A DNA stretch of 64,000 bases, from the NCBI GenBank assembly GCA_002071485.1, contig MWFF01000127.1:310-64309 (forward strand), written 5' to 3'. Both the position numbers and the translations under genes were made by a program. Numbering within the stretch: the first letter of the stretch is position 1; every line of letters begins with the position of its first letter. The DNA is from Verrucomicrobia bacterium ADurb.Bin006. Its GTDB lineage: Bacteria; Verrucomicrobiota; Verrucomicrobiia; Limisphaerales; J093. Positions 1 to 64,000 of this stretch are shown one piece after another. The notes beneath the pieces are model-generated. The model searched no databases. It had not been told where the DNA came from and was given only the letters and a program-made list of their open reading frames with translations.

Positions 1-626
1 GTGATGCGCTATCTCGATGTCCTCCGCCGGACGCAGGTGCCCCTCGCGGATCGATTTGAACCAGTCGGCCTTGTGATTCATGTTGAAGTCCTCGTACTCG
101 TCCGTGCGATACACCTCCTGGCCACCGGGAGGCAGTTGAAAAGCGATCGCCTCCGGATTGGCCGGGCGATACCCGCCTTCCCATTCGAGGACCAGATGGC
201 CTTTGTCGCCCCAGAAGACGTTGCCGAATTCGGTCTGGCCGACCTTGTTGCCCGGCTGGCCCCATTCGAGCGTCCAATCCGGATTCCTGAACTGGTAGAC
301 AACGTGCATCTCGATCGGGTTGTCCCACAGGCCGCCGTTTGGGGCGCGGCCGGTCGCTTCGACCGTAAACGACTTCTGATGGTCCGCGTCCATGCACCAC
401 AGCACGGTGCTGAAAACGCAGCATGTTCGCCACGTGGGTCATCCCCCATCCCACCCACGCCGATGTGGGCGACAACGAACCGTTCATTGGCCCCAGGCCG
501 CCCCGTGGCGGCCAACACCCGTCCCGGAATGAGGGTGGGCAAACCGACAACACCGGCGCCCGCGGTCGCAGCGCCCGCGGTGCGGAGGAAGTGGCGGCGA
601 GACAGGGTGCGGACTCGAGTGTTCAT
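1..626 (-). pseudogene. Disrupted Gfo/Idh/MocA-type oxidoreductase: Tat signal and first Rossmann strand, then a frame change into the C-terminal domain. The 3' end runs off the window.
   Basis: From the ATG at 626 the minus strand reads MNTRVRTLSRRHFLRTAGAATAGAG (twin-arginine signal) ... ERFVVAHIGVGGMG (GxGxxG strand). After a C5 run at 443-447 this frame turns into R/S/T-rich junk. A second minus frame, opening right after a TGA at the junction, reads VLWCMDADHQKSFTVEATGRAPNGGLWDNPIEMHVVYQFRNPDWTLEWGQPG...NHKADWFKSIREGHLRPAEDIEIAHH down to position 1. That text looks like the C-terminal domain of the same family. About 200 aa expected between the two pieces are absent. Confidence 0.45.
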
Positions 627-918
627 GCGACTGTGTGTCTGCTCAATTGCGAGTGCGCTCAACGCAGATCGTGAGTCGGCGCCAGACCGCGTGGGTCCAC
701 ATTCTCGAGTTTCAGAGTTCGCCGTGGTCACGACCCCATGAAACATGCGGGCCGGCGAGACACAAGAAGAAGTTGTCGAAAATGCAGGGCCCTGTCGCCG
801 ACACACGCGTCTTCACTTGACATGGCGGGAGGACGGAGCCGTCCCCACTCAGACCTTTTCGACTTCATGAATTGACGCTGTCGAAAACGACACATTGTCG
901 AAAACGAAAAAACGAAGA

Positions 919-947
919 TTGACACGTGTGCGTTCTTCTGGTCTAAT
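919..947 (+). promoter_or_regulatory. Sigma-70-like promoter for rplU-rpmA(-obg)
   Basis: TTGACA at 919-924, a 17-nt spacer, then TCTAAT at 942-947, about 25 nt upstream of the rplU ATG. It lies in an unusually AT-rich patch. Confidence 0.4.
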
Positions 948-971
948 GTGTCGCTTTCGACAGGTTCAGCT

Positions 972-1283
972 ATGTACGCAGTCCTGCAAACAGGCGGCAA
1001 ACAGTATCGCGTCGCAGCGGGCGACACACTCGAAATCGAGCGTCTCGAGGCCGAGGCGGGGCAGCCGGTGACTTTTGACCAGGTCCTGTTGGTCAATCGC
1101 GACGGCCAGGTGTCGGTCGGTTCCCCAACCGTTGCCGGGGCGAGCGTTGTCGGCGACGTGATCGAGCACAAGCGGGGGCCCAAGCTCATCGCGTGGAAGA
1201 TGAAGCGTCGCAAGGGTTACCACCGCAAGGTCGGGCACCGCCAGGAACTGACGGTGGTCAAGATCAAGGAAATCAAGCTCTAG
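972..1283 (+). CDS. rplU: 50S ribosomal protein bL21
   Basis: The ATG at 972 inside ORF 948..1283 gives [23 protein letters not shown]..., the canonical bL21 N-terminus. rpmA follows 10 nt later. Confidence 0.95.
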
Positions 1284-1293
1284 GTTCAGGCTT

Positions 1294-1560
1294 ATGGCAC
1301 ACAAGAAAGGCGGCGGCAGCGTTCGAAACGGCCGCGACAGTCGTGGCAAGCGGCTGGGCGTGAAAGAGTACGGCGGTGAATCCGTGCGCGCCGGCAGCAT
1401 TCTCGTGCGACAGCGCGGCACCAAGTTCTTCGCGGGTACCAACGTCGGCGTCGGACGCGACTGGACGCTCTTTGCGCTGGTCGACGGCAAGGTGCGATTC
1501 GACCGCAACGGACGCCGCGTCAACGTCGAGCCGGCAGGCGCGACTCCGGCGAAGAATTAG
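1294..1560 (+). CDS. rpmA: 50S ribosomal protein bL27
   Basis: [28 protein letters not shown]... is the canonical bL27 sequence. The rplU-rpmA-obg order is conserved. Confidence 0.95.
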
Positions 1561-1579
1561 CGGCTTTCACTCCAAGTCG

Positions 1580-1612
1580 AGGCGAGGTGCGCAACCTCGC
1601 CTTTTTCTTTTC
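1580..1612 (+). terminator. Rho-independent terminator/attenuator between rpmA and obg
   Basis: Stem AGGCGAGGT (1580-1588) / ACCTCGCCT (1594-1602) with loop GCGCA, followed by TTTTTCTTTTCT. It ends 3 nt before the obg ATG. Confidence 0.5.
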
Positions 1613-1614
1613 TC

Positions 1615-2799
1615 ATGTTCGTCGACGAAGTCAGAGTCCGCGCTCGGGCCGGCCGAGGCGGGCGCGGTTGCGTGGCTTTCCTGCGCGAGGCCTACCGACC
1701 CAAGGGAGGACCCAGCGGCGGCAACGGCGGCAACGGCGGTCATGTCATTCTCGAAGCCGACCACGATCTGAACAACCTCATCGCTCAGTATTACCAGCCG
1801 CATTTGACGGCCGAGCATGGCGAGCATGGCATGGGCAAAGGCATGGATGGCCGCGCCGGAAAGGACCTTGTCGTGAAGGTCCCCTGCGGCACCCTGGTCT
1901 GGCGTTTGCCCTCCCCACCAACCGAATCCCGACTGCCCCCCGCCACACCCGCCGATTCGACGGCTCCAGAGGAAGGTCTCCGCCCTGCCGAGGCCTTTGC
2001 CAGTCCCCGAATCCTCGACGGCCCAGCCGGTCGAGCCATCGAGATCGATCTCGAGGCGGCTGAGCCGCGGGTGTCATCTGACCAGAACGAACCCCAAAAA
2101 GGAGAACTGGTTGCTGATCTCGTCGAGCATCGACAGCGTTTCGTGCTGTGTCGTGGCGGGCGCGGCGGCCTGGGCAACCGGAATTTCGCGACCGCCCGTC
2201 GCCAGGCGCCCCGGTTCGCCCAACCCGGCGAACCAGGCGAATCGGGCGAGTTCCGACTCGAACTGCGACTGATCGCTGATGTCGGCTTGGTCGGCTTTCC
2301 CAACGCTGGCAAGTCGACTCTCCTGACCGCCATTTCGAAAGCGCGGCCCAGAATCGCCCCCTACCCCTTTACCACGCTCACCCCGAAGATCGGCATCGTC
2401 GAGTACCCGGATTGGGCTCGACTCAAGGTCTGTGATATTCCCGGCCTGATCGAGGGGGCGCATCGGAACCTCGGTCTGGGCCATGCCTTCCTGCGCCACA
2501 TCGCGCGCTGCAAGGTCATCGTTCTGGTCATCGATATGGCCGGCACGGACGGACGCCAGCCCTGGGACGACTGTCGTCAACTGCTCAAAGAACTCGAATT
2601 GCACGATCCGGACCTGTTGAACCGGCCGCGCCTGGTGGTTGCCAACAAGATGGACGAACCCGCCGCCGGCCCCAACCTGCGCTCGTTCAAACGCCGCATC
2701 CCGCGCACCGAGGTGCTTCGCATGGCCGCGGCGTTTGATGAGGGCATCGACGAGTTCAAAAACCGCATCCGCGCCGCGGTCCAAGACGCTAGTCATTGA
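1615..2799 (+). CDS. obg: GTPase Obg/CgtA, carrying a ~65-aa low-complexity insertion in the Obg-fold domain
   Basis: MFVDEVRVRARAGRGGRGCVAFLRE...GGPSGGNGGNGGHV is the glycine-rich Obg fold. G motifs are GFPNAGKSTLL, DIPGLIEGA and NKMD. Confidence 0.93.
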   Translation: MFVDEVRVRARAGRGGRGCVAFLREAYRPKGGPSGGNGGNGGHVILEADHDLNNLIAQYYQPHLTAEHGEHGMGKGMDGRAGKDLVVKVPCGTLVWRLPSPPTESRLPPATPADSTAPEEGLRPAEAFASPRILDGPAGRAIEIDLEAAEPRVSSDQNEPQKGELVADLVEHRQRFVLCRGGRGGLGNRNFATARRQAPRFAQPGEPGESGEFRLELRLIADVGLVGFPNAGKSTLLTAISKARPRIAPYPFTTLTPKIGIVEYPDWARLKVCDIPGLIEGAHRNLGLGHAFLRHIARCKVIVLVIDMAGTDGRQPWDDCRQLLKELELHDPDLLNRPRLVVANKMDEPAAGPNLRSFKRRIPRTEVLRMAAAFDEGIDEFKNRIRAAVQDASH

Positions 2800-2802
2800 G
2801 TT

Positions 2803-3069
2803 TTAAAAAACCAGCACCGTGAAGAGCGCTTGCACCCGCTCCTGCCCGAAGGGCAAGGCGGAGACATGCTGGCCGTCGACCTGGGCCGGTTTTTGGAGTT
2901 GATCGAACGCCTCGGCTTCGATGTGGCAGTCGTGAGTCAATTGCTCGACCTGTAGCACGCGTCGATTGGCGGCAAAGCCAATCTGGCGCAGCGCCGGGTG
3001 GTTTTTGAGGCGTCGCCGCTCCACTTGATGAATTGGCCCTGCTCTCCCCGACTTTGTGGTGAATCCCAT
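2803..3069 (-). CDS. Small hypothetical protein (88 aa from MGFTTKSGRAG...), unrecognised
   Basis: Part of ORF 2803..3243. Third-position GC is high in the 3' half (e.g. ...cag gtc gac ggc cag cat gtc tcc gcc ttg ccc ttc ggg...). I recognise no family and the start is a guess. Confidence 0.3.
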   Translation of the reverse strand: MGFTTKSGRAGPIHQVERRRLKNHPALRQIGFAANRRVLQVEQLTHDCHIEAEAFDQLQKPAQVDGQHVSALPFGQERVQALFTVLVF

Positions 3070-3232
3070 CCGATGACAGCCACCGTCTCGGATTGAACCG
3101 CAGAGACGCAAAGAAGAAGGGAATTTAGAAAGCCACGGATGGGAAGGTTTGGTCTGGGGTTGAACCTGATGGTCTCCGGCTGATCGGCGTCCATTCTCTG
3201 ACCGCTGGCCCCATGGCTCGCTTTCTGCTAGG

Positions 3233-6200
3233 ATGCCCTTCATGCAGCACTGTTTGGCCTTGTTGAGCGCTTGCCTGGCTGTCGAACTGACCCTCTGGTC
3301 GATCCGGGCCGACGTGGTTATGAACGAGATCCATCACTCGCCCGACGTGAAGACCGAGCCGGTCGAGTTCATCGAGCTCTACAACTCCGGCACCACAGAC
3401 GTCGACCTCTCGGGCTGGGCGTTCACGGCGGGAATCGACTTTGTCATCCCCAACGGCACCACGCTCCCCGCCGGCGGCTACCTCGTCGTCGCTCAAAACC
3501 CGTCCGCCTTGAAATCCAAGTTCGGCGTCGACGCCCTCGGCCCCTGGAAAGGCCGCTTGGCCGGTGAAGGCGAGAAGGTTGAGCTGCGCGACGCCGCCCG
3601 CCAGATCGTCGACAGCGTCGATTATCGACTCGGTTTTCCCTGGCCCACCGTCGGGGACGCGCCCGGCTACTCGATGGAACTGATTCATCCGGAGATCGAC
3701 AACGACCTGGGCGGGCATTGGCGCGCGTCGTTCGTCGGCGGCGGCCAGCAACAGAGCACGCTGCTGTTCGATGCCGGCGCCGAGTGGCGCGTTTTCAAGG
3801 GAACGCAACCCCCGCCCGCCAACTGGCGCGATCTTGCCTTCAACGACAGCACCTGGATCGGCGGCCCGGCGCCGGTCGGCTACGACCCCAGCGTTCGCAT
3901 GGGAACACCCCTCGACGACATGCGCAGCGGTTACCTCGACTTCTTCATCCGCCGGACGTTCCGGGTCGTCGACGCCGCATCGGTGACCTCGCTCTCCCTC
4001 GAGGCGCTCTACGACGACGGCTTCAAGCTCTGGATCAACGGCAACAACCTCCTGAACCTGGCCATGCCCAACGGCGAGGTGCCTTACAATCAAGCGGCCA
4101 ATCCCGCGCGCGAGAACAATGCCTATGATCGGCACGAGATTGCCCTGCCCCCCGGCCTGCTGCGCGAGGGTGACAACGTGATTGCTGTGCAGGTGGCCAA
4201 CAATAACCTGGGGTACAGTTCCGACGCGTTCTTCGATTGCCGCCTCCGGGCGACTGTGGGCCCCACCGGAATCGGGCCAACGCCCGGCCGGCTTAACGCG
4301 ACCTTCACCGCGCGCATCCCGCCCGCCATTCGCCAGGTCGAACACCAGCCGCGCCAGCCCGGCTCCGGTCGCCCTGTCCGCATCTCGGCAAAGGTCACCT
4401 CCGCTTCAGGGCTGGCCCATGTGACCCTCGAATACCAAGCGATCGCCCCGGGCAACTACATCGAATTGTCGGACGAGTCTTATGCGTCGACTTGGACCGC
4501 GGTGTCGATGAACGACGCCGGTCTCGAGGGGGATGCGCAGGCCGGAGACGACATCTACACCGCCACGCTGCCTGCATCTCTCCAACAGCATCGCCACCTG
4601 GTCCGCTACCGGTTCAAGGCGGCGGATTTGGCGGGCGTGAGCGTTTCCGCACCCTATCCCGACGATCCACAGCCGAACTTCGCGTATTTCTGCTATGACG
4701 GCGTCCCCGCCTGGACCGGCGCCGTCTGTCCCGGCGCCGCGGGCGCCCTCGGACGAACGTTCATCGTCGGCGAGGAGGAAATGAACCGCCTCCCGGTATA
4801 CCACTTGATTGCCAAGCGCAAAGCGGTCGAGGATTGCACCTGGTACGACCGTTCGCACGGGGACGAGTACTTCTGGCAAGGCACCCTCGTTTACGACGGC
4901 CGCGTCTACGATCACATCCACTTCCGCCCCCGAGGGGGCGTCTGGCGCTATGCCATGGGCAAGAACATGTGGAAATTCAATTTCAATCGCGGACACGACT
5001 TCGAGCCGCGAGACAACTGGGGACGAAAACTGAAGACGGCCTGGACCAAGCTCAATCTCGGCGCCAACATCCAGCAAGGGGATTATATGCACCGCGGCGA
5101 GCAGGGCCTCTTCGAAAGCGTCGGCTTCCGCCTTTTCCAACTCGTCGGTCTGCCGTCCATGCACACGATGTTCGTCCAGTTCCGCATCATCGACGCTCCG
5201 CAGGAAACCGTCCCCAACGACCAGTACTCCGGCGATTTCTGGGGGCTCTACCTGGCCATCGAGCAGCCCAACGGGCGATTTCTCGACGAGCACGGACTGG
5301 CCGACGGCAACTTCTACAAGATGGAAGGCGGCTGGGGCGATCCCAACAACATCGGCCCACTCGGCCCGACCGACTATTCCGATCTGCGGGATTTCATGAA
5401 CACGTACAACAGCCGCCCGCCCGAATCGTGGTGGCGCGCCAACCTCAACCTGCGCGCCTACTACGGTTACCAGGCCATCGTCCAGGCCATCCACCACTAC
5501 GACATCGCCGACGGCAAAAACTACTTCTATCACCGCGACCCCCAGACCGGGGTGTGGACCGTCGTTCCGTGGGACCTCGACTTGACCTGGGCCGACAACA
5601 TGTACCGGGGGGGACAGACGGGCGGTGACGAGCCGTTCAAGAGCCGCCTCCTCTCCAATTTCTCCACCAATCCCGCCTATCCCGCAATCGTACGGGAATT
5701 CCGGAATCGCGTCCGCGAAATCCGCGATTTGCTCTGGAATTCTGACGAAGCCTTCCGGCTGATCGACGACTACGCGCGCCTGGTCCGGGGTACGAACGCA
5801 GCTTCGATCATCGACGCCGACCGCGCCCAATGGGACTACAACCCGCTGATGAACAACAGCAGCATCGTCAACCTCAGCAAGGCGGGCACGGGACGTTTCT
5901 ACCAGGTGGGCACTCCCACCAGGGACTTCGCTGGCATGGTGCAACTCATGAAGAACTACGTCGGTTACCGCGCCACCAACGCTGCCTTCTCGCTCGATAC
6001 CATAGCCGACGAACCGCAGCGCCCCGCCCGCCCCACGCTCACATACATCGGCCCCGAAGGCTATCCGGCCAACCGGCTCCGCTTCCGCGCGACACCCTTC
6101 AACGGCAGCGCGTTAGCGGCCATCGAGTGGCGCGCCGCCGAGGTTTCCCGCGCCGGTCACCCGGCATTCGACCCCGCCCAACCGGGGGCCTATGAAATCA

Positions 6201-8302
6201 CCCCGGTTTGGGAGAGTGGACCGATCGCCGATCCCTCTCCCGAATACGCCCTGCCGCAGGTGGCCTGGCGCATTGGCCATCTTTATCGGGTGCGCGCGCG
6301 CTACCTCGATACCGCCGGGCGAGCAAGCAACTGGTCGCCTCCCATCGAGTTCACGCCCGGCCCATCCGACACCGCGGACGCGCTCGTGCAGCACCTGTGT
6401 CTTTCCGAGTTGATGTACAACCCGATCGGCGGCAGCGATTTCGAGTTCATCGAACTGCACAATCGCAGCCTCGACTTCGCGCTCGACCTGGGTGGCGCCA
6501 CGTTCACCGCGGGCGTCGACTTCACCTTTCCAAGCGATACCAGCCTCCCCCCGGGCGGCTACCTCCTCCTTACCCGCGCATCGACACCCGAGCAGCAGAA
6601 CGCCTTCCGCGCCTTCTACCAACTCGACGAGACCGTGGCCATCGTCGGCCCCTACGCCGGAGCCCTGGCCAACGAAGGGGAAACCGTGACCCTCAAGACA
6701 GCGCCCAACGGGACCACGATCTTCTCGGTGAAGTACGGCGATGGACGTGGCTGGCCCCTGGCGGCCGACGGTGCAGGCCACTCGTTGATCCCCGAGACCG
6801 AAGCGGTTTCCGGACAGCGCGCCGGCTGGCTGGATTACGGCGGCAACTGGCGTGCCAGCACGTTCCTGAACGGATCGCCCGGGCGCGCCGATCCCGAACC
6901 GCCGCCAGGCCCGGTCATCAACGAACTCATGGCGCAAACCCATCTGACCGATCCGCGGTATCCCCAATACGACTCGAACGATTGGATCGAACTGCACAAT
7001 GCCGGCCCCCTCGAGGTCAATCTCGCCGGCTGGTATCTCAGCGACAATGCGGCTCAGCTCGATAAATGGGCCATCCCCGATCTCGACCTGCCGCCCGGAG
7101 CCTTCATTACCTTCGACGAAGTCACCGGGTTCCACACGCCCATCACATCCGGCTTCGGCCTAAACGGCACCGGCGAGGAGTTGTTCCTTTCCCATCTGCC
7201 GGGCGGGAACGAGAACCGGGTGGTCGACGCGGTCCGGTTCAAGGGACAAGAAGAGGGATTCTCCTGGGGACGCGCATTGGACTTTCCGAGCCACTGGCGT
7301 CGTCTTGTGCCGACGCGTGGCGCGGCCAACCTCGAGGCGGACTGCGCGATTACGATCAGCGAGATCATGTACCACCCCTATGACAAACGGGAGGGCACAG
7401 ACCTCGTCGACAACACGGCCGATGAGTACGTCGAGTTGCACAACCCCGGCTCCGCGCCTGTCGCGCTCCACGACACCAACGGCGTCTGGCGATTGGACGG
7501 TGGTGTGAGATTCCTCTTCCCAACCAACACGATCCTCGAACCTGGCGCCTCTCTCCTCGTGGTCTCGTTCGACCCGGCGCATGCCGCCATTCTCGCCTTA
7601 TTCCGACAGAAGTACGGCATCGCCGGTCTCGATGTGGCGATTCTCGGGCCCTATGCGGGAACACTCGGCAATGCAACCGACCGCGTTGCCATCGAGAAAC
7701 CGCTGGCCCGGAAGACCCCCGACGATCCGCCTGCATGGGCCATCCTGGATGAAGTGATCTACGGCAGCGGATGGCCGTGGCCGCAGGCGTGGCCTGCTGG
7801 ACAAGGAGCGTCACTCCAACGAGTCGGCACGGGCACAGGCAACGCCCCGGACGCCTGGCGTCCCTGGTGGCCTACGCCCGGCTTCGACAACTTCAGAGAG
7901 TCGTTGTCCGATTTCGACGGCGACGCCTTGCCGGACTGGTGGGAGACGGAGATGGGACTCGACCCCCTGGACCCAAGCGGAGACAACGGTGTCGAGGGCG
8001 ATCCGGACGCCGATGGGCTGGCGAACTGGCTGGAGTTCGAGGGACGTACCGATCCGCGCGCCACAACGCTCCGGCTCTTCTCCATCGAGCGCCTGGAGGC
8101 CGGCGTGGAATTGCGGTTCAATCAGCCTGCTGGGTACGCGGTGCAACTCGAGGCAGCCAACTCGATCGAAGCCACAGCGTGGGAAGTCATTGTCAGCTTT
8201 CCCGGCCAGGCCTCCGCTCGCATTGCAGTCGCTACCGACCTGCCCCCCGGAGCAGCGTCCGCCCGGTTCTACAGGCCACAGGGTCAGCCCTTAAATCAAT
8301 AG
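3233..8302 (+). CDS. Secreted 1689-aa CotH-kinase-family protein with four lamin-tail domains and a C-terminal acidic Ca-binding-like repeat
   Basis: Signal-like N-terminus MPFMQHCLALLSACLAVE. LTD signatures are VVMNEIHHSP..EFIELYNSGTTDVDLSGWAF, LSELMYNP..FEFIELHN, VINELMAQ..DWIELHNAGPLEVNLAGWYLSD and ISEIMYHP..EYVELHNPG. The CotH core reads YLAIEQPNGRFLDEHGL..GNFYKMEG...HHYDIADGKNYFYHRDPQTGVWTVVPWDLDLTW. The tail reads DFDGDALPDWWE..DPLDPSGDNGVEGDPDADGLANWLE. Confidence 0.85.
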   Translation: MPFMQHCLALLSACLAVELTLWSIRADVVMNEIHHSPDVKTEPVEFIELYNSGTTDVDLSGWAFTAGIDFVIPNGTTLPAGGYLVVAQNPSALKSKFGVDALGPWKGRLAGEGEKVELRDAARQIVDSVDYRLGFPWPTVGDAPGYSMELIHPEIDNDLGGHWRASFVGGGQQQSTLLFDAGAEWRVFKGTQPPPANWRDLAFNDSTWIGGPAPVGYDPSVRMGTPLDDMRSGYLDFFIRRTFRVVDAASVTSLSLEALYDDGFKLWINGNNLLNLAMPNGEVPYNQAANPARENNAYDRHEIALPPGLLREGDNVIAVQVANNNLGYSSDAFFDCRLRATVGPTGIGPTPGRLNATFTARIPPAIRQVEHQPRQPGSGRPVRISAKVTSASGLAHVTLEYQAIAPGNYIELSDESYASTWTAVSMNDAGLEGDAQAGDDIYTATLPASLQQHRHLVRYRFKAADLAGVSVSAPYPDDPQPNFAYFCYDGVPAWTGAVCPGAAGALGRTFIVGEEEMNRLPVYHLIAKRKAVEDCTWYDRSHGDEYFWQGTLVYDGRVYDHIHFRPRGGVWRYAMGKNMWKFNFNRGHDFEPRDNWGRKLKTAWTKLNLGANIQQGDYMHRGEQGLFESVGFRLFQLVGLPSMHTMFVQFRIIDAPQETVPNDQYSGDFWGLYLAIEQPNGRFLDEHGLADGNFYKMEGGWGDPNNIGPLGPTDYSDLRDFMNTYNSRPPESWWRANLNLRAYYGYQAIVQAIHHYDIADGKNYFYHRDPQTGVWTVVPWDLDLTWADNMYRGGQTGGDEPFKSRLLSNFSTNPAYPAIVREFRNRVREIRDLLWNSDEAFRLIDDYARLVRGTNAASIIDADRAQWDYNPLMNNSSIVNLSKAGTGRFYQVGTPTRDFAGMVQLMKNYVGYRATNAAFSLDTIADEPQRPARPTLTYIGPEGYPANRLRFRATPFNGSALAAIEWRAAEVSRAGHPAFDPAQPGAYEITPVWESGPIADPSPEYALPQVAWRIGHLYRVRARYLDTAGRASNWSPPIEFTPGPSDTADALVQHLCLSELMYNPIGGSDFEFIELHNRSLDFALDLGGATFTAGVDFTFPSDTSLPPGGYLLLTRASTPEQQNAFRAFYQLDETVAIVGPYAGALANEGETVTLKTAPNGTTIFSVKYGDGRGWPLAADGAGHSLIPETEAVSGQRAGWLDYGGNWRASTFLNGSPGRADPEPPPGPVINELMAQTHLTDPRYPQYDSNDWIELHNAGPLEVNLAGWYLSDNAAQLDKWAIPDLDLPPGAFITFDEVTGFHTPITSGFGLNGTGEELFLSHLPGGNENRVVDAVRFKGQEEGFSWGRALDFPSHWRRLVPTRGAANLEADCAITISEIMYHPYDKREGTDLVDNTADEYVELHNPGSAPVALHDTNGVWRLDGGVRFLFPTNTILEPGASLLVVSFDPAHAAILALFRQKYGIAGLDVAILGPYAGTLGNATDRVAIEKPLARKTPDDPPAWAILDEVIYGSGWPWPQAWPAGQGASLQRVGTGTGNAPDAWRPWWPTPGFDNFRESLSDFDGDALPDWWETEMGLDPLDPSGDNGVEGDPDADGLANWLEFEGRTDPRATTLRLFSIERLEAGVELRFNQPAGYAVQLEAANSIEATAWEVIVSFPGQASARIAVATDLPPGAASARFYRPQGQPLNQ

Positions 8303-8308
8303 TCAGGC

Positions 8309-9313
8309 TCACCGTAATGCGCGTTCGATATCTGCCACGATCCGCTGAGCCTTCTCGTCCGTGGCCATCTGCTGACGCCAGCGCGACACCTGCTGGCTGA
8401 CGGCAGCGCCCGTTCCGACACCCAGGCAGCCGGCAATATCCCTCTGCGTCAAGCCGGCAAATCGCTGCAGCGCCCAGGCAGCGACCCCGCGCAAGACGGA
8501 GTTCCTCCTTCGCTCGGCGAACCGACCCGGTTCGACACCCAAGACCTGTGCGACTCGCTTGATAACCAATGACGCATCCTGTGTCGACTCGGTACGGCGA
8601 AAGGAAACGTCCTCCCGTCGGAAAGCCCGGGCCATAAGACTTCGATGCCGACTTTCTACGGACGCGTTAAACAGCTCCGATCCAACACTGAGCTTGGCCC
8701 GACGGTACAAGAGCGCGAATGTGGCGTCGTCCTCGACCAGGCCTGTTTCGACGAAGGACTGATAGACTTCTGCGGCCTCTGACATCCTGTCTCCGGAGAC
8801 CAGGGCGAGAATCGGTCCCTGGTCGAGGACAGACCAGGGATCCTCGAGTCCGACGTAGCTCCGATAACTGCTCCAGGGATACGCCCTCAAGGCCTCCAGC
8901 TTTGCCTGGATTGAAATCCCCAGCCATCGCTTGCCACTTACGGGATTGAGGTGGATGTAGCGGCTCAACCTCAACAGATATTCATTCCCCTCAACGAGCT
9001 GGGCCTTAAATCGCCCTTGTGTGAGGTGCCCAACTCGATGGTAACGCAAGTTGAAGTAGACCGCATACGCGGTGAGAAGGCGCCCCATAAAACGGCTCAG
9101 ATTCGCTCTCGGCGTGCCGATCAAAAGATGAACGTGATTCGGCATGAGGCATACCAGAAGCACTCGAACTGGATGCCCATCAACTGTCTCTTTTAACTGC
9201 CTGAGGAATCGTCGCCGATCCGTGTCATCGCGGAAAATGACGCGTCGCTCATTCCCGCGGAAACAGACGTGGTATACCCCTCCTTCAAGCAGGACCCTCA
9301 AAGGCCTTGCCAT
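8309..9313 (-). CDS. IS200/IS605-type Y1 (HUH) transposase-family protein with a C-terminal DnaA-domain-IV-like HTH; solo copy
   Basis: From the ATG at 9313: MARPLRVLLEGGVYHVCFRGNERRVIF..., HUH motif MPNHVHLLI, catalytic-Tyr region LSRYIHLNPV. The C-terminus VIKRVAQVLGVEPGRFAERRRNSVLRGVAAWALQRFAGLTQRDIAGCLGVGTGAAVSQQV resembles the DnaA C-terminal HTH. Confidence 0.8.
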   Translation of the reverse strand: MARPLRVLLEGGVYHVCFRGNERRVIFRDDTDRRRFLRQLKETVDGHPVRVLLVCLMPNHVHLLIGTPRANLSRFMGRLLTAYAVYFNLRYHRVGHLTQGRFKAQLVEGNEYLLRLSRYIHLNPVSGKRWLGISIQAKLEALRAYPWSSYRSYVGLEDPWSVLDQGPILALVSGDRMSEAAEVYQSFVETGLVEDDATFALLYRRAKLSVGSELFNASVESRHRSLMARAFRREDVSFRRTESTQDASLVIKRVAQVLGVEPGRFAERRRNSVLRGVAAWALQRFAGLTQRDIAGCLGVGTGAAVSQQVSRWRQQMATDEKAQRIVADIERALR

Positions 9314-9405
9314 GAGCCCAACGTCGCACGGTGCTGGCCTGTCGTCAACGCGTGGATTGCTGGCGTTCCGCAAACTTCTAACTTAAGGGCTGACCCTGCC
9401 GCGCT

Positions 9406-10197
9406 TCAGCGCAGCATGCTGGCGCGCTCGTTGATCCAGGGAACGTCGCGGGGCGCGATGTAGGCCCCGGACCAATTCTTGGTTATGGTCGCGGGATCCA
9501 TCCATCGTTTGATCTCGGCATGGCCGTCGGCAAAGCTCAGTCCGCTGGCCTGGTTGTGGTAGATCGCCGGCAGATTGCCCCATTGGTTGGGGCTGTCGAC
9601 CATGACCAGAAAATAGCCGTCGTCCACGCTCTCCTCCCGCTCGTCAATGAACACGAACTGAGTCGAGGGCTTGGTGATTTCGCTGAGCTTCTGGTAGGTC
9701 CACCACTTGTTCTTGATGATGTCTGTGTGCCAACTGCTGCCGTTCATGCAGCCGTTCATCGAGATGCTCCGGGTGCGCGGATACTTCTTGCCGCTGATCA
9801 CGACCAAGAACTTGTCGGCGGGGCACTTGTAGATGCCGAGCGACTGATTGTAGGGATAGAGCTTGCCGTGGGGCGGCATTAGGAGATTGATGTTCGTGCA
9901 GTCCCGAATGTTGATCGGGTTGCTGACGCTGATCCACCCTCCCACCCAGCCGTCCTCGGTGCCGTCGCCGTTGGCCACCAGATTGTCCTGATAGTCGTTG
10001 GCATACATCGTCCAGGCCAGACTGAGTTGCTTGCCGTTGTTGATGCAGCCGATGGCCGTCGCCTTGGTCTTGGCGCGGGACAACGCAGGCAAAAGCATGC
10101 CGGCGAGAATCGCGATGATCGCAATCACCACCAGCAACTCGATGAGCGTGAACCCAGCCTGACGCTCTTCAGCGGATCGACTGTACATTGCCTTCAT
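9406..10197 (-). CDS. Prepilin-type N-terminal cleavage/methylation domain protein (DUF1559 / H-X9-DG class)
   Basis: [46 protein letters not shown]..., with C-terminal ...[14 protein letters not shown]. Confidence 0.85.
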
Positions 10198-10426
10198 AGG
10201 TCGCTCGTCTTCACCTGTAGGCCGCTCCGCCACACCCCGCCTTGCCGAATCCCCTGCACGGCCGACGGCACTTCACACGCGGACATTGCCGAACACAAGG
10301 CGAACCGTAGACTCGAACCCGCGGATGCTCAAGGCCTAATCGCTGCCAAACTCTGTCGCCGGGAGATTCACCCGCCTCATGCGCCTGAGATCCTTGGCTG
10401 TCGATCGCCGATCGCCAACACCCGCT

Positions 10427-10749
10427 CGGCGCATCTGATTGTTGTCGGTGTTCTGTCGCCTGGTGAAGGCGCCGGACCGACAACGGATGGAGATTGCCGA
10501 AGGGGCGACGCCTGCCTGCCGCCCGCCAGACAGCGTCTGCAACTCGCATCGCCGTGGACGAGGACGTCCCCACTCCAGCGCCTTCGTGTCCTCGAATAGA
10601 GCACGCGAGATCGCGTGCTCTGCCTGCGCCGCAAAGGGCAGCGGCCTGTCTGCCGTGTCGGGCACGGCACAGGCAGGCGCGGCAGGCAGGCCCCACGCGG
10701 CGCCTGCTCGATTCCCACCGATAACCTTCAGATGCACTGACACCCGCCG
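10427..10749 (-). mobile_element. Foldback MITE, copy A (inverted relative to B and C; carries a ~115-bp internal insertion)
   Basis: Plus-strand ends are CGGCGCATCTG (10427-10437) and CAGATGCACTG (10739-10749). The core is homologous to copies B and C. It is flanked by ACACCCGCT (10418-10426) and ACACCCGCC (10750-10758), matching 8/9. Confidence 0.65.
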
Positions 10750-10821
10750 GTCGGATGCAGGCCCGCTTGACGCTCCGGGCACCGTCCGCTACGTTTCGGC
10801 GCAAGGTCCGACGTTTTGACT

Positions 10822-11463
10822 ATGAACAGTTTCCTGATTCCAATGGTGGTCGAGCAGACCGGTCGAGGCGAGCGGGGTTACGACATTTACTCCCGCCTGT
10901 TGGTTGACCGGATCATTTTTCTCGGCACACCGGTGGACGACATGGTGGCCAATGTGGTCATTGCCCAGTTCCTTTTCCTCCAGATGAATGACCCGAAGAA
11001 GGACATTCATCTGTACATCCATTCCCCGGGCGGCAGCGTGACGGCAGGCTTGGCGATTTACGACACCATGCAGTTCCTGACGTGCGATGTGAACACGTAC
11101 TGCATCGGCCAGGCAGCCAGCATGGGCGCTGTCCTGCTGGGTGCAGGCACCAAGGGCAAACGTTACGCCCTCCCCAACGCCCGCATCATGATCCACCAAC
11201 CGTGGGGTGGCGTCCAGGGCCAGGCCACAGACATCAGCATCCAGGCCAAGGAGATTCTCCGCCTCAAAGACCGGCTCAACGAGATTCTCGCCCACCATTG
11301 CGGCCAGAGCATCGAGTCCATCGCCCGCGACACGGACCGCGACCGGTTCATGTCGGCCGACGAGGCCAAGGGCTACGGATTGGTCGACGAGGTGGTCAAA
11401 TCGCGCAAGGAAATCCCCTCCCTGGCGGAAGGCGCCAGCGCGCCTGCGCCCGCGGTCCAGTAA
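10822..11463 (+). CDS. clpP: ATP-dependent Clp protease proteolytic subunit
   Basis: [35 protein letters not shown]...[17 protein letters not shown]...GQAASMGA. The ORF-track start at 10816 is a TTG; the first ATG is at 10822. Confidence 0.95.
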
Positions 11464-11514
11464 ACGAGTTGGATTGAGAGAACTGCCAGATCACCCCAAA
11501 CACCGAATTCGCCC

Positions 11515-12795
11515 ATGTCGCGCCCGACACAACTGACGCTTTGCAGCTTCTGCGGCAAATCGCATGCGGAGGTGAAGAAGCTGATCCAAGGCCCGGGCGT
11601 TTTCATCTGCGACAGTTGCGTGCTGCTGTGCAAGAGCGTTCTGGACAAAGAACTGCGGACCGACTCACGGCATTCCCTCCAGGCGCTGAGCGTTCCGCGC
11701 CCGGCGGATCTCAAGGCGCTTCTGGATCAGTACTGCGTGGGGCAGGAACAGGCCAAAAAGACCCTCGCGGTGGCGGTGCACAACCACTACAAGCGGATTC
11801 AGAACCAGGTCAGGCCCCGGGGAGATGCCAAAGCCGCGTCTCCCCACGACGACGTCGAAATCGAGAAGAGCAACATCCTGCTCATCGGTCCCACAGGCTG
11901 CGGCAAGACGCTGCTGGCCCGATCGCTGGCGCGCGCCCTCAACGTCCCGTTCTCGATCGCCGATGCCACGACGCTGACCGAGGCCGGATATGTGGGCGAG
12001 GACGTCGAGAACATCGTCCTGCGCCTGCTCCAGAACTCGGACTACGACATCGAGCGCGCGCAGACCGGCATCATCTACATCGATGAGATCGATAAGATCG
12101 CGCGGAAGACGGAAAATGTCTCGATCACGCGCGACGTCTCCGGCGAGGGGGTCCAGCAGGCGCTGCTGAAGATTCTGGAAGGGACGGTCTGCAGCGTGCC
12201 CCCACAAGGCGGGCGCAAGCACCCCCAGCAGGAGTACATCCGGGTCGACACCACCAAGATCCTCTTCATTTGCGGCGGGGCGTTCGTCGGTCTGGACAAG
12301 ATCATCCACCGCAGACTGGGCAATCGCGTGATGGGGTTTGCCGCGGCGGAGCAGAATGCGGCGGGAAGGAACAGCCCGGCGCACAGCATCTGGAGACAGC
12401 TCGAGCCGGAGGACCTGCTGAGCTACGGCTTCATCCCCGAGTTTATCGGGCGCCTGCCTGTGGTCACGGTGCTTGATGAACTGAACGAGTCTCAACTCGT
12501 CTCGATCCTCACCGAACCCAAAAACGCCCTGACCAAGCAATTCGCCAAGCTGCTGGCGATGGAGAACGTCGAACTCGAATTCTCCCCCGACGCTCTCCAC
12601 GAGTTGGCCACCCAGGCCCTCCAGAAGGGCACCGGCGCCCGCGCCCTGCGCAGTCTGGTCGAGAAACTCATGCTCGACCTGATGTACGACATCCCAAGCG
12701 CCAACGATGTTGCCGGAGTGACGATCACCAGGGCCGTCGTACGGGGCGAATGCCCTCCCCTGCTCCACCGAAAGACCAATCGCCGGGCGGCCTAG
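11515..12795 (+). CDS. clpX: ATP-dependent Clp protease ATP-binding subunit ClpX
   Basis: Zn-finger [27 protein letters not shown], Walker [12 protein letters not shown], Walker [10 protein letters not shown]. Confidence 0.95.
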
Positions 12796-12939
12796 CCCGC
12801 CTATTTCGCACCCCGATGGCGCACAGGGCACCGAGACTTCGCAATAGGACTGCTATGCAGGCCAGCCGAAATCTCAGTTGTTGAATACCCCGAATTGACT
12901 CATGATCCCGGTGTGATTTCGAGCAAGCCCCCTCTTCCG

Positions 12940-15900
12940 ATGGCGACCGAACTGCGCTGCTTCCTGGGACTCGCCCTGTGTCTTCTCGCGCCGCGTGCCG
13001 CTGCTTTCAACGGTCACGTAGCCTCCGACGGACCGCTCACCACCGTCATCGCGCCCCTGCCGCTGATCACGAATTACGACCAGGCCCAACCGGTCTGCAT
13101 AACGGTGTCCAACACAGGTCCACATTCGTTGACGGTATCGCTTGCCCTCGCGGGTCTGGTGGACGAATGCCGGGCCATTGGAGCGACTCAGAAGGTCCTC
13201 ACCGTCCCGGCACGAGACGTCGGCCACACCGAGTTCGCTCTGGCCGTGGGCGGGGGCGCCTACTCCGCCCTCTATCCGGTGCGAATCGACGCCGCCGCCA
13301 CAAACGGCGATCAGGCCCTTCGAACCAGCGCCGTGCGCATCTTCACAAACGATTTCTCGGCGCTCCCGCCACCCCTGGCGGCAACGTCCGCCATTCGGGT
13401 TCCCGACGCCGGCGCTGTGCTGCTGGCCGGCAAGAAGACTCAAGGTGTCGCCTGGCAGTCATTCGGCCAAGAGCGTCAGAACCTCGGTCCCGGATGGACC
13501 GGGAGCGAGTCGGACTCCGGAGTTTACGTCGCCTTCGGGCCGATGACTCGGGGTGAGTCCCGTCAGGCTATCCACGTCCACCCTCCCTGGCGACACGGTC
13601 CCGGGACGGTGTTCGTCACCTACCGTGTGGCCCTGCCGCAAACAGCCGCGCGCCTCGTCTTCTACCAGGCGATTCGCGATCACGCCGAACACGAACCGCC
13701 AAGCGACGGTGTAACGTTCCGCGTCCGGGCCAACGGCGAGCTTCTGTTCGAACGCCACTCTGACAGCAAGCTCTGGGTGGTTGGCGAGGTCGAACTCGCC
13801 CGTTTCCGCGGTCAGGAGATCGACCTCGAACTCGAGACGCATCCGGGGCCCAACCGCGACACCACCTGCGACTCCGCATTCTGGGGCGATCCCGTGATCG
13901 TGACGGGGCCAACGCCCGCCCGTTTATCACCCGCGGACCGGGAGGCACTGCGGGCGCTCGCACGCGAGACGGCCTCGTCCGGCAAGCCCGCGCAGGGTGT
14001 CCACCGCTTCGATCTCGGAGACGGTTGCCGCGCCGCCCTGGCGCTGGGGCCTCACGGGCTCGTAGACGGAACCCTTGCGTTCGGTGGCGAAGGTCGGGCT
14101 GTGGTCTTCGACACCGTGGAAATGCGGGTGCTGCATCTGCCGGTCGGCGGCTGGCCAGCGGGCGTTGTGGTGGATGAGGCAAACGTCTCGGAGACCGGCG
14201 GACGCGTTCGTGTCACGCACCGGATCGAGACCGCGGAAGGTCCTGGAAACCTCGAAGCCGAGGTATGGGCCCAAGGAGCAGGCCTGCGGATGCGAATCAC
14301 CTGCAACCGGCGTCTGACTGATCTCGCGCCCGGCCCGGCCGATCGGCTCGCCTCGCGCGTCTACTACGGACACGGCTACTGCATCGAGGAACCGAGCCCG
14401 TTCCGGGCTGGCGGCGGCGGTCATGATTTGGCGACGAGCCATGTCGGGTTTGAATTCGACAACGGAGTCTCGCTCCTGGTGGCGGCGGATACGCCCGTCG
14501 ACCACCTCGAAGTCGATCCCGCCCGCAGAATCTACGCTCTCCACACGCATCCCGATTCCACCTACACGTTTGTCCCGGGCCTGAAGGGCGCTTTCGATTG
14601 CGCCGTCCGATACCGCCCTCTCTACGACAAATCGCCGGCGCCCGCTGTCGCCCTCAAAGCGGGCCGCTACGTCTTCGACCTCTGGGGCGGACGGTATGCC
14701 GACGACGCCGCGAGGCTCGAACGCTGTTTTGCGTACGGCTTGACCAACTCGCTGGTGATCATGCATGTCTGGCAACGCTGGGGTTATGACTATCGTCTCC
14801 CCGACATCTTCCCGCCGCTGCCCAGCCTGGGCACGCTCGAGGACCTGCAAGGTCTCGGGCGCCTCTGCCGCCAACACGGCGTCCTCTGGGGCTTGCACGA
14901 CAACTACATCGATATCTATCCCGACAGCGAAGGTTTCAGCTACGACAACGTGACGTTCACTCCCGACGGCCAGCCCCGACGGGCCTGGTTCAACGAAGGC
15001 CGCAACGCCCAAAGCTACCAGTTCCGCCCCGACCGCGTGCAGCCGTTTCTTCGCCGCAATCTCGATCTGATCGAGCCGGCGCTCGAACCCACAAGCTATT
15101 TCGTGGACGTGTGGACATCGATGAACGCATTCGACTATCTCGATCGCCACGGTGCGTTTCACTCGAAGATCGAGACCCTGCGCTGTTGGGGCGAGGCCTT
15201 TGCCGCCATTCGACGCGCCTGCGGCGGCGGCCCCATGATCAGCGAGGCCGGCAGCGATCAGTTGATCGGATGGGTCGACGGCGCGGACTGCCAATTCCTC
15301 CATCTGAGCCCCGTGGGACGCCCTTTCAACAATCACGTCCCTTGCCGCGACTGGGCGCGTGTGCCGTGGTTCGACGCGGTCAACCATACCCGCTTGAGCC
15401 TGCACGGCGTTGGCTATCCGGGCCGTTACGAGGGTGGACGCGGACGATTGCTGCACGGCATCGCCAGCGACGACTATCTGAGCGCCGAGATTCTCACCGG
15501 GCACGCCCTGATGATCGATCTGACCAATCTGGGGCGCGAGGCGGTGCGGAAATACTGGTTGGCGCAACCCTTCATCGAGAGCATCGCATTGGATGAAATC
15601 GAACGGGTCGATTTCGCCGGCGGCGATATTCATCGCCTTGCGATCCGCTGGAGATCGGGCGCGCAGGTCTGGGTCAACAGGAGCTCCGACGACTGGGAGG
15701 TTGCCGGACACATCCTGCCGCCATTCGGATTCCATGCAACCAACGGACCGGTCTTTTCGGCCATCGAGCGCCTGGGCGGCCTGATTGTCGAACGCTCGAT
15801 GGGCGCCGGAACGCTTTATGTCAATGGCCGGGGTTACCGCCCGGACGCCCCGCTCCTCATACAGCCCGAATTCGCGGGCTTCACGCCCACTGGAGAACGG

Positions 15901-16584
15901 CAATTCCGATTGCAGGTCAATTGGCAGACTCAGAAGCCTGCCCCCCGCGATCTTCAGGTCTTCTACCACTTTTCGCGCCCCGTCCCCGGGCGCTATAGCC
16001 CAGCCGAATTCTATGGGGGCGGCACTCCCGCCACCCCGACTTCGCAGTGGCGCGACCGGGAGAGCACCGACTTCACGGTGCAGATCCCCGAGGACATGGA
16101 GCCGGGCGAATACACGGCGATGGTGGGCCTCTATAATCCCCGAGGCGAAGGCGGACGACGCTATCCTCTCCTCGGGGACGAGACCTCTGACCGGCGGTAT
16201 CGCGTGGGCAAACTGATCGTTTCGGGCTCATCGGGCAAGATGTCCGGCCTTCACTTCGAGCCCCTTTCGGAGCCGCATCGGCCCGACTTGCGCCTGGTCC
16301 CCAACGCAGACCCGACCGATTTCGGCGGGATTGTAACGTCTGGCGCGGTACGGGTCGCGCGGCAGGGAGGCCGTTTGCTGCTGATGCCGTTGCCTGAGGG
16401 CGAGGATCTCGAAGTCAGCCTTGTCCCGAGTCGTCTCCTCGATCGCCCGGTGCGCCCGACGACGTTGAAGGCCGTGGACGCGAACGGTGCCCGTGGCCGC
16501 GCGATTCCGTTTGTCCAGGAGGGCGAAACGATTCGATTCACTCTTCGCCGATCGGAATTCGGATGTGAGCTGAGTGTGGACTGA
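12940..16584 (+). CDS. Large secreted hypothetical protein (1214 aa); the central region is possibly a glycoside-hydrolase-like barrel
   Basis: First in-frame ATG of ORF 12895..16584. Signal peptide MATELRCFLGLALCLLAPRAAA. The central stretch ...VIMHVWQRWGYDYRLPDIFPP...LWGLHDNYIDIYPDS...YFVDVWTS...MISEAGSDQLIGWVDG... reminds me of GH101/GH129-type TIM barrels. That is from memory only. Confidence 0.75.
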   Translation: MATELRCFLGLALCLLAPRAAAFNGHVASDGPLTTVIAPLPLITNYDQAQPVCITVSNTGPHSLTVSLALAGLVDECRAIGATQKVLTVPARDVGHTEFALAVGGGAYSALYPVRIDAAATNGDQALRTSAVRIFTNDFSALPPPLAATSAIRVPDAGAVLLAGKKTQGVAWQSFGQERQNLGPGWTGSESDSGVYVAFGPMTRGESRQAIHVHPPWRHGPGTVFVTYRVALPQTAARLVFYQAIRDHAEHEPPSDGVTFRVRANGELLFERHSDSKLWVVGEVELARFRGQEIDLELETHPGPNRDTTCDSAFWGDPVIVTGPTPARLSPADREALRALARETASSGKPAQGVHRFDLGDGCRAALALGPHGLVDGTLAFGGEGRAVVFDTVEMRVLHLPVGGWPAGVVVDEANVSETGGRVRVTHRIETAEGPGNLEAEVWAQGAGLRMRITCNRRLTDLAPGPADRLASRVYYGHGYCIEEPSPFRAGGGGHDLATSHVGFEFDNGVSLLVAADTPVDHLEVDPARRIYALHTHPDSTYTFVPGLKGAFDCAVRYRPLYDKSPAPAVALKAGRYVFDLWGGRYADDAARLERCFAYGLTNSLVIMHVWQRWGYDYRLPDIFPPLPSLGTLEDLQGLGRLCRQHGVLWGLHDNYIDIYPDSEGFSYDNVTFTPDGQPRRAWFNEGRNAQSYQFRPDRVQPFLRRNLDLIEPALEPTSYFVDVWTSMNAFDYLDRHGAFHSKIETLRCWGEAFAAIRRACGGGPMISEAGSDQLIGWVDGADCQFLHLSPVGRPFNNHVPCRDWARVPWFDAVNHTRLSLHGVGYPGRYEGGRGRLLHGIASDDYLSAEILTGHALMIDLTNLGREAVRKYWLAQPFIESIALDEIERVDFAGGDIHRLAIRWRSGAQVWVNRSSDDWEVAGHILPPFGFHATNGPVFSAIERLGGLIVERSMGAGTLYVNGRGYRPDAPLLIQPEFAGFTPTGERQFRLQVNWQTQKPAPRDLQVFYHFSRPVPGRYSPAEFYGGGTPATPTSQWRDRESTDFTVQIPEDMEPGEYTAMVGLYNPRGEGGRRYPLLGDETSDRRYRVGKLIVSGSSGKMSGLHFEPLSEPHRPDLRLVPNADPTDFGGIVTSGAVRVARQGGRLLLMPLPEGEDLEVSLVPSRLLDRPVRPTTLKAVDANGARGRAIPFVQEGETIRFTLRRSEFGCELSVD

Positions 16585-16605
16585 GGACTGGTCGTTGGCT
16601 GATGT

Positions 16606-16760
16606 TGGCCGCGGCGGGGGCGCCATGCCTTCGCCCAGGAAGAAGCTCGGGTGCGGAGGTTGGTTGTACCCCACGTTCTGCCAGGCGATGCTCAGCCTGT
16701 ACCGCGCATCGAGCATCAACGTGCGAAGCAGGCTTCGGCAGGCAGGTCGGATGGGAGAGG
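16606..16760 (-). pseudogene. C-terminal remnant of a PL11-type (rhamnogalacturonan-lyase-like) gene
   Basis: The minus frame reads ...RSLLRTLMLDARYRLSIAWQNVGYNQPPHPSFFLGEGMAPPPRP. The AWQNV.YNQPPH..F.LG.GM tail is how I remember PL11 lyases ending. Nothing upstream of it is coding-like, and MITE copy B starts at 16834. Confidence 0.35.
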
Positions 16761-16833
16761 GCCGGGGTGAGCGGTCTGTGTAGGGTATCCAGCCGACTAG
16801 GCAATAACAGTCAACGCCCTGACAATTGAGGGT

Positions 16834-17029
16834 CAGTGCATCTGTAGCTTGTCGATGAGAATAAAGCTTGCGCCGCGTGGGGCCTGCCTGTGCCGTGCCC
16901 GACACGGCAAACAGGCCGCTGCGCTTTGCGGCGCAGGCAGGGCACCCGGCCTACAGCGGGAGTCTCCATCCGTTGCAGGCCCGGTGTCCTCATCGGGCGA
17001 CAGAATACCGACAACTGTCAGATGCACCG
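16834..17029 (+). mobile_element. Foldback MITE, copy B
   Basis: Termini CAGTGCATCTG (16834-16844) and CAGATGCACCG (17019-17029). The core GCCTGCCTGTGCCGTGCCCGACACGGCAAACAGGCCGCTGCGCTTTGCGGCGCAGGCAGGGC is shared with A and C. Flanks ATTGAGGGT / ATTGCAAGA match only 5/9. Confidence 0.65.
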
Positions 17030-17075
17030 ATTGCAAGACCCGCCTTTCTGAACTTGAGTGCCCGCCTCCGTTCGA

Positions 17076-17150
17076 CTAGTCTTGACCGGTGAAACACGTT
17101 GCAGACAAGTCAAGTCTCTGTGCAGCGTTAAACGGGTTGAGGATTCTACT
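17076..17150 (+). repeat. Structured repeat family 2, copy Z (core module only)
   Basis: CTTGACCGGTGAAACACGTTGCAGACAAGTCAAGTCTCTGTGCAGCGTTAAACGGGTTGAGGATTCTACT is near-identical to the reverse complement of 62334-62405 and related to 33266-33343. It ends 18 nt before the ATG at 17168. Confidence 0.6.
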
Positions 17151-17167
17151 CGGAATGGCATGACATT

Positions 17168-17992
17168 ATGCGCACTCACTCAGTCTCGCGTCGCTCGGGC
17201 AGTCGTCGGGAGTCCGCGTTCACCTTGATTGAACTCCTGGTTGTAATCGCCATCATCGCGATCCTCGCCGGCCTCCTGCTGCCGGCGCTTTCGAAGGCCA
17301 AACAGAAGGGCCAGGGCATCGCCTGCATGAACCACACCAAACAACTGGGGTTGGCCTGGATCATGTATGCCGATGAGAACAACGACAAACTGGTCATCAA
17401 CACCACCATCGACCTCACGCAAGCCAGTCGCACGAACAACTGGGTAGCGAACGTGATGGGGGCCAGCCCGCAGGAAGACACCAATACGGTTTATCTCACG
17501 CAGGGATTGCTGGCCCCCTACGTCGCCAAGGCGATCGGCATCTACCGCTGCCCCGCCGATCGCAGTCTGAGTGGCCCCCTCCCGGATGGCCGGCGCCTGC
17601 CGCGCGTCCGCAGCGTCTCCATGAACGCGTTCGTCGGGCCTTTCGACAAATCCAACCAACCCCTGATCTCGGGTTGGGCCCAGTTCATCCGAATGTCCGA
17701 CATGCCGAGTCCGTCGAGCATCTTCGTCCTCCTCGATGAGCATCCCAACTCGATCAACGACGGGTGGTATGTATTCTGCAACAACGGTCCCGACGGGAAC
17801 CTCTGGAGCGACATGCCAGCGAGCTATCACAATGGGGCGGCGGGTTTTGCTTTCGCCGACGGACATTCCGAGATCAAACGATGGCTGGCGGAGGTCACAA
17901 AGCGCGCCCGTTGGTCCGCTTGGCCGATTCCGACCGGCGCCGACCGCCGGGACTTCCTCTGGGTCTCCGAACGGGCGACGTTCCGGCGCTAG
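17168..17992 (+). CDS. Prepilin-type N-terminal cleavage/methylation domain protein (DUF1559 / H-X9-DG class), paralog 2
   Basis: [48 protein letters not shown]...[15 protein letters not shown]. Confidence 0.88.
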
Positions 17993-18075
17993 CCCGCATA
18001 GTCGTCCTCTTGCGAAGTCTGACCGCTCCGTGCACGGACGGGGTCATCCGGGACGAACTCTTCGATGGCCCCGCC

Positions 18076-18837
18076 TCACCTTCGCCTGCGGGCCACGACG
18101 AACGCATTGAACATCGCGTACCGCAGCGGGGTGAGATTGAGCAGATAATCCGCCGGCTGCCGCACATAACGGTCGGTGCACTCGACGCGCTCGATCGCAC
18201 AGCCGAGACGATCAAGGAAGAATGTCATCTCCAGGCCGTTCGTGGCCACGATCGCGTCATCGTCCGGTGTGAACGGTTCCTTCACGATCGGCGTCATCCG
18301 GTCGAATTGCACCTCGCCGGGCGCGACGCGCATTTGGCGCCGTTTGGCCAGCAAACGCCGCGCATTGCGCCACTTGTTGCCCAACCCGCGCATCCTCGGA
18401 TGATAGTCGCGCCAGCCCAACGCGCGAAAGAAGTTCGGACTCGACACAACCACCCGGGCCCCTGGACGCGCCACACGCACCAACTCGGCGAGGAATCCTT
18501 CCGGATCCTCGACATGCTCAAGCACGTTCAAAGCGCCCACGGACCCGAAATGCCGATCCGGGAACGGCAAATGCCGTCCATCGTAAACCTGGCAATCCAG
18601 ACCCGCTTGACGAGCCTTTGCGACGTTCGGTTCGGACACCTCGACGCCGCAGACCTCATAACCCTCGTCCCGCAGTCGGCGTACCACCTGTCCGACGCCG
18701 CACCCGACATCCAGTGCCCGGTCGCCAGCCTGATCCGGACGCAACGTGTCGGCGTATTTCGCGTAGAAGCCCTCGTCCCATCCCGCGAGAAACTCCGCGT
18801 ACGCCTCGTTGTGCAGATACATCTCTTGGTGACCCAT
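18076..18837 (-). CDS. Class I SAM-dependent methyltransferase
   Basis: LDVGCGVGQVVRRLRDEGYEVCGVEVS (motif I) ...ALNVLEHVEDPEGFLAELVRVARPGARVVVSSPN. The ORF-track start at 18876 is a TTG; the first ATG is at 18837. Confidence 0.8.
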   Translation of the reverse strand: MGHQEMYLHNEAYAEFLAGWDEGFYAKYADTLRPDQAGDRALDVGCGVGQVVRRLRDEGYEVCGVEVSEPNVAKARQAGLDCQVYDGRHLPFPDRHFGSVGALNVLEHVEDPEGFLAELVRVARPGARVVVSSPNFFRALGWRDYHPRMRGLGNKWRNARRLLAKRRQMRVAPGEVQFDRMTPIVKEPFTPDDDAIVATNGLEMTFFLDRLGCAIERVECTDRYVRQPADYLLNLTPLRYAMFNAFVVARRRR

Positions 18838-18977
18838 TCGGATTCCAACAATGCACCATCCCACTTCCCGGCACAAGAACCGCGACGCAACCGAACCGCG
18901 GCGCCAGGCAATGAGGTCTCCTTGTCGAGGCAGCCACCCTGCGGCAGGCGGAGTCGATCGGAATCCAACTTTGGCCC

Positions 18978-19007
18978 TTGACAGAATACTACCACGGTAG
19001 TACTACT
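18978..19007 (+). promoter_or_regulatory. Promoter with overlapping palindromic operator (putative BlaI autoregulation site)
   Basis: TTGACA at 18978-18983, then TACTACC-AC-GGTAGTA (18987-19002), overlapping a second perfect palindrome GTAGTACTAC (18998-19007). It sits 25-55 nt upstream of the blaI ATG. Confidence 0.45.
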
Positions 19008-19031
19008 GCGGTCGTCAAAGCGACATCTCGT

Positions 19032-19418
19032 ATGAGTCAGAACACATTTCATCGTCTCGGCGACCTCCAGTTGCGCCTCATGCAGTCGCTCTGGGCTCGC
19101 GGCGAGGCCAGCGTCGCGGAGGTCCACGCCACCCTCCCGGATGACGCGAATCTGGCCTACACCACCGTCGCCACCATGCTGCGAAAGATGGAGGCGCGCG
19201 GACTTGTCCGGCACCGGGTTGAAGGCCGGACCTTCATCTACTCGGCAGCCGTCGCCGAGGAGCAGGTCAGCGGCGGCATGGCCGAGCACGTGCTCGATCG
19301 CCTTTTCGGCGGCAGCGTCGAAGCGCTGGTCAGCCACCTGCTGACTCGCCGCGAAGTGAGCCGCGACGAACTCGCTCGCCTGCGGAAGCTGATCGCGGAA
19401 AGGAGCCACTCGTCATGA
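19032..19418 (+). CDS. blaI: BlaI/MecI/CopY-family transcriptional repressor
   Basis: MSQNTFHRLGDLQLRLMQSLWARGEASVAEVHATLPDDANLAYTTVATMLRKMEARGLVRHRVEGRTFIYSA is a winged helix of the penicillinase-repressor family. Its stop overlaps the next start (ATGA at 19415). Confidence 0.88.
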   Translation: MSQNTFHRLGDLQLRLMQSLWARGEASVAEVHATLPDDANLAYTTVATMLRKMEARGLVRHRVEGRTFIYSAAVAEEQVSGGMAEHVLDRLFGGSVEALVSHLLTRREVSRDELARLRKLIAERSHSS

Positions 19419-21646
19419 GCCCGCTGCCCACCACTGGACTTTGGCTGCAGACCCTGGGCCTGCTGGCCGCACAGAGCACCTTGTTGTTGGTCGTCGCCAG
19501 CTTCAGTCAGGGCCTCGCCCGCGCGCCGCAGAGCCGCCGTCGCTTCTGGTTGGCCGCGTTGGCCGGCGTGGCTTTGCTTCTGGCAAACTCCCTTGCAGGA
19601 CTCGACCGTCCCCTCGCCAGGCACTTCGCGGCCGGCGCGCCTTCCTCCCTGGGGGTCATCGTTCGTGGCAACTTGCCAGTGACGTCCGCACCGACCGGTG
19701 CGGACGCGAGTGAAACCAGCCTTCGGTCCGCCGCGGGCTTGCCCAGCGAGGCGCCGCCAACCCAGGTCGGTACATGTTGGCCGGCGTGGCTCTGGCTGGC
19801 GGGCGCTGCCGCCATCGGGCTCTGGTCGCTCGCGCCGCGAATCTGGCTGGCTTGTGTCGGTCGGCGCGCCCCCGCCGCCGAATCGCCGGAGTTCCAGCGG
19901 CGGATCCAAAGCCTCGCGGGGCGGCTGAACATCCGCCTCCGTGTGCGGGTGGTCTGGATGCCCCGGCTCGCCGGCCCGGTCGCTTTCGGCGTGGTCCGGC
20001 CCAGCATCGGGTTGCCGGCGGACTTCTGGACCGCGCACTCGGCCATCGAGCAAGACGCTGTGCTTGCGCACGAACTCGCCCACCTTGCCGCGCGCGATCC
20101 GTTCTGGCTCGCGCTGGCGGACGGACTGGCCGCGGTGCTCTGGTGGCATCCGCTGGTCTGGTGGGGGCGGCGGCAGTTGCGCGCCGCCTGCGAGTCGGCG
20201 GCTGATGAAGCGAGCCTGGTGGTCGAGGACGGTCCCGCAGTGTTGGCCGGCTGCCTGGTGGCGCTGGCCTCGCGCTGGCAGCAACGCGGTGTGCTCGGGT
20301 TGCTCGGCATGGCAGGATTCCGTTCCGGCTTGGGGCGGCGCGTGGAGAGGTTGCTGCATCTTCGCGGGCGCGACCAACCGTCGCTCCGCTGCCGCTGGCC
20401 GGGACTCGTGACCTCGCTGGGCGCCGTGGCGACTCTCGCGCTGATTGTGGCCGTGCCCGCACGGCTCTTCCCGGTGCAGGCCGCAAACCGGCCAGCGCTG
20501 ATCGAGGTCGTTGGCGACGCCCTTGCGCAGACGACGGTCTCGCCAGCCGCGTCTGCTCCGGCGGCCCGCAATGGACCGAGCGCCGCCGCTACCGATCCCG
20601 CCGCCGCCAGCGCCACACCTGGGGACGATGCGCAGGTGATGATCGAGGCCAAGTTCGTTGAGGTTTCGGCGGATGCGAATGTGCCGCTCAGTTTCGACTG
20701 GTATCTTGGCGATGTCCCGTCCTCGGATCCGGGAGTGCCGTCCGCAAGCAACTCGACCGGCCACGTTGCAACGATGACCGGCATCCTCACCGATCCCCAG
20801 TTCCGCGAAGTGATCGCAGCGTCGTCGAAGGCGGGCATGAACGGCGTGCGCGAGTTGCGCGGCGACCAACTACCCTGGCCGGGCCGCGACGCGACCAACG
20901 CGGCCAACATCCGCGTCACCGCCGCACAAGGCGCCACCGTGACTGGCATCCTCACCGACGCGCAATCTCGCGCGGTGTTGCGCGCGCTCGAACAGCGCGC
21001 CGGCGTGGACGTGCTCTCCGCGCCGAGCGTGGTCACCGTGAGCGGACGCCAGGCGCAGATTCAGGTCGCGGACATCCGGACCGTGCTGACCGGCATAAAC
21101 CCCGATGCCGTGAAGGTCCCCGGTGCCATCCCGGCCACCAATGCGCTGCCGTTTACCAGAACCGCCGTTCCGACCGGCCCCAGCCTCGATGTGATCCCGG
21201 TGGTCTCGTCCGACGGCGTGACGATCAACCTGACGGTCATCCCCACCGTCACCGAGTTCCTGGGCTATGACGAACCGCCCAAGGACTCCAAAGTGGAAAT
21301 CATGGAGAACGGCAAGGCGCGCCTCGTGGAGCTGCCGCTGCCGCGCTTCCGCGTGCGCCAGATGGAGACACAGGCGGCGATTCGCGACGGCCAGACACTG
21401 GTGCTGGGCGGTTTTCCGGTCGAGGAGACGCGTCACGCGAAGGACAAGGTGCCGGTGCTGGGCGACATCCGGCTGGTCGGGGGACTGTTCCGAAGTGAAT
21501 CGAAGTCCGCAGTGCGAAAACAGTTGCTGGTCTTCGTGACGGCTACAATCATCGACTCGGCGGGGAACCGGGTGAACGCATCGCCCGGAACGTCGGCGCC
21601 CGCCCATACCGCGCCGCGGTTTCCAGGCGAGGCCCCGGTCCCGTAA
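19415..21646 (+). CDS. BlaR1-type M56 metallopeptidase/sensor fused to a C-terminal secretin (GspD/PilQ-type) domain
   Basis: The N-terminal half is multi-TM with AVLAHELAHLAARDPFW (HEXXH). The C-terminal half reads VMIEAKFVEVS..., VLSAPSVVTVSGRQAQIQVADIRTV..., LDVIPVVSSDGVTINLTVIPTVTEF..., TLVLGGF..DKVPVLGDIRLVGGLFRS...LLVFVTATII, which is a secretin signature. Confidence 0.85.
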   Translation: MSPLPTTGLWLQTLGLLAAQSTLLLVVASFSQGLARAPQSRRRFWLAALAGVALLLANSLAGLDRPLARHFAAGAPSSLGVIVRGNLPVTSAPTGADASETSLRSAAGLPSEAPPTQVGTCWPAWLWLAGAAAIGLWSLAPRIWLACVGRRAPAAESPEFQRRIQSLAGRLNIRLRVRVVWMPRLAGPVAFGVVRPSIGLPADFWTAHSAIEQDAVLAHELAHLAARDPFWLALADGLAAVLWWHPLVWWGRRQLRAACESAADEASLVVEDGPAVLAGCLVALASRWQQRGVLGLLGMAGFRSGLGRRVERLLHLRGRDQPSLRCRWPGLVTSLGAVATLALIVAVPARLFPVQAANRPALIEVVGDALAQTTVSPAASAPAARNGPSAAATDPAAASATPGDDAQVMIEAKFVEVSADANVPLSFDWYLGDVPSSDPGVPSASNSTGHVATMTGILTDPQFREVIAASSKAGMNGVRELRGDQLPWPGRDATNAANIRVTAAQGATVTGILTDAQSRAVLRALEQRAGVDVLSAPSVVTVSGRQAQIQVADIRTVLTGINPDAVKVPGAIPATNALPFTRTAVPTGPSLDVIPVVSSDGVTINLTVIPTVTEFLGYDEPPKDSKVEIMENGKARLVELPLPRFRVRQMETQAAIRDGQTLVLGGFPVEETRHAKDKVPVLGDIRLVGGLFRSESKSAVRKQLLVFVTATIIDSAGNRVNASPGTSAPAHTAPRFPGEAPVP

Positions 21647-22033
21647 TCCGAACAGGGGATCCCCTTCCTGACCTCTTCACTGACCCACGCGATTCTGAGA
21701 GCCCGCATTTCAGGTGAAATGTGACGGTGACCGGTCAGATGACATCACCAGTTGGCGAGAAATGCGGGCTAAAAGGAACTCCTGCTGCGGCCAGAATCAG
21801 GCAGCCCCACCGAGCCAAGCCAAAACCCCAGGGGAGTGACGGCAACGCCACTCCCTTGCCCACATGAGGGTGTCGCACATTCCACGGATTCCCCTGTCTG
21901 TCGACACACCGCGGGGGGTTGGCGGGGTCGGCACTCGAACACTCGGCAAGCCCGCCTCGCCAGCTTGACATCGCATCCGTCAATCTTCATTTTCTTGTTT
22001 TAAGCTCACGAGAATCCGACTGACCAACATGGT

Positions 22034-24883
<2,850 letters not shown>

Positions 24884-24887
24884 CATC

Positions 24888-26156
24888 TCACGGCGCCGCG
24901 CGCGATCTGACGTCAGGGCGGACATCCCGCGGCGCCGGATCGAGCAGGATGCGGATTGCCGTGACGTTGAGCGCCGCTTTTGGAACAAACGAGTCCGCCT
25001 CGACGAACTCGGGCACTTTGCTGCCGTCGGCGCTGCGCTCCGAACAATGGTCGTTCTGTCCGTAAGGCCCGAGACCGTCAATCGTCGGCACGGCGTGCCA
25101 CAGCAGGTTGCCGTCGCTTAATCCGCCCCGTTCCTCGCTGTCCAGTTCCATGTCCAGTTCACTGGCCGCCTGCCGCCAGACGCTGAAGAGGCCGTCAGTC
25201 GCCGGATTGCGTGGCCAGGGCCGGTTCTCGCTGAGAATCTCCACCGCCACGTGGCAGGCATAGCCGTTCGCGGGGCTGGTGACGGCGCCCGGCCCCGCCA
25301 AAGCCATCAGCGCCGACTTGGCCGCGGCATACGCCTCGGGAGTGAACGCGCGGAACTCGCCCTCGGCCACGGCCTCATGCGGCACGCGATTCAGACCGCC
25401 TCCACCCGAAACACAACCGGGGTTGAAGGTGATGTGTCGCGCATAATCGGTCAGGGCCGCGACTTGCTGGATCGAGTGGGCCATTTGAACGATCGCGTTG
25501 GCTCCATGCGGATGGCTGCCCCCGGCGTGCGCGCCCCTCCCGCTGACCCGCAGACGCCAGGTCGCCCGCCCTTTCCGGGCCACAACGAGCCTCGAGACGC
25601 GTTCCCGGCGCCCCTCGGCCTCGAACACCAGAGCCGCGCGTGTGTTGCTCTCGATCCGCTCCAGGCACACAACGCCAAAATCGTGCGAAAGGGTCTCTTC
25701 CGACGAGTTCCAGAACAGCTTCCAGTTCACCCGTTCGAACAGATTCGGCGCATGCTCGCGCAGAGCCATCAGCACAAGCCACATCATCACCGTGCCCCCT
25801 TTGATGTCGTGCGTGCCCGGCCCGTAAATGCGATTCCCTTCCCGTTGCCAATGGAACCGGTTCTGAATCTCTTCCTCCGGCGGAAAGACGGTGTCCAGGT
25901 GCGAGACCATCGCGATCGCATCTGCGCCCTCGCCTGGTCTCGACAGAATCAGGTGATCCCCCCAGACCGGATTCGTCGACGCCACATGTTCGGTCGTGAA
26001 TCCAAGGGGCGCAAACATCTCAGCCGTGATCGCGCCGACCCGGTTGACCCCGTCGCGGTTGCCGGTGTAACTGTTGGTCTCGACCAAGCGGCGCAGGAAC
26101 TCGAGCGCCTCCGGCATTCGCCGTTCGAGGCAGGCGACAAGATCAGGTCGGTTCAT
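24888..26156 (-). CDS. M20-family metallopeptidase (carboxypeptidase/deacylase type)
   Basis: From the ATG at 26156: MNRPDLVACLERRMPEALEFLRRLVETNSYTGN...AMVSHLDTVFPPEE...GPGTHDIKGG. The start overlaps the upstream stop (ATGA). The 135 N-terminal residues in the ORF track are antisense-like junk. Confidence 0.85.
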   Translation of the reverse strand: MNRPDLVACLERRMPEALEFLRRLVETNSYTGNRDGVNRVGAITAEMFAPLGFTTEHVASTNPVWGDHLILSRPGEGADAIAMVSHLDTVFPPEEEIQNRFHWQREGNRIYGPGTHDIKGGTVMMWLVLMALREHAPNLFERVNWKLFWNSSEETLSHDFGVVCLERIESNTRAALVFEAEGRRERVSRLVVARKGRATWRLRVSGRGAHAGGSHPHGANAIVQMAHSIQQVAALTDYARHITFNPGCVSGGGGLNRVPHEAVAEGEFRAFTPEAYAAAKSALMALAGPGAVTSPANGYACHVAVEILSENRPWPRNPATDGLFSVWRQAASELDMELDSEERGGLSDGNLLWHAVPTIDGLGPYGQNDHCSERSADGSKVPEFVEADSFVPKAALNVTAIRILLDPAPRDVRPDVRSRAAP

Positions 26157-27340
26157 TGGTGGCCTGAATCGAGACTCTGCGGTTTGGCGGCATCCCGACT
26201 CCCCCCCTGGCCCGACGGCGCGCCGGGGTCGGGCATCGGGGTCCGAGGCATCCCCAACTCGCGGCGAACCAATGGCCAGAAATCCCGGCCGACAAACACG
26301 TGCCCGCCCTCGTGCACCGTGAACACCACGGCGGGCTTGGCCCCGAAGACCTCGTAGGCGCTTTGGATGCGCTCGAAGACCCCGCGACCGATCTGGACAG
26401 GGAACCCGCCCGGCGCGCGCTCCTGCTCGCCAAGCTCGACCACAAGAAGGCGCGGAGCGACCAACGCAAAGATGTCGGCGAAATCGAAATGCTCTTCGAG
26501 CCCGGGGAAGTTCCAGCACGGGCAGTGGCCGCGCTTCATGTTGTCCACCGTGGTGAGCCAACCGCTGCTGCAGGCCAGCCGCAAGCGCTCATCGAGCGCG
26601 GCCACGTACATGGTGGTCTCGCCGCCCAACGAAAGTCCGGCCACGGCCAGGCGGTTCGTATCCACCTCAGGGCGCGTCACGAGATAGTCGACGCAACAGA
26701 GCGCATCCCAGACGCGCTCGCCCATGAGACTCCAGTTCGTGTGCTGGAGGTCGTGCTGCCCGATGTCCGGCGCCACCACCACGTAGCCCATCTCGACCAG
26801 GGTCCGTCCGTACCAGTAAAGTCCCTCGCCGCGGACGATTTTCTCGCCGGTGCCGCCGTGCCCGTGCAATGCCAGGACGCCGCCGACCTTCACTGTAGGC
26901 TGCCGCGGAACGGCGATCCACGCATGCACAGTGCGATCATCCAGAGTCTGCAGCCTGATCTCCTGCAACCGGGATGCGCTGTCGGCAAGTTCGAGCTCGC
27001 GCAGGACGACTGGCTGCAATCGCACTCGATCCGGGCGATTCCCGCCCATCATCAGGGCGAACAAGCGCGCGCGAGCCTCGCTCTGCCATGCGGCGGCCTC
27101 GCTAGCGTCTCGCGCATGGAAACGCAGCAATGGAGCGTCGGTTGTCGAGGCGTCGATGGATGCCGCTTGGACGAAAAGCGGCCACGCGCAGACGCTCATC
27201 GAGCCAAGCGCGAATGCCAGCTTGACTGCACGAAGCCGACCGAGAGGCCCGCCCTCGTGCTCTTGTCGTCTTCGCGGCGAGTTTGGATCAGGCATGGGGA
27301 GAGCATTGACATTCATAGGCTTGATGCGCATGGGGAACAT
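26153..27340 (-). CDS. Secreted alpha/beta-hydrolase (dienelactone hydrolase / acetylxylan-esterase-like)
   Basis: ...VGGVLALHGHGGTGE...GYVVVAPD...LAVAGLSLGGETTMY (nucleophile elbow GxSxG) ...HEGGHVF. Signal-like segment LAFALGSMSVCAWPLFVQAAS. The start is uncertain: ATGs at 27340, 27331, 27316 and 27295. The TTG at 27397 overlaps a terminator. Confidence 0.75.
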   Translation of the reverse strand: MFPMRIKPMNVNALPMPDPNSPRRRQEHEGGPLGRLRAVKLAFALGSMSVCAWPLFVQAASIDASTTDAPLLRFHARDASEAAAWQSEARARLFALMMGGNRPDRVRLQPVVLRELELADSASRLQEIRLQTLDDRTVHAWIAVPRQPTVKVGGVLALHGHGGTGEKIVRGEGLYWYGRTLVEMGYVVVAPDIGQHDLQHTNWSLMGERVWDALCCVDYLVTRPEVDTNRLAVAGLSLGGETTMYVAALDERLRLACSSGWLTTVDNMKRGHCPCWNFPGLEEHFDFADIFALVAPRLLVVELGEQERAPGGFPVQIGRGVFERIQSAYEVFGAKPAVVFTVHEGGHVFVGRDFWPLVRRELGMPRTPMPDPGAPSGQGGSRDAAKPQSLDSGHQ

Positions 27341-27385
27341 GAATCCGTTCAGGGGGCAGCCCTCCGGGAGAGGCGGTTCGTGGGA

Positions 27386-27421
27386 GGCACAACACAAGGG
27401 GCGCAGCCACTGCTGCGCCCC
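27386..27421 (-). terminator. Rho-independent terminator after the CHRD/PEP-CTERM gene
   Basis: Perfect 10-bp stem GGGGCGCAGC (27398-27407) / GCTGCGCCCC (27412-27421) with loop CACT. The minus strand continues TTGTGTTGTG, and the plus strand also has a T-rich tail (TCTGTCTTTT), so it may act in both directions. Confidence 0.5.
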
Positions 27422-27452
27422 TCTGTCTTTTGGAAAATCTGAAATCCGAGGA

Positions 27453-27986
27453 TTACGCGCGGACTCTGCGGATAAAGAAAAGACCGCCCAGCCCGAGTCC
27501 CAACAAGGCCATCGTGCCCGGCTCGGGTATGACCAACTGACCGCGAATCTCGCCGTTTGGGTACATGGCGCTCTTGATGTTCATGTACAACCCGCCCTGG
27601 TACAAAGCCAGTTCATACTGTTGCGGTAGAACGAGAGTGCCTTGGAAAAAGCCGTACCTCGGGTTGAGACTGACCTGAATCGGCTTCAGATCCAAAACCA
27701 GATCGCCGTTCTCGCCGATTTGCCCCGCGTAAATGCCCGACCCAGTGTAATTCCCCTCGAGCCGATTCCAGCCAAACATCCCGTACGCGACGTTGATCAT
27801 GAGTTCGTTGGATTCGCTGTTGTAGCGAATTCCGAGACCGGCCTCGCCGCCCTGGGCGGCGCTGGTGTTGGCCGGGACCTCTTGCTGCCCCACGAGGAGA
27901 CCGTTCCAAAGGTCCACTTCAAATACCTCCGCCCTCACGCACCCCATCACTAAGAGAACCGCCACCGCCACGAGCAGTCGCTTCAT
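27453..27986 (-). CDS. CHRD-domain protein with PEP-CTERM sorting signal
   Basis: From the ATG at 27986, preceded by AGGGAAG: MKRLLVAVAVLLVMGCVRA (signal) ...QEVPANTSAAQGGEAGLGIRYN...GGLYMNIKSAMYPNGEIRGQL (CHRD-like), ending VIPEPGTMALLGLGLGGLFFIRRVRA (PEP-CTERM). Confidence 0.8.
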   Translation of the reverse strand: MKRLLVAVAVLLVMGCVRAEVFEVDLWNGLLVGQQEVPANTSAAQGGEAGLGIRYNSESNELMINVAYGMFGWNRLEGNYTGSGIYAGQIGENGDLVLDLKPIQVSLNPRYGFFQGTLVLPQQYELALYQGGLYMNIKSAMYPNGEIRGQLVIPEPGTMALLGLGLGGLFFIRRVRA

Positions 27987-28446
27987 ATGAACTTCCCTTT
28001 CAGCCTGAGTTAGATTAGACGTTGTCTGGTTAGTCACGCGGGCCGTTTCTGTCAAGAGAAAGTTGGTGATATTCAGCGCGACCGAGTTGTGGTAAGGAGG
28101 GGTTGTGGTACGGCCGCTTTGACCGAAAGGCACCCAAGGCGAGGTTGCGTCTTCCAAGGCATTACATGCTGCTGGCGAACAACTTGCAAGTCTGCACCCC
28201 CCTGAGTGCCTCGATCGGGCAAACCACCATCCAGCCAACAGCGTACACGGGGAACATGCCTTTGCTCTACCATGACCCTCGACACGTTTTCACGCTGCCT
28301 TGGGCGTAGCGCGGATTCTCAATCTGCCGTACAGTTTCTCGCCTCGGCCATCCGCGCGAAGAATCCGAAATGCGCCCCAGAATGCGAAGGAGCGAAATTT
28401 GCTGTGGTCAGTCCGGCACGGCTGTGGTTGAAATAGACGGACGGAT

Positions 28447-29826
28447 ATGGACGGCAAACCTACGCTGCTGATTGTCGACGATGAGAAGCCGACGCGCGAA
28501 GGGCTTCGCGCCGCACTCGAGGATCGTTTCGAGGTTTATCTGGCGGAGGATGTCGCTACTGCGACCGACCTGTTGGAGCGGGAGCGATTCGACGTGGTTC
28601 TGACCGATTACCGGCTACCGCGGGAAGACGGTTTGAAGCTGGTGGATCGAGCGAAACGGCTCACGCGCCCGCCCATCTGCATACTCATGACGGCGTACGG
28701 GTCCGAGGAATTGGTGAGCCGCGCCTTCAGCGAGAACCGGATCGACGATTACATCCGCAAGGGAATCAGCCTCGAGGAGATCGAGATGCGCATCGCGCGC
28801 GCCCTCAAGCGCCAGCAACTCGAGGTCGAGAACGAATCGCTCCACATCCAACTCGACGAACGATTCGGCCTGGAACATCTCATCGGCCAATCGCCTCCCA
28901 TGATCGAGGTGTTCGACATCGTGCGACAGGTCGCCCCAACCCCCGCCACCGTCCTCATCCAGGGGGAAAGCGGCACGGGCAAGGAACTGGTCGCCAAAGC
29001 GATCCACCGCCTGAGCACCCGGAGCCGCATGCCGCTGGTCGCCGTCCACTGCGCGGCGCTGGCCCCTTCCCTCCTCGAGAGCGAGTTGTTCGGCCACGAG
29101 AAAGGGGCGTTCACCGGAGCCCACGAACGGCGGATCGGGCGATTCGAGCAGGCCAATGGCGGGACGCTCTTCCTGGATGAGATTGGCGACATCGATGCCG
29201 GGACACAGGTCAAGTTGTTGCGGGTGCTGGGCGAGCGGACCTTCGAGCGAGTGGGCTCGAACAAGACGATCAGCGTCGACGTGCGCCTGATAGCCGCAAC
29301 GAACAGGGACTTGGCACGCCTGGTGCGGGATGGCGCGTTCCGGGAAGACCTCTATTTTCGCATGCGCGTCGTCGAACTGTGGCTGCCGCCCCTGCGCGAA
29401 CGGCTGGGCGATGTGCCGCTGCTGGCGCTGCATTTCCTGCGGGAGATCGCGAAGGACTACGGCAAACCGGTGACCGACTTCACCGCCGACGCGATGGAGG
29501 CCCTGGTCCGGTATTCGTGGCCGGCCAATGTGAGGGAACTCCGCAACGCCATCGAGGGCGCGGTGGCCCTTTGTCGGAGCGAGAGGATCGGCTTGCGCGA
29601 TCTGCCCGTGAACGTGCGCGGCCAGGGGGGCGGCATCGGGGCCGGCCCTTCCGCCAAGGCCGTGCTTGACCACAAGGATCTCACTGTGAAGGAGGCCGAA
29701 AAGCAGTTGATCATGCGCGCCCTCGAAGAACATCATGGGAATCGCACCCTCGCTGCGAAGAAGATCGGCATGAGCCGGCGCACGCTGCATCGAAAACTCC
29801 ACGATTACCATCTCGGCGGCTTTTAG
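28447..29826 (+). CDS. Sigma-54-dependent response regulator (NtrC family; REC-AAA+-Fis HTH)
   Basis: LLIVDDEKPTREGL...VVLTDYRLPREDG (receiver), GESGTGKELVAKAIH (Walker A), ESELFGHEKGAFTGA (GAFTGA), C-terminal GNRTLAAKKIGMSRRTLHRKL. Confidence 0.9.
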   Translation: MDGKPTLLIVDDEKPTREGLRAALEDRFEVYLAEDVATATDLLERERFDVVLTDYRLPREDGLKLVDRAKRLTRPPICILMTAYGSEELVSRAFSENRIDDYIRKGISLEEIEMRIARALKRQQLEVENESLHIQLDERFGLEHLIGQSPPMIEVFDIVRQVAPTPATVLIQGESGTGKELVAKAIHRLSTRSRMPLVAVHCAALAPSLLESELFGHEKGAFTGAHERRIGRFEQANGGTLFLDEIGDIDAGTQVKLLRVLGERTFERVGSNKTISVDVRLIAATNRDLARLVRDGAFREDLYFRMRVVELWLPPLRERLGDVPLLALHFLREIAKDYGKPVTDFTADAMEALVRYSWPANVRELRNAIEGAVALCRSERIGLRDLPVNVRGQGGGIGAGPSAKAVLDHKDLTVKEAEKQLIMRALEEHHGNRTLAAKKIGMSRRTLHRKLHDYHLGGF

Positions 29827-29831
29827 CACCC

Positions 29832-31595
29832 ATGAGAATCCAGGAGATCATCCACAACATCGAGGTTGGCAAGGGCGTTTGGGCTCTGCGCACCGTCGTC
29901 GCCCTGCTGCTGCTCGTGTCCCTGACTGTCTGGTACCAGGTGCATGAGTTCCAGAACTTCAGGGCGCCGGAGGCGATGGAGGCAGCCCAACTCGCGCGCA
30001 ATCTCTCCCAGGGCGAGGGCTACACGACCAAATGCATTCGCCCGCTCACCATCGGCCTGCTTCAGAGCCGACAGGGATTCGACGCCCGCCTTGCCCGTCA
30101 GGCGCAGCCGGATCTGACCAACCCGCCCCTCTATCCTGCGATGCTGGCGGGTCTGATGGTCGTGTTGCCGTTTCGATTCGAGGTCATGCCTCAGTTCTGG
30201 ATGCATCAACCCGAGGTGATCATCGCCTTGTTCAACCAGGCGCTATTCTTCCTGACGCTTTGGCTCGTCTACAGGCTCGCGCGGCGACTCTTCGACGCGC
30301 CCGTGGCCGTCGTGACCGTGCTCGTCCTGTTGGGATCGGACATTCTCTGGCGATTCACCGTGTCGGGCCTCTCCACCAACCTGCTGATGCTCATTCTCAC
30401 AGCCCTGCTCAGTGCCCTCGCGACGGCCGAACAGGGGTGCCGGGACGAGACCAGACCGGCCCGATGGTTTGTCCGACAGAGCGTCGTGATCGGCGGGTTG
30501 ATCGCGCTGGGCGCGCTCACGCGCTACGCGTTCGCCTGGCTGCTGGTGCCGGTTCTGATCTGCTCCTGGTTTTGGTTTGGCAAACGCCGCCTCCTGGCTC
30601 TCACACTGATCACCGCCACCTTCCTCGTGATCTTTGGGCCGTGGATCGCGCGCAACTACGCCGTCAGCGGCACCCCGTTCGGCGTCCCGGGGTTCGCCCT
30701 CTTCCAAGACACACTCCCCTTCCCGGACACCCGATTGGAACGGTCCTTGCAGCCGGATCTGGCCAAGGTCGAACCGCGAGACATCCTTCGCAAGATCTTC
30801 ACCTACGTAGGCGAGATTTCCCAAAACGAACTGCCCCGGCTTGGCGGCGCAGGCTGGATTGGCGCCTTCTTCCTGGTGAGCCTCTTCCTTCGATTTCGGA
30901 ATCCGGCTCTGGGCCGGCTCCGCGCATTCCTCATCATCAGCCTGGTCGTGTTCCTCTTCGTGCAGGCGGGCGGGCATACGCACCTGAGCCAGGACACCCT
31001 GCTCGTTAACACGGAGAACCTGCTCATCCTGCTGCTGCCGGGCGTCGCCTTGTTCGGAACGGCGCTGTTCTTCGTGCTGCTCGACCAATTCGATCTCGCC
31101 ATTGTCGAGATGCGCTACTTGATAATCGTCCTTTTCCTCACCGCCACTTCGAGTCAGTTCCTCATCGCACTGTTGCCGCCGCGGACCTACCCGTTCGCCT
31201 ATCCGCCCTACCTGCCCCCGTGGATTCAGGAGACCTCCTCCTTCCTGACGCCCGAGGAACTGATGATGAGCGACGTCCCCTGGGCCGTGGCGTGGTACGG
31301 CAATCGCAATTGCGTCTGGACCACCCTGGACGTCACCCGCTCCTTCTATGCCATCAACGACGAACAGCAACCGATCGTCGGGCTCTATCTGACCCCCCTG
31401 ACCACCGACGCCCGGTTCCTGAGCCAGATTCTCCAGAGCCCGGATTACGCCTGGTCTCGCTTCGCAACCGAAGTCCTCACCAGGACCAACCTGCCTCCGC
31501 AGTTCCCGCTGCGGCATGCTCGCCAGAAATACGCCCCCGACCAACTCTTCCTCTGCGATCGCCCTCGATGGCAGGCGCCCCGGACCGCCAAATGA
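29832..31595 (+). CDS. Polytopic membrane protein, ArnT/PMT-like (GT-C fold, GT39-like) glycosyltransferase candidate
   Basis: 587 aa with more than 10 hydrophobic segments. The first periplasmic loop ...PEAMEAAQLARNLSQGEGYTT... resembles the DE..Y..A..L..G.GY loop of ArnT-like enzymes. It starts 5 nt after the regulator stop. Confidence 0.5.
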   Translation: MRIQEIIHNIEVGKGVWALRTVVALLLLVSLTVWYQVHEFQNFRAPEAMEAAQLARNLSQGEGYTTKCIRPLTIGLLQSRQGFDARLARQAQPDLTNPPLYPAMLAGLMVVLPFRFEVMPQFWMHQPEVIIALFNQALFFLTLWLVYRLARRLFDAPVAVVTVLVLLGSDILWRFTVSGLSTNLLMLILTALLSALATAEQGCRDETRPARWFVRQSVVIGGLIALGALTRYAFAWLLVPVLICSWFWFGKRRLLALTLITATFLVIFGPWIARNYAVSGTPFGVPGFALFQDTLPFPDTRLERSLQPDLAKVEPRDILRKIFTYVGEISQNELPRLGGAGWIGAFFLVSLFLRFRNPALGRLRAFLIISLVVFLFVQAGGHTHLSQDTLLVNTENLLILLLPGVALFGTALFFVLLDQFDLAIVEMRYLIIVLFLTATSSQFLIALLPPRTYPFAYPPYLPPWIQETSSFLTPEELMMSDVPWAVAWYGNRNCVWTTLDVTRSFYAINDEQQPIVGLYLTPLTTDARFLSQILQSPDYAWSRFATEVLTRTNLPPQFPLRHARQKYAPDQLFLCDRPRWQAPRTAK

Positions 31596-31632
31596 ACACT
31601 CTGATCGCCGTGCATCCCGATGCTTGTTTTGT

Positions 31633-32496
31633 ATGCCTGCCGTGCCTCCTCTGAGCCGGAACAAAGGACTGCCGTGGCAGGCGATGCTGCAGTCGCCCCT
31701 CCCGCGCTCCTATACGGACTTCGTTGGCCAGTGGATGCTCCGCTGGATCGACGCGAGCCACAAGATGCTCGCTTTCGCCCTGATCACCCTGGGCGTGCTC
31801 GCGACCAAGTTCAAGACCGCGTCCGCCGTGGTGCATCCGCTCATCTTCGAACAGATCGCGCGGGCAGGCCTGGGAATGCTCCCGATGATCGGTTTCCTGG
31901 CCGCCGCCCTCGGTTTTGTGGTAATTGGACAGACGGTGGCCATCCTGACCAAGGTCGGCGCTCAAGACCTGATCGGCACGGTCATGGTGACCGTGTTCGT
32001 CCGCGAACTGGGACCGCTCATCGCCGCGATGGTCGTCCTGTTGCGCGTCGGCACCGCCACCGTCATCGAGTTGGGGATGACCCGCGCCCTGGGGGAAGTC
32101 GAGGCGCTCGAAGCCTTGGGGATTGACCCGATCCACTACCTGGTCGTGCCGCGCGTGCTGGGGATGGCCATCGGCGTGCTGACGCTCAGTTCCTACCTCA
32201 TCCTCGGAGCGGTCTTCAGCGGTTACCTCTTCGCCTTCCTCCAGGACGTCCCCCTCACACCCGGCGAGTACTTCCGCCAGTTGGCCCTCGCACTCACATG
32301 GCAGGACTTCGCGCTTCTCGCGCTCAAGACGATGGCATTCGGCGGCATCCTCGCCGTGGTCACCTGCTTTCACGGCCTGGCCCAACCGCTCCTCCTGGCT
32401 GAAGTCTCGAGCGCCACGACCCGGGCCCTGGTGACCAGCCTCATCGCCTGCGTCGCCCTCGACGCGCTGTTCATCGTCGTTTATCTGCTCATGTGA
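31633..32496 (+). CDS. mlaE: MlaE-family ABC transporter permease
   Basis: ...FEQIARAGLGMLPMIGFLAAALGFVVIGQT...VTVFVRELGPLIAAMVVLLRVGTATVIELGMTRALGEVEALEALGIDPIHYLVVPRVLG.... The start is either the ATG at 31633 or at 31684. Confidence 0.85.
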   Translation: MPAVPPLSRNKGLPWQAMLQSPLPRSYTDFVGQWMLRWIDASHKMLAFALITLGVLATKFKTASAVVHPLIFEQIARAGLGMLPMIGFLAAALGFVVIGQTVAILTKVGAQDLIGTVMVTVFVRELGPLIAAMVVLLRVGTATVIELGMTRALGEVEALEALGIDPIHYLVVPRVLGMAIGVLTLSSYLILGAVFSGYLFAFLQDVPLTPGEYFRQLALALTWQDFALLALKTMAFGGILAVVTCFHGLAQPLLLAEVSSATTRALVTSLIACVALDALFIVVYLLM

Positions 32497-33269
32497 CACC
32501 CACGCCAGCCAGCCTGATCGAGCTTCGAGGCGTCAGCATCCCCGCCCGCCAGGACCCCGACATCACCGTGGTCAGCGGGGTGGACTGGCGCGTCGAGGAC
32601 GGAGAGTTCTGGGTCATCGCAGGGCCGCCCGGATGCGGCAAGAGCCTTCTCTTCGAGATCGCCGCCGGCCTGCTTGCGCCCGCCCGCGGAACACGGTCCG
32701 TGTCCACCCCAAGCGCGGCAGGAATGACCGCGGCCGCTTCCCCAAGCCCGGAACGCGGGATCGCATTGGTCTTTGCGGACGGCGGACGTCCCTTCAACCA
32801 ACTGACGGTCGCCGAGAATGTTGCCTTGCCGCTGCGCTACCACCGCGGCTGCCGGCACGACGCCGTGGCGTCCGAGGTCGAACGACTGCTCGATTGGACC
32901 GGTTTGGCGCCGCACGCCCAACGTCGGCCAGCCATCCTCAACCGCGGTCTTCGCCAGCGAATCGCTTTGGCCCGCGCCCTGGCGCTGCGACCATCCCTGC
33001 TTCTCCTCGACAATCCCCTGGGGGGGTTGGCCACCTCCCAAATCCGCTGGTGGCTGAACTTCCTCGCCAATCTCCAGCACGCGCACCACCCCGCCCTGCC
33101 CGCCCCCGCAGCCATCGCGGTTACGACCGACAACCTGCGGCCGTGGGTGACGTTGGGCACTCATTTCGCCCTGATTGAAGATGGGCGGTGGCGGTCGCTG
33201 GGCAGCCCCACCGAGGTCGCCAGCAGCCAGCACCCCGCGGTCCGCGAGATGTTGATCGATCCAGTGTAG
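32493..33269 (+). CDS. ABC-transporter ATPase-like protein (MlaF position) with degenerate catalytic motifs
   Basis: GTG start overlapping the mlaE stop (GTGA). Walker A is intact (GPPGCGKS). The signature reads LNRGLRQR instead of LSGGxxxR, Walker B reads LLLLDNP (catalytic Glu replaced by Asn) and the H-loop reads VTTDN (His replaced by Thr). Confidence 0.8.
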   Translation: MTPTPASLIELRGVSIPARQDPDITVVSGVDWRVEDGEFWVIAGPPGCGKSLLFEIAAGLLAPARGTRSVSTPSAAGMTAAASPSPERGIALVFADGGRPFNQLTVAENVALPLRYHRGCRHDAVASEVERLLDWTGLAPHAQRRPAILNRGLRQRIALARALALRPSLLLLDNPLGGLATSQIRWWLNFLANLQHAHHPALPAPAAIAVTTDNLRPWVTLGTHFALIEDGRWRSLGSPTEVASSQHPAVREMLIDPV

Positions 33270-33418
33270 AATTCTCGACCGGTGAAACAGGTTGTAGACG
33301 AGTCACGTTCCTATGGTGTGTTCAAGGGTTAAGGATTCTACTGAGCGAGGCACGGCAGAGAAGGATGGGCAGACACGGGGACTCCTCATGGGACTGGATT
33401 CGATCTGAGGTGCGCCTC
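33266..33418 (+). repeat. Structured repeat family 2, copy X (core module plus ~80-nt extension)
   Basis: GTAGAATTCTCGACCGGTGAAACAGGTTGTAGACGAGTCA...GTTAAGGATTCTAC followed by TGAGCGAGGCACGGCAGAGAAGGATGGGCAGACACGGGGACTCCTCATGGGACTGGATTCGATCTGAGGTGCGCCTC. It aligns along its whole length with the reverse complement of 62253-62410. Confidence 0.6.
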
Positions 33419-33466
33419 GTTAGGGTTGAACCGACACGCGGGACATGTCACGATGCCCGCGCTCAC

Positions 33467-34738
33467 ATGGATTCGGGAACGTCAGCGCCGCCCGTCCGTC
33501 GTCTTGATGACATCTCGCCGTTGCAATGGAAGTCGGGAATCGCGGCATGGCTGGGATGGACATTCGACGGGCTGGACATGCATCTCTACACGCTGGTGTA
33601 CGCCCAGTTCGTCGCCCAGTTGTTGGGCGCTCTCAGCACCAAGGATCCGCAAGTCGGCTACTACTCCTCGATCATCCAGGCCGCCTTCCTGCTGGGCTGG
33701 GCGCTGGGAGGGGGCTTCTTCGGACGCATTGGCGATCGCCTGGGCCGGAGCAGGACACTCTGCCTGACCATCCTCACCTACGCACTGTTCACCGGCCTCT
33801 CGGCCGTCGCGCAGAATTGGTGGCACCTCTGTCTGTTCCGGTTCCTGTCCGCGCTCGGCATCGGCGGCGAGTGGGCCGTGGGCGCCTCACTGCTGTCCGA
33901 AACCTGGCCGCGGCGTTGGCGGCCTTGGGTCGCGGCCGTGCTTCAGACAGGCGTGAACGTCGGCATCCTTCTCGCCATCCTCGCCCATTTCCTGATGTCG
34001 GGAATCGTGGCGACACAGCCCCGATGGCTGTTCGTTGTGGGAATCGCCCCTGCCTTGCTCGTGCTCTGGATTCGACGCGCCGTGCCTGAAACCGAGGAAT
34101 GGACTGCCGCCAAGGCGCAAGCCAAACAGCGGCTGCCGGTCGTCCGCGACCTGTTCCGCGGCGAGGTCCGCCGGACGACCGTGCTGGTGATTGCGGTCTG
34201 CGCGTTGGGACTCAGCGGGCACTGGGCGTTTCTGTTCTGGAACCAAATCCACTTCAAGAACCTCCCCGACGTCATCGGGCTCAGCGACCAGGAGAAAGGG
34301 GATTGGGGCCGACGCATTCTCTACCTGGTCATTGTCGCCTCAATTGCAGGCAATTTTGTCGCGGCATGGCTCGCCCGACACTTCGGCTATCGCCGGGTGA
34401 TCGCCGGCATGTCTCTCGGCTATTTCCTGGGCATGATGGGATGCTACCTGATCCAGCGCGCGCACGAGCAGCTCTATTACCTGCTGGCGGTGCCCGGTTT
34501 TTTTCAGGGGCTTTTCGCCCTTTACACGATGTATCTGCCGCCGCTCTTTCCCACACTGCTGCGCACAACCGGCGCCGGATTCTGCTATAACATCGGACGC
34601 TGCGTCTCGGCACTGGGCGTTGTCGTCTTCGGGCTCTTCAGCCAGGTGGGCGATTACCGGATCACCCTCATCGTCGCCGGAGCGATCTTCCTGCCAACGG
34701 CGATCCTGGCCTGGTTCCTGCCCGACCTGCGCGACTGA
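33467..34738 (+). CDS. MFS transporter
   Basis: From the ATG at 33467: MDSGTSAPPVRRLDDISPLQWKSGIAAWLGWTFDGLDMHLYTLV...GRIGDRLGRSRTL... with about 12 TM segments. The upstream part of ORF 33188.. runs through the repeat element and the preceding gene. Confidence 0.85.
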   Translation: MDSGTSAPPVRRLDDISPLQWKSGIAAWLGWTFDGLDMHLYTLVYAQFVAQLLGALSTKDPQVGYYSSIIQAAFLLGWALGGGFFGRIGDRLGRSRTLCLTILTYALFTGLSAVAQNWWHLCLFRFLSALGIGGEWAVGASLLSETWPRRWRPWVAAVLQTGVNVGILLAILAHFLMSGIVATQPRWLFVVGIAPALLVLWIRRAVPETEEWTAAKAQAKQRLPVVRDLFRGEVRRTTVLVIAVCALGLSGHWAFLFWNQIHFKNLPDVIGLSDQEKGDWGRRILYLVIVASIAGNFVAAWLARHFGYRRVIAGMSLGYFLGMMGCYLIQRAHEQLYYLLAVPGFFQGLFALYTMYLPPLFPTLLRTTGAGFCYNIGRCVSALGVVVFGLFSQVGDYRITLIVAGAIFLPTAILAWFLPDLRD

Positions 34739-34759
34739 CCCCCTGCCCCCCCGTCCCCG

Positions 34760-35203
34760 TCAGAACTGGACCCTGGCGGTCATCACGAAATAGCCTCCTG
34801 CTTCGTTCACACCGGACCCATGAATTCGGTAATCCTCCCGATCGAGTTCGCCGCGCATCCAGGTCCAGTTGCCCCACAGTGCCCAGTCGCGATGCACCTT
34901 CACACTCGCGGAGAGTTCGATGCCGTGCATATGGCCCTCGCCCGAATTCTCCTTGGTCAGGATCGGGATCGACCCGGACATCTCACCCGCGGCCACCCGC
35001 ACAATCATGTCGTCGAAGAGCGTGTGAAAATAGACCGCCTCGGCCTGAACGCGCTCGTACCGGACGCGGGCGCCGCCCTCGATCGACAAGCCCCCTCGGA
35101 GGTCGCCGAAGCTCTTGTACGACCCGATCAGGGCCGCTCGCTCACGGACTCCCGATAAAGCCCAGCCAGGAACGGGTCGAGGCGCCCGGCAGAGAATTGT
35201 CAA
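34760..35203 (-). pseudogene. C-terminal fragment (~130 aa) of a TonB-dependent receptor
   Basis: ...GGLSIEGGARVRYERVQAEAVYFHTLFDDMIV...NSGEGHMHGIELSASVKVHRDWALWGNWTWMRGEL...AGGYFVMTARVQF* shows terminal beta-strands ending in the canonical aromatic residue. No plug or N-terminal barrel is encoded upstream, where a plus-strand gene starts at 35333. Confidence 0.6.
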
Positions 35204-35332
35204 ATATGAAGATGTGACCCTGCTTGATTATCCGATCGGCGCTTGCACCGTCGGGCATCTTGCGGCATCAATGCAGTATGTCACCTGCCAGCGCCACCCC
35301 AATCGCCGACCCATTTGGGCAATGACGATGCC

Positions 35333-37501
35333 ATGATCACTTCCCCCGATCCCTCAGTGCCGCCTCGCGCCGGCGATGCCGCCGAGCCTCGAGGTGCCAA
35401 CCATCTCCGCGTCGAAATCGAGCGCGATGCGGAAGGCAAACCGAAGGCTTTCACGCTCACGCTCGCCAAACAAACCGTGGTGCTGCGTTCGGGCACAAGC
35501 TGGCTCAAGACCGACGAGTTCAAGTGGGTCACGCGCGGCTTGATCGAAGCCCCGCAATCGTTCCAGGTCGAGTCGAACGGCACGGTCGATATCAATGGCG
35601 AGAAGATCGCTTTGGACGACCCCGAAGGCGCCGCCAAGCTCGAACACGAACTCAATAAACACCACATTGTCCCGCCCAAAAAGAAGGCTGCCCTCAAGAC
35701 CGCCTCGATGCAGGCGGTATCCGGACCGCGAGTGCCGCATTTCGACGTCAAGCTCGATCAGTTCGGCCACCTGTTGATAGTGTGCACACGCGGCGCCGAG
35801 CGCGTGGAAACCGGGTTGCGCGGGCTGCCGTCGCTTGTTCAAAACCGGCTGATGCTGGCCCCGAAACAGTCCCACGTCGATCCGCTCCATCGCGGAATCG
35901 ATCTGGACGGGACATTCTACGAGGCGACTGAGGACGGCGCGCGCCAACTTGCCGAGATTCTCAACACGCGCTACGCCCCGAGCCCGGAGGACGACCAGGA
36001 CACCGCGATCGAAATCAAGGAGAACCCCGCAGCGGCGACCGGTTTCGACATCCATTTCGTGACCGTGGTCTCAGGGGCCCGGTTCGAGGTCAAAGGCCAC
36101 CTCTCCCAGGAAAGACTCGATCTGCTCCAGGACTCCGCGAGATGCGATCTCCTCAAGCCCGGCATCATCCTGCGCCTGACTCCTCCTCACATGCTCTTTC
36201 GTCGGCGCCGCCCCGACGGCGGCGAAGAGCATATCCCGGAATTGCCCGACATCCAGTACCGGCGCATCACCGCCCCCGAACTGCAGCGCCTCTTCAACCA
36301 CCCGATCATCCGTCGCGGCGGCGAGTCGGCCGCGGCCGCGGCTCTGCATTCCCACGAACAGGACGACGACCTCGTCGAGTTGCGGGTGACCCGCAACCCG
36401 CAGCACAAGAAAGTCCTTTGGCTTGAAATCTCGACCACCGCCGGCGGCGCGCCCGGAGGCCGGGCGTTCACCCATCACAATATCGCTGATCTCCAGGAAG
36501 CCGGCGTCTTCCTCCCCCACCTCGATGTCTCGCTCTCGCTCGACCACTGCGTCCTGAGCATCCTCAACATAGAGACTCGACACGAAGACAAACTGATCCT
36601 CGACAGCCAGAGCCCGGACAGCACCCTCGACGAGGCAGGCCGCATGCTGACCGCCGCCCTCAAACCGCCGAGACCGCGCCCGCCCGCACCTGCTCCTACA
36701 GCCCCCGTACCCGAGTCTCCATCGCCGCCCCCGGCCCTGGTCGCCTCACCGCCCTCGCCCGCTCCGCCTGCACCACGCCCACCCCTCTCGAGTGCGCCCT
36801 CGCCCGCTCCGCCTGCGAGCGCAACATCGCCGCAAGCAGCAGTGCCACCGGCACAAGCAGTGTCTCCCGCAGCACCGACGCCCGACAAAGCGGCATCGCC
36901 TCCGCCCCAACCGCAGGCGCCGCCGCCTCCGCCTGCGCCTCCTCCTGCTGAGCTTGAACCACTTGTTGACCCGTCGTTTCTCGCGCTTTTCGAGGGGACC
37001 AGCCCCCTCGACGTCAATCTCGCCGTGTTCAACCGGCTTGCCGCCCTCCTGGGAATGCCGGCCCAGGACATTCTCCTGACGCTCCCCCGCGCCTTCACGG
37101 ACAGGCGCTTCCAGATTCTGAGCTTCAGTCATTCGGAGATCGATACTATCCTCGACCTCCGCTCCGAGACCTTCTATGGCTTTTACCTAACGCACGTCAG
37201 CGAGCAGAAGGTCCTGCTGGTGTATGCCTGCAAGGGGCGGCACATCGAGTGGGGCCCGGACCGCTGCCTGCTGCAACCGGGCGTCTCCGCCGAACCCAAC
37301 GAGTACAAGCACGGCGCTCTCCTGGGCCTGGCGCAGGACGCCGACAGCCAATTCGCATTCATTGTCACGCCCGCGTACCGCGATTGGGCACAGGCCTTCG
37401 CACCGGCTTACCGAGACGTCTGCGCCCGTTTCGTCACGCCCCGCGAGATTGCGCTCGAACCCGACCGCTTCACACTGATCTGGCCGGAGCGGCAAGCGTG
37501 A
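35333..37501 (+). CDS. Hypothetical 722-aa protein with a ~100-aa Pro/Ala/Ser-rich linker; no recognisable domain
   Basis: MITSPDPSVPPRAGDAAEPRG... Linker at roughly nt 36650-36960 (PPRPRPPAPAPTAPVPESPSPPPALVASPPSPAPPAPRPP...PPPPPAPPPAE), with the 20-mer CCCTCGCCCGCTCCGCCTGC occurring twice. Coding-like composition on both sides. Confidence 0.7.
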   Translation: MITSPDPSVPPRAGDAAEPRGANHLRVEIERDAEGKPKAFTLTLAKQTVVLRSGTSWLKTDEFKWVTRGLIEAPQSFQVESNGTVDINGEKIALDDPEGAAKLEHELNKHHIVPPKKKAALKTASMQAVSGPRVPHFDVKLDQFGHLLIVCTRGAERVETGLRGLPSLVQNRLMLAPKQSHVDPLHRGIDLDGTFYEATEDGARQLAEILNTRYAPSPEDDQDTAIEIKENPAAATGFDIHFVTVVSGARFEVKGHLSQERLDLLQDSARCDLLKPGIILRLTPPHMLFRRRRPDGGEEHIPELPDIQYRRITAPELQRLFNHPIIRRGGESAAAAALHSHEQDDDLVELRVTRNPQHKKVLWLEISTTAGGAPGGRAFTHHNIADLQEAGVFLPHLDVSLSLDHCVLSILNIETRHEDKLILDSQSPDSTLDEAGRMLTAALKPPRPRPPAPAPTAPVPESPSPPPALVASPPSPAPPAPRPPLSSAPSPAPPASATSPQAAVPPAQAVSPAAPTPDKAASPPPQPQAPPPPPAPPPAELEPLVDPSFLALFEGTSPLDVNLAVFNRLAALLGMPAQDILLTLPRAFTDRRFQILSFSHSEIDTILDLRSETFYGFYLTHVSEQKVLLVYACKGRHIEWGPDRCLLQPGVSAEPNEYKHGALLGLAQDADSQFAFIVTPAYRDWAQAFAPAYRDVCARFVTPREIALEPDRFTLIWPERQA

Positions 37502-37528
37502 CGATTGAATGCCAGGCATCCTGGCATC

Positions 37529-37738
37529 CCGTGCATCTGTAAGTTGTCGGTGGGAATGGAGTTTGCGCCGCGTGGGGCCTGCCTGCCGCGCCTGCCTGTG
37601 CCGTACCCGACACGGCAAAAAAGGCCGCTGCGTTTTGCGGCGCAGGCAGGGCACGCGACCTACAGCGGAAGTTTCCATCCGTTGTACGCCCGGTGCGCTC
37701 ACCGGGCGGCAGAATACCGAAAACTAGCAGATGCACCG
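37529..37738 (+). mobile_element. Foldback MITE, copy C (perfect 9-bp target-site duplication)
   Basis: Termini CCGTGCATCTG (37529-37539) and CAGATGCACCG (37728-37738). The direct repeat CCTGGCATC sits at 37520-37528 and 37739-47. The element lies 20 nt after the stop of the upstream gene. Confidence 0.7.
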
Positions 37739-37900
37739 CCTGGCATCCGTCTGTCGGGCACCCTTACTGACTCTTGACTTGTGCAGCACGGAGGCGTATT
37801 TGAGTGATCGAGTCTCGAGAAAGGCACGATCATTAGGGATCGAACAGGCGGTGTTCGCACCGATGTCCATTCCCAGCAACCCGTGAAAGTAGGCGCTACT

Positions 37901-38614
37901 ATGAAAAGGTCTTCCTTCTGCGGCACTGCTGAACTCCATCCTGGGCGTCTGTGGGTACAGGTGGTTCTCATGTGGTCGGTTTCCTGGGCCGCTTTGAGCC
38001 AGGGGACGATCAAAGTGTATGACCAAGTGATCAACTACGGCATGCCAGACCTGTACGACGGGCATTCCGATTTTCCTCCTGTTCGCACCAACGCCCCCTT
38101 CGCTCAGTCCTTCGAACCAACCCTTGATAAGGTCGGATTCGTGGAGATTGCGTTTCTTTACGGTTGGTCCTCGGATTCTCCGCTGAGCGAGACGCTCTGC
38201 CTCAACCTTCGCGAGGGGAGCGTGACGGGGCCGATCCTGAGTTCGACACCGGCGATGGTGTTCACCTATGCCAACGGAGACCCGGGGTGGGGGGTAACTC
38301 ATGTGCAGGATTTCCTATTTCCTGAGGCTGTGGGGGTGAACCCGGGCGAGAGCTACTTCATCGAAGTCGTGCACGTGTCCGGTGATGATCTGATCGGGCT
38401 GGGCATCGTTTGTCCGAACTACGCAGGGGAGCCGACTTACTATGCGGCAGGAGAGTTGGTCATGACGGGGAAGCCGTTTCGCCTGTGGGACATGTGGTTT
38501 CGGGAGGGCATTTTGATACCCGAGCCCGGCACCGCGTCGTTGATGGTTCTGGGAGCGGCCTTGCTGATGTGGCATTCCCGATGCCGGCGCATTTGCCCCC
38601 ATGAGCCACCATGA
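37901..38614 (+). CDS. PEP-CTERM-anchored secreted hypothetical protein
   Basis: MKRSSFCGTAELHPGRLWVQVVLMWSVSWAALSQG (signal-like) ... C-terminal LIPEPGTASLMVLGAALLMWHSRCRR (PEP-CTERM motif, TM segment, basic tail). Confidence 0.75.
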   Translation: MKRSSFCGTAELHPGRLWVQVVLMWSVSWAALSQGTIKVYDQVINYGMPDLYDGHSDFPPVRTNAPFAQSFEPTLDKVGFVEIAFLYGWSSDSPLSETLCLNLREGSVTGPILSSTPAMVFTYANGDPGWGVTHVQDFLFPEAVGVNPGESYFIEVVHVSGDDLIGLGIVCPNYAGEPTYYAAGELVMTGKPFRLWDMWFREGILIPEPGTASLMVLGAALLMWHSRCRRICPHEPP

Positions 38615-38769
38615 TCAGCGGGCCTCCGGGAAACACGACGGCAATCGCAGTGGGATCGCATCTGAAGACTTGATAACTCGATCCTGAACCGTCGAATCTC
38701 AACGCCTCCTGCGCCCCGTAGCAGCGGACGTCAGTCCGCGCCATCTCGCTCCGTCAAAGGCGGAGCCGG

Positions 38770-38817
38770 CGCCGACGCACCTGCCTGCGCCGAGGCTCCG
38801 ACAGGCAGACGTCGGCG
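38770..38817. repeat. GC-rich extended hairpin (REP-like or terminator-like)
   Basis: CGCCGACG-ca-CCTGCCTG ... CAGGCAG-a-CGTCGGCG: two stacked stems (8 bp and 7 bp) around a 14-nt loop. No T-tract follows. The CCTGCCTG/CAGGCAG motif also recurs inside the MITE core. Confidence 0.4.
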
Positions 38818-38931
38818 GCTACAAACCGGATCATGGCCCTCGTTCACATTCCTGTTGACACGATTCGGGCAAAGGCGCTCTATGTCCAAAAATGTCTAAT
38901 TGCGGTGGATAAAGGGTAATCGAGAGCCACG

Positions 38932-39744
38932 ATGAACCTGACGGTCAAAGGCGTGTCCGATCTGCTCGATGTGTCCGAGAAGACGGTCTACCGCTGGCTC
39001 GGCGCGGGCAGGCTCCCCGCCTACAGGCTCAGCGGCCAGTACCGCTTCAGCCGGGCCGAGATTCTCGAGTGGGCGACGGCCAACAGACTCAAAGTCTCAG
39101 CCCGGACCCTGCACGAAGCGGACGACCCGAATGAGCCGCTGCCGACACTAGCCGAGGCGCTCGAAGCCGGCGGCATCTTCTACAGGATCGGCGGCACGGA
39201 CCGCGAATCCGCCCTCCGCAGCGCGGTCGAGACGCTGCGCCTCCCGGACGAGGTGGACCGCGAGTTCCTCCTCGAGGCGCTGCTCGCCCGCGAGCAACTC
39301 GCCTCGACCGGCATCGGCGATGGCATCGCCATAGCCCACGCGCGCAACCCCGTCGTGCTGCACGTGGTCAAGCCCGTCCTCGCGCTCTGTTTTCTCGAAC
39401 AGGCCGTCGATTTCGGCGCGCTCGATGGCCGTCCGGTGCGGGCGCTGTTCACCCTGGTCAGTCCCAGCGCCCGCGCGCACCTCGATCTGCTCTCGCGTCT
39501 GTCGTTCGCGTTGCGCGACGCGGACTTCAAGAACATGGTGCTTGCCCAGGCCGACCGCGACACACTCCTTGGGACCATTCGGCGCCTCGGTAGAGGCGTG
39601 CCGCAACGGGGCCGGACTCCGGGCGTAACCCGCCGCTCGACCCGTCGCGCCGATCCTCATGCACCGGTCGACACGCCCCGCTCATCAGCACCCGTACGAC
39701 ATCCTGGCGCGCGCCGGGCCGAACCAGGCCGCGCGCGGTCCTGA
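38932..39744 (+). CDS. Excisionase/MerR-type HTH fused to a PTS EIIA (PtsN/fructose-type) domain; putative regulator
   Basis: MNLTVKGVSDLLDVSEKTVYRWLGAGRLPAYRLSGQYRFSRAEILEW (HTH_17-like), then ...REQLASTGIGDGIAIAHARNP... (EIIA-2 phospho-His loop) ...ALFTLVSPSARAHLDLLSRLSFAL. The last ~55 aa are an R/P-rich tail. The gene ends 35 nt before the next gene. Confidence 0.8.
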   Translation: MNLTVKGVSDLLDVSEKTVYRWLGAGRLPAYRLSGQYRFSRAEILEWATANRLKVSARTLHEADDPNEPLPTLAEALEAGGIFYRIGGTDRESALRSAVETLRLPDEVDREFLLEALLAREQLASTGIGDGIAIAHARNPVVLHVVKPVLALCFLEQAVDFGALDGRPVRALFTLVSPSARAHLDLLSRLSFALRDADFKNMVLAQADRDTLLGTIRRLGRGVPQRGRTPGVTRRSTRRADPHAPVDTPRSSAPVRHPGARRAEPGRARS

Positions 39745-39779
39745 GAGAACGGAGCGATTCAAGGCAAGACGAGGCGCAC

Positions 39780-41828
39780 ATGACCGACTTTCCCCTGTCG
39801 CTGTTGGGTGTTGCCCTGTGGGCCTATCTGGCCGGCGCGGCTGGCGCGTTGGTCTTCCAACGCTTCGAGAAACTGGCCAATGGCTTCGGATTCGGCATGG
39901 CCGCGGCGGGCGGTCTGTGCGGCCTGGTCTCGTGCGGGGCAGCGCTGGCTTCCGGCATGCCTGTCGCGTCCCGGTCGATCGAACTGTTTCCCGCGCTCAT
40001 TCCGTTGGTCCGGTTCGCGATTCGGGCGGATGCGCTGGGCTGTTTCTTTGGGCTGATCGTCTCGCTCCTGGCCGTGCCTCTTTCGGTCTACTCGCTGGGC
40101 TACGCCCGCAGCTACTTTGGACGCAGGAATGTCGGCGTGCTGGCCGCTCTGTTCAACCTGCTGCTGCTTTCGATCACGCTGGTCTTTCTGGCCGACCATG
40201 TCTTCTTCTTCCTCATTGCCTGGGAACTCATGGCGCTGAGCGCCTCGATCCTTGTCTGCTTCGAGCACGAACAGGACGAAAGCCGCGGCGGCGCCGTGCT
40301 CTTCTTCGTGATGTCGCACATCGGCACGGCGGCTCTGATCCTGGGATTCCTGTTGCTGTTCCAGGCATCCGGCAGCTACGCCTTTACGGACTTTCATGCG
40401 CTGGGCGCCAAGCTCTCGGCGAGCCGGCGCGGCGGGGTGTTCCTGCTGTTCCTGTTCGGATTCGGGATCAAGGCCGGGCTGGTGCCGCTGCACATCTGGT
40501 TGCCGGCCGCCCATCCGGTCGCGCCCAGCAACGTGTCCGCGCTGATGTCCGGCGTGCTGATCAAGACAGGCGTGTATGGACTTATCCGCGTCTGTTTCGA
40601 TTTTCTGGGTGCGCCGCCGCAGTGGTGGGGTGTGGCAGTGCTGGGCCTGGGAACGGTCTCCGCGGTTCTGGGCGTGCTCTTTGCGCTGATGGAACACGAT
40701 CTCAAGCGCTTGCTCGCATACCATAGCATCGAGAACATCGGGATCATTCTCATAGGGCTGGGCGCGGCGCTCATGCTGCTGCACTCGAGTCATCCAATGC
40801 TGGCATCGCTCGCGTTGATCGCCGGCCTCTACCACACCCTCAACCACGCTTGTTTCAAGGCGCTGCTGTTCCTGGGCGCCGGCGCGGTCCTGCACGCCAC
40901 CCATACCCGCAACATGGAGGAGATGGGAGGGCTGGCGAAGCGCATGCAATGGACGAGCGCCTTCTTCCTCCTGGGTGCCGCCGCCATTTCCGCACTGCCG
41001 CCTCTCAATGGGTTCGTGAGCGAATGGTTCACCTACCAGTCCTTGCTGCAGGGTTTCGGGTCCACCCCCAGCCTCATCCGGCTGATGTTCCCGCTGAGCG
41101 GGGCGATGCTGGCGCTGACCAGCGCTTTGGCGGCAGCCTGCTTTGTCAAAGCTTTCGGCATCACGTTCCTGGCCCAACCGCGCAGCGCGCATGCCCGGGA
41201 GGCGCGGGAGGCGTCGCTGACAATGCTGCTCGGCCAGGGCCTCTTGGTCGCGGTGTGCGTCGTTCTCGGTTTGTTTCCCGGAATCCTGCTCAAGCTGCTC
41301 GACCCGCTGACGCATCAGTTGATCGGCGAACGATTGAGCCAGCGCCTGAGCCTTGCCGGGGGCCTCGTGCTCTCGAGTGGAGCCGCCCAGGGCGGCACGG
41401 TCTCGACTCTGGGCATTGTGCTCATGCTTGTGGCGTTGTTGGCTGTGCCGATTGTCCTGTGGGCCCTGTTCGCGCGCGGAGCGAGGACGCGCATCGCGCC
41501 GACGTGGGACTGCGGCTTGCGGGGATTGACACCGCACATGCAATACACGGCCACCGGGTTCTCGAAGCCTTTGCGGATGATTTTCAAGGCGCTGTTCCGC
41601 CCGCGGCGTGAGGTGCAGCGCGAGTACGATCTCTCGCCGTATTTCGCCACGACCCTGCGTTTCGAGAGTCATGTCGAGGAGGTTTTTCAGACCCGTGTGT
41701 ACCGTCCGCTCAAATGGCTCGTGCTGCGGTTCTCGAGGCGGTCGCGGGCGCTGCAAGCGGGCAGCATCCAGGCCTACCTCATCTACATCTTCCTCACGCT
41801 GCTGGCGCTGCTCCTCTTCGCGCTATGA
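39780..41828 (+). CDS. NuoL/HyfB-like proton-translocating antiporter-type subunit
   Basis: 682 aa, polytopic. ...FFFLIAWELMALSASILV...LHIWLPAAHPVAPSNVSALMSGVLIKTGVYGLIR...HSIENIGIILIGLG.... GAGG precedes the ATG. Confidence 0.88.
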   Translation: MTDFPLSLLGVALWAYLAGAAGALVFQRFEKLANGFGFGMAAAGGLCGLVSCGAALASGMPVASRSIELFPALIPLVRFAIRADALGCFFGLIVSLLAVPLSVYSLGYARSYFGRRNVGVLAALFNLLLLSITLVFLADHVFFFLIAWELMALSASILVCFEHEQDESRGGAVLFFVMSHIGTAALILGFLLLFQASGSYAFTDFHALGAKLSASRRGGVFLLFLFGFGIKAGLVPLHIWLPAAHPVAPSNVSALMSGVLIKTGVYGLIRVCFDFLGAPPQWWGVAVLGLGTVSAVLGVLFALMEHDLKRLLAYHSIENIGIILIGLGAALMLLHSSHPMLASLALIAGLYHTLNHACFKALLFLGAGAVLHATHTRNMEEMGGLAKRMQWTSAFFLLGAAAISALPPLNGFVSEWFTYQSLLQGFGSTPSLIRLMFPLSGAMLALTSALAAACFVKAFGITFLAQPRSAHAREAREASLTMLLGQGLLVAVCVVLGLFPGILLKLLDPLTHQLIGERLSQRLSLAGGLVLSSGAAQGGTVSTLGIVLMLVALLAVPIVLWALFARGARTRIAPTWDCGLRGLTPHMQYTATGFSKPLRMIFKALFRPRREVQREYDLSPYFATTLRFESHVEEVFQTRVYRPLKWLVLRFSRRSRALQAGSIQAYLIYIFLTLLALLLFAL

Positions 41829-42772
41829 ACCCGGACCCGCTCGCCATCCTGCTCCAGACTCTCCTGCTGCTCCTGCTGGCGCCGCTGGTCAGCGGGATCA
41901 TCAAGAACTGGAAAGCCAAGCTCCAGAACCGCCGCGGCCCGCGCCCGTGGCAGGTCTATCTCGACCTCGCCAAATTCCTGCGCAAGGACATGGTGATTTC
42001 TGAGCATGCCTCGTGGATTTTCTCGTTCGCCCCGTACGTTCTGTTCACAAGCGCCTTGCTCGCGGGCCTGATGGTCCCAACGCTGGCCACGCCGGCGCCT
42101 CTGAGCCTCTTCGGCGGCGCCCTGGCGCTGATCGGCTTGCTCGCCCTGGGCCGGTTCTTTCTCGCGCTGGGCGGGCTCGACCCAGCCAGCGCGTTTGGCG
42201 GAATGGGCAGCAGTCGCGATATGACCCTGTCGGCGATCGCGGAGCCGGCGCTGATGCTGGCGATTTTCACCGTGGCCATCACGGCGGGATCGACCGATTT
42301 GAGCCAGATCTGCCGCAGCACTCAGAGCGCGACTTGGAGGCTGCTGAATCCCGCCCATGTCCTCGCATTCGCGGCGATGTTTGTCGTCCTGCTGGCGGAG
42401 ACCGGACGCATCCCCGTCGACAATCCAGCCACGCATCTCGAGTTGACGATGGTGCACGAGGCGATGCTGCTCGAATACTCGGGCCGCTTCCTGGCCTTGA
42501 TGGAATGGGGCGCCTCGATCAAGCAACTGGTGCTGATGACGCTGCTGGCAAATGTGTTCGTGCCCGTCGGCCTTGCGGTCTCGGAAGCGGGTCCGGGTGC
42601 GCTGGCGCTGAGCCTGCTCGCCTACCTGGCCAAGTTGCTCGCCCTCGCCGCCGCCGTGGTCCTGGTCGAAACCACCAATGCGAAACTGCGTCTCTTCCGC
42701 GTGCCGGATTTGCTCAGCGCGGCGTTCGTGCTGGCCACGCTGGCGCTGCTCTCGACGTTTCTCTTCCAGTAA
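41825..42772 (+). CDS. NuoH/HyfC(HycD)-like membrane subunit
   Basis: The ATG at 41825 overlaps the upstream stop (ATGA). MNPDPLAILLQTLLLLLLAPLVSGIIKNWKAKLQNRRGPRPWQVYLDLAKFLRKD...EYSGRFLALMEW.... Confidence 0.85.
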   Translation: MNPDPLAILLQTLLLLLLAPLVSGIIKNWKAKLQNRRGPRPWQVYLDLAKFLRKDMVISEHASWIFSFAPYVLFTSALLAGLMVPTLATPAPLSLFGGALALIGLLALGRFFLALGGLDPASAFGGMGSSRDMTLSAIAEPALMLAIFTVAITAGSTDLSQICRSTQSATWRLLNPAHVLAFAAMFVVLLAETGRIPVDNPATHLELTMVHEAMLLEYSGRFLALMEWGASIKQLVLMTLLANVFVPVGLAVSEAGPGALALSLLAYLAKLLALAAAVVLVETTNAKLRLFRVPDLLSAAFVLATLALLSTFLFQ

Positions 42773-42774
42773 AC

Positions 42775-43446
42775 ATGAGCGCATCCGCAACAGCCCCCAT
42801 CGGGTCGCAGATTCTGACGCTCATGGCGGCGTTGATGCTGGTGCTGCAGTTGTTCATCATTGCGCAGCGCCGGCTGCTGACCAATATCCGCCTCTTCGCC
42901 ATCCAGTCGCTGCTCCTGGCCGGCATTGCGGCCGTCGTCGCCTTCCACCACGCCGCCAACCACGTCTATCTGGTTGCGGGCCTGACCTTGGTGGGCAAGG
43001 TCGTCCTGCTCCCCTGGCTTCTGACCCGCCTGGTTTATCGCATCCAAATCCACCAGGAGATCGAGCCTCTGCTCAATGCCCCGAGCTCGATGCTGATCGG
43101 CGGAGGATTGACCCTGCTCGGCTACGTGGTCGCGCGCCCATTCACGTCAATGGAGCGTCTGGGCAACAACACCCTGGCCATTGCGCTGGCGCTGGTGCTC
43201 ACCGGCTTCTTCCTGACGATCAACCGGCGCAAGGCCCTGACCCAGGTGCTGGCGCTGCTCACGGTCGAGAACGGGGTCATGCTCGCCGCCGTGGCGCTGA
43301 CCACCTACGGCATGCCGCTCGTGGTCGAGTTGGGAATCTTCTTCGACGTCCTTGTGGCGGTGATGGTGCTCGCGATCCTCGTCTACCGCATCCGCGAGAA
43401 CTTTGCGTCGATGGACACCAGCAAGCTCAACCAATTGAAAGGCTGA
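42775..43446 (+). CDS. NuoK/HyfE-like membrane subunit
   Basis: 223 aa, about 6 TM segments. ...ALTQVLALLTVENGVMLAAVALT.GMPLVVELGIFFDVLVAVMVLAILV.... It starts 2 nt after the upstream stop. Confidence 0.8.
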   Translation: MSASATAPIGSQILTLMAALMLVLQLFIIAQRRLLTNIRLFAIQSLLLAGIAAVVAFHHAANHVYLVAGLTLVGKVVLLPWLLTRLVYRIQIHQEIEPLLNAPSSMLIGGGLTLLGYVVARPFTSMERLGNNTLAIALALVLTGFFLTINRRKALTQVLALLTVENGVMLAAVALTTYGMPLVVELGIFFDVLVAVMVLAILVYRIRENFASMDTSKLNQLKG

Positions 43447-43447
43447 C

Positions 43448-44926
43448 ATGTCGTTGTTGACGCCCATCCTCATCGCGCCCCTCCTGGCAGGACTCCTCTG
43501 CCTGGTGGTGCCGTCGCGCCGTGTGATGGTCGCGTTGGGCGTGCTGGCCTTTGCCACAACCCTGGCGTTGGGCATCGCCCTGCTCCACGAGGTCCTGGCC
43601 CGCGGCGTCGTGACCGAATGGAATGGATTTCTGTGCGCCGACGCCCTCAGCGCCTGGATGGTCCTCCTTGTTTCGGTCGTCTCCTTCGCGTCCGCACTCT
43701 ACGCCGGACCCTACTTCCAGCGCGACATCGAGGCGGGCATGGTCAGCCCGGCGCGGGTCCGGGAGTTTTACGTGCTCACGCCTCTGTTCGGAGCGGGCAT
43801 GTTCATGGTCGTGCTGGCCAACAACCTGGGGGTGATGTGGGCCGCGGTCGAGGGCACCGCCCTCTCATCGGTGCTGCTAGTGGCCCTCTACAATCGCCGC
43901 CACTCGCTCGAAGCGGCATGGAAATACGTGATGCTCGGCAGCGTCGGCCTGGCCCTGGCCCTCCTGGGCACGGTGTTCGTCTATGCCGCCGCCTGCAAGA
44001 ACGCCCCCGATGCCGTGCCCAGCCTCAATTGGTCGTATCTGATGTCCGTGGCTGGGGGGCTCGATCCGCATCTGCTCAAACTCGCCTTCGTGTTCGCGTT
44101 TGTCGGTTACGGCACCAAGGCCGGCCTGGCCCCGATGCACACCTGGCTCCCCGACGCGCACAGCGAGGCGCCCTCGCCCACCAGCGCCATGCTCTCCGGG
44201 GTGTCGCTCAAGATCGCCTTGTACGCCTTGTTGCGATTTCACATTCTGACAGCCGCATGCCTCGACTCGGCGTTCAGTCGCCGCCTGCTTCTGGTCTTCG
44301 GCCTTCTCTCGATGCTCCTGGCCCCGCCGTTCATCCTGGTCCAGCGTAACCTCAAGCGACTGCTCGCCTATTCGAGCCTCGAACACATCGGACTGATCTG
44401 CACGGCCATCGGGCTGAACACGCCTCTGACCATCCTGGGCGCGCTCATGCACATGGGCTATCACGCTCTCACCAAGCCGGTGCTCTTCTTCGCCGCCGGC
44501 AACATCCATCAGGCCTTCCACGCGCTCGAATTTCGGCGCATCGGATCGGGCGTCGCCAAGGTCCTTCCGCTCACCGCGCTCTGGATGGGGCTGGCCGCTC
44601 TGGCCGCCATCGGGCTGCCGCCCTTCGGTCTGTTCTTGAGCGAGTTGACAGTCCTCAGCGGCGGCCTCGCCGCGCATGAAACAACTGTCAGTGCGTTGAT
44701 TCTGATCGCCCTGGTCGCTTCCTTCTGCGGCATCCTCCAACAGTTCACCCGCATCTTGCTCGGGACGCGCCGCCCAGACGCCCGCCCGATCGAGACCCAC
44801 CGGCTGGATGGGGCGCCGGCGATGATCTTGTTGCTGGGGGCGCTGCTGCTCTTCAGCGTGTGGCTGCCCGAGCCGTTGCTTGATCTGCTGCGCCAGGCCG
44901 CCGCCATCATCGGAGGTCAACCATGA
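43448..44926 (+). CDS. NuoN/M / HyfF-like antiporter-type subunit
   Basis: 492 aa. ...LANNLGVMWAAVEGTALSSVLLVAL...KAGLAPMHTWLPDAHSEAPSPTSAMLSGVSLKIALYALLR...SSLEHIGLI.... Confidence 0.88.
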   Translation: MSLLTPILIAPLLAGLLCLVVPSRRVMVALGVLAFATTLALGIALLHEVLARGVVTEWNGFLCADALSAWMVLLVSVVSFASALYAGPYFQRDIEAGMVSPARVREFYVLTPLFGAGMFMVVLANNLGVMWAAVEGTALSSVLLVALYNRRHSLEAAWKYVMLGSVGLALALLGTVFVYAAACKNAPDAVPSLNWSYLMSVAGGLDPHLLKLAFVFAFVGYGTKAGLAPMHTWLPDAHSEAPSPTSAMLSGVSLKIALYALLRFHILTAACLDSAFSRRLLLVFGLLSMLLAPPFILVQRNLKRLLAYSSLEHIGLICTAIGLNTPLTILGALMHMGYHALTKPVLFFAAGNIHQAFHALEFRRIGSGVAKVLPLTALWMGLAALAAIGLPPFGLFLSELTVLSGGLAAHETTVSALILIALVASFCGILQQFTRILLGTRRPDARPIETHRLDGAPAMILLLGALLLFSVWLPEPLLDLLRQAAAIIGGQP

Positions 44927-46527
44927 ACCTGTCCGGCGTCTCCACCGAACTCCGCCCGGTGGTCGAGGACCTCAACCGCCGATTCGAAGGCCGGTTCAAC
45001 GCCCTCGTCACCCCGCGACTCAACGAGGTCTACTTCCACGTCACGATGGACCTGGTGCCGGGCTTCTGCGCCCACCTCTGCCGCAAGTGGAAGGCGCGCC
45101 TGGTGACCGTATTTGCCGACGACGCCCGAATTGGGCATGGCGTGTTCCATCTTTATTACGCGCTGGCCCTCGACGACGCGCACGGACTCCTCGTCCTCCG
45201 CGTCCCCGTTTCGCCCGAAACTCCCCAGTTCGTCGCCCTGACCAACGCCATCCCGGCCGTCAATTGGCAGGAACGCGAGATACAGGATTGGTTCGGATTG
45301 AGGCTCCTCGGCCATCCCAATCCACGGCGCTGCGCCCTCCACGACGACTGGCCGGCGGTCCATCCGTTACGCAAGGATTTCGACCTCAACACCGTGCTGC
45401 CCCCCTTCCAGGGCGAACGCCACAAGTTCCGCCCGGTCGAGGGCGAGGGCGTGTTTCAGGTGCCGGTCGGGCCGGTCCATGCAGGCATCATCGAGCCGGG
45501 CCATTTCCTGTTCAGCGTGGCGGGGGAACCGGTGCTCTACTTGCAGTTGCGTCTGTTCTACGTCCACAAAGGCACTGAGAAGCTTTTCGAGCACCTGCCC
45601 ATTCCTCATGGCGTGCGCCTGGCCGAGAGCATCTCCGGCGATTCGAGCTTCGCGCATGCGACAGCCTTCTGCCACGCCATCGAGCGCACTGCCGGCGCTC
45701 AGGCGCCTCCGCGAGCGCGTGTGCTGCGGTCGGTCTGCCTCGAACTGGAACGTTTGTACAACCACATCGCCGACATCGGGGCGATCTGCACCGATGTCGC
45801 GTTCGTCACGGCCAACATGCACGCCATGCGGCTCAAGGAGCAAATCCTCCGCGTCAACGAACACCTCACCGGGAACCGGCTCCTGCGCGGCATGGCCTGT
45901 CTGGGCGGGGTCCGGTTCGATTGGGACGCCGACCAGATCAGGACTCTCAATGGACTGGTAAGCGATCTGCGGCCCGAGTTCGATTCACTCGTCCAACTCG
46001 TGGAGGACTCGTCGTCCACGCTCGACAGGCTCGATACCACGGGCATCCTCAAACCGGAGGTGGCCCGCGATCTGGGCGTGGTCGGCATCGCGGGCCGGGC
46101 GTCCGGATTCGCCTACGATCTGCGCCGCGACTTCCCGCACGCCGCCTATGATCAGGTGCAAATCCGGGTCCCCGTCTACCGGGTGGGAGACGTCCGACAC
46201 CGGCTCCGGGTCCGCGTGGACGAAGTGCACGAGTCCCTGAGGCTTATCCAAACGTTCGTCACAAAGCTGCCTGGCGGTCCTCTGCGCATCGATATCGGCG
46301 AAGTGCCGCCCGACCGGGTCGCCTTCGGCTACGTCGAAGGGTGGCGCGGCGAGATCTTCCACTGGGTTCGAACTGCGCCCAACAACCGACTCGCACGATG
46401 CCGCGTCAAGGATCCGTCTCTCCAGAACTGGCCGGCCCTGAGCGAGGCAATCCTGGACAACATTGTCCCCGACTTCCCGGTCATCAACAAAAGCTTCAAC
46501 CTGTCGTATTCGGGCACCGACCGCTGA
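44923..46527 (+). CDS. NuoC-NuoD / HyfG(HycE)-like large subunit lacking all four NiFe-ligand cysteines
   Basis: GGAGG precedes the ATG, which overlaps the upstream stop. The NuoC-like N-domain reads ...IPAVNWQEREIQDWFGL. The large-subunit core reads GVFQVPVGPVHAGIIEPGHFLFSVAGEPVLYLQLRLFYVHKGTEK. The first ligand motif reads ISGDSSFAH (nt 45634-45645) and the C-terminus reads FNLSYSGTDR* (46498-46527). Confidence 0.88.
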   Translation: MNLSGVSTELRPVVEDLNRRFEGRFNALVTPRLNEVYFHVTMDLVPGFCAHLCRKWKARLVTVFADDARIGHGVFHLYYALALDDAHGLLVLRVPVSPETPQFVALTNAIPAVNWQEREIQDWFGLRLLGHPNPRRCALHDDWPAVHPLRKDFDLNTVLPPFQGERHKFRPVEGEGVFQVPVGPVHAGIIEPGHFLFSVAGEPVLYLQLRLFYVHKGTEKLFEHLPIPHGVRLAESISGDSSFAHATAFCHAIERTAGAQAPPRARVLRSVCLELERLYNHIADIGAICTDVAFVTANMHAMRLKEQILRVNEHLTGNRLLRGMACLGGVRFDWDADQIRTLNGLVSDLRPEFDSLVQLVEDSSSTLDRLDTTGILKPEVARDLGVVGIAGRASGFAYDLRRDFPHAAYDQVQIRVPVYRVGDVRHRLRVRVDEVHESLRLIQTFVTKLPGGPLRIDIGEVPPDRVAFGYVEGWRGEIFHWVRTAPNNRLARCRVKDPSLQNWPALSEAILDNIVPDFPVINKSFNLSYSGTDR

Positions 46528-46530
46528 CCT

Positions 46531-47394
46531 ATGCCGGGCATTCTATCCAAATCGTTGTCGACGGGCATCGTCACCACACGCTATCCGGACGCCCCCGCCC
46601 ACGCATCCCCCCACGCCCGCGGTCGGCTCGAGATCGACTGGTCCAAGTGGAATGACGCCCGCTCCGCCGCCGCCGTCTGCCCGACTGGCGCCATTGCGTG
46701 CCACGACGCCGCACAGGCACGCACGGTCACATTCGACCTCGCCAAGTGCGTCTTCTGCGGCCTCTGCGCCGACACGGACAAGGCGATCCGCATGAGCACC
46801 GTCTGCGAGTGCGCCGCGCGTCACCGGAACCGCCTCGTCTCGACCGCGCAGTACAGCCTCAACGAGGACGGCACGCACCGGCGGTTGATCGCCGGACCCG
46901 ACGGGGCCACAGCGATGCGTGGTGCAGTCTCCTCCCTTCCCCGAAACGACTCGATCGAGTCGCTGGGCCGCCAGATTCAGTCCCGGGCCGCTCGCCTCTT
47001 CGGCCGCTCGCTCCACATCCGCGAGGTCGACGCCGGCTCGTGCAACGGATGCGAGATCGAGATCGTCGGCCTCAACAGCCCGGTCTACGACATCGAACGT
47101 TTCGGCATTCACTTCGTCGCGTCGCCGCGCCATGCCGACCTGCTGCTGGTCACCGGCCCGGTGACACGGAACATGGAACTGGCGCTGAAGAAGACCTACG
47201 ACGCGACTCCCGAACCCCGCCTGGTGGTCGCCGTGGGCGCCTGCGGCTGCAGCGGCGGCATCTTCGGCGTCAACTACGCGACGCGGGGTCCTGTCGACAG
47301 CGTGATTCCCGTCGATGTCTACATTCCCGGCTGCCCGCCCAATCCCCAAGCCCTGTTGCACGGAATCCTCCTGGCCATCGACCGCGGCGTTTAG
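46531..47394 (+). CDS. Fusion of a half-degenerate 2x[4Fe-4S]-ferredoxin-like module (HyfH/HycF-like) with a NuoB/HyfI(HycG)-like small subunit
   Basis: N-terminal part: ...SAAAVCPTGAI... and ...CVFCGLCADTDKAI.... C-terminal part: VDAGSCNGCEIEI, VGACGCSGGIF, IPGCPPNP (all four proximal-cluster Cys present). Confidence 0.85.
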   Translation: MPGILSKSLSTGIVTTRYPDAPAHASPHARGRLEIDWSKWNDARSAAAVCPTGAIACHDAAQARTVTFDLAKCVFCGLCADTDKAIRMSTVCECAARHRNRLVSTAQYSLNEDGTHRRLIAGPDGATAMRGAVSSLPRNDSIESLGRQIQSRAARLFGRSLHIREVDAGSCNGCEIEIVGLNSPVYDIERFGIHFVASPRHADLLLVTGPVTRNMELALKKTYDATPEPRLVVAVGACGCSGGIFGVNYATRGPVDSVIPVDVYIPGCPPNPQALLHGILLAIDRGV

Positions 47395-47680
47395 GGTCTG
47401 AGCATAAATTACTTCCGATTTTGCTGGAGGGGCTTTGGCTCGCTGACGCGGCGCGACTAGGGAGCATACCCGCAGCGGGCTGTGACCGATGAGCAATCCC
47501 GTGTCCGCGGGACCATCGAGCCAAAGCCCCCGCAGCCCTTCGGGGCGAGGCGGCACCGGGCCATCTGCGTCGTTCCTCGGTCGGTCGAGTATCTCAGGGG
47601 ATACACTCCCTGCCTCGGGCCTCGCATCTGGCCCGGTGGCGCTCCCGCCAAAATCGGAAGTGATTTTTGCACAGACCCTT
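47393..47680. repeat. 288-bp foldback element with ~35-bp imperfect terminal inverted repeats
   Basis: The left end AGGGTCTGAGCATAAATTACTTCCGATTTTGCTGGAG (from 47393) pairs with the right end CTCCCGCCAAAATCGGAAGTGATTTTTGCACAGACCCT (to 47680). An inner stem is GGGCTTTGGCTCG / CGAGCCAAAGCCC. The element begins inside the stop codon of the preceding gene. Confidence 0.55.
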
Positions 47681-47913
47681 ACCTGGCCCTCCACGTGTGG
47701 CCCTACGCCGAACCATCGCAGTTCCTACCCGCGACAATTAGCGTATCTTCCGACGCGTCCAAGCCCGCACGCCCTGGGCGATCTCCGGGATGCTCTGCAT
47801 CGTCGCCCTCACCCGTCCCGCATGGCGGCACACCCTCGACCATCGGACCTGCCTGCCGGAGCCTCGGGGCAGGCAGGTGCGAGAGGGTCGGGCTGACCGT
47901 GCCGGGGACGCGG

Positions 47914-48312
47914 CTCGAAGAATCTGTCTGGGCAACGGTCTCGAGTTCGAGCCAGGCTGGTCTGCAATCGTTTCTGCTGGATTTCGGCGCCGCAGCCACA
48001 CCGACTGCAATGGGCTCCGAACCGAACGATCCGGCGTGGCATTGGAACAACATTACCGAGGCGATTGGCATGTCGCCAGACGGACGCCTGCCCAAGCTCG
48101 CAACCACGGCGAATCTCCCGACCGACATTGGCTTCGAGATGTTGAGTCGCTTCAATGGGGCAGACCATGAGGGCAGCGCCACATCGAGCGCATTTCCCGC
48201 CAACGCGACGCGCGACTCGGTCTTTGGGAATACCGAACTTTTCACCGGCCTTGCCGACGTCTTCCCGAGCTTCAGGTTCGTCCACCTCACAGCGCCTCGG
48301 TCGCGCCGTTGA
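47914..48312 (+). pseudogene. Possible N-terminal gene fragment (esterase-associated beta-domain-like), truncated at the convergent dynamin gene
   Basis: The tail of ORF 47482..48312 reads ...LQSFLLDFGAAATPTAMGSEPNDPAWHWNNITEAIGMSPDGRLPKLATTANLPTDIGFEMLSRFNGADHEGSATSSAFPANATRDSVFGNTELFTGLADVFPSFRFVHL. It resembles N-terminal regions I recall in front of some SGNH/GDSL hydrolases. There is no signal peptide or usable start, and it stops after ~130 aa. Confidence 0.25.
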
Positions 48313-49966
48313 GGTCGACGGCTTCCTCGATCAGAGCCCCAACCCGCGCCGTCTCGCTCTCGATTCGGGTCAGGGGATCCCTGAGGTCGTGTTCGATTTC
48401 GAGAAACATCCGATCGAACACGAGCGTGATCTCGCGATCCAGGCGGTCGCGGAAATCATCCCGGGAATGTGCCAGCCTCTGTGAAAACTCGCGGAGAATG
48501 CTCGAACGCTTCCAGAGCAGCGTCACGGCGACCAGGCCGGCCCCCACGGCGGCAAGGATGCCGCCCGTAATGTCGAAGGCAATGAGGTGAGTCGCCAGGG
48601 CAATCACCGTCCCCAGAGCGGCCAGGCCGCCGCCAGCCAGGGTGAGCCGGCCTAAATCGGAGCCCTGGATTTCTTTGTCCGACACGACATCCGCCACGCG
48701 CAGATCGCGCAGTTGGCATCCCAGCGTCTCGAGAATATCGCCCCGGGCGCTTGCGATCGGCCTGCTCTGCAGGCGCTGGCCGTTCTGACGCCGGGCGACC
48801 GCCTCTCTCAGTTCGAGGAGCAGCGCCTGCATCTCGTCCGACAGATCCTTCGAGACCCGCGAGGACTCCGCCTCGATTTCCTCCCCGGCCGCACGCTCGA
48901 ATTGGACATGGAGATCCTTGAGCCAGGTCTTGACGTCCTTGTCGCGGATCAGGGGCAACGCGCGTCGCAGAATGGTCCCCACCCCCAGGCCCTCGCTGAA
49001 GTCCGCTTCCAGGCGGGACGACAGGCGGTCGTAGACCGCGCAGAGACTGTTGACCACCAGGCGGGTGAGGGAATTGGCTTTCCGTCGGCGGGCTTCGAGC
49101 CGGCCCAGGAGGTCCTGATAGAATGCGTTGTCCTCGGCGAGCAAGGACTGCTCTTTGCGAAGCCTGGCGAGAAGGTCCGCAACAGTCTTGCGCAGAATAT
49201 TCCTCCCCCCTTCAAGCTTCATTCTCCAGACATCGCCGCTTTCGACCGCCTGGCGCAGGTAGTTGCGAAACGCGGCAAACCCGGCGTCCGTGCCCTCCTC
49301 GGACTCGCGTTTCGCGGACAGGGGGAACACCAGGGGCGCCTGGACGCCCCGTTCGCGCGCGTACTGCTTGACCTTCTCGACATTGATGTCCAGTTCGTGC
49401 TGGCTGGCGCGGTCGGCCTGCTGCAAGACAAACACCGTCTTTCGATGCCATTCCTTGCTGATGCGGCTGAGCAGGTCCCACTCGCTGCCGCGGTGGGGAT
49501 TGCTGGCGAGCAACACGTAGATGACCAGGTCGCTGCGCGGGATGTACTGTTCGGTGATTGTCTGGTGATGCGGGATGACGGAGTTGATGCCGGGCGTATC
49601 GACGATTGTGATCTCACGCAGGCTGGGCTTCGGGAGGCGGATTCTCTCCCACTGCTCGCCCAGGCTCGTCCTCGAGCGCTGTTCGCCGTAGGAAATCTCC
49701 TGGATGACCATGGTGCAGGGATCGGGTGCCACCTCGCACACCTCCTCCCCCAAAAGGGCGTTGACGAAGCTGCTCTTCCCCGATTTCACCTCGCCCACGA
49801 TGACAAAAAGGGCCGCGGACTCGACATGTGCCAACCGATCCCGCAGCAGGGCCGTCGCCCCCGCCTCCCCGCACTGCTCGGTCAGGGCCAGGCAGCGCTG
49901 GAGCAGGATTCTGAGCGATTCACACTGTCGCTTGAATGTCGGGCTGAGGACGGGCTGGGGAGGCAT
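48287..49966 (-). CDS. Bacterial dynamin-like GTPase (BDLP family)
   Basis: MPPQPVLSPTFKRQ... P-loop VGEVKSGKSSFVNALLG, ITIVDTPGINS, VLQQADR. There is a C-terminal hydrophobic paddle/hairpin LTLAGGGLAALGTVIALATHLIAFDITGGILAAVGAGLVAVTLLW. Confidence 0.85.
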   Translation of the reverse strand: MPPQPVLSPTFKRQCESLRILLQRCLALTEQCGEAGATALLRDRLAHVESAALFVIVGEVKSGKSSFVNALLGEEVCEVAPDPCTMVIQEISYGEQRSRTSLGEQWERIRLPKPSLREITIVDTPGINSVIPHHQTITEQYIPRSDLVIYVLLASNPHRGSEWDLLSRISKEWHRKTVFVLQQADRASQHELDINVEKVKQYARERGVQAPLVFPLSAKRESEEGTDAGFAAFRNYLRQAVESGDVWRMKLEGGRNILRKTVADLLARLRKEQSLLAEDNAFYQDLLGRLEARRRKANSLTRLVVNSLCAVYDRLSSRLEADFSEGLGVGTILRRALPLIRDKDVKTWLKDLHVQFERAAGEEIEAESSRVSKDLSDEMQALLLELREAVARRQNGQRLQSRPIASARGDILETLGCQLRDLRVADVVSDKEIQGSDLGRLTLAGGGLAALGTVIALATHLIAFDITGGILAAVGAGLVAVTLLWKRSSILREFSQRLAHSRDDFRDRLDREITLVFDRMFLEIEHDLRDPLTRIESETARVGALIEEAVDLNGATEAL

Positions 49967-50024
49967 GGCGATGTCCCTCGGAATGCGGCCGCGGCGGAGG
50001 GGTGGACCTCCGCCGCGTGCCGGA

Positions 50025-51002
50025 CTACGGGGTGGTCGGCTGGAGCGGATTGGCCCTCTTGAGGAATTTGAAGAAATCGCTGTCGGTGGTGAGGATCAGG
50101 GATGTGTCGTTGGTGAGCACGGCCTTGTAGGTGTCCATGGTCTTGAGGAACTCGTACAAAGCCGCCGCCTCCGGGCTCTGGTTGTACGCTCTGGCGTAGA
50201 TTTCCGACGCCTCCGCATCGGCGTCCCCTTGGATTTGTTGCGTCTTTCGATACGCCTCGGACTCGATCGTCTGCAGGTCCTTCTCCTTTTGACCCAGAAT
50301 CTTGGCGGCTTCGCCGGCCCCTTCCGAACGGAACCGCTCGGCGATCTGCTGCCGCTCGCTGACCATGCGCTCGTAAATGCGGGTCCGAACGCTGGTGTTG
50401 TAGTTGATCCGCTTGAACTGCACGTCCATGAGTTCGATGCCGAACACCTCGATCTTCGGAGCGGCATTGGCGAGAATCTCCTGCTGAACCTTGGCCCGGC
50501 CCTTGTGGATGGGATAGAGGTTCCCGACGTTGCCGCGGGCGTCCTCGATGGCCGCGTCGCGCTCGGGCTCGCGGTCCTTGGTTGTGCGAATGACCTCGAT
50601 GAGTTCATGCCTGGCGATTGCGTTGCGAATCTCGCTGCCGAGAATGTCGTCCAGGCGCGACAACGCGCTCCGTTCATCCTTGAGGCGCAGGTAATACTGT
50701 TTGGCATCGCCGATCCGCCACCGGCCGAAGGCATCGACAATAATGTACGTCTTGTCCTTGGTGGGCATCTCGCTCGGACGCCCGTCCCACCGAAGGACGC
50801 GTTTCTCGATCCGGTTCACCTCCTGGATGAAAGGCATTCGGAGGTGAAGTCCGGCATTGGTGACGGCCTGGCCCACGGGCCTGCCGAACTGGGTAATTAT
50901 GACCTGCTCGGTTTCGCTCACCGTATAGGCCGCGGTCAGCAGCAGAATGAACGCCAGGACGACGACGACGACGATCGGGAGGAGGGGGACGGTTGGTTTC
51001 AT
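50025..51002 (-). CDS. hflC: SPFH-family protease modulator HflC
   Basis: MKPTVPLLPIVVVVVLAFILLLTAAYTVSETEQVIITQFGRPVG...AGLHLRMPFIQEVNRIEKRVLRWDG.... The start overlaps the hflK stop (ATGA). Confidence 0.88.
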   Translation of the reverse strand: MKPTVPLLPIVVVVVLAFILLLTAAYTVSETEQVIITQFGRPVGQAVTNAGLHLRMPFIQEVNRIEKRVLRWDGRPSEMPTKDKTYIIVDAFGRWRIGDAKQYYLRLKDERSALSRLDDILGSEIRNAIARHELIEVIRTTKDREPERDAAIEDARGNVGNLYPIHKGRAKVQQEILANAAPKIEVFGIELMDVQFKRINYNTSVRTRIYERMVSERQQIAERFRSEGAGEAAKILGQKEKDLQTIESEAYRKTQQIQGDADAEASEIYARAYNQSPEAAALYEFLKTMDTYKAVLTNDTSLILTTDSDFFKFLKRANPLQPTTP

Positions 51003-51970
51003 GGACGCTTGGGCTCCGCGCCGAGTTGCAGCAGGGGCAGCGGCTGCGACGCCTTGTCATCCAAGATGATCTTGGACCGCACCTGGGGCAGCACTTCCTC
51101 CATCGTTTCAAGATAAATCCTCCGGCGCGTCACCTCGGGAGCCTTGAGGTACTCGGCAAGCAGCGCGTTGAACCGCGTGGCATCGCCCTGTGCCTCGTTG
51201 ATGCGTTTGACCGCGTAACCCTCCGCCGCGCTGATCCGCTGTTCGGCTTCGCCGCGGGCGCGCGGGACGGCCCTGTTGTACTCGCCATTGGCCACATTGA
51301 TGGATTTCTCCCGCTCCTGCTGCGCCTGGTTCACTTCGTTGAAGGAGGGCTGCACCGGGATGGGCGGGTTGACGTTCTTGAGTTGGACCTGGTCGATGCC
51401 CACACCGATGCCATACTTTTTCACAACCGCCTGCAATCGCACCAGCGCCTCGCTCTCGATCTCCTGTCGTCCGATGGTGATCACCTCGTCCACTGTCCGG
51501 TCGCCCACCACTTCGCGCATGACCGATTCGGACACGTCGCGCAGGGTCTCGCCCGGCTCCCTGAAGTTGAACAGGAAGGCCCGCGGATTATTGATTCGAT
51601 ACTGAATGATCCACTCGACGGTCGCGGCGTTGAGATCGCCCGTCACCATGCTCCGTTCCGCGTCCTGCTCGTCGGCAGAAACGACCTGGGTCGGATTGCT
51701 GCTCCCAAACGCTCCGAACCCGAATTCCTGCTTGAGCTGGCGTCGGACCGGAACCTCAAGGACCTGGTCCAGTCCGTAAGGAAGCTTGAAATGCAGCCCG
51801 GGCTCGACGGTTTTGACATACCGTCCGAAACGCAGGACGATTCCCTGGGACTCCGCCTGAACGGTGTAGATGACCGTGCTCAGGAGGCTGATCGCCAGCG
51901 CCGCACCCGCCACAATCAAGAGCAGGCGCGGACGGATGTTGTAATAGGTATTGCCTACGCGTATTTCCAT
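50999..51970 (-). CDS. hflK: SPFH-family protease modulator HflK
   Basis: MEIRVGNTYYNIRPRLLLIVAGAALAISLLSTVIYTVQAESQGIVLRFGRYVKTVEPGLHFKLPYGLDQV.... The ORF-track start at 52015 is a TTG; the first ATG is at 51970. Confidence 0.85.
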   Translation of the reverse strand: MEIRVGNTYYNIRPRLLLIVAGAALAISLLSTVIYTVQAESQGIVLRFGRYVKTVEPGLHFKLPYGLDQVLEVPVRRQLKQEFGFGAFGSSNPTQVVSADEQDAERSMVTGDLNAATVEWIIQYRINNPRAFLFNFREPGETLRDVSESVMREVVGDRTVDEVITIGRQEIESEALVRLQAVVKKYGIGVGIDQVQLKNVNPPIPVQPSFNEVNQAQQEREKSINVANGEYNRAVPRARGEAEQRISAAEGYAVKRINEAQGDATRFNALLAEYLKAPEVTRRRIYLETMEEVLPQVRSKIILDDKASQPLPLLQLGAEPKRP

Positions 51971-52098
51971 CACCGGATGCACCCTCGCAAAACCTCGTCC
52001 GAGGTCAATCTTCAATCTTCACGCCGACTGCCCCCGACGCCCCAGGGCTGCCCGCGGACATCCGATGGCGTTCACCCAATCACTGGCGCTCGGAAGGA

Positions 52099-53727
<1,629 letters not shown>

Positions 53728-54468
53728 CTACCCCGACCCGAGCATCCGCTCCACCCGCACGGCGTCCTCCGGCGTATCCACGCCCACGCTTTCATAGTCC
53801 ACACGCAGCACGGCGATTGCGACATCGTTCTCCAGCGCCCGCAACTGCTCGAGCCGCTCCGCCCGCTCGAGGGCGGACACCGGCCATCGGACAAGTCGCA
53901 ACAGCGTTTCACGTTGATAAGCGTAGATGCCGATGTGCTTCAGAAAAGCAAACGCCGCCAACTGATCGGGAATCGAACGACTGGCGGCCTCTCGCAGATA
54001 CGGAATCGTGCGCCGGGAGAAATATAGGGCTCGCCCGCTCGAGCTGACAACGACCTTTACGACGTTCGGGTTGTCGTAATCGGCGGGATCGCGGATAGGG
54101 GTGGCGGCGGTGGCCATTGCATTCGCCCTCAAGGCGCCGGCAACCGCGTCGATCACCGCCGGGTCCAGAAGCGGTTCGTCGCCCTGGACGTTCACCGCCG
54201 CCCCCGCCTGGCAGCGCTCCACAACCTCGGCGATCCGATCGGTCCCGCTGGCATGGTCCGCCGCGGTCATCTCTACACGGACAAACCGGCTCGCCACCGC
54301 CCTGATCCGCTCGTCGTCCGTCGCCACGACAACGTCGGCCAGCGCCCGCGCCTGGCGGCATCGCTCGACCACGTGCTGAAGCAGCGGTTTCCCCGCGATC
54401 ACATGCAGCGGCTTGCCCGGAAACCGGGTCGAGCCATAACGTGCTGGTATCACGCCCAGAATCTTCAT
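53728..54468 (-). CDS. kdsB: 3-deoxy-manno-octulosonate cytidylyltransferase
   Basis: [37 protein letters not shown]...VNVQGDEPLL. The ATG at 54468 overlaps the gmhB stop (ATGA). Confidence 0.9.
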   Translation of the reverse strand: MKILGVIPARYGSTRFPGKPLHVIAGKPLLQHVVERCRQARALADVVVATDDERIRAVASRFVRVEMTAADHASGTDRIAEVVERCQAGAAVNVQGDEPLLDPAVIDAVAGALRANAMATAATPIRDPADYDNPNVVKVVVSSSGRALYFSRRTIPYLREAASRSIPDQLAAFAFLKHIGIYAYQRETLLRLVRWPVSALERAERLEQLRALENDVAIAVLRVDYESVGVDTPEDAVRVERMLGSG

Positions 54469-55082
54469 CGACAATCCTCCCTCCTTCCGCCCTCCATGCC
54501 GCCCGCTGTACCGGCATCCGGCCCGCCGGGCGCCTGATCCAGAATCCAGGCCACAGCCGACGGCAGATCATCAACCACCACGGCCCGGCCCAGTTTGTCC
54601 GGCGCGTCCCGTTCCACCTGGGCGCCGTAGCCCGTGCGGACCAGCAGGCTGCGGCGCACCCCGGCATTCCAGCCGCACTCGAGATCGGCCAGCTTGTCGC
54701 CGATCATGTAACTTTGCGACAAATCCACCCCGAACTCATCCCGGGCGTCCAGAAGGAAGCGGGGCGAGGGTTTCCGACCGCGACTCGGCTGATCCGGAGC
54801 CTCGGGGGCGAAATAGATGCGGCTCAACCGAACGCCATGACGGCGCAACTCGGACTCCAAAAACCGGTGAACCCGGTCCATCGCCTCGAGGGTGAAATAC
54901 CCGCGCCCGATCCCCGACTGATTTGTCACCAGGAACAGGAGATAACCCGCTTCGTGCAGCCGGCGCAGGGCGCGTCCCGTCCCGGCGAAGAGCCTGAAGT
55001 CCTCGATGCGATGAATGTAGCCGAGGTCTTCGTTCAGCACGCCATCGCGATCGAGAAACACGGCCGGGCGCATGGTGCTCAC
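54465..55082 (-). CDS. gmhB: D-glycero-D-manno-heptose 1,7-bisphosphate phosphatase (HAD-IIIA)
   Basis: ...[20 protein letters not shown]...[16 protein letters not shown]...RKPSPRFLL...[12 protein letters not shown]. The GTG at 55082 overlaps the upstream stop (GTGA). An alternative ATG is at 55073. Confidence 0.85.
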
Positions 55083-56098
55083 CGATTGAAACTCGCCAGC
55101 AATTCCCCGCCCTGAACGGTCGCTGTCCCAACCTTTCCAACAACCACGCCCGCGGCATGGTTCGACAGGACGGCGGCCTCGACCGGCGAGCCTCCGGCGG
55201 CGATCGCCAACGTGAACGTGGCGATCACGGTGTCGCCCGCCCCCGACACGTCAAACACATCGCGGGTTACTGTCGGGATGTGAACCGGGGGTCGTGCGCG
55301 CTGGCACAACAGCATGCCCTGCTCGCCCAATGTCACAAGCAGGAGGGCCGGCTGCAGTTTCGACAGAAGTCGATCGACGGTGCGCATAAGAGCCGTGTCC
55401 AAACCCTTGCCGCCGCTTCTGGCACCGTCGGGTTCGCCCGCCAACTCGAAGGCCTCCTTCCGATTGGGCGTGATGAGCGAGAGCCGGCTCAAATCCAAGC
55501 TGTGGACCGGTTTGGGATCAAGGCTCAGCCAGATGCCTCGTTCCCGACAGAAGACCCTCAGTTGGTCCAGGAGGGTCTGGGACACGACCCCTTTGCCGTA
55601 ATCGCCAACGATGACGGCATCGGCCCCGTCCAGGCGCGCCCGCATCGCGTCCAGCAAGGCGTCCGTGGCGTCCGCATCGAGATCGTTGCGCGTCTCGCGA
55701 TCGACCCGCACGACCTGCTGCCGATGCGCCAGAATGCGGGTCTTGACGCTCGTCGGCCGGGTCGCATGGCTCAGGCATCCATCGCAGGCGACGTGGTTCT
55801 CTTCGAGGAGCCGACGCAACCGTGCGCCCGGATCGTCGCGTCCCACAACGCTGAACAACTCGGTTTGGACTCCGAGGGCCGTGAGGTTACGGGCGACATT
55901 CGCGGCTCCGCCGGGCATGAAGCTCTCCCGTTCGAAATCAATCACGGGGACGGGGGCCTCCGGCGAGATTCGGCTCACCTCGCCCCAGACAAACTGATCG
56001 AGCATCACGTCGCCGACAACGAGAATCCGCCGGCAGGCCGCGGCCGCCAGCAGGGCGCGTACGCGCGAGACGCTGAGAGTCGGAATGGACTCGTTCAT
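55079..56098 (-). CDS. hldA: D-glycero-beta-D-manno-heptose-7-phosphate kinase (RfaE domain I / PfkB family; kinase domain only)
   Basis: ...[53 protein letters not shown]...[11 protein letters not shown]. At 339 aa it has no adenylyltransferase domain. Confidence 0.82.
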
Positions 56099-56901
56099 GC
56101 CGCTCCGAGGAAGGCGGTGAGCGGGCTTGTCGGACTGGCGGTCTGCTGCTCGGCGGCCAAACCCATCTCGAAGGCCGCTCGTCCCGCTTCAACCGCCTGC
56201 TTGAACGCGACGGCCATGCGGCTGGGATCGCTCGCCACCGCGATCGCCGTGTTCACCAGCACGGCGTCCGCTCCCAGTTCCATCGCCTCCGCGGCGTGGC
56301 TGGGCGCCCCCAAGCCCGCGTCCACCACGACCGGGACCGTCGCCTGCTCGATGATGATGCGCAATTGATCTCGCGTCTGGAGACCGCGATTGGACCCGAT
56401 GGGCGATCCCAGCGGCATGACGGTGGCCGTGCCGGCTTCCTCGAGCCGTTTCGCCAACACCGGATCCGCATTGATGTACGGAAGCACCGTGAAGCCCTCC
56501 TGCACAAGCATCTGGGCGGCCGCGAGGGTCTCGACCGGATCGGGCAGCAGATAACGCGGGTCCGGGTGGATTTCGAGTTTGACCCACTTGGGCAAACCTG
56601 CCGCCGCCGCCAGCCGCGCCAGCCGAACCGCCTCGCTTGCGTTCATCGCGCCGCTCGTGTTCGGCAAAACCAGGTAGCGCGCCGGATCCACATATTCGAG
56701 GATGTTGGCAAAAGCATCCTTCCGCCCACTCAAATCCGCGCGCCGCAACGCCACGGTCACGATCCCGGTTCCGCTCGCCGCCAAGGCATCACGCATCGCT
56801 TCCGGCGATGCGAACTTGCCCGTGCCGACGAGCAGGCGCGATCCGAACGAGCGCCCCGCAATCGTCAAGGGTTGGGTCATCGACTGAGTGACCAGCGACA
56901 T
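56095..56901 (-). CDS. thiG: Thiazole synthase
   Basis: ...[19 protein letters not shown]...VTVALRR...LPNTSGA...[16 protein letters not shown]...[34 protein letters not shown]...[30 protein letters not shown]. Confidence 0.92.
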
Positions 56902-57010
56902 GCCGGTAAACTAGACGCGTTCTCCGACGTGTGTCGAGGCGCAAACCGGCGACCAGACAAGCGCCCGGATTTGTCACCTGTGCTGTCAGCGTGTATTGTC
57001 GCGCAGCAAA

Positions 57011-58636
57011 ATGCGCGCGCCCATCTTCATTGCCCTTGCACTCATGCTCTGCGCCGGTTCCGTGACACAGGCCGCCGCGCCCGCGGGCAGCAAAGAACGC
57101 CTGCGGCGTCTTGTACGCCTGCCTCGCCTCAGTCTGACCCTCGGCATGAGCTTCGATCCATTGCGCGGCATCGTTCTCATGCCCGACCGTGTCCTGGCCA
57201 TGTATGAGATCGAGGATTTGCGCAAGGGGATGCAGGACAACGCCAGCGACGCTCCGCGACACACGCGGATCGGGCGGCTGCTCGATGGGATCGGCAGTCA
57301 CAACGAGGCCCGCCAGGCCTACACCAATGCCGTTTCTCTGTATCGCCGTCAGGGCGCCGAGCAAAGCGATGACGGACCGACGCTGGCCGACTACGGCGCC
57401 GCGTTGCACGGTCTCGGGGAACTGGATGCCGCGGAGCGGGTGCTGCGCCGCGGCGTCCAGGTGGCGCCCGCCGCATGGAAACCGCACGCTGCCCTGGGCA
57501 GATTGCTGTCCGCCCAAGCGCTTGCATCGCTCGTGCCGGCGACGGGAAGCGCAGGAGCTGATCCGTTCAAGGCTTTGCTCTCCGGTGAGGCCGCATCCGG
57601 AAAGCTCAAGCCCGCCCAACTCGAACAGGCCCAAACGCGAATCGAGGAGTCTGTTCTCTGCTACGACCGCGCGATCGAGTCGGCGCCCGACGTTGCAGAG
57701 CCGTATACCGGACGCGCCGCGGTCCGGGTCTTTCACAATCTTCTCGGATGGTTGCGCAACCCCGATGCCGAGTCGGAACCGCAGCCCGTGCGTTTGGCCA
57801 GGGCGATGTACCCGCCGGAGGCGCTGCCGGACCTGCGGCAGGCAATGCGGCTTGCGCCGAAGGACCCGATGGCCCTGGGCACAGCCCTGTTGTTCGAGTT
57901 GTTCAGCAGCGCGCTCGAACAGGGATCGTTGCAGTCCGAATCCATCGGCACCGGCAATTCCTGGGCGAATCTGCCCGAGCGAACCCGCCAACCGGTCCGC
58001 GAATCGCTCACCCGACTCGAAGAAATGAGCCAGGACACGGAAAGCCACACCGCGGCTGCCGCGCTCGAATTGCTGGGGTCCTTGCAGTGTTTTGTCGTCA
58101 ATGATGTGCCGGGGGCCGAGCAAACCCTGCGTCGCGCCACAGCGTTGGATTCGAAACGAACCCAGGCCTGGGAGACGCTCATCTTTATCCTCGCCACGTC
58201 CAAACGGTCTGAGGCGCTTCAGGCGGTCTGCGAGGACCGGTTGAAAGCCGAGGAATCCGCCCGCGCACGCCTGTTCCTGGCCAAGAGCCACGAGATGCGG
58301 TCGGATTGGAACCGGGTCTTCGAAACGACCGAGACCCTCGAACGGCGCTACCCGGAGGACGTGTACGCCAATCTCGCCGCCGCCGCCGCCATCCTCCACA
58401 CCACACGGGACGAGGCCGGCCTGCGCCGCGCCGCCCAGTCCATCGCCAAAGCCGAGAAACTGCTCGGCGCCGCGCCCGCCCGCGACGAAGTCGTCAACCT
58501 GCTCTTCCTGCGCGGCCTCCTCTTCGCCCTGGCCGACGCCACCGAACCCGCCCTCCACCAACTCAGGCAGATCAAACAGATCGATCCGCATTTCGAGGGG
58601 ATCGAGGAAGCGCTGGAAATCGTCGAACAGATGTAG
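57011..58636 (+). CDS. Secreted TPR-like repeat protein
   Basis: MRAPIFIALALMLCAGSVTQAAAP (signal) followed by helical-repeat-like sequence (...ARQAYTNAVSLYRRQGA..., ...AERVLRRGVQVAP...). The ORF-track start at 56996 is a TTG. Confidence 0.7.
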   Translation: MRAPIFIALALMLCAGSVTQAAAPAGSKERLRRLVRLPRLSLTLGMSFDPLRGIVLMPDRVLAMYEIEDLRKGMQDNASDAPRHTRIGRLLDGIGSHNEARQAYTNAVSLYRRQGAEQSDDGPTLADYGAALHGLGELDAAERVLRRGVQVAPAAWKPHAALGRLLSAQALASLVPATGSAGADPFKALLSGEAASGKLKPAQLEQAQTRIEESVLCYDRAIESAPDVAEPYTGRAAVRVFHNLLGWLRNPDAESEPQPVRLARAMYPPEALPDLRQAMRLAPKDPMALGTALLFELFSSALEQGSLQSESIGTGNSWANLPERTRQPVRESLTRLEEMSQDTESHTAAAALELLGSLQCFVVNDVPGAEQTLRRATALDSKRTQAWETLIFILATSKRSEALQAVCEDRLKAEESARARLFLAKSHEMRSDWNRVFETTETLERRYPEDVYANLAAAAAILHTTRDEAGLRRAAQSIAKAEKLLGAAPARDEVVNLLFLRGLLFALADATEPALHQLRQIKQIDPHFEGIEEALEIVEQM

Positions 58637-58801
58637 AGGCCGTGCGGTCGCATCGACCCACACTCCTGAGCTTCACCGATAGCAGTTCGTATGCCCGTGC
58701 CGGTGACGAGCCCATGGGCAGGCAGACCAGCGCGTCCGGGACACGCCCAATCTCGCCCATGATGAATTCGGCGCCCGATCGGCTCATCGCCTCAATCTGG
58801 C

Positions 58802-60199
58802 TTATGGGATCGGCTCGTCGAGCAGCTTTCGGATCGCGCTCAGCAGGACGGCCTCCGCGTCCGGCGCGACATTCGAGGCCTCGGGGCTGGTCTCGTATCC
58901 ACCCTGTTCGTAAGCCACGGCGGTGCCAATATACCATGGGGCGTAGTCTCCATACGCAGCCATGGCCACGAATAGATCCGGACGCATCGCCTTGGCGGCA
59001 AGCTGGTATTCGACAAACAGCTCGCCTGGAAGATGCAGCAAACGGGCCCTACCCAGCGCCAGGCAGGCCACATCTGGGTGTTGTCCGGACTCGCACCGGC
59101 GCACCCAGGCGAGCCGGGACGCCGCACTCGACGCCGGGGGTCTGCCTTGATCGCCGCGGACAGCGGCTTCGAGTGCGGACGCACTCAGATGTTTCGCAGG
59201 CGGCAGCGCCACCGACTCGACCGTCCACTGCACGTCGCCTGGCCTGATGGGCCGGCGCTCGGTTGTCTCCCAGGCCTGGCGCATGCCGGCCGCAAGCCGC
59301 TCGGCCAGACGCAGCCTATTCTCATGCGCGCCGTCGTTGTACTTGCCTGCGCCCAGATTGCCGCCCGCACCGTTGAAATGGACATGCAAGGCGGACGGCA
59401 CCGCCAGTTGGCGGAGAAACCGGGCCAGGCCGGGGAAGTCCGGATTCGGCAAGCCGGTGCGGTAGTAGCTTTGCGGGTGGGTTGCGTAGTAGCTCAGAAC
59501 GGCCAGCGGTCGTTCCCCGTTCCAGAAGCTGATCAGGGACACGACAGGGTCAATCGTGCCCTCGGGCTCGGCGCGCAGTGCGGGATCGAGGGTGGTGGTC
59601 CAGCGTGTCGCCCGCACCTTGCCGTCCTCGCCCAGAAGGCGCCGGTTTGACGCGACCTGGTCGACGCGCGCCTCGCCCAGCCCCAGATGGGTGACGGGCT
59701 GTGCCTGAGCCAGCGACGCAGCCACGGCTCGTTCCAGATTCGCAATCACCTCGCGCTGAAAGGTGCCCTCGTACTGGCGTGCATCGAGCCCGGCCTCCTT
59801 GAGAATGCGCTCCGCCGAGAAGTCGCAATCCGGGGCGTCGTGCTGGTGGAGCGAATGCACGGCCACGCGGCGGACCGATGTGCTGGCCGCCCGGGCAAGC
59901 GCCTCACGAAACGCGTCATGGCCTCCGTTGGCGATCCCGATCCAGTCCACCGCGCAGAGCACGATCGGGTCGCCCGCCCCCGACAGCACGATTCCGCGCA
60001 CCCGCAACCCGAGGTCCCAGCGGTTGGTCACCGGATCGTAGGCCATTTGGGATCCGATGGGCGGCGTCGCATCGATGTCGAACGTAGCCAGGCACAGCGT
60101 TGGCGCGATTGACTGCGCGGCGATCGGCGAGTCTGCGGCCGGAAGGCGAACGCTCCACGCGCACGCCAAAACAAGGACAAGAGCGAAGCGGATATGCAT
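58802..60199 (-). CDS. Secreted hypothetical protein; weak resemblance to the neutral/alkaline ceramidase N-terminal superfamily
   Basis: [22 protein letters not shown] (signal) ...[18 protein letters not shown]...[25 protein letters not shown]...[10 protein letters not shown].... The family call is from memory only. Confidence 0.65.
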
Positions 60200-60553
60200 G
60201 GGGGCATGTTAAGCCGGGTTGCAGTCCGCGAAAAGAGAAAGTCTTGCCGCCGGGCCTGCCAGTCGTGCTACAGTGATGACCGTGAGAATCTTGACGGTGA
60301 CAGCATTGAGCGATCCAATCGGCGTTCGCCCGGCCCGTGGCGCGGCGAACCTCCACACTCTGACTCCACCCTGACCGTCTCCGTCCCGCCTGCCGGGCTG
60401 GTGGGGCCGTTCTCGTCTGATCCGACGCGTTCCGCGCCCAGAGTCCCGGCCTCCGCGGTCCGCGCGACGGATGTTCCACGCAGGCATTTGCGCCGGATTC
60501 TGACGGGAACAACGACCTCGACCGATCGAAGATGTTCGGGAACGAACCAAGCC

Positions 60554-62188
60554 ATGAAGACGTTGCCTTTTGAAGACGATGTGAAACGCCGCCGCACGTT
60601 TGCGATCATATCGCACCCGGACGCGGGCAAGACGACGCTGACCGAGAAGCTGCTGCTCTACGGCGGCGCCGTGCAGTTGGCCGGATCGGTCACGGCGCGC
60701 AAGCACCAGCGCGCCACCACGTCGGATTGGATGGAACTCGAGAAGAAGCGCGGAATCTCCGTCAGTTCGACGGTGCTGCAGTTCGAGTTCGGCGGCTACT
60801 GCGTCAACCTGCTCGATACGCCCGGTCACAAGGACTTCTCGGAGGACACCTACCGCGTTCTGACGGCGGTGGACGCGGCGGTGATGGTGATCGATGCGGG
60901 CAAGGGCATCGAGAGCCAGACACGCAAGCTCTTCGAGGTCTGCCGCCAGCGCGGGATTCCCATTTTCACCTTCATGAACAAACTCGATCGCCCGGCGCGG
61001 GGTCCTTTGATGCTGCTGGACGAACTCGAACGGGTCCTCGGCCTGCACCCGTGTCCGCTCAACTGGCCCCTGGGCGATGGCGCCGACTTTCGCGGCGTCT
61101 ATGACCGCCGTTCGCTGCAAGTGCATTTTTTCGAGCGCGTGCCGGGCGGCGCCTTCCGCGCCCCGGTCTCGGTGCATGATCTCGGGGATTCCGCCGTGCG
61201 GGACGCGCTGCCCGCCGATGTCTACACGCGCGTCGTCGAGGAACTGGCAATGCTCGAAGGCGCCGGATCGCGCTTCGACCCGGCGCGAATTCTGGCAGGG
61301 GAACAGACGCCGGTGTGCTTTGGCAGCGCGGTGCACAATTTCGGGGTGCAGCTTTTGCTGGACGCATTTCTCGAGCTCGCGCCGACCCCCCAGCCGCGCG
61401 TGGCAAACGGACACGTGGTGTCGCCCGCGGGGGACGGTTTCTCGGGGTTCATCTTCAAGATGCAGGCGAACATGGACCCCAACCATCGGGACCGCCTGGC
61501 CTTCGTCCGCATCTGCTCCGGTCGATTCGAGCGCGACATGACAGTCATTCACACCCGCACGGGCAAACGGGTGCGGCTGGCCTGTTCGCACAAGCTTTTC
61601 GGACGCAAGCGCGAGACCGTGGACGTCGCGTACGCAGGCGACGTGGTCGGATTGGTCGGCCATTCCGAGTTCCGGATCGGCGACACGCTTGCGGAGAACT
61701 CGGCATTGCGGTACGACGAAATCCCTCGGTTCGCTCCGGAGAGTTTTGCGTGGTTGCACAGCGCGAGCACGGCGCAGTTCAAGCGCTTTCGCGAGGGCTT
61801 GGCCCAACTACTCGAGGAAGGGGTGGTGCAGTCGTTCCGCCTGCCCAATGCCACCCAGCGCGTTACCCTGATCGGCGCAGTCGGCCCCCTCCAATTCGAG
61901 GTGGTCCAGTACCGCTTGCAGACCGAGTACGGCGCCGAGTCCCGACTCGAACCCGCGCCGTGGCAGTTGCTTCGGTGGGTGGTGGACGGCATGGTTGGCG
62001 AGCCGACGCTACCCTCTGGAGCGCGCCTGGCGATCGATGTCGCCGGTCAGACCGTGATCTTATTCACCGAGGAGTGGTCCTGCAATTTCTTCGCCGAGCG
62101 CAATCCCGGCGTGAAGCTGGCCGTTCTGCCTCCCAGGATTCCTGTCGACGGGCCGGAGGCGGCTTTGAGCGCGTCAGGCCACGGTTGA
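60554..62188 (+). CDS. prfC: Peptide chain release factor 3
   Basis: From the ATG at 60554: MKTLPFEDDVKRRRTFAIISHPDAGKTTLTEKLLLYGGAVQLAGSV...LLDTPGHKDFSEDTYR...FMNKLDR. The 120 upstream codons in ORF 60194.. are not coding-like. Confidence 0.93.
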   Translation: MKTLPFEDDVKRRRTFAIISHPDAGKTTLTEKLLLYGGAVQLAGSVTARKHQRATTSDWMELEKKRGISVSSTVLQFEFGGYCVNLLDTPGHKDFSEDTYRVLTAVDAAVMVIDAGKGIESQTRKLFEVCRQRGIPIFTFMNKLDRPARGPLMLLDELERVLGLHPCPLNWPLGDGADFRGVYDRRSLQVHFFERVPGGAFRAPVSVHDLGDSAVRDALPADVYTRVVEELAMLEGAGSRFDPARILAGEQTPVCFGSAVHNFGVQLLLDAFLELAPTPQPRVANGHVVSPAGDGFSGFIFKMQANMDPNHRDRLAFVRICSGRFERDMTVIHTRTGKRVRLACSHKLFGRKRETVDVAYAGDVVGLVGHSEFRIGDTLAENSALRYDEIPRFAPESFAWLHSASTAQFKRFREGLAQLLEEGVVQSFRLPNATQRVTLIGAVGPLQFEVVQYRLQTEYGAESRLEPAPWQLLRWVVDGMVGEPTLPSGARLAIDVAGQTVILFTEEWSCNFFAERNPGVKLAVLPPRIPVDGPEAALSASGHG

Positions 62189-62252
62189 GCCTAACGCGCC
62201 TATTTCCTGCCCCGTCAATGCACAAGGGGTCCGCTCTCGTATGATGTCTGGA

Positions 62253-62410
62253 GAGGAGCGCATCAGACCGAATCCAGTCCTCCCCATGAGGCGTCCCCGT
62301 GTTTCACCGTCCTTCTCTGCCGCGCCTCGCGCATTAGAATCCTTGACTCGTTTAACGCAGCACGGAAACTTGACTTGTCTGCAACGTGTTTCATCCGGTC
62401 AAGGATTCAA
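62253..62410 (-). repeat. Structured repeat family 2, copy Y (core module plus extension)
   Basis: The reverse complement reads TTGAATCCTTGACCGGATGAAACACGTTGCAGACAAGTCAAGTTTCCGTGCTGCGTTAAACGAGTCAAGGATTCTAATGCGCGAGGCGCGGCAGAGAAGGACGGTGAAACACGGGGACGCCTCATGGGGAGGACTGGATTCGGTCTGATGCGCTCCTC. A perfect 11-bp inverted repeat GAATCCTTGAC/GTCAAGGATTC brackets the core. Confidence 0.6.
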
Positions 62411-62484
62411 GGCGGTTTCGAAAGCCCGGATATCCGATCACGCGCACCGGTGTGAAACGTCCGGGCTGGGGATTGCACCCGGGG

Positions 62485-62742
62485 TCAGGTGACTTTCCGA
62501 ACGGCGTTTTCCGACCCGAACGGGTTGGAGACCCGGAGCGTGCTTTCGGGATCGTCCCGCCATTCTCCATCGACCATGAAACGGTAATGATAAACCCCCG
62601 GTGGCAGGTCCACGCTCGCCCTCCAAATCCCATGACCCGATTTCTTCATTGCGATCGGCTTCTCTTGCCAATGGGTAAAGTCTCCAACCAACAGGACACT
62701 CAGCGCGCCGGGACTCTTAAAACGAAACGTTTGCTTTGCCAT
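62485..62742 (-). CDS. Small CBM48 / AMPK-beta glycogen-binding-like domain protein
   Basis: From the ATG at 62742: MAKQTFRFKSPGALSVLLVGDFTHWQEKPIAMKKSGHGIWRASVDLPPGVYHYRFMVDGEWRDDPES.... Confidence 0.75.
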   Translation of the reverse strand: MAKQTFRFKSPGALSVLLVGDFTHWQEKPIAMKKSGHGIWRASVDLPPGVYHYRFMVDGEWRDDPESTLRVSNPFGSENAVRKVT

Positions 62743-63075
62743 AGTATCGGGCAAGAGTAGCACAGTCGGGCGGGTCCGCAAGAAAGTCCGGCACAGAAAC
62801 CCACACAAAGAACCCAAAACAGGTTTCACACCATATGCGGGAGCACCATGCTGGGGAGTTGCGGCGGGAGAGCGCGGAGTTGCGGGCCGAGGGGATCGTC
62901 GCGAAGGAGCTGAGGCGGGAGACGGCGTTGACGGTGGGATGGACCGCGCGCGGACTGGAACTGAGGACGCTGAAGAGCGCGGGGGTCGAACTGCATCGGT
63001 GGACCAAGGGTACTCAGGAGCGATGCGTTGGCGATGGCAAGACTACGGTTTGACCACAGTGTCGATGAATCGTGT

Positions 63076-64000
63076 TCATTGAAAAGGCTCACGAAAACCC
63101 GGCCGTCCGGGAACCGGTTCCGAACCGGGCACGGACCGTATCAGCCGGTCGGTCCGCGGCGTCGTGGGCGCCTCGAGGTCGCCGGTGGCGAACTGGATGG
63201 CATCCAGGTAGAACGCCAGAATTCGAGGCTCCCAGAACAACTCGGTGCGGTGACCGAACGAGGTGTTGAAGACGCGTCCCTTGCCGTGCGCCTTCACCCA
63301 GGCGAGGGCGAAATCGTTGTCTGTCCGGTTGATCCACTTCACGCCCATGTTCGAACGGGCCGGATCGAGCGAGAGCAGGACCCGCAGTTTCGCGCGGTCG
63401 TACGGCGGACCGTACTCGTATATCTCATCGGCGATCCGGAAGCTTTTTCCGCCAAACGCGGCCACTAGTGGATGTGATGGCTCCTCGACGGTCACGCCGA
63501 TCTCTTCGTTCCAAGGATGGCCGGTGAACCTGGCGCCGATCAACTGCTGGAACTCCGGCCAGTGCGCGTTCCCTGCGATGGCGAAATGAAGCGCCACCAC
63601 CCCACCGCCGTTCGCGACGTAGTCCAGGAAGCTGCGGCGAAGCGCTCGCTCGACGGACTCCGCATCGGCGCCCAATGCGCGGAAGGCATCCGTGGTGAGG
63701 TTGGCGGGAGTGGGAGTGATCCAGGCACCCGAGCTGTTGTTCAGGACCACCGCACCGAAGGCCCGGAGGTTCCCCGGCAGAAAGGCGCTCAGGTCATCGC
63801 TGATCACCGGCTCGAAGGCACCGCTCTTGCGACCGATCGCCTCCAAGGCGACGGCTCCGTACGGGATGCAGTAACCCTTGTGCGGGTCTTTCTCCATCAA
63901 GTGCGCAGGCGTGTTCCAGATCAGGACGCGGCGGGGCTGCTTCGGCGCTACCCGGGGCGAAGCAGGCGCCGCATCCCAGATTTGTTTGCGCTGGTGCTCC
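63076..64000 (-). CDS. ThuA-domain protein (5' end beyond the window)
   Basis: ...RVLIWNTPAHLMEKDPHKGYCIPYGAVALEAIG...GGGVVALHFAIAGNAHWPEFQQLIGARFTGHPW...EIYEY...AWVKAHGKGRVFNTSFGH. The frame stays open from 63900 to 64000 (EHQRKQIWDAAPASPRVAPKQPRRVLIWN...). Confidence 0.8.
   Translation of the reverse strand, partial: EHQRKQIWDAAPASPRVAPKQPRRVLIWNTPAHLMEKDPHKGYCIPYGAVALEAIGRKSGAFEPVISDDLSAFLPGNLRAFGAVVLNNSSGAWITPTPANLTTDAFRALGADAESVERALRRSFLDYVANGGGVVALHFAIAGNAHWPEFQQLIGARFTGHPWNEEIGVTVEEPSHPLVAAFGGKSFRIADEIYEYGPPYDRAKLRVLLSLDPARSNMGVKWINRTDNDFALAWVKAHGKGRVFNTSFGHRTELFWEPRILAFYLDAIQFATGDLEAPTTPRTDRLIRSVPGSEPVPGRPGFREPFQ

What the first reader, a model, noticed from the sequence alone, without database searches (positions are those of the whole stretch)
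18978..21646. BlaI repressor coupled to a BlaR1/M56 sensor-protease fused to an outer-membrane secretin domain
blaI (19032-19418) overlaps the next gene by ATGA. That gene begins as a classical polytopic M56 BlaR1-type protease (AHELAHLAARD). In place of a penicillin-binding sensor domain it carries a full secretin C-domain: VMIEAKFVEVS, VLSAPSVVTVSGRQAQIQV, LDVIPVVSSDGVTINLTV, DKVPVLGDIRLVGGLFRS...LLVFVTATII. Ahead of the secretin domain is a duplicated TGILTD(P/A)Q(F/S)R(E/A)V segment. Secretins multimerise in the outer membrane, whereas BlaR1 proteases sit in the inner membrane. A single polypeptide would thus have to span the envelope, or be cleaved. It could act as an envelope-spanning signal device whose output is proteolysis of BlaI. 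Upstream there is a TTGACA box overlapped by stacked palindromes built from TACTAC/GTAGTA half-sites, a plausible BlaI operator.
Basis: partly seen in the sequence, partly recalled or inferred. Interest (0 to 1): 0.65.

Follow-up and report, generated by a model that had tools for sequence, protein, structure and literature searches.

The report
BlaI repressor with protease–secretin fusion sensor
A Verrucomicrobial two-gene switch pairs a BlaI repressor with a membrane protease that carries an outer-membrane pilus-channel (secretin) domain where the antibiotic sensor normally sits; the fusion is real and belongs to a large unstudied family, but what it senses is unknown.

Summary
blaI (19032-19418) overlaps by ATGA an intact 743-aa ORF (19415-21646). 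That ORF holds a BlaR1-type M56 protease (HEXXH 219-223, EXXXD 260-264, four TM helices). After a 55-residue Ala/Pro linker it holds a complete secretin core (Pfam 1-169/169; AF2 and Foldseek match GspD, PilQ and BfpB).

It is not an assembly artefact. An identical protein occurs in another assembly. 34 species-level Verrucomicrobiota genomes carry the fusion as one ORF. At least 150 clusters at 50% identity exist.

The secretin half derives from the Verrucomicrobial type IV pilus secretin (PilQ/Amuc_1098 family). The window copy is the shortest form. Close relatives carry SecDF-P1-head, ExbD, TPR and N-domain modules between the halves.

The suspected operator is real by comparison. Two tandem dyads lie between and over the -35 and -10 elements: ACTACCnnGGTAGT and ACTACTnnGGTCGT. 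The core box is exact in 55 of 73 blaI promoters (0.015 expected), and all 57 copies in 881 kb sit at blaI promoters.

Mechanism is inferred, not shown. The likely model is an autoregulated BlaI/BlaR-type proteolytic switch whose input is the state of a periplasmic or outer-membrane secretin module.

I rate it a new variant of a known kind, with moderate to high interest.

The parts
18978..18983 (+). -35 element TTGACA of the blaI promoter
   Evidence: Read directly. TTGAC is conserved at the same distance from the operator in most of the 73 homologous blaI upstream regions.
18988..19001 (+). Operator dyad 1, ACTACC-AC-GGTAGT, inside the -35/-10 spacer
   Evidence: Exact match. ACTAC-N4-GTAGT is exact in 55 of 73 blaI upstream regions, against 0.015 expected in shuffles. 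All 57 exact copies in 881 kb of related loci lie at blaI promoters.
19001..19006 (+). Candidate -10 element TACTAC (TATTAC in most relatives), 17 nt after the -35
   Evidence: The spacing was read from the sequence and the position is conserved in the aligned promoters. It fails the strict E. coli-type scan, so it is inferred.
19002..19015 (+). Operator dyad 2, ACTACT-GC-GGTCGT, directly abutting dyad 1
   Evidence: One mismatch to the core box. The A(C/T)TACC-NN-GGT(C/A)GT column pattern is conserved. The right arm is GTCGT in 21 of 30 secretin-type loci and 2 of 26 other M56 loci.
19032..19418 (+). blaI, a 128-aa winged-helix repressor of the BlaI/MecI/CopY family
   Evidence: Pfam Penicillinase_R at E 2.7e-33. 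The best solved relative is M. tuberculosis BlaI 2g9w, followed by MecI and BlaI. The start codon is supported by the alignment of 73 homologous loci.
19400..19405 (+). AAGGAG ribosome-binding site for the M56 gene, inside the blaI 3' end. Together with the ATGA overlap it implies translational coupling.
   Evidence: Read directly. The coupling is inferred.
19415..20470 (+). M56 (BlaR1-type) membrane zinc protease module, residues 1-352. TM1 is about residues 9-31, TM2 45-63, TM3 121-140 and TM4 331-351. The cytoplasmic catalytic domain spans 141-330.
   Evidence: Pfam PF05569 at 85 bits. Hydropathy was computed. AF2 helices have pLDDT above 90. Foldseek hits S. aureus BlaR1 8exp-8ext.
20069..20083 (+). 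HELAH zinc-binding and catalytic motif (H219, E220, H223)
   Evidence: Invariant in 78 of 78 family members.
20192..20206 (+). EXXXD motif (E260-S-A-A-D264), the second BlaR1 active-site motif
   Evidence: Invariant in 78 of 78. The motif is named as a BlaR1 active-site motif in bioRxiv 10.64898/2026.08.03.742534.
20468..20632 (+). Periplasmic linker, residues 352-406. It comprises a juxtamembrane helix (RPALIEVVGDALAQ) and then an Ala/Pro-rich disordered stretch. It marks the site of the modules that are missing relative to close relatives.
   Evidence: AF2 pLDDT is below 50 for residues 379-402. Composition is 18 Ala and 7 Pro in 55 residues. The alignment with P0002 and L002 shows nested in-frame gaps. 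dN/dS is 0.5-0.57.
20633..21565 (+). Secretin core, residues 407-717, of the PilQ/Amuc_1098 type. It has no N0-N3 domains, no S-domain and no signal peptide of its own.
   Evidence: Pfam Secretin 1-169/169. NCBIfam hits are Amuc_1098_fam and GspD. The family profile matches GspD structures at E 8e-31. Foldseek gives probability 1.0 over about 340 columns to BfpB, PulD, GspD and PilQ. The closest stand-alone relatives lie in PilM-Amuc_1100-secretin clusters.
20768..20932 (+). Clade-specific 55-residue insertion (about residues 452-506). It carries the first copy of TGILTDxQFRxV (455-466) and the VRELRGDQLPWPGRDATNAANIRV segment. The second, ancestral copy is at residues 510-521 (nt 20942-20977).
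   Evidence: Stand-alone PilQ-type secretins have a single copy; the fusion clade has the insertion. The first copy is poorly modelled, with pLDDT below 50 for 440-474.

Best explanation
This is a self-contained, autoregulated two-gene BlaI/BlaR-type proteolytic switch in a Verrucomicrobiota genome.

**Repression (inferred from conservation).** BlaI dimers occupy two abutting dyads, ACTACCnnGGTAGT and ACTACTnnGGTCGT. The dyads fill the spacer and cover the -10 of the promoter TTGACA-N17-TACTAC, so they shut off blaI and the translationally coupled downstream gene.

**The sensor protein (architecture shown).** The downstream gene encodes a four-helix inner-membrane M56 zinc protease with a cytoplasmic active site (HEXXH and EXXXD). 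The extracytoplasmic sensor position after TM4 is occupied by the pore-forming core of a type IV pilus secretin of the PilQ/Amuc_1098 lineage.

**Signalling (inferred).** The state of the secretin module is relayed through TM4 and the conserved juxtamembrane helix to the protease. That state could be oligomerisation, insertion into the outer membrane, engagement with the pilus or secretion machinery, or strain between the two membranes. The protease then cleaves BlaI near the position equivalent to MecI N101-F102 (here H102-L103) and derepresses the operon.

**Output.** No other gene nearby carries the box. The main visible output is therefore the level of the protease-secretin protein itself, plus any distant BlaI-box promoters.

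**This copy.** The window copy is the most reduced member of the family, with a 55-residue linker in place of several periplasmic modules.
For: **Architecture and intact ORF**
- The ORF, both domains and the ATGA overlap are confirmed.
- The predicted topology matches BlaR1: N-terminus out, an Arg-rich loop at residues 32-44 inside, the catalytic loop inside, and the C-terminus out. This rests on hydropathy, the AF2 model at pLDDT 81 and Foldseek hits to BlaR1 8exp-8ext.
- The catalytic motifs are invariant in 78 of 78 members.
- The secretin core is complete and highly conserved.

**Selection**
- Both halves are under equal purifying selection. dN/dS is about 0.3 for M56 and for secretin against two relatives, with the linker more relaxed.

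**Recurrence of the fusion**
- 88 clusters at 90% identity carry both Pfam domains.
- 34 single-ORF fusions occur in species-representative Verrucomicrobiota genomes.
- The best 150 clusters at 50% identity all score at least 562 bits, mostly as one stretch over the whole profile.

**Link to BlaI and the operator**
- blaI lies directly upstream in every one of the 73 loci that have upstream DNA.
- The operator is conserved: 55 of 73 exact against 0.015 expected. The box occurs only at blaI promoters, 57 of 57. The two-dyad layout sits over the -35/-10 region.
- The geometry TACC-NN-GGTA parallels the family box TACA-NN-TGTA, which also comes as two operators (PMC7253601).

**Origin of the secretin half**
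- Its closest stand-alone relatives lie in PilM_2-Amuc_1100-secretin clusters. A. muciniphila PilQ (Amuc_1098) is outer-membrane located (PMC4960237).

**Link between M56 sensors and secretin machinery**
- Related M56 proteins carry only Secretin_N domains.
Against: - No experiment exists on any member of the family. The signal, BlaI cleavage and the location of the secretin half are all inferred.
- Stoichiometry is awkward. Secretins form 12-15-mers, whereas BlaR1 is a dimer.
- The window copy has only about 55 linker residues, at most about 150 Å by my estimate. It also lacks N-domains, so it may not reach the outer membrane.
- The L2 loop (residues 64-120), which contacts the sensor in BlaR1, is disordered and unconserved here.
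- The MecI/BlaI N-F scissile pair is not conserved; the window has H-L.
- Nearly the same operator serves all PVC BlaI paralogues, so cross-talk or a different regulatory logic is possible.
- No regulated target beyond the operon was found.
Confidence: 0.55

Rival explanations
1. The secretin module is a periplasmic docking or sensing domain rather than an autonomous outer-membrane pore. It would co-assemble with, or bind to, the genuine PilQ (Amuc_1098-type) ring, or stay periplasmic. The switch would then report the presence or activity of the type IV pilus machine.
For: - The secretin half is 40-45% identical to the pilus-cluster secretins of the same phylum.
- Sister M56 proteins carry only Secretin_N ring-building domains and no pore core.
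- The window copy has a very short linker and no N-domains.
- Some members (P0005, P0039) lack the conserved KDKVPVLGDIPLLG motif.
Against: - The whole pore-forming core, about 310 residues, is retained and strongly conserved in most members. That is more than a docking function would need.
- No pilus genes lie near the operon in the window or in 35 related loci.
Confidence: 0.2
2. The polypeptide is processed. TM4 would act as an internal signal-anchor that signal peptidase I cleaves at VQA|A (residues 354-357). This would release an ordinary free secretin that travels to the outer membrane. The M56 part would serve only as a regulated export platform or an independent sensor-less BlaR.
For: - An A/V-Q-A|A motif follows TM4 in the window and its closest relatives.
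- Sensor-less BlaR proteins exist and function in M. tuberculosis, M. abscessus and P. aeruginosa PvmSR.
Against: - The AXA-like motif is not conserved across the family; many members have LPNHG, LPKDS or FPSSRSEG instead.
- The hydrophobic stretch has full TM length, and the c-region is long and contains Arg.
- The M56 active site is cytoplasmic and cannot make this cut.
- Maintenance of the fusion in at least 150 diverged clusters argues for a function of the covalent link.
Confidence: 0.1
3. The window copy is a decaying remnant. Successive in-frame deletions removed the periplasmic modules and N-domains, and the gene no longer works as its long relatives do.
For: - There is a nested deletion series among close relatives: L002 1413 aa, P0002 876 aa, window 743 aa.
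- The near-invariant Pro in GDIPLxG is Arg in the window.
- dN/dS of 0.3 is only moderate.
Against: - The reading frame is intact over 2.2 kb in a 64% GC genome.
- dN/dS is equal and well below 1 in both halves.
- All catalytic residues and nearly all near-invariant secretin residues are kept.
- The promoter and operator are perfect.
- An identical protein is seen in another assembly.
- Other family members of 720-790 aa (P0059, P0039, P0032) have similarly short linkers.
Confidence: 0.08
4. The fusion is an assembly or sequencing artefact, that is, a missed stop or frameshift between two genes.
For: In three related assemblies the gene is broken. L001 has five pieces, L029 has an in-frame stop after M56, and L052 has a frameshift.
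Against: - 34 independent genomes and many metagenomes carry it as one ORF.
- In L001 the neighbouring genes are fragmented as well, which points to indel errors.
- The secretin half has no start codon with a signal peptide of its own; TM4 supplies export.
Confidence: 0.02

Closest known systems
BlaR1-BlaI and MecR1-MecI of Staphylococcus aureus and Bacillus licheniformis
   Same: - The repressor gene is adjacent to an M56 protease gene.
- The protease has four TM helices with a cytoplasmic HEXXH/EXXXD zinc protease.
- An extracytoplasmic domain follows TM4.
- A winged-helix repressor binds two palindromic operators over its own promoter.
- Structure and sequence match 8exp-8ext.
   Different: - The sensor is a secretin core, not an acyl-enzyme penicillin-binding domain.
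- Gene order is blaI then protease, with ATGA coupling.
- There is no beta-lactamase or PBP2a target.
- The NCBIfam blaR1_generic score is 44 bits against a cut-off of 400.
- The operator half-site is TACC rather than TACA.
- The scissile N-F pair is not conserved.
Atypical BlaIR systems without a sensor domain (M. tuberculosis Rv1845c/Rv1846c, M. abscessus, P. aeruginosa PvmSR)
   Same: - These are M56 protease plus BlaI-type repressor pairs unrelated to beta-lactam sensing.
- They share the HEXXH and EXXXD motifs.
- M. tuberculosis BlaI is the best solved relative of the window BlaI.
   Different: Those proteins end soon after the membrane domain. This one carries about 390 periplasmic residues with a secretin core.
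M56-TonB_C fusions of Bacteroides (B. thetaiotaomicron TonB1, TonB10)
   Same: An M56 protease is fused to a periplasm-spanning module that contacts outer-membrane machinery. A signalling role has been proposed, and the proteins are uncharacterised (PMC10350073).
   Different: The C-terminal module there is a TonB C-terminal domain that binds TonB boxes of outer-membrane transporters. It is not a pore-forming secretin.
PilQ (Amuc_1098) type IV pilus secretin of Akkermansia and Verrucomicrobiota
   Same: - The secretin core is the closest stand-alone relative at 40-45% identity, with shared motifs TGILTDPQFRxV, EFLGYD and KDKVPVLGD.
- TPR modules occur upstream of the core in long family members and in PilQ.
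   Different: - The window protein has no signal peptide and no N-terminal TPR or N-domains.
- It is tethered to an inner-membrane protease.
- It has an extra 55-residue insertion with a duplicated helix segment.
- It is not in a pilus gene cluster.
- The NCBIfam score is 164 bits against a cut-off of 750.
Cell-surface signalling (FecA-FecR-FecI) and the secretin-induced Psp response
   Same: The logic is shared: the state of an outer-membrane protein is relayed to an inner-membrane component, and regulated proteolysis or sequestration changes transcription. This comparison rests on my own knowledge; PMC7593790 is a review of regulated proteolysis listed, which I did not read.
   Different: Here sensor, transducer and protease would be one polypeptide, and the output is a repressor rather than an ECF sigma factor or PspF.

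Membership tests
Peptidase M56 (BlaR1/MecR1 family) | Pfam PF05569 above the gathering score | tested here: met
   85.1 bits against 31
Peptidase M56 (BlaR1/MecR1 family) | HEXXH and EXXXD active-site motifs | tested here: met
   H219-E220-H223 and E260-D264 are present and invariant in 78 of 78 relatives
Peptidase M56 (BlaR1/MecR1 family) | Polytopic topology with a cytoplasmic protease loop and an extracytoplasmic C-terminal domain | tested here: met
   Hydropathy and positive-inside distribution, AF2 helices, and Foldseek to BlaR1 8exr/8exp. This is a prediction only.
BlaR1/MecR1 beta-lactam sensors in the strict sense | C-terminal penicillin-binding (class D beta-lactamase-like) sensor domain | tested here: not met
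   No transpeptidase or beta-lactamase domain is present. blaR1_generic scores 44 bits against 400 and MecR1 13.9 against 1200. The C-terminal half is a secretin.
BlaR1/MecR1 beta-lactam sensors in the strict sense | Signal-dependent autocleavage and cleavage of the repressor | not testable with these tools
   This needs biochemistry.
BlaI/MecI/CopY repressors (Penicillinase_R) | Pfam PF03965 winged-helix plus dimerisation domain | tested here: met
   115 bits against 22.6. PDB relatives are 2g9w, 1sd6 and 1sd4.
BlaI/MecI/CopY repressors (Penicillinase_R) | Palindromic TAC-N-GTA type operators, usually two, over its own promoter | tested here: met
   Two dyads lie at 18988-19015 and are conserved in 68 of 73 loci at up to 1 mismatch. 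Binding itself was not tested.
BlaI/MecI/CopY repressors (Penicillinase_R) | Asn-Phe scissile bond in the dimerisation helix | tested here: inconclusive
   The aligned position is H102-L103. M. tuberculosis BlaI has H-F there.
Secretin superfamily (GspD/PilQ/InvG/pIV) | Complete C-terminal secretin core domain | tested here: met
   PF00263 1-169/169 at 102 bits. The GspD model aligns from the IEAKFVEV strand. Foldseek gives probability 1.0 over about 340 columns.
Secretin superfamily (GspD/PilQ/InvG/pIV) | N-terminal signal peptide and periplasmic N0/N1-N3 ring domains | tested here: not met
   There are no Secretin_N or STN hits in the window protein. Residues 352-406 are helix plus disorder. 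Relatives do have an N3-like domain.
Secretin superfamily (GspD/PilQ/InvG/pIV) | 12-15-mer gated pore in the outer membrane | not testable with these tools
   Only a monomer model could be made.
Amuc_1098 family type IV pilus secretin (NF042912) | Full-length equivalog score and location in a pilM-Amuc_1100 cluster | tested here: not met
   163.6 bits against 750, C-terminal part only. The window has no pilus genes.
Type II secretion secretin GspD (TIGR02517) | Equivalog score | tested here: not met
   113 bits against 351

The most novel reading that the evidence does not exclude
The protein forms a secretin ring in the outer membrane whose 12-15 subunits each stay covalently tethered to an inner-membrane M56 protease. 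This would be a one-polypeptide, envelope-spanning sensor. It would convert pilus or substrate traffic through the pore, failure of pore assembly, or mechanical separation of the two membranes directly into repressor proteolysis. That would be a new class of trans-envelope signalling, distinct from TonB-dependent cell-surface signalling, Rcs and Psp.
Probability: 0.2. Interest if true: 0.8.

Novelty: new variant of a known kind. Interest (0 to 1): 0.58.

Why it matters
BlaI/BlaR1 is the textbook proteolytic antibiotic-sensing switch. How the extracytoplasmic domain controls the cytoplasmic protease is still being worked out.

This family keeps the protease, repressor and operator logic but swaps the sensor for an outer-membrane pore module. 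It does so reproducibly across a phylum. It therefore offers a natural experiment on how M56 proteases are gated.

It is also a candidate for a covalent inner-to-outer-membrane signalling link. In addition, it gives a first handle on the many unexplained BlaI/M56 pairs of Verrucomicrobiota and Planctomycetota, including relatives of Akkermansia.

The conserved operator consensus (TTGAC-N5-7-ACTACCnnGGTAGTAyTACCnnGGTmGT) can be used at once to map BlaI regulons in these phyla.

Tried and rejected
- **Assembly artefact or chimera: rejected.** An identical protein occurs elsewhere, and there are 34 single-ORF genomes and at least 150 clusters.
- **Broken copies in L001, L029 and L052: examined.** L001 sits in an assembly whose neighbouring genes are also fragmented. 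I judged these to be errors or isolated pseudogenes, not the rule.
- **Conserved neighbour or target genes: none found.** All-against-all comparison of flanking ORFs in 35 loci found nothing conserved other than blaI.
- **Extra BlaI boxes: none found.** There are none in the window and none away from blaI promoters in 881 kb of related loci.
- **Type II secretion or pilus genes in the window: none found.** Only prepilin-like N_methyl/DUF1559 proteins occur, which are common in this superphylum.
- **Other M56, BlaI or secretin copies in the window: none found**.
- **Signal-peptidase release of the secretin: kept only as a minor rival.** The motif is limited to the nearest subclade.
- **Strict sigma-70 scan: found no promoter.** The -10 ends in C, so the promoter call rests on conservation.
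- **Literature searches: no paper on this fusion.** I searched secretin+BlaR1, peptidase M56+secretin, BlaR1+Verrucomicrobia and BlaR1+Planctomycetes.
I replaced it with nine representatives.

Full report
**1. What is in the sequence**

- A TTGACA lies at 18978-18983.
- Two abutting 14-bp dyads follow: ACTACCACGGTAGT (18988-19001) and ACTACTGCGGTCGT (19002-19015).
- The blaI ATG is at 19032.
- An AAGGAG lies at 19400-19405.
- The blaI stop overlaps the next start as ATGA (19415-19418).

BlaI (128 aa) matches Pfam Penicillinase_R at E 2.7e-33. Its best solved relatives are M. tuberculosis BlaI (2g9w), MecI and S. aureus BlaI.

The next ORF (19415-21646, 743 aa) is uninterrupted. It holds Peptidase_M56 at residues 124-268 (85 bits, cut-off 31). 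It also holds a full-length Secretin domain at residues 524-714, covering model positions 1-169 of 169 (102 bits, cut-off 27.5). The GspD model aligns from residue 406, the VMIEAKFVEVS strand. The best NCBIfam hit is the Amuc_1098 type IV pilus secretin family. All of these score below the equivalog cut-offs because only the C-terminal core is present.

**2. Topology and fold**

Hydropathy gives TM helices at about residues 9-31, 45-63, 121-140 and 331-351. An Arg-rich loop lies at 32-44, and the HELAH-containing segment 141-330 sits between TM3 and TM4. This is the BlaR1 arrangement: cytoplasmic protease, with the C-terminal domain outside.

An AlphaFold2 model built on a 78-sequence family alignment has mean pLDDT 81.4. 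Both halves are above 90. The disordered parts are 79-112, 379-402, 435-474 and the last 20 residues.

Foldseek against the PDB matches the C-terminal half to secretins at probability 1.0 over about 340 columns. The hits are BfpB, PulD, several GspD, PilQ and InvG. The N-terminal half matches the S. aureus BlaR1 cryo-EM structures 8exp-8ext. The family profile hits GspD chains at E 8e-31 and BlaR1 at E 4e-5.

Between TM4 and the first secretin strand there is only a short helix (RPALIEVVGDALAQ) and an Ala/Pro-rich disordered stretch, 55 residues in all. The protein has no N0-N3 secretin domains, no S-domain and no signal peptide of its own.

**3. The fusion is real and recurrent**

- A 100% identical protein exists in an independent assembly. 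88 clusters at 90% identity carry both Pfam domains.
- A scan of one genome per species returned 80 M56 loci. In 34 of them M56 and secretin lie in a single stop-to-stop ORF. Most are labelled Verrucomicrobiota, and one is labelled Akkermansia sp..
- A profile search of 1.84 billion representatives listed 150 clusters at 50% identity. All score at least 562 bits, and most match the whole 889-position profile in one stretch, so the family is larger than 150 such clusters.
- HEXXH (H219, E220, H223) and EXXXD (E260, D264) are invariant in 78 of 78 members. So are many secretin positions. These are the motifs named as the BlaR1 active site in a recent preprint on an atypical BlaIR system.
- dN/dS against two relatives (L082 at 85% and L002 at 79% amino-acid identity) is about 0.3 in both halves and 0.5-0.57 in the linker.

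Three related assemblies show the gene broken: L001, L029 and L052. In L001 the surrounding genes are fragmented too, which points to indel errors.

**4. The window copy is the shortest form**

The nearest relatives differ from the window by nested in-frame gaps at the linker.
- L002 (1413 aa) has M56, then SecDF-P1-head, ExbD-like, TPR-like and N-domain modules, then secretin.
- P0002 (876 aa) keeps the ExbD-like module and a stub of the N3-like domain.
- The window protein keeps none of these.

Across the family the middle is variable. It can hold SecDF_P1_head, ExbD, TPR or thioredoxin-like modules, and some members have SLBB after the secretin. Most members have an N3-like domain just before the core (NDRxGxLxVRAT...PPQVxIEAKFVE). 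A sister group has M56 plus two Secretin_N domains and no pore core.

**5. Origin of the secretin half**

Searching with residues 406-717 finds stand-alone secretins at 40-45% identity over the whole query. In two long contigs these lie in PilM_2 - Amuc_1100 - x - x - secretin clusters. This is the Verrucomicrobial type IV pilus locus. Its secretin in A. muciniphila (PilQ, Amuc_1098, 907 aa, with N-terminal TPRs) is the most abundant outer-membrane protein and was localised there by immunogold (PMC4960237).

The duplicated TGILTDxQ(F/S)RxV segment is real. The downstream copy (510-521) is the ancestral one, present once in stand-alone secretins. The upstream copy (455-466) lies in a 55-residue insertion that also carries VRELRGDQLPWPGRDATNAANIRV. 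This insertion is typical of the fusion clade.

**6. The operator**

I aligned the DNA upstream of blaI in 73 loci. The core ACTAC-N4-GTAGT is exact in 55 and within one mismatch in 68. Shuffles give 0.015 and 0.31.

The layout is constant: TTGAC(a), 5-7 nt, ACTACCnnGGTAGT, then directly A(C/T)TACCnnGGT(C/A)GT.
- Dyad 1 fills the -35/-10 spacer.
- The likely -10 (TACTAC here, TATTAC in most loci, 17 nt from the -35) is shared between the two dyads.

All 57 exact boxes in 881 kb of related DNA are at blaI promoters. The window has only these two.

The half-site geometry TACC-NN-GGTA parallels the TACA-NN-TGTA box of BlaI, MecI and CopY, which also usually comes as two operators (PMC7253601).

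The box is not specific to secretin fusions. It precedes blaI genes paired with other M56 types in both Verrucomicrobiota and Planctomycetota. A possible specificity mark is the right arm of dyad 2. It is GTCGT in 21 of 30 secretin-type loci and 2 of 26 others (Fisher p = 2e-6, not corrected for phylogeny).

**7. Context**

The flanks hold housekeeping genes:
- a divergent methyltransferase and aconitase next to the operon;
- ClpX, Obg, NADH dehydrogenase subunits and RF3 further out;
- prepilin-like N_methyl/DUF1559 proteins.

No secretion or pilus machinery and no second M56, BlaI or secretin gene are in the window. In 35 fusion loci no neighbour other than blaI is conserved. The pair is a self-contained module.

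**8. How it most likely works**

Shown:
- the architecture, topology prediction, catalytic motifs and conservation;
- the obligatory blaI partner;
- the conserved double operator over the promoter.

Inferred:
- BlaI represses its own operon.
- The cytoplasmic M56 site cleaves BlaI. The aligned MecI N101-F102 position is H102-L103.
- Cleavage is controlled by the state of the secretin module through TM4 and the conserved juxtamembrane helix.

The nature of the signal is open. It could be assembly or insertion of the pore, engagement with the pilus machine, traffic through the pore, or strain between the membranes.

For the window copy the short linker makes reaching the outer membrane uncertain. 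My estimate is at most about 150 Å of reach. The long relatives have ample length.

**9. Rivals**

- A docking or co-assembly sensor on PilQ (0.2).
- Processing at a signal-peptidase-like VQA|A site after TM4, which releases a free secretin (0.1). The motif is confined to the nearest subclade.
- A decaying remnant (0.08), argued against by dN/dS and intact motifs.
- An artefact (0.02).

**10. Comparison and novelty**

It works like a BlaR1/BlaI switch and passes the M56 and Penicillinase_R family tests. It fails the defining feature of a beta-lactam sensor because it has no penicillin-binding domain.

It contains a true secretin core. It fails the tests for a canonical secretin (no signal peptide, no N-domains) and for the Amuc_1098 and GspD equivalogs.

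The closest analogues are sensor-less BlaIR systems and the uncharacterised M56-TonB_C fusions of Bacteroides.

Four full-text searches found no paper on M56-secretin fusions. Database annotators have labelled some members with both names.

I rate it a new variant of a known kind, with interest about 0.58.

Noticed in passing
L002:4527-8765, L082:1029-3659 and window 20468-20632: There is a nested series of in-frame module losses among close relatives at 79-85% identity. The lengths are 1413 aa, 876 aa and 743 aa. SecDF_P1_head, ExbD-like, TPR-like and N-domain modules disappear step by step at the same linker position.
   Followed up: partly
window 19002-19015 and the aligned promoters of 56 loci: The right arm of operator dyad 2 is GTCGT in 21 of 30 secretin-type loci. 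It is GTAGT or GTAAT in most other M56 loci, where GTCGT occurs in 2 of 26. This may be a specificity determinant among BlaI paralogues that share dyad 1. It is not corrected for phylogeny.
   Followed up: partly
L031:1663-7825: One blaI is followed by two M56 genes in tandem. The first encodes 1001 aa without a secretin and the second a 945-aa M56-secretin fusion.
   Followed up: no
P0094-P0118 (for example P0094, 683 aa): A sister group of M56 proteins carries two Secretin_N (PF03958) ring-building domains and no secretin pore core.
   Followed up: partly
L053:4965-11679: A 2238-aa ORF has an M56 domain followed by several separate secretin-like stretches.
   Followed up: no
L001:8001-11744; L029:5853-9882; L052:1-2553: These are broken versions of the fusion. 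L001 has five fragments, L029 has a single in-frame stop right after the M56 part, and L052 has a frameshift. L001 looks like an indel-rich assembly. L029 could be a real split or a recoded stop.
   Followed up: partly
P0111 (1007 aa), P0105, P0073, P0062: M56 proteases of the same clade are fused to other periplasmic modules: WD40/beta-propeller repeats, a laminin-G-like domain, a thioredoxin-like domain, and SLBB after the secretin. The sensor position is highly modular in this superphylum.
   Followed up: no
L083:6496-9203 and L084:6519-9212: In the pilus clusters the secretin is called as a gene of about 400 aa, preceded by an overlapping or adjacent gene of 410-514 aa. This is probably one PilQ of about 900 aa split by gene calling or by frameshifts.
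   Followed up: no
window 8309-9373 (-) and 9406-10233 (-): A 354-aa protein has an IS200-like Y1 transposase domain, which is long for IS200. It lies next to a prepilin-type N-methylation-motif protein.
   Followed up: no
window 3233-8302 (+): A 1689-aa protein has four lamin-tail domains and a CotH kinase domain.
   Followed up: no
window 17168-17992 (+): A prepilin-like N_methyl/DUF1559 protein lies about 1 kb upstream of the operon on the same strand. This family is abundant in PVC genomes, and no link to the secretin fusion was shown.
   Followed up: no
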